A stretch of DNA of 64,000 bases from Candidatus Latescibacterota bacterium (GTDB lineage Bacteria; Latescibacterota; UBA2968; GCA-2709665), in contig OZ252100.1 of NCBI GenBank assembly GCA_965248435.1, positions 2,848,001 through 2,912,000 of the forward strand. Reading direction: 5' to 3'. This document shows, piece by piece, positions 1-64,000 of this stretch. The translations under genes were made by a program, and so were the position numbers. Numbering within the stretch: the first letter of the stretch is position 1; each line of letters begins with the position of its first letter. A model generated the notes under the pieces. That model did not search any database and had not been told where the DNA came from. It saw only the letters and a list, made by a program, of their open reading frames with translations.

Positions 1-609
1 GATCGTCCAGCCTTTCAGGTTTTCCGGCGCGTCGGCCTCTGTCTGGTTTTCCGCTGTGTCCGATCGCTCCGTGACCCATTGCCGGACCTCAGGAGGGATC
101 TCTCTTTCTGTCGCGTCGATCTCCGGCGCGTCTTTCAGAAGCGACTCCGATTCCACCATTTCCGGATCGACAAAAACAATCTGCACGCCAGACTGTTGCG
201 AGGCCGCAAAGGCGGCGTAAGCCGCGGCGTTTGCGGGCGCAGGTGTCCCCTCGAAACCATCGGCCTGCCCTTCAAGCGCCACGACCCCATCTGGATCGAT
301 CGAGGGCGCTGCGTCGGCGACAGGGATCGCAACGCCACCCTCTGCGACCGAGGACTCGGGCCCCGGTCTATCCGAAGCCGTGGCCTCCGCATCGATGAAG
401 CCCGTGTCCAGCTCCACGATGGCGGGCTGCATGTCCGGAAGCAGGTCCGCTTCCTGCATCGCAGCGGATACAGGATCCGCTGAAAGCAGAATGCGAGGCT
501 CCATCGGCTCGAAGACCATCCGCCTTCGACTCCGGGCCTCCATCGACCGGATCAGTCTCCGCCTCTGTGGACTGAGACCTTTATTCACACCCTTTATGCG
601 CTTTGGCAT
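1..609 (-). CDS. LEPR-XLL motif protein, N-terminal part; runs off the window, probably a large secreted or surface protein
   Basis: Own translation from ATG at 609: MPKRIKGVNKGLSPQRRRLIRSMEARSRRRMVFEPMEPRILLSADP...VQIVFVDPE..., open to base 1. FEPMEPRILLSAD fits the LEPR-XLL motif. GAGG lies just upstream. Confidence 0.85.
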   Translation of the reverse strand, partial: MPKRIKGVNKGLSPQRRRLIRSMEARSRRRMVFEPMEPRILLSADPVSAAMQEADLLPDMQPAIVELDTGFIDAEATASDRPGPESSVAEGGVAIPVADAAPSIDPDGVVALEGQADGFEGTPAPANAAAYAAFAASQQSGVQIVFVDPEMVESESLLKDAPEIDATEREIPPEVRQWVTERSDTAENQTEADAPENLKGWTI

Positions 610-710
610 ACCTCATCCCCTCGTTGTACTACAGAAAAAAACTCCGTGCTCATTCATAACTCGTGACAAAATCAATAGAGGTCTATTATTAATGTAGAGC
701 TCTCCGACAT

Positions 711-756
711 AAAAAAATCCAGACACCGCCTGTTTAGCTGAAACAGCGCACCTGGA
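711..756 (-). terminator. Intrinsic-terminator-like hairpin in the leader of the LEPR-XLL gene
   Basis: Minus strand TCCAGgtgCGCTGTTTcagctAAACAGGCGgtgtCTGGA followed by 7 T. Confidence 0.6.
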
Positions 757-833
757 AATGATTACTCGACACGAAGACGCATCCTCCCCCGAAAGGTAGT
801 CTCACGCATATATGGGAACATTTAGATTTTCAT

Positions 834-863
834 AAGGTACGGTCTCCTCCAAACTCCTGTCAA
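834..863 (-). promoter_or_regulatory. Sigma-70-like promoter for the LEPR-XLL gene
   Basis: Minus strand TTGACA-N18-TACCTT. Confidence 0.5.
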
Positions 864-957
864 TGAATTAATTGTTCGAAAATCCGAACTTTGTTCTTAA
901 TGCGGAACTGGACTATGTGGAAACCTATTCACCGTAAGTGCATTTAACTTATGACTC

Positions 958-1692
958 TTACGGAATGATTTGCGTCCGTGCACCTATTCCGCCTGGTGAG
1001 ATGTTTTTCCGATGTTGTCCAGGGGGCACACCGACAAACCTGCGAAATGCAGCCGTAAGAATTCGATAATTCCCAAAACCGCACTTCTCCGCAACCGTAT
1101 ACAGGTGCTCGTCAGTCGATTCGATCATCTCTTTTGCCCTCTGCACGCGGTAATAAGTCAGTCTTGTACGATACGACATGCCCACCTTTTCGTTGAGCAG
1201 TTTGGAAACATATCTGGACGAGATCCTGAAATCTCTGGCCAGTGTCTCCACACTCAATAAGGAATCGCACGCGTGGTCTTTTAGAAAGGCGTCCAGCTCG
1301 TCTGCGAGACTGGTGATCGGTGGATAGCGGATATCGAGCAGCCCCTGGATGACGGACTTCAGGGCCTTTAACTTGAACGGCTTCTTGAGGAAATCCTTTG
1401 CCCCCCGCTTCATCGCCCATACGGCCGTTTCCACGGTCGCATAGCCCGTCAGAAAAATAACGTCCGTGTCGAGTCCTTTTTCCTGGATCGCTTTGAACAC
1501 CTCCATGCCGTTGAGACGGGGCATCTTCAGGTCCAGGACCGCGACGTCGAACGGGCGGCTCAAGAGCAAGTCCAGGGCTTCCTGACCGTCCTTAGCCAGG
1601 TCAAGGTTCCAATTCTTCGAACGGAAAGCGACCCGAATCATCGCGAGGAGCGAAAGATCATCATCTGCAATGAGAACACGGGGTTGCGGCAT
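958..1692 (-). CDS. Response regulator with receiver and AraC-type HTH domains (YesN-like)
   Basis: VLIADDD...VLDLKMP...FLTGY...KPF receiver; C-terminal VAEKCGFGNYRILTAAFRRFVGVPP AraC HTH. Confidence 0.9.
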   Translation of the reverse strand: MPQPRVLIADDDLSLLAMIRVAFRSKNWNLDLAKDGQEALDLLLSRPFDVAVLDLKMPRLNGMEVFKAIQEKGLDTDVIFLTGYATVETAVWAMKRGAKDFLKKPFKLKALKSVIQGLLDIRYPPITSLADELDAFLKDHACDSLLSVETLARDFRISSRYVSKLLNEKVGMSYRTRLTYYRVQRAKEMIESTDEHLYTVAEKCGFGNYRILTAAFRRFVGVPPGQHRKNISPGGIGARTQIIP

Positions 1693-1776
1693 CTAAACTA
1701 TTCTCCTTCAATAAGAAGGGTCGATAACGAAACCGCTCCCCTTTTATTAGGTACCGAAGATTCTGGCGGCCATTAC

Positions 1777-2145
1777 TCATTCACCAAGCATTTCTTTTAA
1801 AGCATCCAGTATTTCCTTCACGCGAAACGGCTTTTCAAACGCTTGCTCGGCACCATACTGCTTGGAGATAGAGACAATGTCCAGTTCTTCTCTTACGCCC
1901 ATAGCTGAAATCGCAATGATCTTGAGTTCAGGGAATTCCTTCTTGGCTTCTCTGATGAAATCCAGCCCGCTCTTCTTCGGCAGAAAGATATCCACGATCG
2001 CCGCATCAGCAGGATTCTGGCGGTTCTTTTCAATCCCCTCCTCGCCATCGCACGCATCTTCCACTTCATAGCCGGCCATCCCAAGCATCTTCTTGATGGC
2101 GGTCCGTTCCACTTCCTCATCTTCTATGATAAGCACTCTTTTCAT
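1777..2145 (-). CDS. Single-domain response regulator (CheY-like)
   Basis: VLIIEDE, IVDIFLP, ISA and KPF motifs; 122 aa. Confidence 0.9.
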   Translation of the reverse strand: MKRVLIIEDEEVERTAIKKMLGMAGYEVEDACDGEEGIEKNRQNPADAAIVDIFLPKKSGLDFIREAKKEFPELKIIAISAMGVREELDIVSISKQYGAEQAFEKPFRVKEILDALKEMLGE

Positions 2146-2269
2146 GCCTAATTACTTCCCCGAATCGGAAATTATCACTCAAGAAGTATCGGGAGAGATG
2201 GGTTGCTGCTTTCGCTGTTCTGGTTTGAAAGATTTGACCAATCTAACCCCATCGGATTGACCCTCCTTC

Positions 2270-2537
2270 ACCATCTGACGTTCATCGTTCATCCGACTGT
2301 CTTTCTTAGCGCCCCCGCGCAATTTCGTGATCCCGCCTTTTCGATCCAAGATCCACGTGCTTTTCTCTGCACCTTCTGCGCCTCTGCGGTGATTCCAGGT
2401 TCTGACTCCCGGTAACCTGATCCTACAACCCACGATCCACTGGTTCTTCTCCGCGACATCTGCGCCCCGGATCAAGTCCGGGGTAGGCCTCCGCGGTGAG
2501 ATTTGCTTTTCGATCCACGATCAACGATTCACGGAAT
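2270..2537. repeat. Mosaic of short 7-mer/9-mer repeats with an embedded REP-like palindrome
   Basis: cgttcat x2; ctctgcacc-ttctgcgcc-tctgcggtg; CCCCGGATCAAGTCCGGGG near 2465-2483; gatccac/gatcaac/gattcac. Confidence 0.65.
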
Positions 2538-3380
2538 TTAACCCGCAAGCGTCGTACGGTGCATGATCCGTTTGTATTTCCGGCTGTCAAACGGCCGCGC
2601 CCGGTGGAGGCAGTAGCGGTTGTCCCACATCACGAGGTCGTTCGCGCGCCAGGAATGGCTGTAGACGAACTGCGGCCGTGTCGCCCACTCCAGGAGTTCC
2701 TTCAGCAGGGCCCTGCCCTTCTCGATCGGCCACCCGATGATATGTGATGCGTAAGAGCCGACGAGGAGCGCCTTCTCGCCCGTCTCTGGAACCGTGCGAA
2801 TCAGCGCGTGCTCTACCGGAGGGGCCTCCTTCCGGAAGGCTTCAGTGACCAGCTCCGGGGCGATCTGGGCCCGCGAGTAGGCCATGCTGTGCTCGACGAT
2901 CAGCCCTTCCAGGCTGGCCTTCCTCTCCTCCGACAGCGCAGCATAGGCTGCACGGACGCAGGCGAATTCGGTCTCGCCCTGCTCGGGCGGCACAACCTTC
3001 GCAGAAAGCAGTGAGCCTCGCAATGGCCTTCCTGTAAATGCTCCGTCGGAGTGCCAGAGCTCGTTGCCGAAGTAGTACTTCATACGTGTGTCTTCGGGCG
3101 GGATGATCTCGCCACCGTCATCTACGTTCGTAATGCGGTTGATTGGGCCTCCACCGCCGAGGGGGTCGGTCTTCATCGTCATCTGCAGCGGTCCGAAAAG
3201 CTCGCTAAAGACGACGTGTTGTTCGTCGGTGACCTCCTGATCGTGGAAGACGAGCACGCACTGTTTGTTGAATGTGTCGCGAAGCGCCTCAGCCGTCTCG
3301 CCATCGATGGGTGAAGTGATATCGACGCCCTGAACCTCCGCGCCGAACAGTTCGTGGAGTTTGTTAACGGTGATCGCCAT
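2538..3380 (-). CDS. TauD/TfdA family Fe(II)/2-oxoglutarate dioxygenase
   Basis: WHSDG facial-triad motif, GETEFA, WDNRYCLHRA, MHRTT. Confidence 0.92.
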   Translation of the reverse strand: MAITVNKLHELFGAEVQGVDITSPIDGETAEALRDTFNKQCVLVFHDQEVTDEQHVVFSELFGPLQMTMKTDPLGGGGPINRITNVDDGGEIIPPEDTRMKYYFGNELWHSDGAFTGRPLRGSLLSAKVVPPEQGETEFACVRAAYAALSEERKASLEGLIVEHSMAYSRAQIAPELVTEAFRKEAPPVEHALIRTVPETGEKALLVGSYASHIIGWPIEKGRALLKELLEWATRPQFVYSHSWRANDLVMWDNRYCLHRARPFDSRKYKRIMHRTTLAG

Positions 3381-3404
3381 TCAACGTTCCTGCTCGAGAA
3401 CCTA

Positions 3405-3761
3405 TTATTGCTTTAGCGCTTCGCGGACTGCCCCACGCACCTCGGCGACCTTGAATGGCTTTCCGAAGACGGCAGCAGGATGCAAATGCTCCAATTCTTC
3501 TCGCGATGTGTCGGATTCGACATAGGCCGATATGATGATGAAAGGGATGTCCTTGGGCAGATTCTTGATGAAAACGACGCCATCGACCTCAGGCATCCTA
3601 AGGTCGGTAATGATAAGATCGACGCGTTGTTTGCCTATGACTTCCGAGAGTGCAAAGATCCCGTCGGCTGCCTCAATAACATCAAATTCATCCGCCAACA
3701 CAGTCAGCAAAAGTTCCCTGATCGCCGAATCGTCATCGACCACCAGAACCGTCGGCTTCAT
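3405..3761 (-). CDS. Single-domain response regulator
   Basis: VLVVDDD, ITDLRMP, ISAY, KPF; AAGGAGG 9 nt before ATG 3761. Confidence 0.88.
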   Translation of the reverse strand: MKPTVLVVDDDSAIRELLLTVLADEFDVIEAADGIFALSEVIGKQRVDLIITDLRMPEVDGVVFIKNLPKDIPFIIISAYVESDTSREELEHLHPAAVFGKPFKVAEVRGAVREALKQ

Positions 3762-3934
3762 GGTTCCCATCCTCCTTCTCTTGAGCCTCAACCTCTGGAA
3801 AGTGAGGGCGCAACCTGCAAATCAACCCACGCAAAATAGCTTCGTGGAATCGCCAATTCAAACGAATTGTGAAGGCGGGAATCACTGCCCCGAAATCTGC
3901 TGGACAACCGCAAACTCCACGGGCTTGAAGGCGA

Positions 3935-5734
3935 TCAGGCCCGGGTTCTTCGCTGAATCTCCTGATGGTAATAGGACATCATGTTTGATCGAGTGATGAC
4001 GCCGACCAGTGTGCGACTTTCAGAATCATCCACAACAGGCAGGCTGGAAATGTCCCCCGTTGCAAAAACACTCAAAGCCCTGGACAATGGTGCATCGGCT
4101 TCAACGCACTCCGAATCAGAATTCATGGCGTCTGCGGCAATGAGCAGCGAATAGAGGTCTGTATCCATCATCACGGAGCGAATGTCCTGGAAGGAAATAA
4201 CGCCTTGCAAGCTCCCTACCTTGTCGACCACGGGAAAATCAACGGACTCGCCGTGCTGCAAAAGCGTCGCGACCTGTCCCAGCGGCGTGTGCTTTTCGAC
4301 AAAATCGAAACTCGTGCTCATTGCTTGCTGGACCTGGATAGAATCCAGAACTGACATGTCTACGCCTTGTGCAACTCTGAGACCGCGACGAGACAGTTTC
4401 AGCGTATAGATCGACTCTTTCTCGAGGTGCCTTGCGACAAGCGTACTAATTACCGTGGCGAGGATGAGGGGGAGGATGATCAGGTAGTCGTCTGTAAGCT
4501 CGAGGAGGATCAGCATTGCCGTGAGGGGTGCGTGCGTCGTGCCCGCGACCACAGCCCCCATTCCGACGAGGGCATAGGCTCCCACTTCTGACGTAGCGCC
4601 AGGCAACAGGTAGGCAGCCAGGTGTCCATACGACCCACCGAGCATTGCCCCGATGAAGAGTGAGGGCGCGAAGACCCCCCCCGATCCTCCAGAGCCGATG
4701 GTCAGGCTGGTCGCCAGTATTTTCGCCACGAGCAGGATCAGAATCAAGCTTACCTCGGTCCTCCCGAGCAGTGTGTCCGTAATCGCCTCGTAACCGACTC
4801 CGAAGATCTGCGGCAGAAACATCCCGATACAACCAATAAAGGCTCCCCCCAGAGCCGGTTTCATGTACCGCGAGATGGGGAGCTTGTCAAAAGCGTCTTC
4901 AAAGAGGTATAGGAGCCTGATGAGTAAGACCGCAACGACACCGGCCAGAATCGCCAGACCTGCGTAGCTGAACAGTTCGAAGGGGCTGGTCAATTGGTAC
5001 TTAGGGATATCGAAGGCGGCGCCGTGACCGATTGTATGACGACTTACAGCGTTGGCCACGACTGAGGACAGGAGGATCGGACTGAACGTGCGAACGCTGA
5101 AGTCGCCCAGAATGACCTCCAAGGAGAAAAGCCCTCCTGCGATCGGCGCGTTGAAGGTCGCTGAGATGCCAGCTGCAGCCCCGCACCCTACCAGAACCTT
5201 GAGTCGCTCACCAGAGAACCTGAACAGCTGCCCGACACTGGAACCGAACGATGACACGATGTGTACGATAGGACCTTCCCGCCCCACAGAGCCACCGGAA
5301 CCGATACATATCGCAGAGGCCAGGGCTTTGAGGGGCATCACCCTCGTTCGGATACGACCATTCTCCGCGGCAACGGAGGCCATAACTTCGGGGATACCGC
5401 TTCCCCTGGCTTCCGGCGCCAGCTTGATCACGATGAACCCGACGATCAAGCCTCCCATTGCGGGTATTAGAGGGAGCAGAAACTCGTTCCCAAGGAACCC
5501 TGCCCCCTCGATCAGGAATAGATGGTTGAATTGAGCAATCAACCATCTAAAGCAAAAGGCACCGAACCCCCCACCCAGACCGATGATGATTGAGAGTCCG
5601 AGCAGGAACGGGGCTTCAGTGAGGCCCCTTGTGGCGAATAGCTTGATGGCCTGGCGGCGAAGGCCCAGCACGACCCGGGCGAGAACGAGAATAGGAGAGG
5701 TCTTTCCAGATGAATCTTGGGAGGAATTTGGCAA
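3935..5734 (-). CDS. ClC-family chloride channel or H+/Cl- antiporter with C-terminal CBS pair
   Basis: GSGIP, GREGP and GGVFAP ClC signatures; many TM segments; CBS-like C-terminus. Confidence 0.93.
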   Translation of the reverse strand: MPNSSQDSSGKTSPILVLARVVLGLRRQAIKLFATRGLTEAPFLLGLSIIIGLGGGFGAFCFRWLIAQFNHLFLIEGAGFLGNEFLLPLIPAMGGLIVGFIVIKLAPEARGSGIPEVMASVAAENGRIRTRVMPLKALASAICIGSGGSVGREGPIVHIVSSFGSSVGQLFRFSGERLKVLVGCGAAAGISATFNAPIAGGLFSLEVILGDFSVRTFSPILLSSVVANAVSRHTIGHGAAFDIPKYQLTSPFELFSYAGLAILAGVVAVLLIRLLYLFEDAFDKLPISRYMKPALGGAFIGCIGMFLPQIFGVGYEAITDTLLGRTEVSLILILLVAKILATSLTIGSGGSGGVFAPSLFIGAMLGGSYGHLAAYLLPGATSEVGAYALVGMGAVVAGTTHAPLTAMLILLELTDDYLIILPLILATVISTLVARHLEKESIYTLKLSRRGLRVAQGVDMSVLDSIQVQQAMSTSFDFVEKHTPLGQVATLLQHGESVDFPVVDKVGSLQGVISFQDIRSVMMDTDLYSLLIAADAMNSDSECVEADAPLSRALSVFATGDISSLPVVDDSESRTLVGVITRSNMMSYYHQEIQRRTRA

Positions 5735-5920
5735 TCAATACTCACTGTTTTCGTGGACTGGAAGGAGGATGTTCGGCTCGGGGAAGGTAAAAAGAAACGT
5801 GGTGGAAGGAAAGTATGCAATCACCCAGGATGTGGAGCTCTTTGCGGCCAATCAAGATATCTCACTTGACCGCGAAGCTTATCCCGCGTGGCTTATGTCC
5901 ATCCGAAGGTCCAGGATGGC

Positions 5921-6793
5921 CTAAATCACCGACGGAACCTTCACCTTCCGCCTCTGATGGATCGATTTCTCCATCGCCTCGAGAACGGCGACCGGGGTCA
6001 GCATCGTCTCGACCGTTTCGTCGGTCTTTCCGGTCTTGAACATCCTGCAGAAGGCGCGGATCCCTGTCAGATACGGATTCGCTTCGTATTCGATCGGCAT
6101 ATCGACGCGTCCCTTCTCGCCGATGACGGAGACGTGAAAGGGTGTTTGTTGCTCCTTGAACAGATTCAGGGTGGAGATGGCGCCACGCGCGGAAAAGAGC
6201 GTGGCGGTATGGTTGTGGCCCTGTCCCCGATTGACCACGACGTGCGTGACGTCGTACTTCAGCAGACGGAGGACCATATCCACCTGGTGGATCCCGTAGA
6301 ACGACACACCGCCCCACTTCGATTTGACATCGCAGGGACCCGTCGTGACGATCGATTCGATGGGTCCGTTCTTCCTCACCTGCCTCTTGAGCTCCTGGAA
6401 GGCGGCCTGCTTGGGCAGGACTGAAAACGAACAGACTGGAACGTTCAGCCGCTTCGCCCGCGCAAGAAAGCGCCTCCCCTCTGCGACTCGATAGCAGAAC
6501 GGCTTGTCCACGAACAGTGGGATCTTCGCTTCGAGGAGCGGCCTCACGGCCGGCAGGTGATACCTCGCGTGGCGGTGATCCACGCACGCCGCATCCACTC
6601 GTCCAATCATTTCCTTAGGATCCTTCACGATCTCGGGGATGCCACCCTGCTCGGATGCCTCCTTTGCAAACAGACGCGTCTCCCCCCATACGGTCGTGAC
6701 TCTGAACCCGTGGACCTTCTTGTCGATGTTCAGCGTTTTCGCTATGGCTGCGGTGTGGCTGTTTTCAGCGCCGACAATACCGATTCTGATCAT
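5921..6793 (-). CDS. Gfo/Idh/MocA family oxidoreductase
   Basis: MIRIGIVG, VDKPF, YGIHQVD; GAGGAG SD before ATG 6793. Confidence 0.85.
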   Translation of the reverse strand: MIRIGIVGAENSHTAAIAKTLNIDKKVHGFRVTTVWGETRLFAKEASEQGGIPEIVKDPKEMIGRVDAACVDHRHARYHLPAVRPLLEAKIPLFVDKPFCYRVAEGRRFLARAKRLNVPVCSFSVLPKQAAFQELKRQVRKNGPIESIVTTGPCDVKSKWGGVSFYGIHQVDMVLRLLKYDVTHVVVNRGQGHNHTATLFSARGAISTLNLFKEQQTPFHVSVIGEKGRVDMPIEYEANPYLTGIRAFCRMFKTGKTDETVETMLTPVAVLEAMEKSIHQRRKVKVPSVI

Positions 6794-6931
6794 CGCTGAT
6801 TCGCTCCTCTCATTCCTCAGGGCTTCACCAGTCCAGATCCACGATAAGCGATTCACGCCCGAGTGCAACAAAAAAGGCAAAGCCCCGAACGCAAAGCCTT
6901 GCCCTGTCTGCAACAGCTCTTCCTCTACAGC

Positions 6932-7297
6932 TTAAAGCAGGATCTCCTTAACAGCTTCAATCAATCCCTCGGCTCTGAAAGGTTTTGGAAGAAAGTGTCT
7001 GACGCCCAACTCTCGAAGATGTTCGATCAGGGATTTGTTCAGATAGCCGGAAACGACGAGTACCGGCGTTTTCAGGTTCCGATGTTCAAAGACCTTCGCG
7101 ACGTCACTTCCATCAATAGCCGGCATGTTCAGGTCAAGCGTAATGAGGTCGTAGTTACCTGATAAGCCCTCTTCAATCGATGAGGCAAGATAAGGTTGGG
7201 CTTCTACTTCGTAACCGGCGCCTGTCAAAATGGTGTGAATGACGTCGCGAACATCATCCTCATCTTCGATCACCAGGATTCGTTTGGTCTTTGGCAT
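6932..7297 (-). CDS. Single-domain response regulator
   Basis: ILVIEDE, TLDLNMP, VSGY, KPF. Confidence 0.9.
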   Translation of the reverse strand: MPKTKRILVIEDEDDVRDVIHTILTGAGYEVEAQPYLASSIEEGLSGNYDLITLDLNMPAIDGSDVAKVFEHRNLKTPVLVVSGYLNKSLIEHLRELGVRHFLPKPFRAEGLIEAVKEILL

Positions 7298-7571
7298 GGG
7301 AATCTAAGAGGCTCGGCCTCCAGATGAAGAACACGCAAGTGATACGATTGGTCTTGATCGTCCCCGTTCGGTGATAATAGCCACACTTCAACTGGTTTCA
7401 AATCCCTTTCTTCTGTTCAATCCACAAAAAGTTGTTCACCTAACAGCACATTGTTCTTGAATCTGCACGGACTTGCGCATTTTCCTCAGACAAAGCACTC
7501 GACTCGGGGTAAATTGATTAATAGGAGCCAGATAGACGCTGATTCACACAAATCTGTATGAGGTGACCCTC

Positions 7572-9635
7572 TTGTCGGATTCAACTTCGGTTTCGAAAGA
7601 TCCTGACAGCAAAGTGGATCGGGCCTTTTCGGTCAAGGCAACCGTCTACGCAAAGGGGCTCTATGCCGGCATTGGTATCAAGGCTTCAGGCCCCGGCTTG
7701 TTGAAGCAACACCTCGCGGACAACAAGCAGGAAGAAGAGGAACTCAAGCAGAAGATACTGGGCCAGGCGCACCAGGCGCTCTCCGACAATGGGGTAAAGA
7801 ACTTCCAGGAGGATGCGCTCCAGGATGCGGTTGAAACCTTTCTTGCACAGGTGCGGGATGGCAGTGGCGATATGGTCGCCAGGAAAGTCGCGGAGGGACA
7901 GGCTCCCGAGCCCGGAGAAGACGGCAAGATAGAATATTCGTTGAACCCTGACGATTTGCCCATGCACAAGCTTGAAGACCTTCCACCGAATTCCAAGAAG
8001 CGATGGTTTCATTTCGCACAAGAGGGTGAAACTCTGGCCAGGGCGGTCCCAGCCAGTCAAGGAAAGCCGGGCAGCGATGTTCGGGGTGAAACCATGGACC
8101 TGAAGGAAAAAGCGAAAGAGCCTTCTCTTACAGCCATACTCGGGGAGAACACATCGATTCAGGGTGATACCCTGGTTGCAGACTGTGACGGGATGTGCGA
8201 GGAGAACATCAATGGCAGGATTCGGGTCGTCCCTGAGATTGTGATAGATGCGGTGGACGCACAAACTGGAAGTCTACCCGAGGCTGGGTTAGGTAAAGCG
8301 AGTATTCTGATCAAGAAAGATATAAAGTCTCAATACAGGGTTGCGACATCCGAGACGATCTTCGTAGGCCTCGGGGAAAGCGGCAACATCGAAAGCAAGT
8401 CGGCAGTAGAGGCGGCCAACCTGGTCGTGAACGGCATTGCGAGAGGTGTATACAAGGAGCCATCTGAAACCACGAATCCCTACGCGATACAAATACAGGA
8501 GCTGTTCATCTCGAAAACCGTAGATGGCCGACATATCGTCGCGAACAATATCTTTGTTTTCGAGGACTGTCTCTTTGGATTGTTGGACGCCGAACAAGCC
8601 ATAAGAGTCGGGGGCAACGTATCGGGTGGGTGTATGATCTCCCGGAATGAACTGGCAGTTTGTGGAAACCTTGGAACAAAGGAAGGTGGAAGTCGCACAA
8701 GAGTACTCATTCCCGGTCAGGGAGAGACATCGCGGAGCCAGAAGCGTGTTGAAGCTGCAATGGCCGAACACGAGAAAACCTCCTCTGAACTGGGTGCCAA
8801 ACTGGACCAGCTGGAAGCTTCGTCCGCAAAGCGTGCGAAATCGGATGCATACTGGGCGAGCCTGGCTGAGGGGGAGTTCAAGAAGCCGGGCAATCCGGTT
8901 CAGGCCAACACGGCCAGGCAGTTCAGAGATATGCTCAACGAAAAGAAGGAGCTGAAGCGCTCGATTTCAGCCGCCAAGACGGCATTGACCGAACTGAAAG
9001 AACGGGCTGAAGAAGCCCAGGACGAATCGACATCTGAGGTTCTCGTCAGGGTTATGGGCTGGATCTATCTGGACGCTGAATTCGAGGCAGCTCTCGGCGT
9101 TGAGGAAGAGGATCTGGAGCGAGTCGTAACCTACTCAGTCGAGGGAAAGAAGTACCGGAATCATTCACTTCAAGACCTGAATACTTTGCTTACGAAGCTG
9201 GCGAAAGAGCATCTAGAAGCGGAACAATCAAGAGTGGGAGAGCGCAAACAGGCGATCGAGCAGATGTTTGAGGGCGCGGAGAAGAAACCAACGGGACCTC
9301 AGATCAATCACAAGCGATTTGAGGTGCCCTTTGAGTGGAGCGGAGATGATGCGCAGAAAGTCCCACAGGAGCTTCGCATAGCTACACTTGCCTTCGTGGA
9401 GTCTCAGGATCCTGAGAGTCTTCGCATCAAGACCATCGCCACTGTGAGAGAAGAGATAAAAGGTGTCCAGGTCAAGATCTCAAACGACGGACCCAAGACC
9501 CTGTTCTTGTTGGAGCAGTCGAGCAGTGTTGAATGGCGTGACAGAAGTGATGTGAAGGAAATGCTCGACAGTCGATTTGTACACGGCTTGTCTGCAAAAG
9601 AACTTTTAGATGGAAAAACTTCCATAGAGGATTGA
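7572..9635 (+). CDS. FapA (DUF342) family protein with extended C-terminus
   Basis: VAEGQAPEPGEDGKIEY and EGETLARAVPASQGKPGSDVRGE match the FapA N-terminal pattern; then a beta-helix-like stretch and a coiled coil. Confidence 0.72.
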   Translation: MSDSTSVSKDPDSKVDRAFSVKATVYAKGLYAGIGIKASGPGLLKQHLADNKQEEEELKQKILGQAHQALSDNGVKNFQEDALQDAVETFLAQVRDGSGDMVARKVAEGQAPEPGEDGKIEYSLNPDDLPMHKLEDLPPNSKKRWFHFAQEGETLARAVPASQGKPGSDVRGETMDLKEKAKEPSLTAILGENTSIQGDTLVADCDGMCEENINGRIRVVPEIVIDAVDAQTGSLPEAGLGKASILIKKDIKSQYRVATSETIFVGLGESGNIESKSAVEAANLVVNGIARGVYKEPSETTNPYAIQIQELFISKTVDGRHIVANNIFVFEDCLFGLLDAEQAIRVGGNVSGGCMISRNELAVCGNLGTKEGGSRTRVLIPGQGETSRSQKRVEAAMAEHEKTSSELGAKLDQLEASSAKRAKSDAYWASLAEGEFKKPGNPVQANTARQFRDMLNEKKELKRSISAAKTALTELKERAEEAQDESTSEVLVRVMGWIYLDAEFEAALGVEEEDLERVVTYSVEGKKYRNHSLQDLNTLLTKLAKEHLEAEQSRVGERKQAIEQMFEGAEKKPTGPQINHKRFEVPFEWSGDDAQKVPQELRIATLAFVESQDPESLRIKTIATVREEIKGVQVKISNDGPKTLFLLEQSSSVEWRDRSDVKEMLDSRFVHGLSAKELLDGKTSIED

Positions 9636-9643
9636 GGCGTAGA

Positions 9644-10054
9644 ATGAGAGTTCTTATCGTGGATGACGATGAGCAGGTGCTTGGATTCCTGAAGGAAGCT
9701 TCTGAGATGAAACCCGGGATCGAAGTGGAAATCGCCCTCTCGGGCGAGGATGCCGTCGCGAAGACGCTTCAAACGAACTATGACGTGATCACACTGGACA
9801 TAAAGATGCCCGGCATCAGCGGACTGGATGTCCTTCCGATGCTTCGCAACCTGCGTTCCCACACGATAATCGCCATCATTTCAGGGCATCTTCCAGATGA
9901 GATCTCACCGGAAGTTTCCTCGTGTGCGGATGTTATTCTGGACAAACCAATTACGGTTCCAACCTTTCACAAGTTCCTGGACAGCTCGTTACTGATCTCG
10001 AACACACTTTCCGAAATCAGGCAGATGGGCGCCAGGCTGGCTGAGACCAACTGA
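9644..10054 (+). CDS. Single-domain response regulator
   Basis: MRVLIVDDD, TLDIKMP, ISG, KP. Confidence 0.9.
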   Translation: MRVLIVDDDEQVLGFLKEASEMKPGIEVEIALSGEDAVAKTLQTNYDVITLDIKMPGISGLDVLPMLRNLRSHTIIAIISGHLPDEISPEVSSCADVILDKPITVPTFHKFLDSSLLISNTLSEIRQMGARLAETN

Positions 10055-10076
10055 TTTTTGCCCGACGACTCCCCCG

Positions 10077-11195
10077 ATGAATGACGTTATCAGTTCTCTC
10101 ACCGATGAGATCCTCTCTGTAGGCCGTTTGCTCGAAGTAGAGAGCATTCCCGACCAGCAAAGAGTTCTGGATGCGGAGGAGTCGAACATGCTCGTCAGCG
10201 TCGACCTGCCTCCTGGATTCACCCTGAAGGGAGAAAAGTCTGTCGTGGTGGAAGGTTCTCTTCTGGGCAAGGAAAACGATCTACAGCGCGTCGAAACAGG
10301 GGGAGATCTGATCGTACGTGGGGACGTCAGATTTGCAAACATCATTGCCGGACGCGTGTTTGTGGGAGGGAGCGTGGAACATTGTCAAATCGCAGCCATG
10401 AAACGAGTGGAAATCGTCGATGCCGTGAGTGATACGAAGATGCTCGCCGGAGATTTCCGAAAGCAAAAGCAGAAGCTGGACGCGTTGAGACGACAAATCG
10501 ACAAGACCAGGGACGGGCTTTATGGGATCGAGCGCAGTATAGATTCTGAGGAAAAGCGCATCTACAGACTGTTTTCGAATGCAAGACTCAATATAGAACT
10601 GCAGTTTGGTGGAATCATTACGATGAAATCGAAACGAATATGTGTCAATCTTCACTCATTCTACACGGCATTGGGGGATAGAAGTCCAAAAGATATCGAG
10701 CAGGCGCTTGACGGCTTCTTCAGAAAGGGGATCATCGGTGTACTGATCGGGAAAAACAGGGAGGCGCTGAAGAAGAGCGCGACACGGCGGGCAGCCTTCA
10801 AACACGTATTGGAAGGGCTGCACAATCTGTTCACCCTGACTCTTAGTCTCGATCAGAAGAAAAAGGATATCGAGAGGGCCACCGATGAGGTTGACAATGA
10901 GGTAAGGGAACTGAGTTCAATCGAGCCTGTTGTCAGGCTACACGGCTCGATTCTGCCCAAATTCGATCTTGTGTTCGCCTTGCCCAAAATCGAGCGCCGG
11001 AAGGACCAGGTGTCGGTTGACAGGATAACCGCGGACTTCTCTCTCAATACTACAGACGACGAAGATCAGGTAGAGTTGACCGCAGTGAGTACTCAAGGAG
11101 ATAAAGCCACTGAGAAAGGCCCACAGAAGTTCGATGGCATGGAATTTCGGCTCAAAGACGAAAAGATTTCGTGGGAGCCGCTACAGGGCTCTTGA
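10077..11195 (+). CDS. Hypothetical protein resembling the beta-solenoid and coiled-coil half of FapA
   Basis: PGFTLKGEKSVVVEGSL...VETGGDLIVRGDV...VGGSVEHCQIAA followed by a coiled coil. Confidence 0.55.
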   Translation: MNDVISSLTDEILSVGRLLEVESIPDQQRVLDAEESNMLVSVDLPPGFTLKGEKSVVVEGSLLGKENDLQRVETGGDLIVRGDVRFANIIAGRVFVGGSVEHCQIAAMKRVEIVDAVSDTKMLAGDFRKQKQKLDALRRQIDKTRDGLYGIERSIDSEEKRIYRLFSNARLNIELQFGGIITMKSKRICVNLHSFYTALGDRSPKDIEQALDGFFRKGIIGVLIGKNREALKKSATRRAAFKHVLEGLHNLFTLTLSLDQKKKDIERATDEVDNEVRELSSIEPVVRLHGSILPKFDLVFALPKIERRKDQVSVDRITADFSLNTTDDEDQVELTAVSTQGDKATEKGPQKFDGMEFRLKDEKISWEPLQGS

Positions 11196-11224
11196 ATCCA
11201 AGTCACCTGCGTTCCACCAGGAAA

Positions 11225-11297
11225 AGAGGGCTGCAGACTGAAATCTGTAGCCCTTTGTTTGACCATGGGTAATACAGGTCTCGAACCAGTGACTTCC
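11225..11297 (-). repeat. Degenerate tRNA-Val 3' fragment with a copy of the tRNA-adjacent hairpin (old att site)
   Basis: tgggtaatacaggtctcgaaccagtgacttcc resembles tgggcgatactggactcgaaccagtgacctcc; hairpin agggctgcaga-ctgaaa-tctgtagccct resembles 24656-24684. Confidence 0.7.
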
Positions 11298-11459
11298 ATC
11301 CATCTTCGGAGTGTGTGCGTCCTCTCGTATCAGACCTTCGGTGGATGTGAGAAGCGGCTTGGGATTCTCCTCTGTATGAATTCTCATTGTTCGTCTGGCG
11401 ATTCGACGTGTCTTGTGCGGGGTTCCGTCCGAGCTCCTATCTGTCGAGGTCTCCCTAGG

Positions 11460-11747
11460 TTAATTCCTCAGCGAGCTGATAAAATGCGTCACCTCGATCA
11501 GAGGAACGGTTTGAATCTGGATCGTTCCTCGTGATCCCAGCTCCACGGACAGCTTGGCGATCGCCTCGTTGTCAGCCGCTTCTACGATCGTAATGAAGTC
11601 ACACGCGCCGATCGCCGCGTACTGTTTCACGACTTTCGTACCCATCGCCTCGACTTCCTTGTTCACCTCCAGCACGCGGTCGGGATTACTCTTCAGCGTC
11701 CTCCTTCCCTCGTTAGTCAGCGTGCTCAGCATTGCGTAAAGAGGCAT
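11460..11747 (-). CDS. GYD domain protein
   Basis: 95 aa; LTNEGRRTLKSNPDR...QYAAIGACDFITIVEAAD...SRGTIQIQT. Confidence 0.85.
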   Translation of the reverse strand: MPLYAMLSTLTNEGRRTLKSNPDRVLEVNKEVEAMGTKVVKQYAAIGACDFITIVEAADNEAIAKLSVELGSRGTIQIQTVPLIEVTHFISSLRN

Positions 11748-12037
11748 AACGATATTTTCCTTTCTGTGTAATGTTCTGTGATTCCTTTGGGGGAACGGTA
11801 AGAATCGGTTTGAGTATAGGCAATATGCTCATTTTTCAGTGCAAGGTAACGGATGGGAATAGCACCTGTAAGAATACAATGCAATTCGACGCACGTCACG
11901 GTATTCGCGTTTGTGGTGGTCATAAGGATGCGATCGCGTCACCAACCTACCCTGCCGCCGTACAAAGCAATCGGCTATGGCCGCACTTTCAAAGCCGCCC
12001 CCCGTGGCGTAGCCAGATACGACCCGGACCGTTGCAG

Positions 12038-13894
12038 TCATGCCCGGGAGCTGTACTGCAGCTCGTGCAGCCTCGAGTAGATGCCGCCCTTTTTCAGCAG
12101 CTCCAGGTGTGTGCCCTCCTCGCGGACCTCGCCGCGGTGGAGGACGAGGATCTTGTCCGCGTTTCTGATCGTCGACAGCCGGTGGGCGATCACGATCGAG
12201 GTACGGATCTTCATCAGCTTCTCTACGGCCTCCTGAATCCAAATTTCGGTTTCCGTGTCCACGTTGGAGGTCGCCTCGTCCAGCACCAGGATGTCGGGGT
12301 CGGCGGCGAGGGCGCGGGCGAAGGACAGGAGCTGGCGCTGTCCCGCCGACAGGGACGTGCCCCGCTCCTGCACTGGCTGGTGGTAGCCGTCGGGAAGCTG
12401 GTCGATGAACCGGTCGGCATTCACGTCCCGCGCTGCCTGCTGGACGCGGTCGGGCGTGACGCCGGGGGCGCCCAGGCTGATGTTCTCCTCGATGTCGCCC
12501 GCGAAGAGGAACACGTCCTGCTGCACCACGCCGACACGCCGGCGCAGCGTCTCGACGTCCCACTCCCGGATGTCCACGCCGTCCACCAGGATGCGTCCCT
12601 CCTGGATGGGATAGAACCGGCACACCAGGTTGATGATCGTGCTTTTCCCTGCGCCCGTGGCCCCCACGATCGCCAGGCTCTGGCCGGGCTCGACGCTGAA
12701 GGACACGCCCCGCAGCACCCAATCGGGAGCCGGGCCTGCCGCGTCCTGAGGTGCCGCGCCTTCTGCGGCGTTCCGAGGGGCGTCTGCCGAAGGGGAGTAG
12801 GAGAACCATACGTCCTGGAACTCGATCTCGCCGCGCACATTCTCTGGCCGGTGGGCGCCTCCCTCGTGCTCGGGCTCCGCGTCGAGCAGCTCGAAGACCC
12901 GCTCCGAGGAGGCCATCGCCGACTGCACCGTGCCGTAGCGCTCGGCGATGTCGCGCATGGGCATGAAGAAGCGGGGAACGTACTGGAGCATCGCGACGAG
13001 CACGCCCCATTCGATCCGGCCCTCCAGAACTCGGTGACCGCCGTACCAGAGCACGAGGGCCATCATGAGCAAGCCGCACAACTCCATGAACGGGAAGTAG
13101 GCGCTGTGGTACCAGGTGCTCTGGAGGCGTGACGTGTTGTAGCTCTCGTTGGCCTCGCCGAACCGGTGGATGCTCCGCTGCTCGCAGTTGAACATCTGCA
13201 CGATCTCCATCCCCGAGATCGTCTCCTGAAGGGAGCCGGCGAAATGCCCGAAGTGCGTGCGGGCGTCCCGGAACGCCCGGAACGTCAGGCCCTGGAGCCA
13301 GAATGTCACCGCGAAGGCCAGCGGCAGCGCGGCGCACGTGATCAGGCCGAGTTCCACGTCCAGGACGAAAATGAAGCCCATGATCGTCAGCACCGTGACA
13401 CCGTCGCTGACGAGCGCGACGGCTCCGTCTGTGAACAACTCGTTCAGGGCGTCGACGTCGTTCGTGTTCCGCGCCATCAGCGTGCCGACGGGCGTGCGGT
13501 CGAAGAACCGCAGCGGAAGGCGCTGGAGGTGCTTGAAGATGACCATCCGCACGTCGCGCATCGCCCACTGTCCGACCATGTTCGTCGCCCAGGTCTGGAC
13601 GTAGCCAATGACGAGCTGGAGGACCAGCGTGCCGGCGTAGAGAAAGATGAGCCATCCGAAGCCCGACCGGTCTCCGGGAATGATGTAATCGTCCACGGCG
13701 ATTTTCGTGAGGTAGGGGCCGAGCTGCCGGAGGAGCGACGCGACGAGGATGGCGGCAAACGTCAGGAGAACCCAGCCCCTGTAAGGGCGGAAGTATTCCA
13801 GAAGCCGCCCCATTTGCCTCACGTCGAACCCTTTGGTCCTGGAGGCGCCCGCTTCTTCCGGCCCGCGGTATTCTCTGGACTGACCGAAGTTCAT
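12038..13894 (-). CDS. ABC exporter half (TMD+NBD), MdlB/YheH-like
   Basis: GATGAGKS, LSAGQRQ, ILVLDEAT, IAHRLST. Confidence 0.93.
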   Translation of the reverse strand: MNFGQSREYRGPEEAGASRTKGFDVRQMGRLLEYFRPYRGWVLLTFAAILVASLLRQLGPYLTKIAVDDYIIPGDRSGFGWLIFLYAGTLVLQLVIGYVQTWATNMVGQWAMRDVRMVIFKHLQRLPLRFFDRTPVGTLMARNTNDVDALNELFTDGAVALVSDGVTVLTIMGFIFVLDVELGLITCAALPLAFAVTFWLQGLTFRAFRDARTHFGHFAGSLQETISGMEIVQMFNCEQRSIHRFGEANESYNTSRLQSTWYHSAYFPFMELCGLLMMALVLWYGGHRVLEGRIEWGVLVAMLQYVPRFFMPMRDIAERYGTVQSAMASSERVFELLDAEPEHEGGAHRPENVRGEIEFQDVWFSYSPSADAPRNAAEGAAPQDAAGPAPDWVLRGVSFSVEPGQSLAIVGATGAGKSTIINLVCRFYPIQEGRILVDGVDIREWDVETLRRRVGVVQQDVFLFAGDIEENISLGAPGVTPDRVQQAARDVNADRFIDQLPDGYHQPVQERGTSLSAGQRQLLSFARALAADPDILVLDEATSNVDTETEIWIQEAVEKLMKIRTSIVIAHRLSTIRNADKILVLHRGEVREEGTHLELLKKGGIYSRLHELQYSSRA

Positions 13895-15852
13895 AGCGTG
13901 TCCAGTTCCTGCGACAGGTGCTGCCGGCGGTACATCGCCGCGTAGATCCCGTTGCGGGCGACCAGCTCCTGGTGTGTGCCCTGCTCGGCGATACGGCCTT
14001 CTTCGAGGACCACGATGAGGTCCGCTTGCTTCACCGTGGAGATCCGATGGGCGATCAAAATCGTGGTCCGGCCGGCCATCACGTCCCTCAGGCGACCGAG
14101 GATCCGCTCCTCCGTGCGCGTGTCCACGCTGGACATGGCGTCGTCCAGGATCAGAATCCGGGGTTCCCGGACCAGCGCCCGCGCCAGGGCGGTACGCTGC
14201 TTCTGCCCCCCCGAAAGCGTGACCCCGCGCTCGCCGACCTTCGTTTCGAGCCCCGCCGGAAACTGCTCCAGGTCGGCGGTGAGCCCTGAGATCTCGGTCG
14301 CCCGCTCCACGGCGCCGTTCTTCCCGCCGCCGGCGAGGGCCACGTTTTCACGGAGCGTGTCGGAGAACAGAAAAGTCTCCTGCGGCACATAGCCCATCAC
14401 GCTCCTGAGGGCCGCCAGTGAAAACGATTCGACAGGGTTCCCGTCGATCAGGACCTGCCCCCGATCGGGATGGATCAGCCTCGGGATGAGCCGGGCCAGC
14501 GTAGACTTGCCTGACCCCACGCGCCCGACCAGGGCCACAGTGCTGCCGGCGGGGATCTTGAGATCGATATCCTGAATTACCATCCGCCCGTCGTAGGCGA
14601 AGCTGACGTTCCTGAACTCGATCTCGCCGTCGAAGTCTTCGGGCACGCTCCCTTCCGAGGCCTGGGGCCGCTCCGCCAGTACGGCCTCGATACGGGTCAG
14701 GGAGGCCGTGGCCCGTTGCTGCTCGTCCACCATCCGGCCAAGCATCATCATCGGGCGACCGATCCGGATGAGATAGGTGTTGAACGCCACGAAGGCGCCG
14801 AGCGTGAGCGTGCCTTCCAGCACCTTGAGTCCGCCCAGCCACAGGATTATGACCATCGACACGCCGTTCAGCAGGAAGGTGGACGGAAAGAAGATGCTCC
14901 GGAGGTAGATCAGGTCGCGGTTGCGGGCGACGTACTGGTCGTTCAGTTTCAGGAATCGCCCGATCTCGCGGAGTCGATTTGCGAACGCCTTCACCACCCG
15001 CACGCCCTCCAGGTTCTCGTGGATGCAGGTGCTGAGCGCAGCGAACTGCTCCTGAACGCGCTTGAATCCGGGGCCTATGCGCCTGGCGACCACGCCCGTG
15101 GCCATCGCCATCACGGGCATCGGCGCGAGAGACAGCACCGCGAGCTTCCAGTCGAGCGTGCACATCAGCGCCAGGCTCATGACGAATGTCAGGAGCCCGG
15201 TCAGCGTCATCCGGAAGGCGTGGTAGAGAAACCGTTGGACCGCCTCCACGTCGTTCGTGGCCAGGGCCATCAGGTCACCCACACGCCTCTCGTGGAAGAA
15301 AGAGAGAGGAAGGCGTACGATATGACGCACGTAGGCCTCGCGCAGATCGCGCTCCACGTAGCGGGAGGTGGCCCCCAGATGCCAGCGCATGCCGAAGGAG
15401 ACGGCCCATTGCGCGATCGACAGCAGCGCCACGACCAGGGCATAGAAGGTCAGATCCCCGGCGGTGGTTCCGGTGATCGTCTCCCAGGGGGGCAGGCCCC
15501 ATCGAGGAGGGTAGAACGTGCGGTCGTCCTTGACGTGTGCCCCCGCCGGAAACGCGGGTGCCGGAAGCCCCCCGGGATCCTTGGCGACCAGGTGACGGTC
15601 CCGGTCGTCTGCGAGGTGGCCTCGCTCCGGCCGGACGTCGCCCGAACCTGTCCGGTCAGGCAGAGGATCGAGCGCGGCCGTGCCGGTATCGATCGCCCAC
15701 TTGAGGACCATCGGGATGAAGGTCGAGATCCCCTGCGACAACACAAGCAATACGAGGCCAAGGACCACGGCCCGGCGGTAGGGGCGGAGGTAGCGGCTGA
15801 AAGGCGCGAGAGGGTTGAAGGACACGATTGGATTGGGATAGAGTGGAATCAA
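13891..15852 (-). CDS. ABC exporter half (TMD+NBD), MdlA/YheI-like; true start may be GTG near 15825
   Basis: GRVGSGKS, LSGGQKQ, degenerate Walker B ILILDDA typical of heterodimeric exporters; 4-bp overlap with partner. Confidence 0.92.
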   Translation of the reverse strand: MIPLYPNPIVSFNPLAPFSRYLRPYRRAVVLGLVLLVLSQGISTFIPMVLKWAIDTGTAALDPLPDRTGSGDVRPERGHLADDRDRHLVAKDPGGLPAPAFPAGAHVKDDRTFYPPRWGLPPWETITGTTAGDLTFYALVVALLSIAQWAVSFGMRWHLGATSRYVERDLREAYVRHIVRLPLSFFHERRVGDLMALATNDVEAVQRFLYHAFRMTLTGLLTFVMSLALMCTLDWKLAVLSLAPMPVMAMATGVVARRIGPGFKRVQEQFAALSTCIHENLEGVRVVKAFANRLREIGRFLKLNDQYVARNRDLIYLRSIFFPSTFLLNGVSMVIILWLGGLKVLEGTLTLGAFVAFNTYLIRIGRPMMMLGRMVDEQQRATASLTRIEAVLAERPQASEGSVPEDFDGEIEFRNVSFAYDGRMVIQDIDLKIPAGSTVALVGRVGSGKSTLARLIPRLIHPDRGQVLIDGNPVESFSLAALRSVMGYVPQETFLFSDTLRENVALAGGGKNGAVERATEISGLTADLEQFPAGLETKVGERGVTLSGGQKQRTALARALVREPRILILDDAMSSVDTRTEERILGRLRDVMAGRTTILIAHRISTVKQADLIVVLEEGRIAEQGTHQELVARNGIYAAMYRRQHLSQELDTL

Positions 15853-16171
15853 CTACCACCCGCGCAGCGGGTGGCCTGCTGTTCCGGCCAGAGGCCGGGG
15901 CAGCAGGGAACGCGTTTGCGCGTTCGAGGTTGAACGTGAGCGGTGCATCCCCGAACCGCGGGGTTTGACCCCCCGGGTCAAACCGCCACCGCGAACAATC
16001 AAGTGAGCGAATACTTATTTTTCGGTGAAACATGTTCGTATTCGCCGTGCAAGTCAAGGTCTCGCCGCCAGGAGCTTCCTCTTCAACTCAAATGTCGAGT
16101 GTCGACAAGCAAACCGAAGGATCGATCGATGGAAATCCTTCCCACTGGCTGTATGTTTTGCTGGTAGGAGC

Positions 16172-18472
16172 CTATTCTCGACCGGCCGGGTAGTTGTCCA
16201 CGAATATGAAGTCAATCAGCGGTCTGTCATCGGTGACCACGGGGTGAGACGCCAGGTTCCGTGCGACGACCGCCGTGTCCACGCGCATTTGCAGTAGTTG
16301 CTCGCCTGTTTCAATCCCCCCCACGCGAAACGCCGGTCCGACGACTGGGGACTGGAGTCGTCGACCGATGGCCTCGATATCCGAGACGATCGGAGCCTCG
16401 GAGCCGACGACGAACATCGACGGCGAGTCCGGAGCCGGCGTGCTGTAGATCGCCACGGTTTGGAAGACAGACGAGAAGGTCCGGAGAATAGACGGAGCAA
16501 TCGTGCGGGGATGGGGAGTCCACTCGAAAACCATCAATCCCCCTGGTTTGAGGTGCTCACGACAAATGGCGAAGAATTCCTGGCTCAACAGATGGGCGGT
16601 TCCGGTCGTCGCACTGAGCAGGACGTCGCTGATGATGACGTCGTACTTCTTTTGTGTGCCCAGCAAATAGATCCTTGCATCCTCCCAGATCAAACTCGAA
16701 CGAGCATCGGAGACCAAACGGGGTAAGGGACCGTCGAAGTACGGAAGCGCGCCGATGACCTCGCCGGATATCTCCACGGTCTCGAGATTTTCGACCTCCT
16801 GAAAGGCCAGCACCGCGGTGGCGGTCTGTCCGCTGGCTAGGCCCACAACGAACACTTCCTGGGGATCCGGATGTAACAACATTCCATAGTAGCTGATGAG
16901 ATTGTTATAGGAGTCACCCCCGATCAGCGCTCCGGCAGATGCTACCTCAAGGCCGTTGATGATGAGGAGCCGCGTCCTTTCGCTGCCCTCCTCCACAACG
17001 GCCGCTGTCGTCGTCACTCCCTGCCGGTTATACAGAATCTTCGGGTCCTCAAAGACGTGACGGTATACGTAGGTCTGTGCCAGGATGGGCACCTTCGGCA
17101 GGCACACATAGGCCGCGAGGACGCTCAAAGGAACGAGAGCGACCGCCCACCGCCGGCGCCGAACTCGGTGGATTCCTTTGCCCATCAACAACAGGAATGC
17201 TCCGAGCAGTATATTGCCCACCGCCATAAGCAAAACCGACGCCCGCGCGTCCCCGAGAAGCGGGATCAGCAAGAAAGTTGCGGCGACGACACCCAGGATG
17301 TTGCCCGCCGTATTGACCGCCAACAGCGAGCCAACGGTCTTCGCCACGCGCTCCAGTCCTGCGTGACCGACCTGCACCGCCGCAGAAAACGTAGCGCCGA
17401 GCAGTGTCGTCGTCGGAAGCATGATCAGCAGTGACACAAGGAACTTCAAAGCCGTCCGATGGCCGGCCTTAAAGCCGAACCCCGAGTCGAACGCCGAGGT
17501 CAGTATGGGGTCGAGTAATCCGAACAGCGGAATGCTGAGCATCGCGAAAAGACCTGTACCGATCTGCAGCAAGGCGAGTACGGCAATGGAGTCGAATCGC
17601 TTCCGTATAAACAACGCGTAGCCCGCACTGCCCACCGCCAAGCCCAGCAGAAAGCTGGTGAGCATGATCGCGTAGCTGTAAACGGTCCAGCCCACAAAAA
17701 ACGTCAGGACACGCGTCCAAAGCACCTCATAGGACAGCGCGATGAACCCTGACAGACCGATGACGACGAGCAGCGTTCTGCGATCCAGATCCGGGGGGCA
17801 AGGCGGTTGAGGCCGCGTTACCGGTGTCGGAACGCCGCGGCTTCGGACCCTGAAGCCGGTTCGCAGTGCCAGCACGACCACGGCCAGCAGCACGTTCACC
17901 AGAGCGGTACCGAGTAAGGTCCCGCGGATCCCGAATGAGCGGATGAAAAAGAAGCCGCACAGGAAGGCCCCGACCGCGCCTCCCAGCGTGTTAACGAAGT
18001 AGAGTGTAGCGACCTCCTGACCTGTCTCCTCATCCTGCTGAATGAAGAGCCGGGCCAGCACGGGTAAGGTGGCTCCCATCAGTGTTGTGGGCACGAGCAG
18101 AAGGGCAAAACACAGCCCCACGCGCATCAGGACACGGAGTCCGAGCGACAGGGTCGCATCGGCCACTTCTGCCGCAACCGCCCCGAACACGAGATCCATA
18201 ATCGCGGGAGACAGCAATGCGAACGCGGAGATGCCCAGCTCCAACCCGAAATAGATCCTCAGCAGGTCACGACTTCGATCCGCAAAATAGGAAGCCAGAT
18301 AGCTCCCCAAGGCGAGCCCACCCATGAACGCGCTCAACACCGCGCACAGCGAGTAGGCGTTCGCCCCCAGCGATACCACAAACATCCGGGTCCACGAGAC
18401 CTGGTAAACCAGTGCGCAACCCCCCGAAAGGAAGAAGATCACGAGCATACCAAGACGGAGACGTCGGTTCAT
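16172..18472 (-). CDS. Fused membrane domain / spermidine-synthase-like protein
   Basis: About 13 TM N-terminus (LVYQVSWTR, LSYEVLWTR); C-terminal VVGLASGQT, VEIS, EDARIYL, YDVIISD, TDDRP. Confidence 0.88.
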   Translation of the reverse strand: MNRRLRLGMLVIFFLSGGCALVYQVSWTRMFVVSLGANAYSLCAVLSAFMGGLALGSYLASYFADRSRDLLRIYFGLELGISAFALLSPAIMDLVFGAVAAEVADATLSLGLRVLMRVGLCFALLLVPTTLMGATLPVLARLFIQQDEETGQEVATLYFVNTLGGAVGAFLCGFFFIRSFGIRGTLLGTALVNVLLAVVVLALRTGFRVRSRGVPTPVTRPQPPCPPDLDRRTLLVVIGLSGFIALSYEVLWTRVLTFFVGWTVYSYAIMLTSFLLGLAVGSAGYALFIRKRFDSIAVLALLQIGTGLFAMLSIPLFGLLDPILTSAFDSGFGFKAGHRTALKFLVSLLIMLPTTTLLGATFSAAVQVGHAGLERVAKTVGSLLAVNTAGNILGVVAATFLLIPLLGDARASVLLMAVGNILLGAFLLLMGKGIHRVRRRRWAVALVPLSVLAAYVCLPKVPILAQTYVYRHVFEDPKILYNRQGVTTTAAVVEEGSERTRLLIINGLEVASAGALIGGDSYNNLISYYGMLLHPDPQEVFVVGLASGQTATAVLAFQEVENLETVEISGEVIGALPYFDGPLPRLVSDARSSLIWEDARIYLLGTQKKYDVIISDVLLSATTGTAHLLSQEFFAICREHLKPGGLMVFEWTPHPRTIAPSILRTFSSVFQTVAIYSTPAPDSPSMFVVGSEAPIVSDIEAIGRRLQSPVVGPAFRVGGIETGEQLLQMRVDTAVVARNLASHPVVTDDRPLIDFIFVDNYPAGRE

Positions 18473-18764
18473 ATTTTGACCTCGGCTGTTGCCGGATCCA
18501 AAGGTGTGAGATCTCCTTCAAAGCTCGCGTCGAGGGGCAGATCCCTTCCGCCATCGACAACACAGTCTCTTCTACTGAATATAGAGACGTCGGCCAGACT
18601 CCTCTCTGGCCTCTCAATTCGTAACCCGACAGCTGGAAGAACCCGCGGAGCGGCTTTACCAAGGTGGGTGTAAAGCTGGGTCCCACCAGGACGGAAACGT
18701 CTTATTTTCTACATAAGATAGAGGCAAAGCCTTCGTGGTTTCTGGGCCTTGCCTCGTTTTGTTC

Positions 18765-18840
18765 TGGTGGGCGATACTGGACTCGAACCGGTTACTTCCT
18801 GCTTGTAAGCCAGGCGCTCAAATCAGCTGAGCGAGCCGTC
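18765..18840 (-). pseudogene. Near full-length degenerate copy of tRNA-Val(UAC) (att-like pseudo-tRNA)
   Basis: The 25 nt at the tRNA 3' end are identical to 24694 onward, then mismatches; the 5' end cannot close the acceptor stem. Confidence 0.8.
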
Positions 18841-18856
18841 TCGTCCTGAGCGAAAG

Positions 18857-19918
18857 TCACACCTTGAAGAGGAAGTGGTGGACCTCACCATCTTCCACGA
18901 CGTGATCCTTGCCTTTCTGCATCAGCCGACCCGCTTCTTTAACGTTCCGCTCGCTACCCAGGTCGAGAAGATCATCGCATCGCATCACCTCGGAACGGAT
19001 GAAGCCCTTCCCAATATCGGCGTGGATCGCCCGACCCGCTTGTGGGGCAAGCGATCCCTTTCGGACCGTCCAGGCGCGTACCTCGTCATCTCCTACCGTA
19101 AAGAAGGAGATCAGGCCCAACGCCTCGTGGCAGAGCCGGGTGAGCCGATCGATTGCGGCCTCCTCGACGTTGAGCTCCGACAGAAAGGCGTCCCGCTCAT
19201 CCGGCTCGAGCTGGGATATCTCCTGCTCCAGCTTCGCCGAGACGGAAATCACCCGGAATTGCTTCTTTGTCAGCTCCTCGGCCAGATCTTCGGGTAGCGA
19301 CAGCTCCTCTCCCTCTCCCACGTTCGCGATGATGACCACGGGTTTGCCCGTCATAAACGGATACCCGCCTGTCACCCGCCGATCTTCCTCAGTTATCCCG
19401 AAGGAGATAAGCGTGAGGCCTGCCTCCATATGCGACTGCATCCGAGAAAGTAACTCTTGCTCCTGTTCGGCAGCCTGCAAACTGATCCTCTTCCCGCGCT
19501 CCTTCTCGATACGCTCCATCCGCTTCTCGATGAAGAGCAGGTCCAACAGCACAAGTTCCTCCGAGAAAGCCTTTATGTCCCTGGCGGAATCGACACGGCC
19601 AATGGCGTGGAAGACCGTATCGTCCTCGAACGCACGCGCCACATAGCAGATAACGTCGACCTGCTCGAGGGCATCGAATAACTCCCGGTTTCTGTCCGCC
19701 TGCGTGGCCACGTCTGCCAACAGAGCGAATTCGATCTGTGTCGGGGTGCGCTTCTTCGGGCGGTACATCTCAACCAGGCTGTCGAAACGGGCATCCCGGA
19801 CATCTGCAAGGCCCGAAACTCCGTTCTGTGCGCGATCACCATTCAGCGCTTGTCCCGTGAGCAGTTCGAAAAGCGTCTTCTTCCCCACATTGGGTAAGCC
19901 AACCAACCCCAACCGCAT
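18857..19918 (-). CDS. Divergent YchF-family ATPase (DUF933 C-terminus)
   Basis: GLVGLPNVGKKTLF; C-terminal SFFTVGDDEVRAWTV...IHADIGKGFIRSEV...GKDHVVEDGEV. Confidence 0.85.
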   Translation of the reverse strand: MRLGLVGLPNVGKKTLFELLTGQALNGDRAQNGVSGLADVRDARFDSLVEMYRPKKRTPTQIEFALLADVATQADRNRELFDALEQVDVICYVARAFEDDTVFHAIGRVDSARDIKAFSEELVLLDLLFIEKRMERIEKERGKRISLQAAEQEQELLSRMQSHMEAGLTLISFGITEEDRRVTGGYPFMTGKPVVIIANVGEGEELSLPEDLAEELTKKQFRVISVSAKLEQEISQLEPDERDAFLSELNVEEAAIDRLTRLCHEALGLISFFTVGDDEVRAWTVRKGSLAPQAGRAIHADIGKGFIRSEVMRCDDLLDLGSERNVKEAGRLMQKGKDHVVEDGEVHHFLFKV

Positions 19919-20006
19919 CTTTTCCTATCCTCCGGTCCGCTGAAACGCCATAGGGCACCGACGGTCACGTCAGTGCCCTAATCTGTCTTCTCTCGCCATC
20001 CAAGGT

Positions 20007-20051
20007 TGGTGGGCGATACTGGACTCGAACCAGTGACCTCCTGTTTGTAAG
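20007..20051 (-). repeat. tRNA-Val 3'-end duplication (att site)
   Basis: 45-nt copy of 24694-24738 with one mismatch, running through the anticodon loop. Confidence 0.9.
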
Positions 20052-20279
20052 TAGGAGGAGTAGAATCAACAAAGTGTATGAAAAATAAGCCTAAGCTCCT
20101 TATTTGTCAATTATGTAAGATTCCTTCTAAGTAGTGGCCAGTTGCGCCTAGATGTATGCAGAAACCCCGGCATACTAGGGCTTATGGATACCACTAATCC
20201 AGCACAGGATTTCCGAATTCCATCTTCTCAATGTGGTGTCGGTAGTGATGAGCAGTGGTCTCACCATATTCTTTAGAAA

Positions 20280-20500
20280 TTAGCCGGCTAAGCAACTTCT
20301 GAACCTCTTTGTCTCCTCCTGAACCCGTTTCAGGTGAAACTTCTCAAAGCCACTGCTGACCTGTGGAATCTCGAAGAACTCCGACATAGAACTTTGCCAC
20401 CGGGTATTCACTTCCTCCTTGGACATCTTTTCGAGATTGGTTTCCAGACTGGTCTCAGTTTCCAAATAGCCAAACAGCGCGCCATATTCCCTCATATCAT
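20280..20500 (-). pseudogene. C-terminal fragment of an L-rhamnose mutarotase-like gene
   Basis: MREYGALFGYLET...MSKEEVNTRWQSSMSEFFE matches the family C-half; N-half absent, the TauD gene abuts. Confidence 0.6.
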
Positions 20501-20517
20501 CCCCGGCGTCGGTAGAT

Positions 20518-21393
20518 TCATTCGGCGGCCGAATCCATCGCCCATTTGTTGCTTCCATCGTCACCGGCAATCGTAGTTCGGCGCATGTCGCGTTTCTGCC
20601 CGGGCGGCCATGGACGGGCCCGGTGCAACACGCAACGGTTGTCCCAAAGCACGACGTCGCCTGGTTGCCAGCGGTGGGCATAAACCCGCGGAGGTTGGCA
20701 TGCTTCCGCGCAAAGCTGCTGTAGCAGATGCCGGCTCTGTTCTACGTCTTCGCCCGCTATGTGGCTGGCATGACGACCGATGTAGAGCAACTTGCGTCCC
20801 GAATCCGGATGGACTTTGACGACGCGGTGTTCAACCGGAGGTGCCGCAGCCAGTTCAGCGTCGCTCATCAAATCCAACCCGCCAATCTGACCCTGGCTGT
20901 ACCGGTAGCTGTGCACCGCTACCTTGTCTTCCAACCACGCCCTGCGGTCTTCGTCAAGAGCATCGAATGCCGCCCGCATATCGGCAAACTGGGTCTGGCC
21001 ACCCGAATCCGGCAGGACGACTGCTCGCAACATCGAGCCTTTTGCGGCGACCCGCTTGAACGACCTATCGGTGTGCCAGAGCTGGTTACCCTTATTGAAC
21101 AGGTCCCGCGAGCCTCCGGACTCGTTGAACTCGCCGTCCGGCCCGACGTTGGTCACGTAGAAGATCTCCGGCCGAGCCCCCTCGATCGAGGTGATCAGGA
21201 GACGCCCAAGGGGGCCGAATCGTTCGCTGAACTCGATTTGCGATTCGTCGTCCAGATCCTGTCCCCTGAATACCAATACGCCGTAGTCGAACCAGGCAGC
21301 TTCGATTCGCGCGAAGGTCTCATCGTCGATGTCGCGCACGTCGACGTCGTCCACTATTGCGCCGAGGGTGGCGTCTACAGGTTCGATGCGCAT
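20518..21393 (-). CDS. TauD/TfdA family dioxygenase (second copy)
   Basis: WHTD, GGQTQFADM, WDNRCVLHRA; AAGGAG SD before ATG 21393. Confidence 0.92.
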   Translation of the reverse strand: MRIEPVDATLGAIVDDVDVRDIDDETFARIEAAWFDYGVLVFRGQDLDDESQIEFSERFGPLGRLLITSIEGARPEIFYVTNVGPDGEFNESGGSRDLFNKGNQLWHTDRSFKRVAAKGSMLRAVVLPDSGGQTQFADMRAAFDALDEDRRAWLEDKVAVHSYRYSQGQIGGLDLMSDAELAAAPPVEHRVVKVHPDSGRKLLYIGRHASHIAGEDVEQSRHLLQQLCAEACQPPRVYAHRWQPGDVVLWDNRCVLHRARPWPPGQKRDMRRTTIAGDDGSNKWAMDSAAE

Positions 21394-21596
21394 ACACAGT
21401 CTCCTTAGCAGGGCCTGATGTGCCCGGATCATGGACCGGCGACCGGCGAGGTGCAATTCAGTCCGGGTAACGGCAGTGCCCTTTGCGCCTGCAGACAGCC
21501 CCACCTGGCCACCTGCCCTCGCCCAAGATACGCCAAGGTATGGCAACTCAACGAATCCAGCCCAGCATCCACCCAATAGAGCTGGCGAACCCTCCG

Positions 21597-21833
21597 CTAC
21601 GCCCGAAACTGCGCCCAGATTCCCTGCCTGACTACATGAGAACGCCGTTTATTCTTCCTATCCGCGTCAATCACTTCTTCTTTGAAGCCAGGCCCGTTTG
21701 GGTTCTCATCGGCGTGAATAAGGCGGACGATGGCTGCCTCGTAGGTCGGCAGGTCCGTGCTGACCATAAAGCGAATCTGTTCGCCCGGCGCTACACTGAA
21801 TTCGTCAGCGTATCCGATCAATTCTGACGGCAT
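21597..21833 (-). pseudogene. N-terminal fragment of an N,N-dimethylformamidase beta-subunit family gene
   Basis: LIGYADEFSVAPGEQIRFMVS...IVRLIHADENPNGPGFKEE; family members are several hundred aa, this stops at 78 aa. Confidence 0.65.
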
Positions 21834-21969
21834 GGTCTCCTCCGTGAAGATTAGGGATTGGAGATTGCTACGGCCCCCAGCCACTCAAGTTCTGCCTCGC
21901 TGAATAGAGGATCGGACGCCTCTCATGAAACTAGGAAGGTGTATTTTACTCCGGCTTCTTGCACCTCTT

Positions 21970-22938
21970 TCACAACCAAGGGGGTGTCTCTTCCGGCATT
22001 GTCGTCAACACGATTGGCTGGAGAAACTCGACGCTCTTGACGATGCCCTCGCGTGCGCTCATCAGTGTGTCTTCGTGCTCAATGCTCAACACGCCATCGT
22101 AGCCCACGGCGCGTAGGGCACTGACAAATCCGCGCCACCATAATTCATCGTGTCCGAAGCCCAACGTACGATACCCCCAGGCTCGCTCGGTTACTAAGTG
22201 CATGGGGCGCATGTCGATACCGCCGTTGAGGGCCATTTCATAGGGGTCGAGGCGGGTGTCCTTGGCGTGGACATGGAAGATAAAGTTCTGGCCCAAGGTG
22301 CGGATGACCAGGAGCGGGTCCATGCCCTGGTAAAACAGGTGGCTAGGATCGAGATTGGCGCCCAGGTTGGGGCCGGCGATCTCGCGCAGGCGGAGCAGGG
22401 TTCGCGTGTTGTAGGCAGCCTGGCCAGGGTGCATTTCAATGGCGATTTTGACGCCGTGGTCAGCAGCGAACCCCCCAACCTTTTGCCAGAAAGGGGTGAT
22501 CACTTCGTTCCACTGCCAGTTGTAGAGCTCAGCGAACTCTGGTTGCCACGGGTGGTTCACCCAGTTGGGGTAGGGGCTCCCACTCGGGTCGCCCGGACAG
22601 CCACTCATGGTCACCACAGTGTCCAGCCCGAGTTTGCTGGCAAGCTCTATTGATTTGAAAATGATCTCCTGATGTGCCTTTCCTCTTTCAGGATGCGGAT
22701 CGAGCGGGTTAGCATTACAGTTGAGAGCGCTCAATGTGAGCCCGCGACTCTCAATGGCGGCGTTAAACGCCGTCCGTGCATTTTCATCGTTCAGTAACTG
22801 ATCTGGGTCACAATGCGGTGCGTTCGAGAAACCGCCGGTAGCAATCTCCACGGCTTCGACCCCCTGAGCGGCGATCCAGTCGAGCGCTTCGGTAAAAGAA
22901 AGGTCCGGCAGACCGTCGGTATAGAGTCCGATTTTCAC
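21970..22938 (-). CDS. Sugar-phosphate isomerase/epimerase (xylose-isomerase-like TIM barrel)
   Basis: IEMHPG, NLDPSH, HVHAKD, GYDGVLSIEHED; AGGAGG before GTG 22938. Confidence 0.9.
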   Translation of the reverse strand: MKIGLYTDGLPDLSFTEALDWIAAQGVEAVEIATGGFSNAPHCDPDQLLNDENARTAFNAAIESRGLTLSALNCNANPLDPHPERGKAHQEIIFKSIELASKLGLDTVVTMSGCPGDPSGSPYPNWVNHPWQPEFAELYNWQWNEVITPFWQKVGGFAADHGVKIAIEMHPGQAAYNTRTLLRLREIAGPNLGANLDPSHLFYQGMDPLLVIRTLGQNFIFHVHAKDTRLDPYEMALNGGIDMRPMHLVTERAWGYRTLGFGHDELWWRGFVSALRAVGYDGVLSIEHEDTLMSAREGIVKSVEFLQPIVLTTMPEETPPWL

Positions 22939-23024
22939 GATGTCCTCCTGAATGGTATCGTTCATGAAGCAAGGAAACTTGCTTGACGAAGTAGAGTTAT
23001 TGCTCAATGAGAATGGTGGAGAAG

Positions 23025-23200
23025 AGGACACAGATTTTCACAGATAGACACAGATAAAATGATCAAATCTGTGTCCTATAAATGGAACTGGGATAGCTCA
23101 AAACTTAATTGGGCATCAAGTCTATTGACGCCTGTCTGAGTATGCAATCCGCGTGATGCGTGATCCACGCGAGAGCGATTTCACGGATCACGCATCACGC
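23025..23200. repeat. Two short inverted-repeat elements built of 9-mer and 7-mer units
   Basis: aggacacagattt (23025-37) / aaatctgtgtcct (23065-77); gcgtgatgcgtgatcc (23151-66) / ggatcacgcatcacgc (23185-200). Confidence 0.8.
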
Positions 23201-23201
23201 A

Positions 23202-24203
23202 TTACTCCTTCGTTTCCTTCCAAAGTTCATGCACCTCAGCAACTTGCCACCACAATGGTCCCACCGGCTTCTCAAGTATCATCGGCTTGATAAATGCTGC
23301 TGCCTTTTCCAGTCCCTCCTGAATCTCGATGTACTCGCTCTCCATTTCAAGAGAGAGGATGCCCTCGTAGCCGATGAAGCGCAGCGTCGAGATGACTTCG
23401 CGCCAAGTTCGCTCGTCATGACCCCACCCGGGTATCGTGAACGTCCAGGAACGCTCCTGGTACTCTTTCAGACCGGTGGAGTCAAATAGGCCACGAAGCC
23501 GAGCATTGGGCTCGTGGATCAGCGTGTCCTTGAGATGAACATTCTGAATGAGGTCGCTCAGATAATGTATCGCCTCGAACGGATCGATCGCTTGCACCCA
23601 CATGTGTGAGATATCAAAATTGCAAGCAACCACCGGGCCAAGTTCATCGCGCAGCCGCCGCAGCTTGACCGGACTATGGATCATGTCGCTGATTTGCATC
23701 TCGAAGCACAGTGTCACACCGTGATCCGCAGCGACTTTCCCATGCTCTTTCCAGTACGGAATCAGACGCTTCTCCCACTGCCATTCGAGGGCGTCACGAA
23801 ACATGGGCAGGTCGGTGTTGATGATCCAGACCGGCAAGCTGTCTCCCTCAGCGCCTTCCGGCAGACCCGCTACCAGCGCCAATCGGGTCGCACCGATCTT
23901 CTCCATCAGCTTGCACGTCTGTCGGAACTCGCGAGAATATTCCTCGGCAATCCTCTTGTCCGGGAACAACGGCGTGCCATGGCCAGCGAACGAATAGATC
24001 TCAAGGCCGTGACTAGCGTACGCGTCAAGCCATCGGTCAAGTTCGCCTTGGTCTGCAAGCAGCTTATCCACATCACAGTATTTGTTGGCACCACCTCCCA
24101 TTGCCGCGATCTCGACCGCCTTCAACTCAAAGTCCTGACAGAATTTCAGACCCTCCTCGAACCCAAACTTCATGATGAAATGTGTATTAATTCCGAGTTT
24201 CAC
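23202..24203 (-). CDS. Sugar-phosphate isomerase/epimerase TIM barrel (paralog of neighbour)
   Basis: FEMQ, NFDISH, VHLKD, GYEGILSLEME. Confidence 0.9.
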   Translation of the reverse strand: MKLGINTHFIMKFGFEEGLKFCQDFELKAVEIAAMGGGANKYCDVDKLLADQGELDRWLDAYASHGLEIYSFAGHGTPLFPDKRIAEEYSREFRQTCKLMEKIGATRLALVAGLPEGAEGDSLPVWIINTDLPMFRDALEWQWEKRLIPYWKEHGKVAADHGVTLCFEMQISDMIHSPVKLRRLRDELGPVVACNFDISHMWVQAIDPFEAIHYLSDLIQNVHLKDTLIHEPNARLRGLFDSTGLKEYQERSWTFTIPGWGHDERTWREVISTLRFIGYEGILSLEMESEYIEIQEGLEKAAAFIKPMILEKPVGPLWWQVAEVHELWKETKE

Positions 24204-24655
24204 GTGAATCTCCTTTTGGTTGCTTCAGATGTGTTGATGGCAAGGCGTTCAGCAAAAAACTGATAGCCCGCCAGAAATTCTTAGCGCTGCTAGAACAAGC
24301 CTGAATACCTACCGCCTCTGCCACAATGTTCACAGGGTAGAGTGACACCTTCGAGGTAGCATGGATGACGAAGTCTCCGCCTCCAGAGCTGTCTTCCAGG
24401 AAGGTCAGGACGAATGAAAACGAACCGGACGAAGCTTCGTTGACTTTTTCAATCCTTACCCCTGAGTGTCCGTCCATTGCGACTCCTTAGGATAACACGT
24501 CAGCGTGTCGGCTTCTGGCAGTTTTCTAACAATCCAGGCCAAAACCGCCCGAAATACAACAAATCAATATACAATCCATTCACATCTAGGCACAACTTCC
24601 CACATTTTATTTTCAGCCACCCAGATTTGGATACCAGACGGATACCAAAGAAAGG

Positions 24656-24684
24656 AGGGTTACAGACAGAAATCTGTAACCCCT
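24656..24684 (-). terminator. Hairpin downstream of tRNA-Val
   Basis: agggttacaga-cagaaa-tctgtaacccct. Confidence 0.6.
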
Positions 24685-24693
24685 TGTTTTCAT

Positions 24694-24770
24694 TGGTGGG
24701 CGATACTGGACTCGAACCAGTGACCTCCTGCTTGTAAGGCAGGCGCTCTAACCAGCTGAGCTAAACGCCC
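24694..24770 (-). tRNA. tRNA-Val(UAC)
   Basis: GGGCGTT TA GCTC AGCTGGTTA GAGC G CCTGC CTTACAA GCAGG AGGTC ACTGG TTCGAGT CCAGT ATCGCCC ACCA cloverleaf with encoded CCA. Confidence 0.97.
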
Positions 24771-25078
24771 ACGCCGTTGTCCGTTTTCTGGTCCGTCGCC
24801 TCTTTCTCTGAAGGTCCACCGATCAGCAGCCCGAGCGGGATCAACACGCAATACCCAAGGACGAGAAGGATCGGTGCCAGAGTCAGGGAGTAAAACCCGT
24901 CCACCGGCGGCCGAGCGAGGCAGAGATACCCGACCAAAATCACGCCGATCCCCAAGCCGAAAATAGCCCAGTTCTGTTTCGTGTAGGGCAGGCTCCAGCG
25001 CTCACGCGGCCGCCGTCTCTGCCTCTGCCCTCGGCGTGAGCGATTTCGTGAGCGTGAGTCTCTTCGTGATGAAGCCAC
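24761..25078 (-). CDS. Small two-TM membrane protein, DUF3098-like
   Basis: LPYTKQNWAIFGLGIGVILVGYLCL...SLTLAPILLVLGYCVLIPLGLL; basic N-terminus. Confidence 0.8.
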   Translation of the reverse strand: MASSRRDSRSRNRSRRGQRQRRRPRERWSLPYTKQNWAIFGLGIGVILVGYLCLARPPVDGFYSLTLAPILLVLGYCVLIPLGLLIGGPSEKEATDQKTDNGVGV

Positions 25079-25081
25079 GCG

Positions 25082-25450
25082 TTACTTCCTCGATGGTTTG
25101 GCCGTAATCTTCTCGGCGATTCGTGCGGCACGTCCGCGCCGTTCGCGCAGATACGTGATCCGAGACCGGCGCACCACGCCTTGCTTGATGCGCTCCACTT
25201 TGGCGACGCGGGGTGAGTGTGTAGGAAAGATTCGCTCCACGCCGACCCCACCCACAGCGATCTTGCGAACCGTAAAGGTCTCGTGAATCCCCCCACCCTT
25301 CCGCTGCAGCACCACGCCCTCGAAAATCTGCGTGCGCTCCTTTTCACCTTCGATCACGCGTACGTGCACGCGCACCGTATCACCCGCCCCAAAGTCGGGA
25401 CGATCACTGCGAAGGTTGTTTTCGTTTACAATATCGAGCAAAGGGTCCAT
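25082..25450 (-). CDS. rplS: 50S ribosomal protein L19
   Basis: [30 protein letters not shown]...[13 protein letters not shown]. Confidence 0.98.
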
Positions 25451-25498
25451 GATGACACGAAACTCCTATGTAAGTCGCCGGCTGCCTTTCAAAAAACC

Positions 25499-26200
25499 TT
25501 AAGTCAAATCCAGTTCAGGCTTTTCCTCAAGAAGATCCGGCCTTCGTTCACGCGTACGTCTGATCGCCTCTTCTCGTCGCCAGGTTTCGATCAGCCGATG
25601 ATTCCCACTCAACAACACTTCAGGTACAGACAAGTCCTCAAAAACCTCCGGACGCGTATACCACGGGCAGTCCAACAGTCCATTCTGAAACGAGTCTTCC
25701 AGCGCCGATTCAGCGTCACCAATCGCCCCGGGGATCAACCTCACCACGGCGTCGATCAACACGAGCGCCGGTAGTTCCCCGCCACTCACTGCGTAGTCCC
25801 CGATCGAGATCTCCTCAGTCACATAACGCTCACGGATGCGTTCGTCGATACCCCGGTAGTGTCCGCACAACAGAACAAGATTCTCCTCCATCGACAGCCG
25901 GTTTGCGGTCTCCTGATCCAACCGCTTCCCTTCCGGCGTCAAGAAGATCACACGCTCCAGAGAACCTCCGTCCGCGGCGATCGACTTCAGCGCGCGTGCG
26001 ATCGGCTCTGGCTTGAAGACCATCCCGGCGCCGCCGCCGTAGGGCGTGTCGTCCACAGACCTGTGGACATCGTCGGTGTGGTCTCTCAGGTCGTGAACGT
26101 CCAGCTTCACGAGACCGGATTTGATCGCTCGGCCCGGAATGCTGTAAGAGAGCGCAAGCTCGACCAAATCTGGAAAAATCGTCAATACATCGATACGCAC
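25499..26200 (-). CDS. trmD: tRNA (guanine-N1)-methyltransferase
   Basis: VDDTPYGGGAGMV, CGHYRGIDER, SIGDYAVSGGE, YTRP. Confidence 0.98.
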   Translation of the reverse strand: MRIDVLTIFPDLVELALSYSIPGRAIKSGLVKLDVHDLRDHTDDVHRSVDDTPYGGGAGMVFKPEPIARALKSIAADGGSLERVIFLTPEGKRLDQETANRLSMEENLVLLCGHYRGIDERIRERYVTEEISIGDYAVSGGELPALVLIDAVVRLIPGAIGDAESALEDSFQNGLLDCPWYTRPEVFEDLSVPEVLLSGNHRLIETWRREEAIRRTRERRPDLLEEKPELDLT

Positions 26201-26213
26201 GGCGCAACTCCGA

Positions 26214-26738
26214 TCACAGAAGCCCCTCCATGTCGCGAATAACCAGACGGCCCCCGGACTTGTCGATTCGAATCAGATCCTTAATCGCGGGCAGCAAAAC
26301 CTCTTCTCCATCCCGGTCCACTACATAGACGTCGTTCGCCGGCATAGGAAGCACATCCGCGACCCGCCCGATTCGCTCCCCCGCCTCGGTCTCGACTTCT
26401 AGGCCCACAATCTCAAAAACGTAATGGAAACCTTCCGGAAGGGGGTGAACCTCCTCCCGCCGAACCACGAGCAGGCTGCCTCTCAACTCAGCAACGGCTT
26501 CAGGCGTCTCGATTCCGTCGAATTTTATCGCCATCCGATTACCGTATGCTCGGATGTTCTCGACGCCCAGCCTGTTTCGCGATCCATCCGGCCGTTCCAG
26601 CAGGACCTCGTCAAGATCCTCAAACCGTTCAACGAAGTCGGTCAAAGGCATGAAAAATGCCTCGCCTCGGACCCCGCGCGGTCGAAGAATCTTCCCGATG
26701 GCGACGAACGCGCTCGACTCTGACTTTGCCTCTGGCAA
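26214..26738 (-). CDS. rimM: 16S rRNA processing protein RimM
   Basis: IGKILRPRGVRGE, ANDVYVV, LLPAI; synteny with rpsP and trmD. Confidence 0.95.
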   Translation of the reverse strand: MPEAKSESSAFVAIGKILRPRGVRGEAFFMPLTDFVERFEDLDEVLLERPDGSRNRLGVENIRAYGNRMAIKFDGIETPEAVAELRGSLLVVRREEVHPLPEGFHYVFEIVGLEVETEAGERIGRVADVLPMPANDVYVVDRDGEEVLLPAIKDLIRIDKSGGRLVIRDMEGLL

Positions 26739-26741
26739 GGC

Positions 26742-27062
26742 TCAGGCCTCAGCAGGCTCCTCTGCCCCGCTACCGCCCCCTTCAGGCCCGGCCGCTGTGG
26801 GCTCAGGGATTCCGCGCCAGCGCCTCAAGATGCCTTCCCGCCTGAGCAGACTTCTAGCCGTATCAGAAGGCTGAGCACCTTTAGACAGCCAGTGCAGAAT
26901 GCGATCTTCGTGCAGCTTCAAGACCTCCGGGTTCTTCGTCGGATCATAGTAGCCTAGGTTTTCGACGAAGCGTCCGTCCCTCGGAGAGGTACCCTCGGCA
27001 GCAACCAAACGGTAGAAGGGAGCGTTCTTGGCGCCCTTTCGAGTCAGTCGTATCCTGAGCAA
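26742..27062 (-). CDS. rpsP: 30S ribosomal protein S16
   Basis: RIRLTRKGAKNAPFYRLV...PRDGRFVENLGYYDP. Confidence 0.98.
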   Translation of the reverse strand: MLRIRLTRKGAKNAPFYRLVAAEGTSPRDGRFVENLGYYDPTKNPEVLKLHEDRILHWLSKGAQPSDTARSLLRREGILRRWRGIPEPTAAGPEGGGSGAEEPAEA

Positions 27063-27157
27063 TCGATCACCTCCGTAAAAACATCGTCAACACTTCAATA
27101 ATGAACCGCTACGCTGTTACGACGAGATACGAGAGATATGTCATACGAGGTACGTGC

Positions 27158-28480
27158 TTAGAATGGCATCGACATCCCCTTGCCGACCATCTCACCCCGA
27201 CCCATCCGCTTCATCATCTTCTGCATCGTGTTAAATTGCTTGATCAGCCGGTTGACATCCTGAACCTTCGTCCCGCTTCCCCGGGCGATGCGGCGCCTCC
27301 GGCTCCCGTTGAGCATCTGCGGGTTCGCTCGCTCCTGGCGTGTCATCGAACAGATCACCGCCTCCACCTGCACGAAAGCGTCTTCCGTGACTTGAACGCC
27401 CTTCAGCGCCTTCCCTGCTCCAGGGATCATCTGCATCACCTGATCCAGAGGCCCCATCTTGCGAACCTGATCCAGCTGCTCCCGAAAGTCGTCAAAGGTG
27501 AATGACGCCGTTCGAAGCTTCTTTTGGAGCTTGCGTGCCTGCTCGACTTCTACGGCCTGCTCCGCCTTTTCAACCAGGGTGACCACGTCTCCCATGCCCA
27601 TGATGCGCGACGCCATACGCTCCGGATGAAAGGGCTCGAGACCCTCCAGCTTTTCACTCACCCCAACAAACTTGATCGGAACCCCGGTCACTTCACGGAT
27701 CGAGACCGCCGCACCACCGCGCGTATCGCTGTCCATCCTCGTCAGCACGACGCCGGTAAACTGGAGTCGCTCGTGAAAGGCCGCTGCCGTCGAGACCGCA
27801 TCCTGTCCCGTCATCCCATCGGCGACAAACAGAATCTCCGACGGATCGACGGCCTCTTTGATCCTCGCGGCCTCATCCATCCGATCTTCATCCACGTGCA
27901 GCCTGCCTGCCGTGTCCATGATGACCGGATCCAGGCCTTCGGTCTTCGCCCGGGCGAGGCCATCAACACAGGTCTTCACCGGATCGTTCGTTTCGTCAGG
28001 CACCTGGACGGCGACTTCGATCGATTCACCAAGGATCGTGAGCTGCTCGACAGCCGCGGGACGTGTGACATCCGCGGCGACCAGTAGCGGGCGCCGACCC
28101 ATCGACTTGACGAGTCTGGCGAGCTTTGCTGCGGTCGTCGTCTTTCCGCTGCCCTGAAGACCGATCATAAGCACGACATTCGGTGGCGATCCGGAAATCT
28201 GAAGCCCTTCGTGCGAACCTCCGAGCAGCTTCACCATTTCGCCGTGGACCGCCTTGACAATCTGCTGGCCTGGCGTGATGCTCTTGAGCACGTCCTGACC
28301 GAGGGCCCGAGTCTTTACGCCGTCCACGAACGACTTGGCCACCTTGTAGTTGACGTCTGCCTCCAGAAGGGCCCGGCGCACATCCCGAAGCGCCTCCTCC
28401 ACATTGGCCTCGGTCAACTTGCCGCGGCTTCGCAGGTTCTTGAAAACTGCTTCTAATTTTTCGGTTAAATGGTCGAACAT
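27158..28480 (-). CDS. ffh: Signal recognition particle protein
   Basis: ALLEADV, GLQGSGKTT, DTAGR, RIMGMGD, Met-rich C-terminus. Confidence 0.98.
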   Translation of the reverse strand: MFDHLTEKLEAVFKNLRSRGKLTEANVEEALRDVRRALLEADVNYKVAKSFVDGVKTRALGQDVLKSITPGQQIVKAVHGEMVKLLGGSHEGLQISGSPPNVVLMIGLQGSGKTTTAAKLARLVKSMGRRPLLVAADVTRPAAVEQLTILGESIEVAVQVPDETNDPVKTCVDGLARAKTEGLDPVIMDTAGRLHVDEDRMDEAARIKEAVDPSEILFVADGMTGQDAVSTAAAFHERLQFTGVVLTRMDSDTRGGAAVSIREVTGVPIKFVGVSEKLEGLEPFHPERMASRIMGMGDVVTLVEKAEQAVEVEQARKLQKKLRTASFTFDDFREQLDQVRKMGPLDQVMQMIPGAGKALKGVQVTEDAFVQVEAVICSMTRQERANPQMLNGSRRRRIARGSGTKVQDVNRLIKQFNTMQKMMKRMGRGEMVGKGMSMPF

Positions 28481-28553
28481 CCTCTCCCTCTCCAAAAAAG
28501 GCGTAGACCGAATAATATATTATAAATCCTATACTTTCGCAACTGAGATTTCT

Positions 28554-29216
28554 TCAAACATGCCCTTCGACAGCCCGATGGATTGCGGCCACATTCTTGG
28601 CGACACCGCCCCTCCCGAAGATCGCCGTCCCCGCGACAAGAACCCCGACTCCGGCCGCGACGGCGTCCCCGGCGTTCGCCACGCCGATGCCCCCATCGAT
28701 CTCGATCTCCGTGTCCAGGCCCCTGCGATCGATCTCCTCCTTTAACGATCTGACCTTCGTAAGAGACTCCGGCATGAACGCCTGGCCGCCAAACCCGGGT
28801 TCCACGGACATCACGAGCGCGAGGTCCAGCTGGTCAAGAAGCGGGAACAGCGCGGAGACCGGCGTGGCCGGCCTGATCGTCCCACCGGATCGGACGCCGG
28901 CATCCCGGATGCGACCCAAAAGTTCACCGACATCGGCATCGATCTCAGTGTGGACCGTCAGGATGTCGGCGCCGCTCTCCACGAATATCTCCAAATACTT
29001 ACCCGGGTCGCTGATCATCAAATGAACATCAAGGATAAGGTCTGTTTTCTTCCGGATCGCCTCAATAACTATGGGACCGAAGGTCAGATTCGGCACGAAA
29101 TGACCATCCATCACATCCAGGTGAATGTAGTCCACACCCGCTGCCTCCACCTCACGAATCTCCCGCTCGAGTGAACTGAAGTCCGCAGACAGGAATGAAG
29201 GCGCGATCTTGACCAT
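28554..29216 (-). CDS. rpe: Ribulose-phosphate 3-epimerase
   Basis: HLDVMDGHFVPNLTFG, MSVEPGFGGQ, IDGG. Confidence 0.97.
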   Translation of the reverse strand: MVKIAPSFLSADFSSLEREIREVEAAGVDYIHLDVMDGHFVPNLTFGPIVIEAIRKKTDLILDVHLMISDPGKYLEIFVESGADILTVHTEIDADVGELLGRIRDAGVRSGGTIRPATPVSALFPLLDQLDLALVMSVEPGFGGQAFMPESLTKVRSLKEEIDRRGLDTEIEIDGGIGVANAGDAVAAGVGVLVAGTAIFGRGGVAKNVAAIHRAVEGHV

Positions 29217-29238
29217 GTCGTCCCCCTCTCGATAGTCC

Positions 29239-29973
29239 CTACAGCTTGCTCACGACGAGATCGATACGTGTTCCCCGCTTCACTTCTTCGCCAGGTTCCG
29301 GAACCTGGCGAAGGATGAAATTCGGAAGATATTCCGTGCTGAACTCATATCGGATTGTGCCAACGCGAAGGCCTGCGCCCGAGACCACATTGCGGGCATT
29401 CTCCAGGTCACGGGAGACAAGGTTTGGCACTGGCACGATCTTCCTCGGGGGTCCATTGCTGATCACCAGGGAAACAAGGTGGCCCTCATCGACCTCCTCA
29501 CCCGCCTCGGGAACCTGAAGCATCACAAACCCCTCCTTCACCCGGAATGAGGCGTCCTCAGTCACTTCACCCACCTCAAGTCCACTCTGCTCGATCCAAA
29601 GCCGGGCTTGGCGCAGCGTCTTCCCTTCGAGATCGGGCACGGCGTAAAGGCGCCTGCCCTTACTGGGTACTGCATAGACGGTCCGATTCTGTTTCACTCT
29701 GGAAAAGGCCAGTGGGTTCTGAGACACGATTCGACCTTCCAGAATCCGATCATCCCAGCGGGGGTCTTGCATCCTTAGCCTGAGTCCGTACCTGGACAAT
29801 TTCTTGCGTGCTTGAGACGGCGTGAGGTCTACCAGGTCCGGGACTTCTACTTGCATCCCCTTCCGAACAAGGTTGGGCATAATGACCATATCCAGCAGGA
29901 TGAGCCCCACCGTGCCCGTGAAAACCGCGCAGGCTGCGAACAGCGCAACTTCCCGCAGGAAGGTCCTGAGCAT
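29239..29973 (-). CDS. PASTA-domain protein (N-terminal TM plus three PASTA repeats)
   Basis: Three VPDL/VPNL repeats ending LVVS/LVIS; next to rpe. Confidence 0.9.
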   Translation of the reverse strand: MLRTFLREVALFAACAVFTGTVGLILLDMVIMPNLVRKGMQVEVPDLVDLTPSQARKKLSRYGLRLRMQDPRWDDRILEGRIVSQNPLAFSRVKQNRTVYAVPSKGRRLYAVPDLEGKTLRQARLWIEQSGLEVGEVTEDASFRVKEGFVMLQVPEAGEEVDEGHLVSLVISNGPPRKIVPVPNLVSRDLENARNVVSGAGLRVGTIRYEFSTEYLPNFILRQVPEPGEEVKRGTRIDLVVSKL

Positions 29974-30104
29974 AAAGAGGCCATCTGAAGCTGGAGATTG
30001 GGTCGAAGGAAGGCTGCCTGGAAGTCAGAAAATAGAACAACGGTCTCCGACTGTCAAGCCGCGGAGTTTTCCACGTACGCTCAATCGAATCGAGTGACGA
30101 GAAG

Positions 30105-30917
30105 TCACCGGGACCCTCCACGCACGGTAAGGGAGGCTCGGTGTGAGACGCCGAGTATCGTGTGGTAAACAGTCGCGTAGTCCAGCCCGAATCGCCCTCG
30201 CTGAAGTCCGATTCCGAACGAGAGGCGCTCTGGCTGCCCACCCGCACCTGAACGCAGCGTCAACATTCTTCCAGACCCATATTCCACGCCCACGCTCAGG
30301 CCAGTCGGCGTCCCAACCTCTTTCTTTACATCAACTTGAAGAACCACGTTCGAAGCGGTTTCGAACGCGATTCCCATCATTCCACCCTGTCCCAATACCT
30401 CCACATCCCTCCCGCTCACATTCCACGATGATACCGCCCAGACCACCCTTTCTGTTATGAATGCCCGTACGCCAAGATCGAATGCAAACCATTTCAGGCT
30501 TTCTATTCCATCGACGTCCAGCTGCATCCTCCGCACGCCGATACCCAAACCCAACTTTTGTGAAAAGGCGCATCCATAGGTCAACCCGATCGCGCGCTCT
30601 TTGAATAGCTCATACCCGTAACTCTGATAACTCAGCCCCGCGGCACCCACACCCGTCCTGAATACGACACCGAAGGCCTGGGTTTGCAGTTCCTTCATCC
30701 CAAAAGGCCGATCGTAGCCTACGGTCGCCTCGATCCCCGGAAGCCACGCAATCGATGCCGGGTTCCAGAACAGGGCCTCCGCACCATCGGCCATCCCGGC
30801 GAACGTATCCCCCATACCCCCGGCCCTCGCCCCGATCGGACGGAACTCGAACGCCGGCTCGGCGGTGACAGGGAGGAATAGGGCTAATGGAATCGCTAAT
30901 GCAATGCGCCTAAACAA
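30105..30917 (-). CDS. PorV/PorQ-like outer-membrane beta-barrel
   Basis: Signal peptide then GARAGGMG...ALFWNPA; C-terminal DYATVYH..LGVSHRASL. Confidence 0.7.
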   Translation of the reverse strand: MFRRIALAIPLALFLPVTAEPAFEFRPIGARAGGMGDTFAGMADGAEALFWNPASIAWLPGIEATVGYDRPFGMKELQTQAFGVVFRTGVGAAGLSYQSYGYELFKERAIGLTYGCAFSQKLGLGIGVRRMQLDVDGIESLKWFAFDLGVRAFITERVVWAVSSWNVSGRDVEVLGQGGMMGIAFETASNVVLQVDVKKEVGTPTGLSVGVEYGSGRMLTLRSGAGGQPERLSFGIGLQRGRFGLDYATVYHTILGVSHRASLTVRGGSR

Positions 30918-31037
30918 TGCGGTTTTCTTTCTTTGCTGTCGATCGCTGGATCACGGAATTCACGGAACCCCACACCCCCCACCCTGAAAATACGGAAGGA
31001 TCTATGTCTCGATGCTGACCCCCCACCGTTTCTTGAT

Positions 31038-31406
31038 TCAATTGACGATTCGCTTGATGCCCAACCTGATGGATCCGAAATTCAGCAGGAGACCTACTTT
31101 ATAACCTGACGCCCTCAGATAGGAAAGTGTCTGCTCAAAGTCCCTAGGCTCAAGCATCGCTTTGGCTTTGACCTCTAGCAATCGGTCTCCGACAACAAAA
31201 TCCACGCGACGGGTATGGAGTCTTATCCCCTTGTAGTTCACCGGGACCCATACCTCTCGTCCAAACTCCATTCTTCTGGATTTGAACTCGTGAGCAAGCG
31301 CACGCTGGTACGTCAGCTCTTGAAAATGGGGTCCCAGGACCCGATGCACCTCAAGGGCGATGCCGATAATCTCTTCAGTCTGCTTGTCGGGATGGGGCTT
31401 CGGCAT
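31038..31406 (-). CDS. GxxExxY protein (PD-(D/E)XK nuclease fold)
   Basis: TEEIIGIALEVHRVLGPHFQELTYQRAL...RVDFVV...LEVKA...SYLRASGYKVGLLLNFG. Confidence 0.92.
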   Translation of the reverse strand: MPKPHPDKQTEEIIGIALEVHRVLGPHFQELTYQRALAHEFKSRRMEFGREVWVPVNYKGIRLHTRRVDFVVGDRLLEVKAKAMLEPRDFEQTLSYLRASGYKVGLLLNFGSIRLGIKRIVN

Positions 31407-31813
31407 TATCTCAACTCTAGCAGATCGATTCTGGGAAGTGGGGGGCTCCGTGCCCTCCGCGCACCCCAGGGATTTCCCGATCAAGCGCCACCTCAGGTCT
31501 TTCACACTTCGCTCGAATCTTTCCATATACCTGGCGCATCTAGCCATGGCTTCCGTGATCCAGCCACTGAGCAACCCCCATACCACTCACCGTCTACCCG
31601 CATCCGCTACCACTATCCCATTTAATCACAAGGCGTTGTTGACCATCAACAGAAATCTCCCCAGGAATTCGCAGTTTCACCTGCGATCTCCAGCAGGACA
31701 TCTCTTTCACTTCTGTAACCTGTCACGAGACAAAAGAGGCCAGTGAGCGATGCTCACAGGCCTGGTGATTGAATGGACGGGGGGGGAATCGGTATTTATC
31801 CTATATTTGCACC

Positions 31814-32776
31814 ATGGAAACCGCGATCACGCGACGGAAGACCCTCAATCACGGATGGGTCTACACCGATCGGATCCAGCAGGATATTGCCGGCCAATCG
31901 GTCCTTGAGTTCTATACGTCGCGACATACGCACTCGTCTGAGGCCGCCTGGAGAAAACGCATACAGACCGGCGAGGTCCACCTCGACGGAGAACGCACCA
32001 CCCCGGATGCGCTGCTTTCCGCCGGCCAGGTCCTGGCCTATCACCGCGCCCCGTGGCAGGAGCCAAGCGTCCCGTGTTCCTTCGCGGTTCTCCACGAAGA
32101 TGACCATATCCTTGCTGTGGCCAAACCTTCCGGACTCCCGGTCCTCCCCGGCGGCCACCACCTCGAAAACACACTGTTGTCCCTTGTTCGAAACCGCTAC
32201 AGGGATCGGCCTCCTCCCTCACCCCTCCATCGTCTGGGACGAGGAACGTCCGGAATCATCCTCTTCGCATCTACACCTCTGGCAAAACGGTCCCTGTCGA
32301 AGGACCTTAGCGAAGGCCGCGTCACAAAAATTTATCGGACACTGGTACGTGGGATCCCCGTGAGCGAAACGTTTTCGATAAAGACACCCATTGGCAGAAT
32401 CTCTCACCCCGGAATCGGCTACCTCTATGCCGCTGCTCCCGAAGGCCGACCTTCGCACACGGAATGTCGGGTGCTTCACCGCGATCTGGAGAAACATCGC
32501 ACACTGCTCGAAGTCCACATCCTGACGGGCCGCCCCCATCAGATCCGCATACACCTCGCGGCGGCAGGATATCCCCTCGTAGGAGATCCCCTCTACGGAC
32601 CCGGCGGACGTCCCATCGATTCGGAACCAGACCAGAGGCGGCCCTTGCCGGGAGACTGCGGCTATCATCTCCACGCCCACCAGGTCTGTTTCACTCACCC
32701 TGCCGAACAACGTCCCGTCACCCTCAGCTGTTCACCCCCTCCACTTCTACGCACCGCTCAGGAACTTCCGTCCTGA
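31814..32776 (+). CDS. RluA-family RNA pseudouridine synthase
   Basis: KPSGLPV, HRLGRGTSG (canonical HRLD has D replaced by G), TGRPHQIRIH, GDPLYG. Confidence 0.88.
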   Translation: METAITRRKTLNHGWVYTDRIQQDIAGQSVLEFYTSRHTHSSEAAWRKRIQTGEVHLDGERTTPDALLSAGQVLAYHRAPWQEPSVPCSFAVLHEDDHILAVAKPSGLPVLPGGHHLENTLLSLVRNRYRDRPPPSPLHRLGRGTSGIILFASTPLAKRSLSKDLSEGRVTKIYRTLVRGIPVSETFSIKTPIGRISHPGIGYLYAAAPEGRPSHTECRVLHRDLEKHRTLLEVHILTGRPHQIRIHLAAAGYPLVGDPLYGPGGRPIDSEPDQRRPLPGDCGYHLHAHQVCFTHPAEQRPVTLSCSPPPLLRTAQELPS

Positions 32777-32790
32777 GATCTTGCCTCCTC

Positions 32791-33738
32791 ATGCCCAAGC
32801 CCAAAGCAGAGAGATATCGATTCAAACTGGGGATGTCGATCCACGAACTCCGGATGCCCCTGGAAGATGCGCTGGCGCTCGCCAAAGACCTCGGAATGGA
32901 ATATGTCCGCTTCAACCGGCTGCAGTGGGAACCGGAGATCGCAGATCTCACCGACGAGGAAATCGACAACCTGGGAAATCGCATCGCGCGGTTCGGACTC
33001 AAACTCCATTCCATCAGCCCTGGCGCTCCCTTTAAGGAAATCCATCTCTCCAACTTGAACCTGGAGACACTTCAGGACGATCCATCTTTTCGAGAAGCGT
33101 TCTGTGACCTCGTCAAAGCCATGAAAATCGCAAGGAGGTTAGGCGTCAGGGCAGTGGAGGCTTTTACGTTCGCCTGGCCCGGGGAGTATTCGGCCGGGAA
33201 GCCGACCTGGCCGATGCGTTGGCAAACCCGTGGGGGGATCATCTCAGAAGTCGACCTGGAGAAGCTGGCCAAAGCCTTTAGCCTCGTCCTGGAGCAGGCG
33301 GAACACTACGACTTAGACATCGTGCTTTCCCAGATGGCCTGGAATTACACGAACACGACGACCAATTTCAAAGTCCTGGCGGAGCGTCTCGGGTCTCAGA
33401 GAATCAAAGTCAGATGGGGACCTGCGGACAATCTGAACTGTGGAGAGTGGGACGTCTCAACGGCGGGCTTCCGCAACGTGCTGCCTTACCTTCACAGCCT
33501 TCACATCAAAGACCTGCACGTCACGGATGGGATTCGTTGCAAGTTTGACTACAGAGCGATCGGAGAAGGGGACGTCGACTATTTGACGATTCTCCGGAAC
33601 TTGCGCAACGAGCGTTGCGACGCACTACTTGCGGTGGCCACGCACTTCCTTCCGCCCGGAGGATCGGCAGAAGATGCGATGAGAATCAACGTTTCCAACC
33701 TGAAGTCGCTCATAGCGCAGGCGGAGAAGTCGGAATGA
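32791..33738 (+). CDS. Xylose-isomerase-like TIM-barrel protein
   Basis: LHIKD, IGEGDVDY; paralog of 37953-38873. Confidence 0.8.
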   Translation: MPKPKAERYRFKLGMSIHELRMPLEDALALAKDLGMEYVRFNRLQWEPEIADLTDEEIDNLGNRIARFGLKLHSISPGAPFKEIHLSNLNLETLQDDPSFREAFCDLVKAMKIARRLGVRAVEAFTFAWPGEYSAGKPTWPMRWQTRGGIISEVDLEKLAKAFSLVLEQAEHYDLDIVLSQMAWNYTNTTTNFKVLAERLGSQRIKVRWGPADNLNCGEWDVSTAGFRNVLPYLHSLHIKDLHVTDGIRCKFDYRAIGEGDVDYLTILRNLRNERCDALLAVATHFLPPGGSAEDAMRINVSNLKSLIAQAEKSE

Positions 33739-33786
33739 TCACGTGCGGAGGTCACCGTCACCGGACAAAAACAGCCGGCCCTGTCT

Positions 33787-34212
33787 TTAGAATTCTATCC
33801 TCAAGCGTAATTTCAACTTCTGCTGCGCTTCCGAAGGTCCAACTTCAACATCTGCCCACTCCACAGCGTCCAGATGTGCATCCACATAGGCGTCCACCAC
33901 GCTGTAGAAGAGAGTACCCAACATCGCGATCAGAGCCAGGTTGCGATCGGATGTGGAACGTCCTTCATCGTCCTTGAATCTGTCGACAAAAAAGGCAGCA
34001 GCAGAGCCCACTTCTGCCGCGGCGATCGCACTTCCCTTGATCACGCGTTGGTTGTAAAACTGGCCCCAGCCCGGCAGGGCAAGCGACCGCAGCATCGCCC
34101 CGGTTGGAGATCTATCTTGCCGCGCCGTGTCCGCCTGCGCAGATCCCGCCTCCTGTGCCCAGGTCTCGCTCACAGAAAACAGCACCGAAATGACGACCAG
34201 AATCTTCAGCAA
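33787..34212 (-). CDS. DUF5683-like membrane protein
   Basis: SPTGAMLRSLALPGWGQFYN...VDAYVDAHL. Confidence 0.8.
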   Translation of the reverse strand: MLKILVVISVLFSVSETWAQEAGSAQADTARQDRSPTGAMLRSLALPGWGQFYNQRVIKGSAIAAAEVGSAAAFFVDRFKDDEGRSTSDRNLALIAMLGTLFYSVVDAYVDAHLDAVEWADVEVGPSEAQQKLKLRLRIEF

Positions 34213-34310
34213 TCTTCCATTCCGCGAGATACTGTCCTCTTATTCAGCAAATGAAGTCCAGCGTTTCCCGAGCCCCGGCACCCGTGCTTTTCTTTCCCTG
34301 CACCCGGCTA

Positions 34311-35258
34311 TCAAGTTTTCTCCATTAGCAGCCGAACCGCACCCATAATACCTGCATCATCTCCCAGTTCAGCCTTGACGATCCTTACAGACTCCTTGAC
34401 GCCCGTCGCTCCGCGTTCCATCAAGGTTCGACGCGCTGGGTCCAGGATGCGTGCCCCGGCCAATGCAAGGCCGCCGGCGAGCGCGACCACGTCTACATTC
34501 ATCACGCTCACGAGGTTCACCACACCTACGCCCAGAAAAAAGCCTGTCTCCTCCAGAATTGTCGTCGCAAAGGCGTCACCCGCTTCCGCTGCTTCCGCAA
34601 TCACTTTCGTCGTCAAACCTTCGGCATCTAGACTCGTTTCGACACCTCCTTCGGCGAGTCGTGCTCGAGCCCGTCGCACGACCGCGGGGGCGGAGACATA
34701 CATCTCGAGGCATCCATAATTCCCACAGCTGCAGCGGGGGCCGTTCAGATCTATCGACATGTGACCCACTTCTGCCGCGTTCCCGTTGAACCCGCGCATC
34801 AATGCGCCGTTTACCACCCAACCCCCACCGACTCCGGTGCCCAGCGTGATACACAGGAAGTGGTCGATGCCCTGCCCGACCCCCTTCCACTGTTCCCCAA
34901 GGGCAGCGACGTTGGCATCGTTGTCTACCGCCACTGGCAGCTCCAGAATCTCCTCCATTCGCTCTCTCAGCCGGAAACCGCGCATGCAGGGCAGGTTCAC
35001 CGGAGAGATGATCACCCCATCGAAGGGGTCCAGCGGACCCGGAGAACCGACGCCAACCCCCCGGACATCGGAGAGCGCGAACCCACCCGCCTTCGCCGCT
35101 TCTTTTGCGCAAGCGACGATGCCCTCGACGACCCCATCACTTCCTAAGTCGAGCCGCGTCGGGCATCGGTGGCGGCCAATGATCTCTCCTTCTTCGGTCA
35201 CGAGACCGGCTCGCGTATTCGTGCCCCCCAGATCCACGCCGATCTTCAGCTGGCTCAT
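34311..35258 (-). CDS. ROK-family sugar kinase (glucokinase-like)
   Basis: GVDLGGT, NDANVAALGE, TLGTGVGGG, EVGH, CSCGNYGCLE. Confidence 0.92.
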   Translation of the reverse strand: MSQLKIGVDLGGTNTRAGLVTEEGEIIGRHRCPTRLDLGSDGVVEGIVACAKEAAKAGGFALSDVRGVGVGSPGPLDPFDGVIISPVNLPCMRGFRLRERMEEILELPVAVDNDANVAALGEQWKGVGQGIDHFLCITLGTGVGGGWVVNGALMRGFNGNAAEVGHMSIDLNGPRCSCGNYGCLEMYVSAPAVVRRARARLAEGGVETSLDAEGLTTKVIAEAAEAGDAFATTILEETGFFLGVGVVNLVSVMNVDVVALAGGLALAGARILDPARRTLMERGATGVKESVRIVKAELGDDAGIMGAVRLLMEKT

Positions 35259-35896
35259 GCGCCTTCTCGTGCCTTGCGTACCGCCTCAACGAAACCGCTC
35301 GCCGTCTCCGTCAGTTTCTTCCAATCCCGGTTGGCGACCGCGGCCTTGTCCACCATGGCGCTCCCCGCCCCAACGGCGCACGCACCCGCCTTGATGAACT
35401 CGGGTGTCGTCTTGATGTCAACACCCCCCGTTGGCATCAGGCGAACCTGAGGAAGGGGTCCCTTGATATCCTTGAAATAGGAGGGTCCGCCTGCTGAGGC
35501 GGGAAAGACTTTCACGACATCCGCTCCGGCCTGCCACGCCGCCAGAATCTCTGTCGGGGTGAATGCCCCGGGCATCACAACTTTGCCGTAGCGTTTGGCC
35601 ATCTGAATCACGTCCAGGTTCAAAATCGGACTCACGACGTACTCCGCGCCCGCCAGGATCGCCGACCGGGCCGTCTCCGGGTCCAGCACAGAACCCACGC
35701 CAACGATCGTATCCTGCATCTGCGACGCTGCCTCTTCGATCAGCTTCAACGCCCCCGGTACGGTCATCGTCACCTCGATGGCCACCACCCCGCCTTCCCG
35801 CAGCGCCTTCGAAACGTCGAGCAACTCTGAGGATGAGTCGGCGCGGAGCACAGCGACCACGCCGCAATCCAGTATCCGATCCAGCACGCCAGGCAT
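35255..35896 (-). CDS. eda: KDPG/KHG aldolase
   Basis: IEVTM, VGVGSVL, PGAFTPTEI, KVFPA, PTGGV; GGAGG SD before ATG 35896. Confidence 0.93.
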   Translation of the reverse strand: MPGVLDRILDCGVVAVLRADSSSELLDVSKALREGGVVAIEVTMTVPGALKLIEEAASQMQDTIVGVGSVLDPETARSAILAGAEYVVSPILNLDVIQMAKRYGKVVMPGAFTPTEILAAWQAGADVVKVFPASAGGPSYFKDIKGPLPQVRLMPTGGVDIKTTPEFIKAGACAVGAGSAMVDKAAVANRDWKKLTETASGFVEAVRKAREGA

Positions 35897-35993
35897 CTCC
35901 TTACCTCCCCCTAGAAAGAATGCCCGGAACGTTCCGAGCATTCTGTACGACGCTTGCACAGGAGTCGTGATTCCCGCGCTTCGCAGCTGCTTC

Positions 35994-37037
35994 CTATCGA
36001 CGGATCCGCGCCCCACCGCCTTTCATCGCCGCTTCCGCCTCAGCCCGCGTCGCCCAGTTCACATCCCCGGGAAAGGTATGTGCCAGGGCTGAATACGCCC
36101 CGGCAAAATCAACGATGGCTTGCGGACCCTTCTCGTCGAGCAGTCCGGAGATCACGCCGGCCGAAAAATTGTCTCCACCGCCCACACGGTCCACGATCTC
36201 CAGGTCCTCATACACGCGGGACAGATAAAACGCCTCCGAGTCGAACAGCAGCGTCCTCCAGTCGTTCAAAAGCCCGGTCTTCGCCACCCGCAGTGTCGTC
36301 CCCACATATTCGACATTCGGATAGGCCTCCACCGCACGCCGCGCGACCCCCTTGTAGCCCTCAGGATCGAGCGCGCTGTAATCCTCCGAAGCCCCCTCGG
36401 CCCTCAACCCCAGAACCTTTTCGAAGTCCTCCTCGTTCCCGATCAAGACCTTCACCAACGGCATGAACTGCTTCGTCGTCTCCTGCGCTTTTTCCGAGGT
36501 CCACAACTTCGAACGAAAGTTCAGGTCGTAGCTCGTCGTCACGCCTGCCGCATCGGCGGCCTTCAGTGCTTCCAAGGTCGTTGCCGAAGCGCCATCCGAT
36601 AGCGCCGGCGTGATCCCGCTTACGTGAAACCAGCGTGTTTTCGCGAAGACCGCTTTCCAATTCATCATCCCTGGTTTGATGTTGGAGATGGCCGAATGTC
36701 CACGGTCATACGTCACCGCACTCGCGCGTGGTCCCACGCCCACCTCGACGTGATTAAACCCGTTTCGCTCCATGCCGATGCCGTCGAACGGCACCCAGAC
36801 GATGTTCGACATATCAATCCCGTGCTCGCGGCCTTTGTTTCGGATCAGCCACCCCGACCAGTTGTCAACCAGCCGCGAGACCCAGGCCGTCTTGAGATCC
36901 AGATGCGCGCAGCCAACGGCAACGTTGTACTCTCCACCGCCGACCTCTACATCCAGACGAGTTGCGTGCTCCAACCGCCGGTACTCCGGCGGCGACAGCC
37001 TCACCATCGCCTCGCCAAATGTCACCACGTCATACAT
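35994..37037 (-). CDS. kdgK: PfkB sugar kinase, 2-keto-3-deoxygluconate kinase-like
   Basis: TFGEAMVRLSP, SGITPALS, DLNFRSKLW, DRVGGGDNF; adjacent to eda. Confidence 0.88.
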   Translation of the reverse strand: MYDVVTFGEAMVRLSPPEYRRLEHATRLDVEVGGGEYNVAVGCAHLDLKTAWVSRLVDNWSGWLIRNKGREHGIDMSNIVWVPFDGIGMERNGFNHVEVGVGPRASAVTYDRGHSAISNIKPGMMNWKAVFAKTRWFHVSGITPALSDGASATTLEALKAADAAGVTTSYDLNFRSKLWTSEKAQETTKQFMPLVKVLIGNEEDFEKVLGLRAEGASEDYSALDPEGYKGVARRAVEAYPNVEYVGTTLRVAKTGLLNDWRTLLFDSEAFYLSRVYEDLEIVDRVGGGDNFSAGVISGLLDEKGPQAIVDFAGAYSALAHTFPGDVNWATRAEAEAAMKGGGARIRR

Positions 37038-37084
37038 GTCGTGCGATTCCTTTGCCGAACATCTTCAGGATCTTGCCTAAATTG

Positions 37085-37213
37085 TCTGTGCTTTCTGCCT
37101 TTCTGCGGTGATCCATGCCCTTCAATCGGAAATCCCAAATCCGCAGTTGAATTTACGGTACCCGGTACCCGTGTTTTGGTTTCCCGATACCCGGTCTTTA
37201 CGAACGACGGCCT
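37085..37213. repeat. Composite intergenic repeat, copy 1
   Basis: 9-mer run, gtgatc, aatcccaaatccgca, then cccggtacccgtgttt...acccggtcttt...acggcc; same order at 54197-54314. Confidence 0.75.
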
Positions 37214-37909
37214 TCAATCATCACGTCCACCGAGAATCCCGGACAGGATCAACAGCCTCAAAAGGTGAAGTATCGCCACGAGCGCCGAGGCGACGTACGT
37301 CCAGGCCGCCGCATTCAACACCTTCTGGGCCGCAGGCACCTCTTGCTCGGTGAGATATCCACCTTCTCTCAGGATCTTGATGGCCCGGCTGCTCGCGTTG
37401 AACTCCACCGGGAGGGTCACCAATCCGAAGAAGACAGCGAACGAGAAAAAGAGGATCCCGAGTTCAACAAGCATTCCGGATTGGAAGATGAACCCGATGA
37501 AGAAAAGGGGCATGCCCAGCCAGGATCCGAAATTCGCGACCGGCACGATGTTCGTACGAAGCGACAGAGGGAAATACCCCCGGGCGTGCTGGAGTGCGTG
37601 CCCCGCCTCGTGAGCCGCCACGCCGATCGCTGCAAGCGATTCGGATCCGTAAGTGCTGTCAGAAAGACGCAGGATCTGATCCTTTGGATCATAATGATCG
37701 CTCAGGTCGCCACTCACGTGCTCTACTTTCACCGGCACCTGCATTCGGTCCAGAATGTCCCGTGCGACCTCATCGGCGGTTTTCCCCGAGCGGGCCCCGT
37801 ACTGGCTGAACTTGGAAAATGTGGACTTCACCCTGAACTGCGCCCACACGGCCAGGATGAACCCGGGGATCACCAGCATCATCGTGGGGTCGAAAAAGAA
37901 CGGAAACAT
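37214..37909 (-). CDS. Membrane zinc metallopeptidase, YugP-like
   Basis: LSDHYDP, VAAHEAGHALQ, TLPVEFNASSRA, AAAWTYVA. Confidence 0.92.
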   Translation of the reverse strand: MFPFFFDPTMMLVIPGFILAVWAQFRVKSTFSKFSQYGARSGKTADEVARDILDRMQVPVKVEHVSGDLSDHYDPKDQILRLSDSTYGSESLAAIGVAAHEAGHALQHARGYFPLSLRTNIVPVANFGSWLGMPLFFIGFIFQSGMLVELGILFFSFAVFFGLVTLPVEFNASSRAIKILREGGYLTEQEVPAAQKVLNAAAWTYVASALVAILHLLRLLILSGILGGRDD

Positions 37910-37952
37910 AACGTGCAGCCTCCTGAAACAATAATTTACCTACACGACGTCT

Positions 37953-38873
37953 CTAAAGCGCATCGATCAGGCGACGAAGGTTGGCGTAGTTGATCCGCAT
38001 CGCCTCCTCTGCAGATCCGCTCGGCGGCAGAAAATGGGTAGAAAGCGACAGCACGACGTCGCTCTGATGGTCCCGAAGCGTACGAAAGATGGTAGGGTAG
38101 TCTACATCCCCTTCGCCGATCGGACAGTATTCGAAATCGTTCCGAAGCCCGTCGATCACCCGGAGGTCCTTTAAATGAAGTCCGTGCAGGTAGGGGCTTA
38201 CATTATCGAAGCCAGAGGTCGCGACATCCCGCTCGCCGCTGTTCCAGTTGTCGGACGGACCCCACATCACCTTGATCCGTCTGGATCCAAGGCGCTCCGC
38301 GAGTTGGCGAAAATTGCCCGTTGTGTTCGTGAAATTCCAGGGCATCATACCGAGGGCAAGATTCACGTCATACTGCTCCGCCTCCTCCAATACCCTTGAA
38401 AATATCACGACCAACTTGTCCATATCGCTGTCGGTAATCACGCCGCCTCGCGTCAGCCAGCGCATCGGCCACGTCGGCTTTCCCCCGATATATTCTCCCG
38501 GCCACGCGAAGGTGAAAGTGCTTACCGTCGATACTCCGAGCCGTTTGGCGATCTGCATCGCCCGGGTCAGCTCCTTAAGTTCCCGAACAAAGTCGGGGTG
38601 CTCATCCAGGCGCTCGGTGTCCAGGTCGCACAAGTGGACCTTCTTGAACGATCCGCTGGCGCCGACAGCGAAGATTTCGAGATCGTGTTCAGCGCTGAGC
38701 TCAGCCACGCGATCCGCTTCCTGATCTGTCATCTCGACCATGGGCGAATCGCCGGGCAGACGGTCATACCAAACACTGTCCGCTCCGATTTCAGCCGCTT
38801 TTGCCATGGCAGCCTCAAGGGGGAGCCTGAGTTCTCCGAGGTACATCCCGATCTTGAACGGGGTGTCAGACAC
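37953..38873 (-). CDS. Xylose-isomerase-like TIM-barrel protein (paralog of 32791-33738)
   Basis: Shared FTFAWPGEY..GKPTWPMRW.TRGG, LHLKD, IGEGDVDY. Confidence 0.8.
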   Translation of the reverse strand: MSDTPFKIGMYLGELRLPLEAAMAKAAEIGADSVWYDRLPGDSPMVEMTDQEADRVAELSAEHDLEIFAVGASGSFKKVHLCDLDTERLDEHPDFVRELKELTRAMQIAKRLGVSTVSTFTFAWPGEYIGGKPTWPMRWLTRGGVITDSDMDKLVVIFSRVLEEAEQYDVNLALGMMPWNFTNTTGNFRQLAERLGSRRIKVMWGPSDNWNSGERDVATSGFDNVSPYLHGLHLKDLRVIDGLRNDFEYCPIGEGDVDYPTIFRTLRDHQSDVVLSLSTHFLPPSGSAEEAMRINYANLRRLIDAL

Positions 38874-38889
38874 TATGCGTTCCTCTTTT

Positions 38890-39843
38890 TCATAGATCCG
38901 CTGCCTCGTTTCCGTTCGCCCTTCCCATTCGCTCACCGGGTGAAATCTGCTGGCCGCGAACGAACGCATCGCCGCTCATCCTTCGCTTTCCCGACGGCTG
39001 GACTTCCTCCAGACGGAGCGAACCCGCTCCTGCGGCCACGACGATCCCTTCTCCAGCATCCGCGAACAAGACCTCCCCGGGGGCCCCGCCCTCAGCACGA
39101 ACAGCCGCCCGATGTACCTTCAACACCCCTCCGCTCCAATCTGTAAACGCACCCGGAATCGGGTTCGTCCCCCGGATCAGGTTCCGAATCGACACCGCGT
39201 CCTGGTGCCAATCGATCCTCGCATCCTCCCGCTCCAGCTTGGGAGCGCGACTCACGCCGACCTCCGTCTGAGGTCTGGGGGTCACCTGACCCGTCGCGAG
39301 CCCATCAACGGTCTCCAGAACGACGTCCGCCCCTAGAAGCTTCAACCGGTCGTGAAGTCCCCCATACGTCTCATCCGCATCGATCCGGACTCGACGCTGA
39401 ATCAGGATGTCGCCGGCGTCCACTTTAGACCGTAGTATAAATGTAGTTAGCCCGGTTTCCCTTTCACCCCGGATGATCGCCCACTGCATCGGCGCGGCGC
39501 CGCGGTACCCTGGCAGCAGAGAAGGGTGAAGGTTGACAGAACCCAGCTTCGGGATTTCGAGAATCGACCTTGGGAGAATTACGAAGGCCACCACCACGAA
39601 AAGATCTGCATTCAGCTTTCGCAGTGACGCGAGAAATGTTGGATCGTCGAGCGACTCAGGCTGCTGCACCGTCAGGCCCATCTTCACTGCTGCCTCTTTG
39701 ACCGGAGGGGAAGTCACCTCGAGTCCGCGTCCCTTTCGGCGATCCGGCCTCGAGACCACCCAGGCAAGGTCGTGTGGACTCTGCCCAAGTCGCTCCAGCG
39801 AGGGGACCGCAAAGTCGGGCGTTCCCATAAACACCAGTCTCAA
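38890..39843 (-). CDS. fmt: Methionyl-tRNA formyltransferase
   Basis: VFMGTPDFAVPSL, NLHPSLLP.YRGAAP, DAGDIL; AAGGAGG before TTG 39843. Confidence 0.96.
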   Translation of the reverse strand: MRLVFMGTPDFAVPSLERLGQSPHDLAWVVSRPDRRKGRGLEVTSPPVKEAAVKMGLTVQQPESLDDPTFLASLRKLNADLFVVVAFVILPRSILEIPKLGSVNLHPSLLPGYRGAAPMQWAIIRGERETGLTTFILRSKVDAGDILIQRRVRIDADETYGGLHDRLKLLGADVVLETVDGLATGQVTPRPQTEVGVSRAPKLEREDARIDWHQDAVSIRNLIRGTNPIPGAFTDWSGGVLKVHRAAVRAEGGAPGEVLFADAGEGIVVAAGAGSLRLEEVQPSGKRRMSGDAFVRGQQISPGERMGRANGNEAADL

Positions 39844-39862
39844 TGCCCGAAGCCCACCTCCT

Positions 39863-40189
39863 TCACGATTTCTTTTCGGCCACCTGCGAGACCGATCCCC
39901 GAGAAACCTCGATCCTGACATCCTTGGCGACCTGCACGACCAGGATGCCCTCCTTCTCTTTTATACCCACAATCGTGCCGTGGACGCCACCCGAGGTAAC
40001 GATTCGATCTCCCTTTTTCAGAGCATCGACCATGGCCTGTTGCTGCTTCTGCTTCTTGTGCTGGGGGCGAATGATCAAGACATAGATCACGACAAACATC
40101 AGGATAAAAGGGAACATGCCCAGGATGCCGGAGGTCCCTCCTGACCCAGGTTCCCCACCCATAGCAAGAACGTCTTGAACTCCGAACAA
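39863..40189 (-). CDS. yajC: Preprotein translocase subunit YajC
   Basis: TM segment then IRPQHKKQK...LKKGDRIVTSGGVHG; downstream of tgt. Confidence 0.95.
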   Translation of the reverse strand: MFGVQDVLAMGGEPGSGGTSGILGMFPFILMFVVIYVLIIRPQHKKQKQQQAMVDALKKGDRIVTSGGVHGTIVGIKEKEGILVVQVAKDVRIEVSRGSVSQVAEKKS

Positions 40190-40219
40190 AACACCCTCCT
40201 TATCGCGTTCTACCGAACG

Positions 40220-41416
<1,197 letters not shown>

Positions 41417-41463
41417 CTATACCCAAGCAAATATACCAACCGAAAAAAATCAAGTCAAGATCG

Positions 41464-42612
41464 CTACCTCACCGCCTGCTTTGCCGTAACAAAGACGAAC
41501 CCCTGTTTGCGCAGTTCCGGCATCATTCGCTGCAGCGCGTAAAGCGTCGGGGCCTTGGCGTGTCCGATGCCGATGACGGTGCCTTCCTGCCTCGCCTGCT
41601 TTGCCAGCTTCATCACGGCATCTTCCACGGCCGGAACTTCTTCTACGAGGTCTACGAAGCGCGTATTTCGAGCGCAGGAAAGCCCCATCTCGCGAGCGAC
41701 ATCATACGCGACAGACTTTGGAGACGTCACACTATCCACGAAGTAAAAATCCCGCTGTCTTGCCTCGGCCAGCACGTAGCTCATCGCAAGCGCATCCTGG
41801 GTCAGGCGTGAACCCATATGATTGTTGAACCCGGCAGCGTGCGGTACCGCCCCTAGGGCCTGGCGGGTAATCTGACGTACCCTTTGCTCCGAATAATCCA
41901 GAAAGATGGCGTCGGGCCCAGGATTGCGTGTCGGATAATCGATCGGCTCCATGGGCAGGTGAATCATCACGCTGTGTCCCCCTGCTACCGCCTGTTCGGC
42001 GATCCATTCCGCCTTTTCGCCTCCAGGAAAAATCGACAGGGTCAAGGGTTCATCGAGTTGACAGAACCCCTCGATGAGATCCTCGGACTGGTTTCCGAAA
42101 TCATCAACGATAATCGCGATGCGGCCCGCCGTACGCTTGATATTCGGGTTCCGCCGAAGCGTGACCAGATTTGTCCCCTCCCCGTCAAACCCCAGGAGCA
42201 TCGAGAGGGTCCGACCTGAAAGGTCCACTCTGGCATCAAGAACGGCCCCCCCGAACCGTTTCGCCATCAGAGAGATCTCCAGGTTGCATACGGTCAGTGG
42301 CAGGTCACTCGGAACATCGGAGGAGATCTCCCACCGCATCTCGCTCCCCCTCTGGTCGGGAAGTCGGCTGGAAGTAACCTCACCCTCAGGCACCCCCAGA
42401 CCCGCCAACACGTCCGGAGCCCGCACCGCTAAAGAGTCCGCGAACGATGCAGGCGTCAGATGCAGCGGCTTTATATGCTGAATCACTTCGGGCAATTCGG
42501 ACACGTCGCGGGCCGGTGCCCAGACCCAGATCGCCAACCCGCCAGCCACCACGATCAGCGCTGAGATCAATGACCAGGCAGGGACGGTCGTGTCGCGACG
42601 CTTTCGAGCCAT
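41464..42612 (-). CDS. Divergent polysaccharide deacetylase (YibQ-like) with N-terminal TM; start uncertain
   Basis: IAIIVDDFG, HLPMEP, NNHMGS, FVDSVT, IGIGH. Confidence 0.88.
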   Translation of the reverse strand: MARKRRDTTVPAWSLISALIVVAGGLAIWVWAPARDVSELPEVIQHIKPLHLTPASFADSLAVRAPDVLAGLGVPEGEVTSSRLPDQRGSEMRWEISSDVPSDLPLTVCNLEISLMAKRFGGAVLDARVDLSGRTLSMLLGFDGEGTNLVTLRRNPNIKRTAGRIAIIVDDFGNQSEDLIEGFCQLDEPLTLSIFPGGEKAEWIAEQAVAGGHSVMIHLPMEPIDYPTRNPGPDAIFLDYSEQRVRQITRQALGAVPHAAGFNNHMGSRLTQDALAMSYVLAEARQRDFYFVDSVTSPKSVAYDVAREMGLSCARNTRFVDLVEEVPAVEDAVMKLAKQARQEGTVIGIGHAKAPTLYALQRMMPELRKQGFVFVTAKQAVR

Positions 42613-42804
42613 CTGTTTCGCAGGGCGCGAAGCAGATCTCGAAGATGTGCGCCGACGCGCCTTGCCTCGACGTGTTCCTAGGAAGATCATTGCGAAAAGC
42701 GTCGCTCCAATTTCACTTGGAAAGAAACAGGGGGAGGGGGAGTTCGGTTCGAAAAATCAGCCGTGAGGGGATTCACGACGTCGATTCGGGAGACAGAATC
42801 TGGT

Positions 42805-43830
42805 CTAGGGCGAACCAATGCGGATTGGGCTCGGGATAAAACAGAGCACGAAGACCGCCAGCGAGAGATACCCAATCCATTTGCGCGGCGGGTCCAATTC
42901 CGTGTGGGGATCGAGCGGCGGCGGGTGGCGGCGCCCCAGCATCATCGCGATGAACATCCACAGGAGCCAGCCGTGCCACCGGGAGGCGATCCACGCATCC
43001 GCAATCGACTCTGTGGTCAGCCAATGGTAAGGGGGACCAAAGGCCCAGAACAACCCCAGAAAAACAACGGCACCCTTCGAGATCAGTTCGTGCCGACCTC
43101 CGAAAATCGCGTAGATGATGTGGCCGCCATCAAACTGTCCGATCGGGAGCAAATTTAGAACTGTCACAAAAAGGCCCAGCCAACCCGCGAACCCTATCGG
43201 ATGGATGAACACGTCGTAGCCTTCCGGAAGGTCGCCGACAATCAGTTGGCCCAGCCAGGCGGTGAGAATAGAGTCGCCGAACACCAGCACATCCCCGGAT
43301 AGCTTTGAATGGGACACGACATCAGAAAGGTGGAGGCCAACCGCGAGCGCGACGACGGCCACCACGAATCCTGCCAGAGGTCCGGACGCCCCGATGTCGA
43401 AGAGCGCGCGGCGGTTCGGAATCCTGGACTTGATCTTTATCACCGCTCCGAGTGTGCCGATGATCGACGGAAAAGGGATGAAGAATGGAAGTGTCGCCCT
43501 CACCCGCCACCTTCGGGACGCGAAGTAATGCCCCATTTCGTGAATCCCCAGGATCATCAGCAACGTCGCCGAAAACGGCAGTCCCAGAACGAGATAATTG
43601 GGATCCAGGAGGATCCATAAACTGTCGAGACCGGGCCGAAGCTCCTCTGGATGAAGCGTCAACTTTGTGCTGAGCGCCAACTGCATGCCCGCAAGAGTGG
43701 TCGTATATGCTGTCAAAAGAAACAGGACCAGGTGCACCCACATCCGGTCCTGAGAAGCCCGGGATGATCCCACATGTTCAAAGTAGACCTCGCCCCGGCC
43801 GAGTTCTGTTCGCTCAGGCTCTCCGTTCAT
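42805..43830 (-). CDS. Site-2 protease (peptidase M50)
   Basis: HEMGH, GPLAGF, NLLPIGQFDGGH. Confidence 0.92.
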   Translation of the reverse strand: MNGEPERTELGRGEVYFEHVGSSRASQDRMWVHLVLFLLTAYTTTLAGMQLALSTKLTLHPEELRPGLDSLWILLDPNYLVLGLPFSATLLMILGIHEMGHYFASRRWRVRATLPFFIPFPSIIGTLGAVIKIKSRIPNRRALFDIGASGPLAGFVVAVVALAVGLHLSDVVSHSKLSGDVLVFGDSILTAWLGQLIVGDLPEGYDVFIHPIGFAGWLGLFVTVLNLLPIGQFDGGHIIYAIFGGRHELISKGAVVFLGLFWAFGPPYHWLTTESIADAWIASRWHGWLLWMFIAMMLGRRHPPPLDPHTELDPPRKWIGYLSLAVFVLCFIPSPIRIGSP

Positions 43831-44071
43831 CCTTCAACTCCGCTGCTCTCCCCACTCAAGTGGAATTTTATCCCTATAAATAGGTGTAAATAATGGAATA
43901 TAGCGTCAAAAATTAATATACTTTTCAGTTTTCTGAGATCGTTCATCAATATCCATTGTGGAATTCTTCCCAGCGTCAGTGCCTCCGCGGCGAGGCCATC
44001 AATTGGACAGCGGGCGCCGGATTCGGTAGCCTGTTTCAGTCGCCGTCTGCTGTCGGCCGTCCGCTGTCCGC

Positions 44072-44956
44072 TTATCTGATCCCGACTCCGATGCGGTGCG
44101 ATCCTCCGAACCCCAAGGATGACGGCACAAAGGCATATCCAACGCGCCAGTTCCTGCGCCGAACGCCGAAGCCGTAGGAGAAGTCCCTTGTATCACTGCC
44201 GGACCGGTATCCCATCCTGATGAAAATTGCCTCCCGATGCGAATACTCTGCCCCCAGATTCACGCCCCTGTCACTGTCCTTCGGGAAGCGTAGGTCCACA
44301 GATCCAGTGATCGGCCCTCTAACAACGGCCGCTCCCAGGCGTATCGTCCGCGGAAGCGGCACCCGTTCCTGACCCAGCCTTGCCGTGCGCCCCCAGTTTC
44401 GCTGAGCCGCGCCCAATGTCACCCCATCTATCGGGGTGCGATAGATGAAGCCCAGATCCACGGCGAAGCCCGACGCCGAATCCGAGCCTATCGCCTCGTG
44501 AAGCAGACGAATATTGGTTCCGACGTAGAGCCGTTGTCCGAATCGCTGTGAAACCGTAAAGCTCGCGTTCGATTCGAAAATGCTGAACGTACCGAGAGGC
44601 TCCGCGCTCGGTCCGGTTCGCGTTTCGAGGTCTCCCATCGAGTGAACACCCAGACTTATCCCGATCCCCCGTCTGCCGTTTCCATACGCCCAACCCGCGT
44701 ACGTCTGCCGGAGCCCTTGGAACGAGCTGTGATGCGAAACCAGAAAATCCTTTCTGGACAGCGCGGCAACCCCGCCCGGGTTCCAGAAGGAACCGGCCTG
44801 GTCCCCCACGACCGCGGTGTAGGCCTCTCCCATGGCGGCCGCTCTGGCTCCGATGCCTTCTCGAAGAAGGACGAATCCCACCCCTGATGCCGCCCCCTCG
44901 CCCCTCTCGGGAACCAGGGTCAAAATCAGGCAGATGATCGCGCCAAAACGGACCAA
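44072..44956 (-). CDS. PorV/PorQ-like outer-membrane beta-barrel
   Basis: GIGARAAAMGEAYTA...FWNPGG; C-terminal GYAF...LGFGGSHRIG. Confidence 0.78.
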   Translation of the reverse strand: MVRFGAIICLILTLVPERGEGAASGVGFVLLREGIGARAAAMGEAYTAVVGDQAGSFWNPGGVAALSRKDFLVSHHSSFQGLRQTYAGWAYGNGRRGIGISLGVHSMGDLETRTGPSAEPLGTFSIFESNASFTVSQRFGQRLYVGTNIRLLHEAIGSDSASGFAVDLGFIYRTPIDGVTLGAAQRNWGRTARLGQERVPLPRTIRLGAAVVRGPITGSVDLRFPKDSDRGVNLGAEYSHREAIFIRMGYRSGSDTRDFSYGFGVRRRNWRVGYAFVPSSLGFGGSHRIGVGIR

Positions 44957-45206
44957 ATTGTCTTCTCCCAGGGTAAGTTCAGCAAGTTTAGAACGTTAAG
45001 CAAAGCGTCTGGGGGTGTCAATACCAAATCGTGAAATACCAGTATATTAGAGATTGACGACCCCGCTGAACAAACTGTTGACAGCGCCTTGACGGATCAT
45101 TACTTTAATACGACAGGAGTGGCAATTTGGGGCATATTGCAGCCACTTTAAACAAGCTGCTAAAAAGCCGCCGAGAGCCCGGCCTCTAGTCGGGTCTCTT
45201 TGCTCT

Positions 45207-45239
45207 GTCCCGGTCTGCTTTGGCGACTGGGACTTTTTT
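45207..45239 (+). terminator. Intrinsic terminator in the tdh leader (possible attenuator)
   Basis: GTCCCGGTCtgctttggcGACTGGGAC followed by TTTTTT, about 20 nt before the tdh start. Confidence 0.7.
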
Positions 45240-45257
45240 GTGGAAAGGATTAGAGTC

Positions 45258-46400
45258 GTGGACAAACAGATTCCGAAGGTGATGAAGGCCATCCGAAAGG
45301 CCGAAACCGGCGCTGGGCTCGTAGTGGAAGAGATCCCGACACCCCAGCCCGGCCCCTACGATGCGCTCGTAGAAATCGAAGCCGCGAGCGTGTGCGGCAC
45401 CGATCTCCACATCTGGAAGTGGGACGAATGGAGCCAGCAGCGCATCAAGCCTCCGATAACAGTCGGACACGAGTTCTCGGGAACGGTCGTAGAGGTCGGG
45501 GAACTCACGAACCAGATCAAAGTGGGCGACTATGTCTCTGCAGAAAGTCACATCACGTGCGGACACTGTTTCCAATGCCGGACGGGCCAGGCACATATGT
45601 GTCCACGGACTCAGATCCTTGGCGTGGATCGGGACGGTGCGTTCGCAGACTTCGTGGTCGTTCCGGAGTCAGTCCTTTGGCAGAATGACCGGGAGAAGCT
45701 TCCACCTGAGATCGCCACGCTCCAGGAGCCCTTCGGGAACGCCGTCTATGCGACGCTCACCCACGACCTCGCGGGCCAGACCGTCGCCGTCTTCGGCTGC
45801 GGCCCGATAGGCCTGTTCAGCATCGGCATCGCCAGCGCCTCTGGAGCTGCGGCGGTGTTCGCCGTGGACCCGGTCGACTACCGGCTCGGGCTCGCGAAGA
45901 AGATGGGCGCAACGCACACGGTCTGTCCAGGGAGCAAAGACGAGGCCGTAGAACAGATTCTGGATTCTAACGAAGGCTTTGGGGTCGACATCGTCCTCGA
46001 GATGAGTGGAGCGCCCGCAGGGATCACCGACGCCTTTCGCACGGTTCGGAACGGAGGCGGGATGACCCTGTTCGGCATCCCGTCCAATCCGGTCGAGATC
46101 GACGTCGCGGAAAACATGATCTTCAAGAACCTCACCGTCTTCGCGCTCAATGGTAGACGAATCTGGGACACCTGGTACAAGACGCGTTGGCTCCTCGAAA
46201 GTGGCGTCGTGGACCTGCGCCCCCTCATTACCCGGGAAATCGGACTCGATGAAATAGATGAGGCCCTGGAGCTCCTGTCCGCCGGCGAGGCCTGCAAAAT
46301 CGTCATCCGCCCGGATGCAGTGTCCAAGACGCCCCCCTCTACGACGGAGCGTCTCCAGGCAGAGGACCCGAACATCCGGGGACAGGCCGTCCACCTTTAG
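45258..46400 (+). CDS. tdh: L-threonine 3-dehydrogenase
   Basis: CGTDLHIWKWDEW, GHEFSG, ESHITCGHCFQCRTG..HMC, EPFGNAV, GCGPIGL. Confidence 0.9.
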   Translation: MDKQIPKVMKAIRKAETGAGLVVEEIPTPQPGPYDALVEIEAASVCGTDLHIWKWDEWSQQRIKPPITVGHEFSGTVVEVGELTNQIKVGDYVSAESHITCGHCFQCRTGQAHMCPRTQILGVDRDGAFADFVVVPESVLWQNDREKLPPEIATLQEPFGNAVYATLTHDLAGQTVAVFGCGPIGLFSIGIASASGAAAVFAVDPVDYRLGLAKKMGATHTVCPGSKDEAVEQILDSNEGFGVDIVLEMSGAPAGITDAFRTVRNGGGMTLFGIPSNPVEIDVAENMIFKNLTVFALNGRRIWDTWYKTRWLLESGVVDLRPLITREIGLDEIDEALELLSAGEACKIVIRPDAVSKTPPSTTERLQAEDPNIRGQAVHL

Positions 46401-46403
46401 ATG

Positions 46404-46529
46404 CGTATCTCGTATCTCGTGAAGCGTATCTCGTTGGTATGTACCCTGTAGTTCACAAATACAGTTACTCAAGAATTCTGCGCAGCTAATTAGCTCGAGA
46501 AATGACGAGCCCACGAGATACGAGATACG
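46404..46529. repeat. Inverted-repeat element made of CGTATCT 7-mers
   Basis: cgtatctcgtatctcgtg (46404-21) / cacgagatacgagatacg (46512-29), perfect 18 bp. Confidence 0.8.
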
Positions 46530-46551
46530 TTCTTCCAGAAGCGAGCATAGG

Positions 46552-47535
46552 ATGGACTCCTCCACGCGATTCAAAGAAGCTAGAGACCGAGGCGGCGCCT
46601 ACCTTCTTGCGCGGCAGGCAGAGGATGGCGCATTCCCCGCCGAGGCGCCCAACCTCCACGAGTACTACAAAGCGCTGAGAGCCTTCCAGGTCTGCGGTCA
46701 CACCGACGCGGCCAATCGCCTCTGCAACTGGATCCGAAATCACGGGATGACGGTTGACGGAGACTTCGGCCCCCGGAGTGGAATGGCCCTGGGACACAAT
46801 TACGCCTACCTGAACGCATGGGTTGTCATCGGGGCCCACCGGCTCGGACAGTTCGATCTCTCGACGAAAGGAATGGACTTCCTCTCTCGTTTCTGGGACC
46901 CGAACACCGGGGGATTCTATGCGAGCCCCTCAGGCCGTGACCCCGACACAAAACAGGACTTGATGGTCACGTGTATGTGCGGACTGGCCGCTCTCTACAC
47001 CGGGAGGATGGAGATCGCCGGGGCGGTCGGAGATTGGCTCCAGACCGTGTTGATGGCACAGCCCGATTTCCCCGAGCGGCTGTATACCGTCTACACCAGG
47101 GAGAACGGCTTGCTGACCGAACCCGATCCCGAAGATGAAACACGCTATGTCCTCCACAGCGACGCCACCCGAGACGAGAACTTTTTCAACCCGGGGATCG
47201 CCGGGGCGTTCCTCGCCCGCCTCTTCCAGACCACAGCAGAGAAGTCCTGGTTGGACCTCGCGATCGAATACATGCGATGCGCGGAGGTGGCGAGCGATTT
47301 CCTGTTCCGGATCGTGCGCGCCGGAAAGGTGGGATGGGCGGCCTCGATCCTCTACACCCTCACGGGTGAAGAGAAATACAGGGAGATGGCCATCCGCATC
47401 GGCGACAACCTTATCGCCCTGCAGGCGGGTGAAGGCTATTGGAAGGGGGGCGGTGGGGACGCGCCGAGCAACGACTCCACCGCTGAACGGGTCGCGTGGA
47501 TGGATGAAATCTATCAGGCCGTGAGTCAGGAGTAG
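46552..47535 (+). CDS. Hypothetical protein, probable alpha/alpha toroid fold
   Basis: YLLARQAEDGAF and LIALQAGEGYW resemble prenyltransferase QW-type repeats. Confidence 0.6.
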   Translation: MDSSTRFKEARDRGGAYLLARQAEDGAFPAEAPNLHEYYKALRAFQVCGHTDAANRLCNWIRNHGMTVDGDFGPRSGMALGHNYAYLNAWVVIGAHRLGQFDLSTKGMDFLSRFWDPNTGGFYASPSGRDPDTKQDLMVTCMCGLAALYTGRMEIAGAVGDWLQTVLMAQPDFPERLYTVYTRENGLLTEPDPEDETRYVLHSDATRDENFFNPGIAGAFLARLFQTTAEKSWLDLAIEYMRCAEVASDFLFRIVRAGKVGWAASILYTLTGEEKYREMAIRIGDNLIALQAGEGYWKGGGGDAPSNDSTAERVAWMDEIYQAVSQE

Positions 47536-47563
47536 AAGAACCTCCTCAGAAAGGAACCGCCGC

Positions 47564-49165
47564 GTGGCCGACCTGGATACCGTCTCCCTCTACATAGATG
47601 ACGAACCCCAGTTTTTCTTCGACAACGGAATCATCGAGTCCGTCCACAATCTGACCCGGACGCTCCACAGCCCCGAAAAGAGTGACGCGAACCCGGTCAT
47701 CCAGAGCGATAAGCCGTGGGAGTATGTGACTTACTTCACGGGAAACGGCTACCACGTCTGGGGAGACACCGCGACCGGGCGAATCCACTGCCTCTACACG
47801 AGCTGGAAATTCGATCGGGAAAAGAGAGCCCCGGGCGTCAGCCTCGTAAACTGGCAGCACTCCCGGCTTCGTCAATGCTATGCCTACTCTGACGATGGCG
47901 TCGAGTGGATCAAACCCCCCATGGGGATCCAGAAGGAGGACGGTCACGACACCAACATAGTCTTCGGTACCGAAGACTATGGTTCCGTCTACTCTACGAA
48001 CGCAGTAGAAGACCCGTTCGAAGAAGACCCGGAAAAACGGTTCAAGGCCGTCTACACATACGTGGCGCCGGGCGGAGACAGTTCGGCCATCAAGCGTGCG
48101 GCCCATTCACCCGACGGCATTCACTGGACGCCCTACGAAAAGGCGCCCTCCTTCGGGAAGCAGGGCGACCACCTCGGCGACGTCTTCGTCGGCGCTCTCG
48201 ACCCTGCAAGCAGGACCTACATCGCCCTGACCCGACATCCCTGGATGGGTAACGCACCCCGGACCCGCGGCCCGAGCTACGACCTGGTCGTCGGCGGGCC
48301 GGGATTCGACAACACGATCGGGCCGGCCAACAGGCGCAACCGCAGACGCATCTTCCAGACGGAAAGCCGCGACTTCCTGAACTGGTCCGAGCCGCGCGCC
48401 GTCCTCGCCCCCGATCCGGAAATCGACAACCTGGACGACTCCTTCTATACCATGACGCCGATGTGGCTCGGGGGCCAGTGGCTCGGATTCATCGCCGTGT
48501 TTCACATGGTCAGCAACACCTTCACGGTTCAACTCGCACACAGCCGCGACGGCAGAAACTGGAACAGAATCGCGCCGGGACGCACCTGGTTGGACCGGGG
48601 CCCGGTCGGGTCCTGGGAAGAATTCATGGTGAACGTCTCTGCCGCACCCGTTGTGGTGGGGGATGAACTGTTCGTTTACTACGGCGGGTCGAAGAACCAC
48701 CACGACTGGTGGTTCTCCGGGCACGAAAAGAACATGGATGTCCCCGAGACCAAAGGGTGGGATCACGTCGGCTACCACCTCGGCCTGGCCAGAATGCGAA
48801 ATGAAGGATTCGTTTCCCTCGGGGCGCACCGCGTGCGCGAGGGACTGCTCCAGACGCAGCCGTTTGGATCCTACGGCGACCGACTGATCATCAACGCGGC
48901 CTGCGGGCCCGAGGGCTACATCAAGGTCGAGGTCACCGACCCTTCGGGAAAGGCCATAACGGGAAATGCCCTGGACGACGCAGATGTCTTCACGGGTGAC
49001 GCCACACGTCACGAAGTGACGTGGAAGGGCGATCCAACAGTCCGCACGCCTGAAGCGAAGGCCGATTGGAAGACCCGCCGGGCGCCCTACCGCGCGCTCC
49101 GATTCGTCATGCGCGACGCCGAACTCTATTCCTTCCGTCTGCTCAACAGTGAGAATTCGGCTTGA
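47564..49165 (+). CDS. Hypothetical glycoside-hydrolase-like beta-propeller protein
   Basis: YAYSDDGVEW, HSPDGIHW, SRDFLNW and HSRDGRNW repeats. Confidence 0.65.
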   Translation: MADLDTVSLYIDDEPQFFFDNGIIESVHNLTRTLHSPEKSDANPVIQSDKPWEYVTYFTGNGYHVWGDTATGRIHCLYTSWKFDREKRAPGVSLVNWQHSRLRQCYAYSDDGVEWIKPPMGIQKEDGHDTNIVFGTEDYGSVYSTNAVEDPFEEDPEKRFKAVYTYVAPGGDSSAIKRAAHSPDGIHWTPYEKAPSFGKQGDHLGDVFVGALDPASRTYIALTRHPWMGNAPRTRGPSYDLVVGGPGFDNTIGPANRRNRRRIFQTESRDFLNWSEPRAVLAPDPEIDNLDDSFYTMTPMWLGGQWLGFIAVFHMVSNTFTVQLAHSRDGRNWNRIAPGRTWLDRGPVGSWEEFMVNVSAAPVVVGDELFVYYGGSKNHHDWWFSGHEKNMDVPETKGWDHVGYHLGLARMRNEGFVSLGAHRVREGLLQTQPFGSYGDRLIINAACGPEGYIKVEVTDPSGKAITGNALDDADVFTGDATRHEVTWKGDPTVRTPEAKADWKTRRAPYRALRFVMRDAELYSFRLLNSENSA

Positions 49166-49319
49166 GCGAGAACAATAGACTCGACCTATGCCCCATTACT
49201 CCTGACTGACCCTTTTCCAAACACAGCACATTCCTTAGGTGTAGAGCTTACTCTTCCCCCTTTAAAAAAGGTTCTTCGCCGAATGTTGGGGTTAAGGTAT
49301 TAAGCTCTAATTCTAGACT

Positions 49320-49735
49320 CGCCCGCTGCCGGCGTCTCTGTAACTCACGAGATGCATCGCTCAAAGTCATCAGGGCCGCGGTGTGCGACTCCCTTGCAAC
49401 CTCGTTCTTCTACCTCCCACGCGGTTAGGCCCTCTGGGCCGGTCCCATAGGGGGCGTTCTGCGGGGCAGGAGTCCCGCCCTGATTGCCGCCCCCGTCCTT
49501 TCCACTGAGGGTGAGGTGCCGCGGCCCGAGCCCCCGCGGCGTTTGAGCGGCGCCCTTCTTTTGTCTACTTTTCTTGTGGCGAGACAAGAAAAGTAGACCG
49601 CCGGAGGCATGGGGTTCTTGGGTGGGACGAACAGCTTAGGGAGCAAGGAGAGATAGCCACTTTTTCCTCGAAATCTGCTCATGCCCTCCCCTAAATTCGG
49701 TGAAGAGTCTTGAAAAAGGGGGACTGAGGGGGATT
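49320..49735. repeat. Structured intergenic repeat element(s)
   Basis: Perfect 15-bp stem gtctacttttcttgt-ggcgag-acaagaaaagtagac (49563-49598); GC-rich hairpins; flanking C-run/G-run motifs. Confidence 0.5.
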
Positions 49736-49813
49736 TGATTTTGTTACAAACATTCATCGAAGAATTATCTTGAGTCGTCTGATATTCCCCATCACTCAAG
49801 AAGGACAGTAGAG

Positions 49814-51172
49814 ATGCCGCCAAATTCGAAACAGACCCGAACCGAATCCGATCTGCTCGGCGAAATCGAAGTCCCCACCGAGGCACTATACGGGGCATGG
49901 ACGCAGCGGGCCGTCTTGAACTTTCCCACAGGTAATCAGAGGACGATCGGGAGCCTGCCCGTCCTCATCGAAGGGTTGATGGCCATCAAGCAGGCCGCGG
50001 CACGCGTGAACGCCCGCAACGGTTTTTTGCCACAAGAAAAAGCGAATGCGATCGTCGACGCTGCTAAGTCGGTTCTGAGCGAACCGCACTTCGATCAGTT
50101 TCCCGTCCACGCCCTCCACGGCGGCGGCGGCACAAGCGCCAACATGAACACGAACGAGGTCGTGGCGAACCTGGCCGAAGAGCGCCTGGGTGGAACGCGC
50201 GGACAGTACCGGATCATCCACCCGAACGACCACGTCTCCCTGCATCAGTCCACGAACGACGTCTATCCCACCGCGTGTCACATCGCCATTCTCCTCCAGT
50301 GGCCGGCGGTCGAGAGCGCATTCGATCGGCTGCGACTGTCACTCGAGAAAAGGGCGGATGAACTCCGCGATCAGCGCAGAATCGGTCGAACCTGTCTGCA
50401 GGACGCGGTCGACATCACCTTCGGTGATCTGCTGGGCGGGTATGCCTCGTATTTGAAGCGAGCTGGCGGAAGGGTAAGCGAAGCTGTGGATGAGCTCCAC
50501 AGCGTGAACCTGGGAGGAACGATCGTTGGAAGGCCGGAAGATGTGCCGGAACCCTACTTCGATCAGATCGTGGCCGAACTCGCCGAAGTCACGGACGACG
50601 CCGCGTTCAGGAGAGCAGACAACCTGTTCGATGCGGCACAGAATCTGGACGACGTGGCCAACGTCGCTTCACAGCTCGACGGCCTGGCGCGTGGATTGAT
50701 CAAAATCGGTCAGGACTTCCGATGGATGGGTTCGGGGCCGGAGGCTGGGCTTCAGGAAGTCGAGCTTCCCCCGATGCAGCCCGGCTCAACGTGCATGCCA
50801 GGGAAACTGAACCCTGTGATTCCCGAATTTCTGATCCAGGCCGGATTTCAGGTCATCGGCTCCAATGCGGCGTGCCAGGTCGCCCTGGAGCACGGTGAAC
50901 TGGACATCAACATCTGGGAGAGCACGTTCGTTTTCAATATCCTCGAAGCCATGGAGATGCTCACCACGGCCGTGACGCAATTCGAGGAGAGATGTATTCG
51001 CGGCTTCGTTGTGAACGAGGAGCGAAACAGCCGCAACGCCGATTCCATCATCGCCCTTTTGAGACGACTGACCCTGCGCTACGGCTATTCGAAGATCAGC
51101 GACGTCTGCAGGGAATCCTATCAGGATCCGGATCGGTTGAGAGAGCTGCTGAGTGAACGCGGCTATGTCTAG
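49814..51172 (+). CDS. Aspartate ammonia-lyase / class II fumarase family lyase
   Basis: GGGGTSANMNTNEV, HPNDHV, QSTNDVYPT, GRTCLQDA, GSTCMPGKLNP. Confidence 0.88.
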   Translation: MPPNSKQTRTESDLLGEIEVPTEALYGAWTQRAVLNFPTGNQRTIGSLPVLIEGLMAIKQAAARVNARNGFLPQEKANAIVDAAKSVLSEPHFDQFPVHALHGGGGTSANMNTNEVVANLAEERLGGTRGQYRIIHPNDHVSLHQSTNDVYPTACHIAILLQWPAVESAFDRLRLSLEKRADELRDQRRIGRTCLQDAVDITFGDLLGGYASYLKRAGGRVSEAVDELHSVNLGGTIVGRPEDVPEPYFDQIVAELAEVTDDAAFRRADNLFDAAQNLDDVANVASQLDGLARGLIKIGQDFRWMGSGPEAGLQEVELPPMQPGSTCMPGKLNPVIPEFLIQAGFQVIGSNAACQVALEHGELDINIWESTFVFNILEAMEMLTTAVTQFEERCIRGFVVNEERNSRNADSIIALLRRLTLRYGYSKISDVCRESYQDPDRLRELLSERGYV

Positions 51173-51259
51173 CTGACCTGCAAGGTGCGAAGAACCGATT
51201 TCAATTGGGGCACCCTGACTCAGGCTCGGGGTTCCCCAATCGCGTTTAAAGGAGTCACC

Positions 51260-54112
51260 GTGTCAGGCATCGTAACCGTATCGGATGAGCGCGCGGTCTA
51301 CCGCGTGCTCCAGCGACCCCGCAACATCGTGGTCCCTGCTGAGGCCAATGCGCTCGACGGATTCGTGTCCGACACGTCCAGCGCGTACCGGAATCGCTCC
51401 ATCGTACGCGAGCGGCTCCACTGCGCGACCCGCACGCCCAGTACGCTCGAGATGGGGAATTCCTTCACCGGCAGCCATTTTCTCGGGGTGGCCATGCAGG
51501 ACGCTTCCGAAGGAGACGAGCCATTCGAGCTTTGGATGGGCAACCGGAAACTGGCCGAAGCCTGTGCTGATACCAACGACAATCGAGTACACCTGTTCGT
51601 CATCAAAGAGCCGCTTCACCTCAAAGGTGGCGAAAGCATCCGGCTCGTGACGGGGGCGAACGAACGACCCTATCGTATCGAGTCGATTGCCCTGCTCAAG
51701 CGGCGGCCCAAGGCCTGCCCAAGGTCAGTGATGAGGCCCCTCAAATTGCCCAAGCCCAAGCGCCGCCCCGGCCTCAGAGCAAGGCGCATCGCGCTCACGA
51801 TTCAGGTCCGCCAGGGTGCGCAAGCAAAACGCTTTCCTCTTACGACAGGGATTCCCCTTCCAGTTGGACATCTTTACGATGCCAGGCGTGTCGAGCTGCT
51901 CGATTCGTCCAGACGGCCGATTCCGGTTCAGGTGCGCGCCAACGGCCAGTGGCCCGACGGCAGTGTGCGTTGGCTACTCGTCGACTTTCAGCACGATCTA
52001 ACCTCAAATGATCGGAACGTGACTCTTCGCTACGGCCGAGACGTGTCGCGACTTGCGCGCGGCAAGCCGCTGGCCATTGACGCGAAGGGTGGTGTGCAGA
52101 TCGACACCGGCGCGGCGAAACTCCTCGTGCCGAGGAATGGGTTTGTCCTGCCCGGTCGAGTGCAGCTAGAAGATGGGTCGACGGTAGTCGAAGCCGTGCC
52201 GAAGGGAGGTATCAGACTAAAGACTGCGGACGGCAAGGTCTACACCTCGCGCGGCAAGGTCGACTGGATCGAGGTCGTGGAAGCAGGACCGCTGCGTGCG
52301 GTAGTGAAGGTCGAGTGCCGGCACCTCGATTCGCGCGGGCGTTCGATGTTCCGTTCGACGGCGTACATCCACGCCTATGCAGGCAAGGCGTGGTTTCGGG
52401 TCAGCTACACCTTCACCAACGACAACACCACGGCCGAGTTCACGAACGTGCGTGAACTGACGCTGTCGACGCGCCTGGTTCCACGACCCGGAATGGCGAC
52501 GTCTGTCTTTCAGGATTTCGACAACCACTTCACACTCTCTACAGACGGCCGGCGCCGACAAGAAGGTCGACGCCACAGCGGTCTGCTGATGTCTAAGACG
52601 AAGGCGGGAGCCTGCGCCGTCGCCGTGCAGAATTTCTGGCAGAACTATCCCAAAGGACTCACTCTCGGTCGCAAGAGCATCGGGGTCGGTATCTGCCCGG
52701 ACGTTTCTGATGTGGACTACCGGGTCGGCGGGGTCGAGGAGGACCGGCTCTTTTATCACCTGTCAGAGGGGGCACACAAATTCAAGTGCGGGATGTCGCG
52801 TACGCACGAGCTGTTCTACGGCTTCGCGCCCCGTGGCAGCGGTCGAGACCTCCAGCGGCAGGCAAGGGCATTCCTGCAGACCCCGGTCGTCCGTGCGGAA
52901 CCCGAAGTCTACGTGCGAAGCGGCGCGGTTGGCCAGATGGCGTACAGGTCCTCAGTCACCGGTTTCTACGAGCACTGGAGCGAGGGCGCTCGAGCGCAGT
53001 TCCTCGCAGATCGGAAGAGACGCCGGGCCTACGGAATGATGAATTTCGGCGATTGGTTCGGTGAACGGCGCTACAACTGGGGCAACCTGGAATACGACAC
53101 GCCGTGGGTGTTCCTGAACGAATTCATCCGGGGCGGAGGGCCAGAGTGGTTCGAACTCGGAGCGCAGGCCGCGCGTCACCTGGTGGACGTGGACACCTGT
53201 CACGCGTCATCCGAGTTCGACGCAGTCGGCAGCCAGTATGCGCACTGCATGGGCCACGTCGGCGGCTATTACCCGCAGGGTTATCGAGAGATGGCCAAGA
53301 CTGAGGGGACCACAACTGTTGCACACACGTGGGTCGAGGGCCTGTTTCTGTATCACGGTCTCACCGGCGATACGCGGGCGCTCGACGCGGCCAGAGCCGC
53401 CTGCGACAACATGGCCGGGACCGTGGATGGCAAGACGTTCGACTTCACCAACTGCCGCAACCCGGGGTGGTTGCTGATCCATATGTGCGCGGGTTACCGC
53501 GCCACGCTCGAAAAACGCTATCTGAACGCGGCCCACATCGTGGTCGAGCGCGTACTCGAACGGCAGCGCGAGTCCGGCGGCTGGGAGCGCATGTTGAGGC
53601 CCGGTCACTGCTACTGCGATCCGCCTCGCCACACGGGCAACGCCGCGTTCATGGTCAGCCTGCTGATGGCTGGACTCAAGCGCTACCATCAGATCACCCG
53701 CGACCCGCGGGTAAGGCGCTGCATCATTCGAGCTGCCCACTACGTTATCGATTCATACTGGGTGGAGGAAACACGCACGTTTCGCTACACGAACTGCCCG
53801 CACATCTGGGTGCACGTGTCCATGAACCCGCAGATGCTCGAGGGCCTGGGCTACGCATGGCAACTGTCGAAATCGAGGGTGATCGGAGAGGTGCTCGTGG
53901 GGGCGGTGGAGCGCTGCTTCGCGGCCACAGATTCGGAGAGCCGCGCCGATCGAACCCTGTCCGTGGAGGTGCCAGGATATCCCAGGCGCGAGTTCAATGA
54001 GGAGGCGGATCAAGGCTTCGGAAAGATGATCTCGTTGCGGATGCGGCAGGCCCCATTTGCGCTTTTCGACTATGAGAAGGCCAAGGCCGCTAGAGGAGCA
54101 GACTGTTCCTAG
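51260..54112 (+). CDS. Large hypothetical protein, possibly exo-rhamnogalacturonan lyase (YetA/PcRGLX)-like
   Basis: PLTTGIPLP.G, WPDGSVRWLLVDF, GPLRAVV, FWQNYPK, YGMMNFGDW, WGNLEYD; AAGGAG before GTG 51260. Confidence 0.6.
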   Translation: MSGIVTVSDERAVYRVLQRPRNIVVPAEANALDGFVSDTSSAYRNRSIVRERLHCATRTPSTLEMGNSFTGSHFLGVAMQDASEGDEPFELWMGNRKLAEACADTNDNRVHLFVIKEPLHLKGGESIRLVTGANERPYRIESIALLKRRPKACPRSVMRPLKLPKPKRRPGLRARRIALTIQVRQGAQAKRFPLTTGIPLPVGHLYDARRVELLDSSRRPIPVQVRANGQWPDGSVRWLLVDFQHDLTSNDRNVTLRYGRDVSRLARGKPLAIDAKGGVQIDTGAAKLLVPRNGFVLPGRVQLEDGSTVVEAVPKGGIRLKTADGKVYTSRGKVDWIEVVEAGPLRAVVKVECRHLDSRGRSMFRSTAYIHAYAGKAWFRVSYTFTNDNTTAEFTNVRELTLSTRLVPRPGMATSVFQDFDNHFTLSTDGRRRQEGRRHSGLLMSKTKAGACAVAVQNFWQNYPKGLTLGRKSIGVGICPDVSDVDYRVGGVEEDRLFYHLSEGAHKFKCGMSRTHELFYGFAPRGSGRDLQRQARAFLQTPVVRAEPEVYVRSGAVGQMAYRSSVTGFYEHWSEGARAQFLADRKRRRAYGMMNFGDWFGERRYNWGNLEYDTPWVFLNEFIRGGGPEWFELGAQAARHLVDVDTCHASSEFDAVGSQYAHCMGHVGGYYPQGYREMAKTEGTTTVAHTWVEGLFLYHGLTGDTRALDAARAACDNMAGTVDGKTFDFTNCRNPGWLLIHMCAGYRATLEKRYLNAAHIVVERVLERQRESGGWERMLRPGHCYCDPPRHTGNAAFMVSLLMAGLKRYHQITRDPRVRRCIIRAAHYVIDSYWVEETRTFRYTNCPHIWVHVSMNPQMLEGLGYAWQLSKSRVIGEVLVGAVERCFAATDSESRADRTLSVEVPGYPRREFNEEADQGFGKMISLRMRQAPFALFDYEKAKAARGADCS

Positions 54113-54196
54113 GAGCAGTTAGACCAATATTCCACGCGCGTGGAATATCTTCGAAGTTGCGGAGCTCAGGCATATCCTACCATGATGGTTTCCTGG

Positions 54197-54314
54197 TTTT
54201 CGTGGAATTTCGTGTCCTTCGTGATCTCCGCAATCCCAAATCCGCACTCCACAACGCCTCACGTTCCCCGGTACCCGTGTTTTTATTCCCCGGTACCCGG
54301 TCTTTCACACGGCC
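54197..54314. repeat. Composite intergenic repeat, copy 2; overlaps the recJ 3' end
   Basis: Same module order as 37085-37213. Confidence 0.75.
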
Positions 54315-55986
54315 GCATGTCTTTTACTTCAAGCTCCACTTTCTGATAACCATTCCACGTATTCTTGACCAGTGAAAACGCCACATCCACTCGTTTGCCC
54401 GCAGAGAGGAGTTTGGCGAGGTCTCCCTGTCGCCACCAGATCGCCCCGAGAACCTGCTTATCCATCTCTAGCTTCATCTTGAGGTGTGTCCCGCCATCAC
54501 CTACCGTATCCACGGCGCGAATGTCACACCCTTTCACCATAAAGCACGGCGATTCGTTCAAAGGCCCGAACGGTTCCAGCGCATCGATGAGCGACACCGA
54601 TCTCAGCGAGATGTCAGAAGGAGCCAGCTCCGCATCGATCTCCAGTCGAGGGGTGAGCGCCTCATCCGTCAGGGATTGATTGGCGTCCTGGATCAGCCGG
54701 TCGCGAAAGGTCTCGAAGTTCTTCGCCGGCAACGTGAAGCCGGCAGCTGCCGCGTGGCCCCCGAACTCGCTAAGCAGATCGGCGCATTTGAAAATCGCCT
54801 CGAAAATATTGTAGCCGCCCGAAGATCGCGCCGAGCCGGTAAACGTGCCGTCCTTTCTGACCCCTGTGCAGATGGCCGATGGGCGCGCATACGCCTCCGA
54901 TAAACGGCCGGCGATCAGACCGATGACACCCAGATGCCAATCCTCACCCGGAACGACCAGGATCCTGTCCCGAAACAGCTCACCTCTTTCCACCTGGCCG
55001 CGCGCCTCGTCGATGCCCGCGTTCTGCAGTTCCATCCTTTGTGCATTCAGCGCGTTCAACGCTTCGGCCAAACCTTGAGCCTTGGCTTCGTCCGGGCTCC
55101 GAAGAAGGTCCAGAGCAAGCTCAGCTGAGCCTAGCCGGCCCGCGCTGTTGATTCTGGGACCGAGGAAGAACGCGATCGCCGTCGTATTCACAGGTTTGTC
55201 CGCCGAACCCGCCACCTCTTTGAGCGCCCGAAGTCCGGGTCTCGCCGTCTTGTCCATCACCCGCATCCCTCTCCGGGTCAGCAGTCGGTTTTCGGAAACC
55301 ATCGGCGCAACATCCGCCACGGTTCCTAGCGCAACCAGGTCCAGGAGAGAATTCAGGTAGGGCACCCTCTCTTCACGGCTCATTAGATCCATCGAAGCGG
55401 CCTGGACCACCTTAAAGGCAACACCCACGGCCGCCAGACCCTTAAAAGCGTAACCACAATCCGATCGGTTCGGGTTCACGATAGCTACAGCGGCCGGCAG
55501 TCGTTCCTGCGGATGGTGGTGGTCGACCACCACGACGTCCACGCCCGCCTCACGCGCGATGTCGATCGCCTCGAACGAGGAAATGCCGTTGTCGGCCGTC
55601 AGGATCAGCTGCGCGCCTTCTGCCAGAGCACGCTCGACCCCGGGTGGCTTCATTCCGTAGCCGTCTCGAAATCGATCAGGGAGGAGGGCCACCGCATCAA
55701 TCCCGATACGCTCGAGGAAGTCCATCAATACCGCAGTACTCGTCACCCCGTCGACATCGTAGTCGCCGAACACGACCACGCGCTCACCCTTCCTCCGGGC
55801 ATCTAGAATCCGACTCACCGCACGGTCCATGTCCTGCATCTTAAGGGGGTCCAGTAGAACCTCGGGAGCGTCCGAGATATCCTCGCGGGTCAGCGATCGG
55901 TTCTTCAGAAGCATATCCATCAAGGAATTGTAGGCATCCCGATGCCTGAGATGCCATATGGGATACTGCTGCATCGTTGCCGTCAA
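54283..55986 (-). CDS. recJ: Single-stranded-DNA exonuclease RecJ
   Basis: GDYDVDG, DNG, VDHH, LGTVADV, PRINSAGR, GSARS, GGHAAAAG. Confidence 0.96.
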   Translation of the reverse strand: MTATMQQYPIWHLRHRDAYNSLMDMLLKNRSLTREDISDAPEVLLDPLKMQDMDRAVSRILDARRKGERVVVFGDYDVDGVTSTAVLMDFLERIGIDAVALLPDRFRDGYGMKPPGVERALAEGAQLILTADNGISSFEAIDIAREAGVDVVVVDHHHPQERLPAAVAIVNPNRSDCGYAFKGLAAVGVAFKVVQAASMDLMSREERVPYLNSLLDLVALGTVADVAPMVSENRLLTRRGMRVMDKTARPGLRALKEVAGSADKPVNTTAIAFFLGPRINSAGRLGSAELALDLLRSPDEAKAQGLAEALNALNAQRMELQNAGIDEARGQVERGELFRDRILVVPGEDWHLGVIGLIAGRLSEAYARPSAICTGVRKDGTFTGSARSSGGYNIFEAIFKCADLLSEFGGHAAAAGFTLPAKNFETFRDRLIQDANQSLTDEALTPRLEIDAELAPSDISLRSVSLIDALEPFGPLNESPCFMVKGCDIRAVDTVGDGGTHLKMKLEMDKQVLGAIWWRQGDLAKLLSAGKRVDVAFSLVKNTWNGYQKVELEVKDMRPCERPGTGE

Positions 55987-56359
55987 AGCTTGAGAAATAG
56001 CCTTCTCCTTCTCTTAGAAACTTAACCCCTATGCCGGGGCTACGGGTCACCAAGTCCCCTCTGAGGAGGGGTATTTCGGCGAAACCGATCGGTCATAATA
56101 GATTTCGGTCACTCCAATTCCGGAGGCAGTGCAGTACGTCATCGGCTCCAGACTCACGACGTATAACCAAACAGTGATCACCAAAATCCCCTCCTGGGTC
56201 GGGGTGGGTCACAATAGGGTTTCTGCCCATCAGACCCACCCCTAAATCCCCCCCCCAAGGAGGGCACTCTAACAATCGCACCAAACGCTTTCCGGGGTGT
56301 CCCGGCAAGGCCGGGACGGGGTGGGAGCGGTGAACATTCAAATAAATTGGAAAAAGGAC

Positions 56360-56387
56360 TAAAGTTTGCTCAAGTCAAAGCCGATAC
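56360..56387 (+). promoter_or_regulatory. Sigma-28 (FliA/SigD)-type promoter
   Basis: TAAA-N16-GCCGATAC with extended TAAAGTTT. Confidence 0.7.
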
Positions 56388-56523
56388 TGGGGATAGGGAG
56401 TAGAACTCCCTTCCCTGGAAGCAGCCCTCGGACGGACTCGGGGAACCCGAACGCCCGACGCACACGCCTCATCCGGGATGATGGGGGAGAAAATCGCAGG
56501 AAGTGAAACAGAAGGGGAAAGGG

Positions 56524-56692
56524 AAAAAACAAAGCCGACCTCACCCCCGGCAGGCCGAATCGCCTAAAGGGGATGCGGAACCGGCGCAAAGCAGGGAGGC
56601 AAGCCGTCGAAGCAGGAAGCCGCTTGGTCCGGCCCCCCTTTCGCCTAGGGAAGGGGGGTCCCTGTTTGTCTGGGAATGAGGTCAGCTTAACA
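56524..56692 (-). ncRNA. Candidate structured small RNA of about 160 nt
   Basis: 17-bp closing stem (56672-88 with 56532-48) containing three G-U pairs that work only on the minus strand; three internal hairpins; U-rich tail; starts just below a sigma-28 box. Confidence 0.6.
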
Positions 56693-56699
56693 CTATAGA

Positions 56700-56726
56700 C
56701 TATCGGCATTTAGCGTTCGATCTTTA
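56700..56726 (-). promoter_or_regulatory. Sigma-28-type promoter
   Basis: Minus strand TAAA-N15-GCCGATAG. Confidence 0.7.
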
Positions 56727-56741
56727 CCGATGTCTTTGGGT

Positions 56742-56768
56742 TAAATCCCCGAGAAAACTAGCCGACCC
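56742..56768 (+). promoter_or_regulatory. Weaker sigma-28-like promoter
   Basis: TAAA-N15-GCCGACCC. Confidence 0.4.
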
Positions 56769-56925
56769 CACCCGTTCCGGGCACCGATTCCTTCAAAATC
56801 TACACAATCTGAACCATCTCGGCGTCCTTCGCCTTTGGCGACTGCGTTGTCTGGTGTATATTTGGGCGATCGTGTCATATCAGCACGTCCTCAAAGCCCC
56901 CATCACCTATCCCACGGTTCCGATC

Positions 56926-57318
56926 TTGCCCAGAATCCTCCTGGCGGAAGATGCCGTTTCGGCGATGATTCTTGCCCGTGTCCTCTTCGACGACCCCGAC
57001 CTCCAGATCGACGTCGTCACGGACGGTCGCCGTGCGCTGGAGCGCCTGAATCAGGCCCCCAAAGCCTTCGATCTGGTCATCCTGGGCTATGACGTGCCTG
57101 GGGTCAGCGCCCCCGAATGCGTCGCCTTCATCAAACAGATGTTCCGCCGACTTCCCATCCTCGTCCTCACAGAATCTCTCGAAGAAAACCAACTCAGCGA
57201 GCTGGCCGAACTTGGCATTCGGCAGGATCGTGTCCTGGAAAAGCCGATCGAGCCCGAGACCTTCGCGGCCAGAGTCAAAGGAGTCCTGTCCGAAGGAAAT
57301 CGGTTCAGGCCCCCATAA
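56926..57318 (+). CDS. Atypical (pseudo-)receiver domain protein; start uncertain
   Basis: RILLAED...FDLVILGYDVPG...LT...KP; Gly at the phospho-acceptor Asp position. Confidence 0.75.
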   Translation: MPRILLAEDAVSAMILARVLFDDPDLQIDVVTDGRRALERLNQAPKAFDLVILGYDVPGVSAPECVAFIKQMFRRLPILVLTESLEENQLSELAELGIRQDRVLEKPIEPETFAARVKGVLSEGNRFRPP

Positions 57319-58093
57319 TATTGTAGCCCCCATCCACGTGCAGCACCTCTCCCGTAACCCCGCTGGAAAGATCGCTCAAAAGAAACAGTCCCGTCTTCCC
57401 GACTTCCTCCTGGGTGATGTTCCGCCCCAGCGGCGCGCGATCCTGATACATCTGGAGAAAATCGGTGAACCCCTTCACGCCCCTCGCGGAGACCGTGCTG
57501 ATCGGGCCTGCCGAAAGTGCGTTTACGCGGATGTTCCGGGGCCCAAGCTCATAAGCAAGCTGTCGAACCGCGTGTTCCAGCGCAGCTTTCGCACTCCCCA
57601 TCACATTGTAGGACCGAAAGACTTTTTCAGAGGCCATATAGGTCAGCGTCAGGATCGTGCCGCCATCAGTCATCAGGGACGCGGCGGCCCGGGTCATCCT
57701 CACGAATGAATAGGCGCTGATATCCAGCGCGATCTGATAGGCCTCACGCGAGGTCTCCATAAAGGCACCCTGCAGGGCCTCGCGGGGCGCGAACGCGATG
57801 CAGTGTGCGAAGCAATCCAGCTGCCCGACCTCGCTCTTGACGAAATCGAACAGGCCCTGGATTTGATCATCTTCCCCGACATTGCAGGCTTCAGGAGGAA
57901 TAACAACGTCGTCGCCCCATCCTTTCAGGTCTGTCAGCTTCTGGATGCTCCCGCGTTCTCGATCCCCCACGTAAGGCAGGATCAGCTTTGCCCCGGCAGA
58001 ATACAAGGCCTGCGCAATCCCCCAGGCGATGCTCCATTTATTCGCAACGCTGGCGACCACGGCAACCTTGCCGCTCAAATCAATCCCGTACAT
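57305..58093 (-). CDS. fabI: Enoyl-ACP reductase FabI
   Basis: ANKWSIAWGIA, HCIAFA, YNVMGSAKAALE, SAGPI, TGEVLHVDGG. Confidence 0.95.
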   Translation of the reverse strand: MYGIDLSGKVAVVASVANKWSIAWGIAQALYSAGAKLILPYVGDRERGSIQKLTDLKGWGDDVVIPPEACNVGEDDQIQGLFDFVKSEVGQLDCFAHCIAFAPREALQGAFMETSREAYQIALDISAYSFVRMTRAAASLMTDGGTILTLTYMASEKVFRSYNVMGSAKAALEHAVRQLAYELGPRNIRVNALSAGPISTVSARGVKGFTDFLQMYQDRAPLGRNITQEEVGKTGLFLLSDLSSGVTGEVLHVDGGYNIMGA

Positions 58094-58127
58094 GTCGTCC
58101 CTTCCTTACGTTTCGCAACCGGGTTGA

Positions 58128-58472
58128 TCATCCTGAATCCAGGTCGCCCAGGGCCTCCAACAGCTCCTCTTTCGCGTGCATCTCCCCGGCCTTATCTGCC
58201 ACCTCAACGCCCTTCCTGAGAATGTCGGCGGCCTCCGGTTCCTGCCCCAATTCCATCAAAAGAACGCCATATTGGTAATAGGTCGCCAAATAGTCCGGAG
58301 ACCGATCAATGAGTCCCATAAAGAGCCGAGCTGCTTGCTCCCCTTCTCCCGCCTTCACAAACTCCAGCGCCAGCGCATATTGAGCGAATTCATCTTCAGG
58401 CTGGCGCTCAAGGATGGCCTTCAGCATCTCGATACGCGAACTCACGATTGCCCTTTCGTGTGAACATCCCAT
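58128..58472 (-). CDS. Small tetratricopeptide-repeat protein
   Basis: PEDEFAQYALALEF...PDYLATYYQYG. Confidence 0.82.
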   Translation of the reverse strand: MGCSHERAIVSSRIEMLKAILERQPEDEFAQYALALEFVKAGEGEQAARLFMGLIDRSPDYLATYYQYGVLLMELGQEPEAADILRKGVEVADKAGEMHAKEELLEALGDLDSG

Positions 58473-58537
58473 CCAAACGCGTAGAAACTACACCAGACAC
58501 AGAGCAAAGTCAATCGGCTTCGGCCTTCCGGACTCCT

Positions 58538-58566
58538 TGACTCCGCTTCACCCCATCACTAACTTT
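58538..58566 (+). promoter_or_regulatory. Sigma-70-like promoter for the ybjN-pspA operon
   Basis: TTGACT-N17-TAACTT. Confidence 0.4.
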
Positions 58567-58649
58567 GTTGAAACCCACGGATGCCTTCTTGCATCTAATA
58601 GACGGTCTTCAGATTTCAGAAATAGAGGTCACTCACAAGAGGAGTTCTA

Positions 58650-59045
58650 ATGTCCGAGCATTTTACCCAAGTCAAGGAGTTCCTTCAGGATCTCGACCTT
58701 GCCATCGAGGAAGAGATTGAGGCGGAGCATCTGGTCGTCGTCAGCGACGAAGACCGGGGGATTCACAAACTGATCGTCGACTGTGAAGAACCGATCCTCA
58801 TCCTCGAACAGGCCATCATGCCGGTGCCTTCAGGAGGTACCGATATCTACCGGCGACTGCTCGAGATCAATCGCACACTCATTCACGGTGCCTTCGCCAT
58901 CGATGAAGAGACGAATACGATCCTCTTCAGAGATACGCTTCGCCTGGACACCCTCGATCGGGGCGAAATCGAAGGCACGATAAACGCCCTCGGCCTCGCA
59001 CTGGCCGAAAACGCCCAAGAGCTACTCAGCTTCAGTAACCAATAG
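58650..59045 (+). CDS. YbjN/CesT-like chaperone-fold protein
   Basis: LIVDCEEPILILEQ...RLLEINRTLIHGAFAID...FRDTL; precedes pspA. Confidence 0.8.
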   Translation: MSEHFTQVKEFLQDLDLAIEEEIEAEHLVVVSDEDRGIHKLIVDCEEPILILEQAIMPVPSGGTDIYRRLLEINRTLIHGAFAIDEETNTILFRDTLRLDTLDRGEIEGTINALGLALAENAQELLSFSNQ

Positions 59046-59055
59046 GAGTTTTGTT

Positions 59056-59757
59056 ATGGGAATCTTTCAGAGGGTCTTTCGCGTGGGAAAGGCCGAAGTC
59101 CATTCTGCAATCGATAAGTTTGAAGACCCCATCAGAATGACCGAACAGGGGATTCGGGATCTGAAGAAAGACCTGAATATCGCCATGACCAGCCTGGCCG
59201 ATGTGAAGAGTCAGGCCATCCGTCTCAAGAAACAGATGGAAGATAACAAGAAGGCAGCTGCAGATTATGAGCGAAAGGCCATGCTTCTTCTGCAGAAGGC
59301 CCAGAACGGGGACCTTGAGGCATCCGAAGCCGACCGCCTGGCAACCGAAGCGCTCAGCCGCAAAGAGGAATCTACGAATCGCGCGGCGACCCTCACGCAG
59401 GATCATCAGCAGACGGAATCGACAGCAACGCAGCTGCAGGCCCAGGTGGAAAAGCTGAAGTCGACGATCGCCAGTTACGAAAACGACTTGGTCACGCTTC
59501 GTGCCAGGGCGCGAACCGCCGCTGCTACCAAGAAAATCAACCGCCAGCTCGCCAAAGTCGACTCGTCCGGTACGATGTCGATGCTCGAAAGAATGAAAGA
59601 ACGAGTCGAAGCGGATGAATCCCTTTCTCAGGCCTACGGAGAAATGGCGGCGGCCTCCCAGAGTGTGGATCAGGAAATCGATGCCGTATTGAAGGACAAG
59701 GGCGGTTCGGGAAACAAACTGGCGGAGCTCAAGGCCAAGATGGGGATGCAGTCTTAG
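59056..59757 (+). CDS. pspA: PspA/IM30 family protein
   Basis: MGIFQRVFR...IDKFEDPIRMTEQGIRDL; long coiled coil; LAELKAKMG. Confidence 0.92.
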   Translation: MGIFQRVFRVGKAEVHSAIDKFEDPIRMTEQGIRDLKKDLNIAMTSLADVKSQAIRLKKQMEDNKKAAADYERKAMLLLQKAQNGDLEASEADRLATEALSRKEESTNRAATLTQDHQQTESTATQLQAQVEKLKSTIASYENDLVTLRARARTAAATKKINRQLAKVDSSGTMSMLERMKERVEADESLSQAYGEMAAASQSVDQEIDAVLKDKGGSGNKLAELKAKMGMQS

Positions 59758-59763
59758 TTCGAC

Positions 59764-60306
59764 ATGCCCTGGAATCCATTCAAGAAAAAGAACGCCGAAC
59801 CCGAATTCGACCCGCTCAGGGATCTGACCCTGTCGGACTTGAAACCGGGCTATCTGCTCGACTATGACCTAAAGACCTGGAGCGTCACAGCGCAGAATCG
59901 CTACGATATCGACGGTGACAGCGTCGATGAGTGGCAGTTGAGCTCCGGTAGTGAAGTACGCTACCTGGAACGCGAGGAGGACGATACGGTCAGCTGGACT
60001 CTATCTCGAAAGGTCCCTTTGGCCGATGTCGACACCGGACTGCAAGCCCACCTGAAAGAGAACGACGACCCGCCCGAGTCGATCGCGTTCGAAGGGACAG
60101 AATACGAGGGGGAGTCGACCGCAGCCGGCAAGTTCTACAAAGGCGGAGAGGGTTCGGGACAGGAATTTATCGTCTGGGACTATGTCGACGCGTCAGGCAG
60201 CCTCAGTCTCACGCTCGAGCAATGGGGGGAAGACGAATACGAAGCCTCGGTGGGCGAAAGCGTCGAAGAATATCAATTTAGCAATATCCTCCCATCTGGC
60301 GGATAA
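59764..60306 (+). CDS. DUF4178-like protein
   Basis: DLKPGYLLDYDLKTW...EW...WDY...LEQWGEDEYEASVG; typical neighbour of this PspA clade. Confidence 0.75.
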   Translation: MPWNPFKKKNAEPEFDPLRDLTLSDLKPGYLLDYDLKTWSVTAQNRYDIDGDSVDEWQLSSGSEVRYLEREEDDTVSWTLSRKVPLADVDTGLQAHLKENDDPPESIAFEGTEYEGESTAAGKFYKGGEGSGQEFIVWDYVDASGSLSLTLEQWGEDEYEASVGESVEEYQFSNILPSGG

Positions 60307-60315
60307 ACGCAATAT

Positions 60316-60492
60316 AATTGCGGATTTGGGATTGACTATTCCAGGGTTTTTTCTACCCCATTCGAATCGTCCATAATTTTCCTGTTTTGCTTTTGAATCC
60401 GCAACCCCGCTCCGCAATCGACTCACCTCACCATCCGCTTCTTTTGCCAAAGCCATGCCGCGCCCTCATTCCGAAATCCCCAATCCGCAATT
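60316..60492. repeat. Inverted-repeat element of AATCCGC-type 7-mers
   Basis: aattgcggatttgggatt (60316-33) / aatccccaatccgcaatt (60475-92), 17 of 18 match. Confidence 0.75.
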
Positions 60493-60512
60493 GAACAACG
60501 ATCTACCGGCTC

Positions 60513-62096
60513 CTAAAATCCCCATTCAGCCATCCTGTAGTAGCGATCGACCACTGGCGCAAACTCTCTGTTGACCGCGACCTCGGATGCCTCGTCGAAC
60601 ATCCCTTTCCAAAAATGCAGCATCCCAACCATGGCCTCCCTGTTCAGGAACCGGGTCTCCACGCCCGAGAAGTCGATCTGCTCAGCATGCCGCCTCAGCT
60701 GTTCCCCCGAGATGACCTCGGCCTTCCTGCCAATGTTCCAACCCCACTCCCCCATCGTCGGTATCGCATTGTGATAGGGCAACACGGCAAACCCCGCGGC
60801 CTCCATCGTCCGGCGCACGCAGAGAAAGACCTCCTGCACGTGTAAGGGACTGGAGCTCTGCGTGACTACAACGCCGTTCTGCGACAGGTGCTGTTTGCAG
60901 ATCCCGTAAAACTCCTTCGAATAGAGCCTCGCCAGATCGGGTCCCTTCGGATCCGGCAGATCGATCAGGATCACATCATACATCTCTGCTGATGCCTCCA
61001 GATATCGCCCCGCATCCTGATTCAGGATCTTCACCCTCGAGTCGTTCATCGACCCCTCATTCGCATCCAGAAAGGCGGGGTGCGTCTGACCCAGCCGGGT
61101 GACGGCCGGATCCAGATCCACAACCGTTACCCGCTTCACATCAGGATACTTCAGCACTTCCCGCGCCGCCAGCCCATCACCGCCCCCAAGAATCAGCACC
61201 CGTTCTCGCGAACTCGCCAGCTGCATCGCAGGGTGAACGAGCGGCTCGTGGTAGCGCTCCTCGTCATACGTGCTGAACTGCACGGAGCCATTCAGGTAAA
61301 GCCAATGATATCCCTTCCACTCGGTGATCACGATCCGCTGATACGGCGTCTGCGCCTCGTAGATGATCCGGTCCTTGTACCTGCTCTGCTCCCCGAACAG
61401 CATTATAGGTCGGATCAGGACTGTGAGTGCGGCCAGCCCGATGCCCACGCACCAGAACCCCGCGATCAGGAAGGCGGGTCGCCTGAGCAGCGCCCGATAT
61501 CGCCACAACAGCACCGATGCCACACAGAAATTCACGGCCCCCAGCACAAGTGGCGTGTAGGTCAGTCCCAGTTTCGGCAGGGCAACGAAGGCGAACAGGA
61601 GCCCCCCAAGCAGGGCGCCATAGTAGTCCTTCTCCATCACCGAGGCGATGTTTGTCCGAAGCGCCTCGTAGGCCTCGTTCATCCGAGCCACGAGCGGAAT
61701 CTCTACACCGATCAGAATCCCGATCGCAATGGCGTAGAAATAGATAACGGCGCCTGCCTGCCCGATCAGCGCCGTTCCGAAATAGGCAGCTGCCGCACAC
61801 GTGGCACAGAGTGCGGACAGCGTGAACTCCACCGCGATGAATCGATCCAGCAGGGCCGCCTTCACGTGCCGACTCAACCGACTCCCCAGCCCCATCGAAA
61901 ACAACATCAGGGACATCACGAGCGTCCACTGAAGCGTCGTGTTGCCCAGAAGGTAGCTGGCCAGCGTCGACAGCACGAACTCGGCCACGATCCCGGCCAG
62001 TCCCGTCGCGAACAGACACGCCTTTAAAAGGTAGCCGTGCCCCGACTTCCTGGTGCTTTCCGGACCCGACTCACTCCGGGTCAGTGGCACTTGCAC
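60513..62096 (-). CDS. Membrane-anchored polyamine aminopropyltransferase (spermidine-synthase-like)
   Basis: About 7 TM N-terminus; QTPYQ, QFSTYDEERYHEPLVHP, LGGGDGLAAREVLK, DLPDP, LYSKEFY. Confidence 0.92.
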   Translation of the reverse strand: MQVPLTRSESGPESTRKSGHGYLLKACLFATGLAGIVAEFVLSTLASYLLGNTTLQWTLVMSLMLFSMGLGSRLSRHVKAALLDRFIAVEFTLSALCATCAAAAYFGTALIGQAGAVIYFYAIAIGILIGVEIPLVARMNEAYEALRTNIASVMEKDYYGALLGGLLFAFVALPKLGLTYTPLVLGAVNFCVASVLLWRYRALLRRPAFLIAGFWCVGIGLAALTVLIRPIMLFGEQSRYKDRIIYEAQTPYQRIVITEWKGYHWLYLNGSVQFSTYDEERYHEPLVHPAMQLASSRERVLILGGGDGLAAREVLKYPDVKRVTVVDLDPAVTRLGQTHPAFLDANEGSMNDSRVKILNQDAGRYLEASAEMYDVILIDLPDPKGPDLARLYSKEFYGICKQHLSQNGVVVTQSSSPLHVQEVFLCVRRTMEAAGFAVLPYHNAIPTMGEWGWNIGRKAEVISGEQLRRHAEQIDFSGVETRFLNREAMVGMLHFWKGMFDEASEVAVNREFAPVVDRYYRMAEWGF

Positions 62097-62881
62097 GTAT
62101 ATCCCCCATCCACCACCAGCTCCGCCCCGGTGATATACTTCGCCTCATCCGAGGCCAGGAAGAGTGAGGCATAGGCCACGTCCCACGCATCCCCCATCTT
62201 TCCGGTCGGACACTGGGCGTCCCGAATCCTGATCGTCTCCTCTACGTCCCCATCCGAGTAGAAGTCTGAAAGCAGCTTGTGGACCAGCGGGGTGTTCATC
62301 AGACCCGGCAGGACCGTATTCGCGCGGATGTTCTGTTGCGCGTACTGGATCGCGATGCTCTGCGTGAACTGTCTGATCGCCCCCTTTGTCGAAGCGTAAG
62401 AGATGTAAGGCACCCCCAGCCAACGGATGCCCGCGATGGAAGAAATGTTCACGATGGCCCCACTCCCCTGTTTTTCCATGTGGGGAAGCACGTATTTACA
62501 CGTCAAAAACATGCTCTTTAAATTGACGTCGATGACTCGGTCCCAGCTCTCTTCATCCGTTTCAACCGGCCCCCCGACGTCCAGAATGCCCACGTTGTTG
62601 TGAAGGATGTCGACGCGGCCGTAAACCTCTATACAGCGATCCACAAAGGACTTCACCTCGTCCGAGATCGATACATCGGCCTGGAGGACCGTGCATTCTC
62701 CCCCCTCCCCGTCGATAATCCCCTTTGTCTCCTCAGCAGCTTCGAGGTTGATGTCCACGCCGAAGATCTTGGCCCCCTCCCTCGCGAAGTGGACAGCAGT
62801 CGCCTTTCCGTTTCCCCATCCCGGCCCGATCGACCCGATCCCCGTCACAACAGCAACTTTGTATTTCAGGCGATCACCCAT
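62081..62881 (-). CDS. Short-chain dehydrogenase/reductase
   Basis: TG...GWGNG, NNVGI, NISS, YASTK, DGG. Confidence 0.92.
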   Translation of the reverse strand: MGDRLKYKVAVVTGIGSIGPGWGNGKATAVHFAREGAKIFGVDINLEAAEETKGIIDGEGGECTVLQADVSISDEVKSFVDRCIEVYGRVDILHNNVGILDVGGPVETDEESWDRVIDVNLKSMFLTCKYVLPHMEKQGSGAIVNISSIAGIRWLGVPYISYASTKGAIRQFTQSIAIQYAQQNIRANTVLPGLMNTPLVHKLLSDFYSDGDVEETIRIRDAQCPTGKMGDAWDVAYASLFLASDEAKYITGAELVVDGGYTCKCH

Positions 62882-62906
62882 GTTTGATCCTTTCTCTTCG
62901 AGTGTC

Positions 62907-63998
62907 CTAGCTCGGTCGGTCCTGACCAAGCCGCTGTCTCAATTCCGTCTTCAGAATCTTACCATAGTTGTTCTTCGGGAGATCATCAACGAAGAGGTAG
63001 GCCCTTGGCCGCTTGAATCTCGCGATATGATCCAGGCAGAGCGCATCCAGTTCGCTCTCCAGGCCCTGATTGTCCGCGCCCTTTACAACGAAAGCGACGA
63101 CCTCTTCCCCCCACTCGTCGTGAGGGCGTCCGATGACCGAAACCTCGCTCACATCTTCGTGAAGGAGCAGCACCTCCTCCACCTCCCGGGGATAAATGTT
63201 CGCGCCTCCGCTGATAATCAGATCGTTCGATCGATCCTTAAGCGTGAGAAACCCGTCCTCGTCGAAGGCGCCGAGGTCCCCTGTGTGCAGCCAGCCCTCT
63301 CTTAGCGACTTCGCGGTCGCCTCCGGGTTCTCCCAGTAGCCGTTCATTACCGAATCTCCCCTCACCACAACCTCGCCGATCTCTCCTGCAGGCAGGGGAT
63401 GATCCTCTTCGTCCACCACACGCACTTCCACCACGGTGTGCGCCACCCCCACCGATGCGAGACGCTCCAAATAACGCGGATGATCACTCTCGGTGTGATG
63501 GGCCTTTGATAAAAAGGTGATCGTCATCGGGGTCTCACCCTGCCCATAGACCTGTGCGAGTTTATGGTTACCAAAGGCCGCCATCGCCTGCTTCAGGTCC
63601 GCGACGTACATGGGACCGCCACCGTAGACGATCGTCTTCAAATTGCTTGTGTCTGCACTTCTGCTGTTCGGGTGATCGACCAGGCGCTTCACGATCGTAG
63701 GGGCGGCGAAAAAAGAGACATCTTGATGTTTGGGAATCAGCTCGAGGACTTCCCCCGGGTCGAACCGTCCGCTTTCGGGGATCACCTGCTTTGCGGCCGC
63801 AGCGACGTGGATCGAATTGTAGAGCCCGGACCCGTGAGACATCGGGGCGGCGTGGAACAGGCTGTCACCGGGTGAAACAGAGTCCAGATCCACAAAATAG
63901 CTCAGCGTCATGGCAAGGAGATTCCGGTGGCAAAGCGTCGCTCCTTTGGGCCGACCCGTCGTCCCGCTTGTGTAGAAAAGCCAGGCCGGCGACTCGAT
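62907..63998 (-). CDS. AMP-binding acyl-CoA synthetase, C-terminal part; start lies outside the window
   Basis: WLFYTSGTTGRPKGA (translated at the edge), YGQGE, TGDLG, ISGGANIYP, PKNNYGK. Confidence 0.92.
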   Translation of the reverse strand: MESPAWLFYTSGTTGRPKGATLCHRNLLAMTLSYFVDLDSVSPGDSLFHAAPMSHGSGLYNSIHVAAAAKQVIPESGRFDPGEVLELIPKHQDVSFFAAPTIVKRLVDHPNSRSADTSNLKTIVYGGGPMYVADLKQAMAAFGNHKLAQVYGQGETPMTITFLSKAHHTESDHPRYLERLASVGVAHTVVEVRVVDEEDHPLPAGEIGEVVVRGDSVMNGYWENPEATAKSLREGWLHTGDLGAFDEDGFLTLKDRSNDLIISGGANIYPREVEEVLLLHEDVSEVSVIGRPHDEWGEEVVAFVVKGADNQGLESELDALCLDHIARFKRPRAYLFVDDLPKNNYGKILKTELRQRLGQDRPS

Positions 63999-64000
63999 AC

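Follow-up and report, generated by a model that had tools for sequence, protein, structure and literature searches.

A ~170-base RNA behind a flagellar sigma promoter, beside a CheY-like gene, is probably a new motility regulator in Latescibacterota

Gene context and features of the locus

We analysed a stretch of 64,000 nucleotides from a Latescibacterota genome (contig OZ252100.1, positions 2,848,001 to 2,912,000), referred to here as the window. Toward its end, an intergenic region of about 880 nt separates recJ from a stand-alone gene for a CheY-like receiver, beyond which fabI is located; at the same spot the nearest relatives have about 100-130 nt. The minus strand of this region carries a structured element with a sigma-28 (FliA) promoter motif at its foot (copy 1), and a second motif of the same type (copy 2) is convergent with it from the recJ side. 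The features, with the evidence on which each assignment is based, are listed below in window coordinates.

56524 to 56692, minus strand: structured RNA core, composed of the closing helix P1, three hairpins (a four-way junction) and a U-rich run; fold, pair probabilities, models R1-R3 and covariation
56672 to 56688, minus strand: 5' strand of P1, AAGCUGACCUCAUUCCC; pair probabilities and covariation
56633 to 56658, minus strand: P2 hairpin, CCCCCCUU...AAGGGGGG; pair probabilities and alignment
56624 to 56632, minus strand: junction word J2/3, CCGGACCAA in the window and CUGACCAA in most members; alignments A7 and A8
56603 to 56625, minus strand: P3 hairpin, family consensus GCG..../....GGC, with AAGCGG/CUGCUU as a further possibility in the window; RNAalifold
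56555 to 56578, minus strand: P4 hairpin, CCGCAUCCCCUUUAGGCGAUUCGG; pair probabilities, with a hairpin at the same place in every homolog folded
56549 to 56554, minus strand: junction word J4/1, CCUGCC in the window and CCUGUU in family f2; alignments A7 and A8
56532 to 56548, minus strand: 3' strand of P1, GGGGGUGAGGUCGGCUU; pair probabilities and covariation, and also the pattern that recovered the metagenome homologs
56456 to 56523, minus strand: pyrimidine-rich stretch 3' of P1, a possible tail of the RNA; sequence, crossed by contigs X3 and X4, pyrimidine-rich in all homologs
56700 to 56726, minus strand: sigma-28 promoter copy 1, TAAAGATC-n11-GCCGATAG, reading into the RNA; pattern match and published consensus
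56360 to 56387, plus strand: sigma-28 promoter copy 2, TAAAGTTT-n12-GCCGATAC, convergent, predicted +1 at 56395; pattern match
56929 to 57318, plus strand: stand-alone CheY-like receiver gene, divergent from the RNA, its ORF open from GTG 56854; Pfam Response_reg, E 2.4e-12
54283 to 55974, minus strand: recJ, downstream on the strand of the RNA, true ATG at 55974; Pfam DHH, DHHA1 and RecJ_OB

Fold of the RNA and search for known families

The closing helix P1 is formed by AAGCUGACCUCAUUCCC and GGGGGUGAGGUCGGCUU through 17 pairs, three of them U-G, as had been proposed from the letters of this DNA in an initial sequence-only reading; the probability of each pair is 0.75-1.0. On the minus strand, the 3' strand of P1 is followed by UUUGUUUUUU. 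The CCCCCCUU/AAGGGGGG helix and the UGUUUUUU tail of that reading are both present; of its second hairpin, the AAGCGG/CUGCUU part forms, whereas the outer CCGG/CCGG does not and is replaced by CCG/CGG. Its third hairpin, AGGC/GCCU, gives way to a longer one, CCG.AUC.CC...GG.GAU.CGG, which is indicated by homology and ends right before CCUG.

The predicted free energy of the window's minus strand is -76.9 kcal/mol (z -2.28, with 4 of 200 shuffles equally good), and the plus strand folds about alike (z -1.83, 5 of 200 shuffles as good). This fold beats the shuffles only modestly. The case for a structure beyond chance rests on the relatives; two homologs, G004 and G048, fold at z -6.87 and -7.20, respectively, with none of 200 shuffles as good for each. 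A terminator scan reported a small hairpin with a T-run at the window element. A terminator-like end, i.e., a G+C-rich stem with a U-run, is seen in the window, G004 and G048; the U-run is not conserved: the near twin L024 has a shorter one, and genera g8 and g9 have CUUCUCCACCUCU in its stead.

Searched with Rfam 15 at gathering thresholds, the RNA region has no match; the only gathering matches in the whole window are a tRNA and SAM_alpha, both located elsewhere. When matches with E up to 10 were allowed between 56200 and 57000, four noise matches only were obtained (E 3.4-8.3); one of these, the plus-strand match to PrrB_RsmZ, scores 10.7 bits where the family threshold is 44 (E 8.3). Neither CsrA (PF02599) nor Hfq (PF17209) has a match in the genome (97.5% complete), and 6S RNA (RF00013) matches nowhere in it. 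That blank made 6S RNA itself a candidate for our element, and it was ruled out by the four-way-junction fold and by the joint loss of the RNA and fliA. The long closing helix also brought to mind a retron msr/msd RNA, which is made less likely by the list of ORFs, where no long one precedes recJ. On the plus strand, a 58-aa ORF (56503-56679) was set aside, as its frame, judged by eye, is not kept in G048.

Homologs, common architecture and covariation

BLAST of a 221-nt stretch against 40 relatives returned a single match of 25 nt, so covariance models were needed to find homologs. Model R1, built from the single sequence, matched G004 (E 2e-7) and G048 (E 0.009) over the full length, both matches being located between a divergent receiver gene and recJ. 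R1 contained a window-specific helix, CAAACAGGGA/UCCCUGCUUUG, without counterpart in the relatives, and was therefore replaced by R2, which holds only the common four-way junction and scores G004 and G048 higher than R1 did. A first pattern scan of genome contigs returned only the two genomes already known; the exact pattern of the P1 3' strand recovered 18 metagenome contigs, with the full RNA in 7, a scan with one exact pattern that misses divergent members. Model R3, built from 10 sequences, matched the RNA in 12 of 151 genomes sampled from the phylum (a sample from a larger group, searched with stricter filters): the window's genome, 10 of the 30 genomes of family f2, and one weak, non-syntenic match in f3. 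Eight of the f2 matches are new syntenic loci.

In total, the RNA is found at 18 loci in Latescibacterota genomes and metagenome contigs, belonging to two families. Downstream on the strand of the RNA, recJ is present at all 18; the divergent stand-alone CheY-like receiver gene is present at 17, and the contig of the 18th (L031) ends before it. Weak non-syntenic matches (L010-L015, L049-L054, L064 and L065), with no adjoining recJ, receiver gene or sigma-28 box, were rejected; L010-L015, from the window's own genome and genus g3, are read as dispersed-repeat hairpins, and the remaining ones as repeats or chance. The claim of a novel structured multibranch RNA is supported: the helices exist, the Rfam check is blank, and covariation is seen in alignments of 10 and 17 sequences. 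Identity with a dispersed repeat, which would have spoken against that claim, is not what BLAST finds; the RNA is single-copy in G000, G004 and G048.

The members have one architecture in common. P1 has 15-20 pairs, often with a bulge of 2 nt, and is followed by an A-rich joiner; P2 is C-rich on its 5' side and G-rich on its 3' side; then come the single-stranded CUGACCAA (CCGGACCAA in the window), P3, a variable P4, CCUG(UU/CC) and the 3' strand of P1. Covariation was evaluated on two alignments, A7 (MAFFT, 10 sequences) and A8 (model-fitted, 17 sequences), each compared with controls in which the pairing partners were slid. In A7, 90.3% of cells are paired (37-54% with slid partners), 11 pairs are changed on both sides (1-4), and the covariation score of 0.237 (0.06-0.11) is reached by none of 500 shuffles. 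In A8, which leans to the model, 87.6% of cells are paired (42-56% slid), 20 of 37 pairs are changed on both sides (5-10), and the score is 0.290 (0.05-0.14); the structure itself had been derived from the sequences that are aligned. Of the checks proposed in the sequence-only reading, the homolog search gave 18 loci, and double changes exceed those of the slid controls in both alignments.

By helix, the paired share of cells for P1 is 95.0% in A7 and 91.2% in A8, where 8 of its 18 pairs are changed on both sides; for the P2 helices it is 84.5-100%, 8 of 9 pairs being changed on both sides (A8); P3 shows such changes in 3 of 5 pairs; and the consensus columns of P4 are poorly aligned (75% paired). 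GACCAA (J2/3) is invariant in A7 and seen in all rows of A8. GCCUG (J4/1) is invariant in A7 and present in 15 of the 17 rows of A8, with AGUCUG in L047 and AAAUUU in L043. Invariant junction words of this kind, together with covarying helices, are features of the riboswitch or aptamer type; ligand binding by this RNA is itself hypothetical. An alternative helix between GCUGACC (J2/3) and GGUCGGC (P1 3' strand), possible in f2, was rejected by eye, since a compensatory change in P1 of G004 is not mirrored in J2/3.

Sigma-28 promoters and co-occurrence with fliA

Copy 1 was found as a pattern match at C1:2904701-2904726(-), i.e., window 56701-56726. The published consensus for sigma-28 is TAAAGTTT-n11-GCCGATAA (PMC2859248), where GCCGATAA occupies -15 to -8 and TCTAAAG occupies -36 to -30 (PMC12784957); compared with a -35 box TAAAG(TTT) and a -10 box GCCGATAA about 11 nt apart, copy 1 reads TAAAGATC-n11-GCCGATAG. 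By the numbering of the -10 element (-15 to -8), its +1 is predicted at window 56692, four bases before P1. This is also the end coordinate that the sequence-only reading had given, which chose the right strand and placed both ends nearly exactly. The upstream block, TAAAG followed after 14-16 nt by TGCCGATA, is common to the RNA loci (17 of 18, the contig of the 18th being cut there), and the predicted +1 is located 0-17 nt before the start of the model in 17 of the 18.

The sigma-28 motif occurs 11 times in the window's genome, against about 1.7 expected, 2 in the reversed genome and 0-4 in block shuffles. Three instances precede, by 167-210 nt, genes for proteins with Flagellin_N and Flagellin_C domains, in the orientation TAAAG, GCCGATA, gene. 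These flagellin contexts fix the orientation of the motif otherwise than two earlier ideas on the pair of 30-nt blocks would have it, namely back-to-back promoters of the receiver gene and recJ, or terminal inverted repeats; both were dropped. FliA itself is encoded in the window's genome (TIGR02479, 281.8 bits against a cut-off of 189.6).

Among 53 genomes of the order, 12 have fliA over the cut-off, 11 have the syntenic RNA, 10 have both and 40 have neither, counts that we read as a pattern with no statistical test attached, since related genomes are not independent and the co-occurrence overstates its own weight. The RNA is present in G038 with no fliA match (44 of 285 candidates scored there). 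G036 (82% complete) has fliA and yielded no orthologous recJ locus. In G001, of the same genus as the window's genome, fliA and the RNA are both absent, and the recJ locus is without receiver gene or RNA. G008 has fliA, and its locus holds a degenerate remnant only: in the spacer of L066 (genus g5, 1010-1500), copy 2, a P2-like hairpin and UUGACAAGCGG are kept, copy 1 and the 5' strand of P1 are not; the RNA there seems to be in decay or to have diverged.

The block of copy 2 is located near recJ on the opposite strand at all 18 loci, 12 of them exact and 6 with one mismatch by eye. It is directed toward the 3' end of the RNA and, farther on, toward the receiver gene. In G002, a relative without the RNA, the two half-blocks adjoin each other, with a copy-2-like promoter some 65-100 nt ahead of the receiver gene, which suggests that the receiver gene is an ancestral sigma-28 target and that the RNA unit is nested in its leader. 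Genus g10 has, in addition, a sigma-70-like TTGACT-N16-TATATT before the receiver gene, and a weaker match is seen in the window; with such a promoter of its own before the receiver gene, copy 2 may not feed it.

Two further observations concern sigma-28 sites elsewhere. At G000 C1 911747, 2138129 and 2390470, no ORF of at least 90 aa starts within 450 nt downstream, and these TAAAG-N-GCCGATA sites could drive other non-coding RNAs or short genes. The word GAYAGGGG(G/A) is found at about +1 to +10 after several promoters of the sigma-28 type (G000 C1 1304660, 4229530 and 5497001; window 56387-56405) and, in other genomes, after copy 2 (GACAGGGGG), possibly as a common initial-transcript or leader motif.

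Presence in RNA libraries and the 3' end

Five RNA libraries carry small shares of the window stretch. Two contigs, from two libraries of two studies, cover the RNA locus at 90-95% identity: X3 (178 nt) covers 56427-56611 and X4 (207 nt) covers 56465-56678. Both lie wholly between the predicted starts at 56395 and 56692; as contigs without strand, ends or expression level, from RNA libraries that can contain DNA, they give weak support to transcription at the RNA locus. Cover of the receiver gene or of recJ (its first 75 bases compared) was not found, which shows nothing either way; the other library pieces are 86 nt at the end of fabI and 32 nt on a repeat. X3 and X4 extend 60-100 nt past the U-run, of which both lack 7 nt, like L024, a hint that the 3' end of the RNA is not at 56524.

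Possible modes of action

With structure, conservation and covariation, fixed synteny, a sigma-28 motif at the P1 foot, co-occurrence with fliA and presence in RNA libraries all observed, we consider it rather likely that a new, conserved, sigma-28-dependent, non-coding structured RNA of about 170 nt is encoded on the minus strand at window 56692-56524. Placed behind a flagellar sigma promoter and beside a CheY-like gene, it is probably a new regulator of motility; its mode of action we infer as follows.

The fixed convergent promoters, the place of the RNA in a probable leader of the receiver gene and its loss with fliA point to an RNA acting at its own locus. The RNA would be antisense within the long leader of the predicted copy-2 transcript heading for the CheY-like gene; it would pair with this convergent transcript, its own transcription would collide with that of the latter, and pairing or collision would set the amount of the sigma-28-driven CheY-like message. 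Such antisense interplay is our tentative preference among modes of action, with a chance that we put somewhat below even. The idea of an antidote to an opposite RNA, voiced in the sequence-only reading, is accordingly a live one, the conserved convergent sigma-28 promoter being predicted to make an RNA of the opposite strand. Known examples of this layout are CopA, RNA I and Sok, stable, stem-loop-rich cis-antisense RNAs opposite the leader of the mRNA that they control, which are plasmid-borne and not known to be driven by sigma-28. Compared with them, the opposite transcript of the Latescibacterota RNA is predicted from a promoter motif only.

An antisense role alone would not require conserved junction words. 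Junction words that do not vary, together with covarying helices, resemble a binding pocket, which makes binding of a protein or small ligand through CUGACCAA and CCUG a serious alternative or addition to the antisense interplay; we regard it as possible rather than expected.

A different view places the functional element on the plus strand, as a riboswitch-like cis leader of the receiver mRNA made from copy 2, with the minus-strand RNA as secondary. The conservation of copy 2 at all 18 loci agrees with this, as do the copy-2-like promoter just before the receiver gene of G002, where the RNA is absent, and the strand symmetry of the helices. The minimum free energy is lower for the antisense strand at 8 of 14 loci and for the sense strand at 6, and RNAalifold gives -35.5 (sense) versus -38.5 (antisense) for A7, in favour of the antisense strand, and -26.5 versus -22.0 for A8, so that thermodynamics is not decisive as to strand. 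The leader view leaves copy 1 unexplained, though, with its predicted start 0-17 nt before the model at 17 of 18 loci. Further pointers to the minus strand are the U-rich runs after P1 in most members and the excess there of G-U over A-C cells (37 to 13 in A7, 55 to 21 in A8), and the spacing between element and receiver start is variable, from 130 to 250 nt. We therefore take a plus-strand leader to be improbable.

The junction words would have a more specific meaning if the RNA were a stand-alone sensor, i.e., an aptamer of a new class, with CUGACCAA and CCUG binding a signal linked to motility (a second messenger such as c-di-GMP, or a flagellar or chemotaxis protein), and a sponge or switch made under sigma-28. 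Ligand-dependent folding of P1 would decide between a stop of transcription and run-on into the convergent sigma-28 transcript. If true, this would couple a chemical signal to the expression of the CheY-like gene; in this specific form we think it unlikely.

The sequence-only reading had favoured CUUCCU, CCUCCCU and UCCCCUUU as seeds, and a trans-acting sRNA that blocks the Shine-Dalgarno sites of target messages by its C/U-rich words or its pyrimidine-rich 3' tail deserves consideration. Pyrimidines predominate 3' of P1 in all homologs, with ACCUCU retained in f2; GGAG 8-9 nt before recJ start codons indicates that Shine-Dalgarno pairing is used in these genomes; and sigma-28-dependent base-pairing sRNAs have a precedent in E. 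coli (PMC10578931). The three loop words, however, are confined to the window and L024, its near twin, CCUCCCU lying within an insertion of about 20 nt that the other members lack, and thus cannot be conserved seeds of the family. Conservation sits instead in the junction words and helices, which is atypical for a seed, and no Hfq gene was found in the genome. Duplex folding of the RNA against the start region of the receiver gene at nine loci gave z -2.15 to +1.22 and no common site. We hold a trans-acting role to be unlikely.

Upstream of recJ and co-oriented with it at all 18 loci, with a terminator-like end in the window and conserved junction words, the RNA might also be taken for a transcription attenuator or riboswitch in a long recJ leader. 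The recJ start is 208-550 nt downstream of the RNA, however, behind the conserved opposing promoter; RNA-less relatives keep the same recJ-proximal block; and the RNA tracks fliA, whereas recJ is in all genomes. We hold this to be very unlikely. Lastly, a decayed, functionless member of a dispersed MITE- or REP-like repeat is suggested by the resemblance of P2 and P4 in the window to hairpins A and B of a genome repeat family, by repeat copies ending in GGCCGGGGGTGAGGTCC, which is nearly the 3' strand of P1, and by the greater length of the whole intergenic region than in the nearest relatives, and it is hardly credible for an RNA that is single-copy in three genomes, orthologous at 18 loci of two families with covariation, unlike the repeat in its f2 homologs and equipped with a conserved promoter of its own.

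Relation to known regulatory RNAs

Returning to the preferred reading of a sigma-28-dependent RNA, its closest parallels are in regulon logic. E. coli UhpU, MotR, FliX and FlgO are sigma-28-dependent sRNAs that feed back on flagellar synthesis (Melamed et al. 2023, PMC10578931); like these, the Latescibacterota RNA is a small RNA under the flagellar sigma factor, here by promoter motif. The E. coli four are UTR-derived, Hfq-associated and base-pairing, whereas the present RNA is a stand-alone gene with a four-way junction, for which no Hfq was found and which has no sequence relation to them. In Campylobacter, the FliA-dependent non-coding RNAs CJnc170 (PMC11187230) and CjNC1/CjNC4 (PMC4626219) are reported to belong to the late flagellar class; they come from another phylum and have no homology to our RNA, which is without evidence of a base-pairing target.

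Bdellovibrio bacteriovorus provides two comparisons (Karunker et al. 2013, PMC3627812). Three of its attack-phase sRNAs have the FliA-type promoter TTAAG-N16-CCGATA. Its merRNA, a stand-alone c-di-GMP aptamer RNA with no downstream gene and a proposed ligand sponge, is an earlier case of a folded RNA that stands on its own within a motility programme; it is, however, a known aptamer and is unmarked as FliA-driven in Table 2 of that report, whereas the Latescibacterota RNA matches no known aptamer. Our RNA thus has regulon logic in common with the known sigma-28 sRNAs, but not sequence, fold or cofactors.

In a limited literature search, we found no description of a regulatory RNA from Latescibacterota, a widespread uncultivated phylum. 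If our reading is true, riboregulation of motility by sigma-28 extends past Proteobacteria and Campylobacterota, to an RNA with an aptamer-like fold and without Hfq or CsrA. A textbook sigma-28 promoter, a fixed CheY-like partner, an opposing sigma-28 promoter and co-loss with fliA make it a testable handle, and the RNA is suitable as a new Rfam family.

Repeats and other features of the window

A dispersed repeat of about 130 nt is located at window 56181-56315 (minus strand), with at least 12 copies in the genome at 75-95% identity. Part of the long gap that separates recJ from the RNA is due to this repeat; in the near twin L024, 98 nt just downstream of the repeat are missing.

A second dispersed family of about 150-170 nt occurs on G000 C1, e.g., at 1466939-1467050, 4929867-4929990 and 4982559-4982690. 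It starts with GGACCTAACCCCCC, followed by hairpin A, CCCCCCTTCCC TAAA GGGAAGGGGGG (about 25 loci), and, after 45-70 nt, by hairpin B, CCCTCCCC TTTA GGGGAGGG (about 16 loci), and then ACCGAGGGAGGGGTCC; it is often flanked by CGTATCTCG / CGAGATACG, and similar repeats are found in genomes of genus g3. This layout mirrors the order P1-P2-P4-P1' of the RNA; the family may derive from the RNA or may have exchanged sequence with it.

The two Rfam matches of the window are a tRNA gene at 24697-24770 on the minus strand (Rfam tRNA, 73.6 bits) and, at 45109-45183 on the plus strand, SAM_alpha (RF00521, 41.7 bits against 36), for which Latescibacterota lies outside the namesake group of the family.
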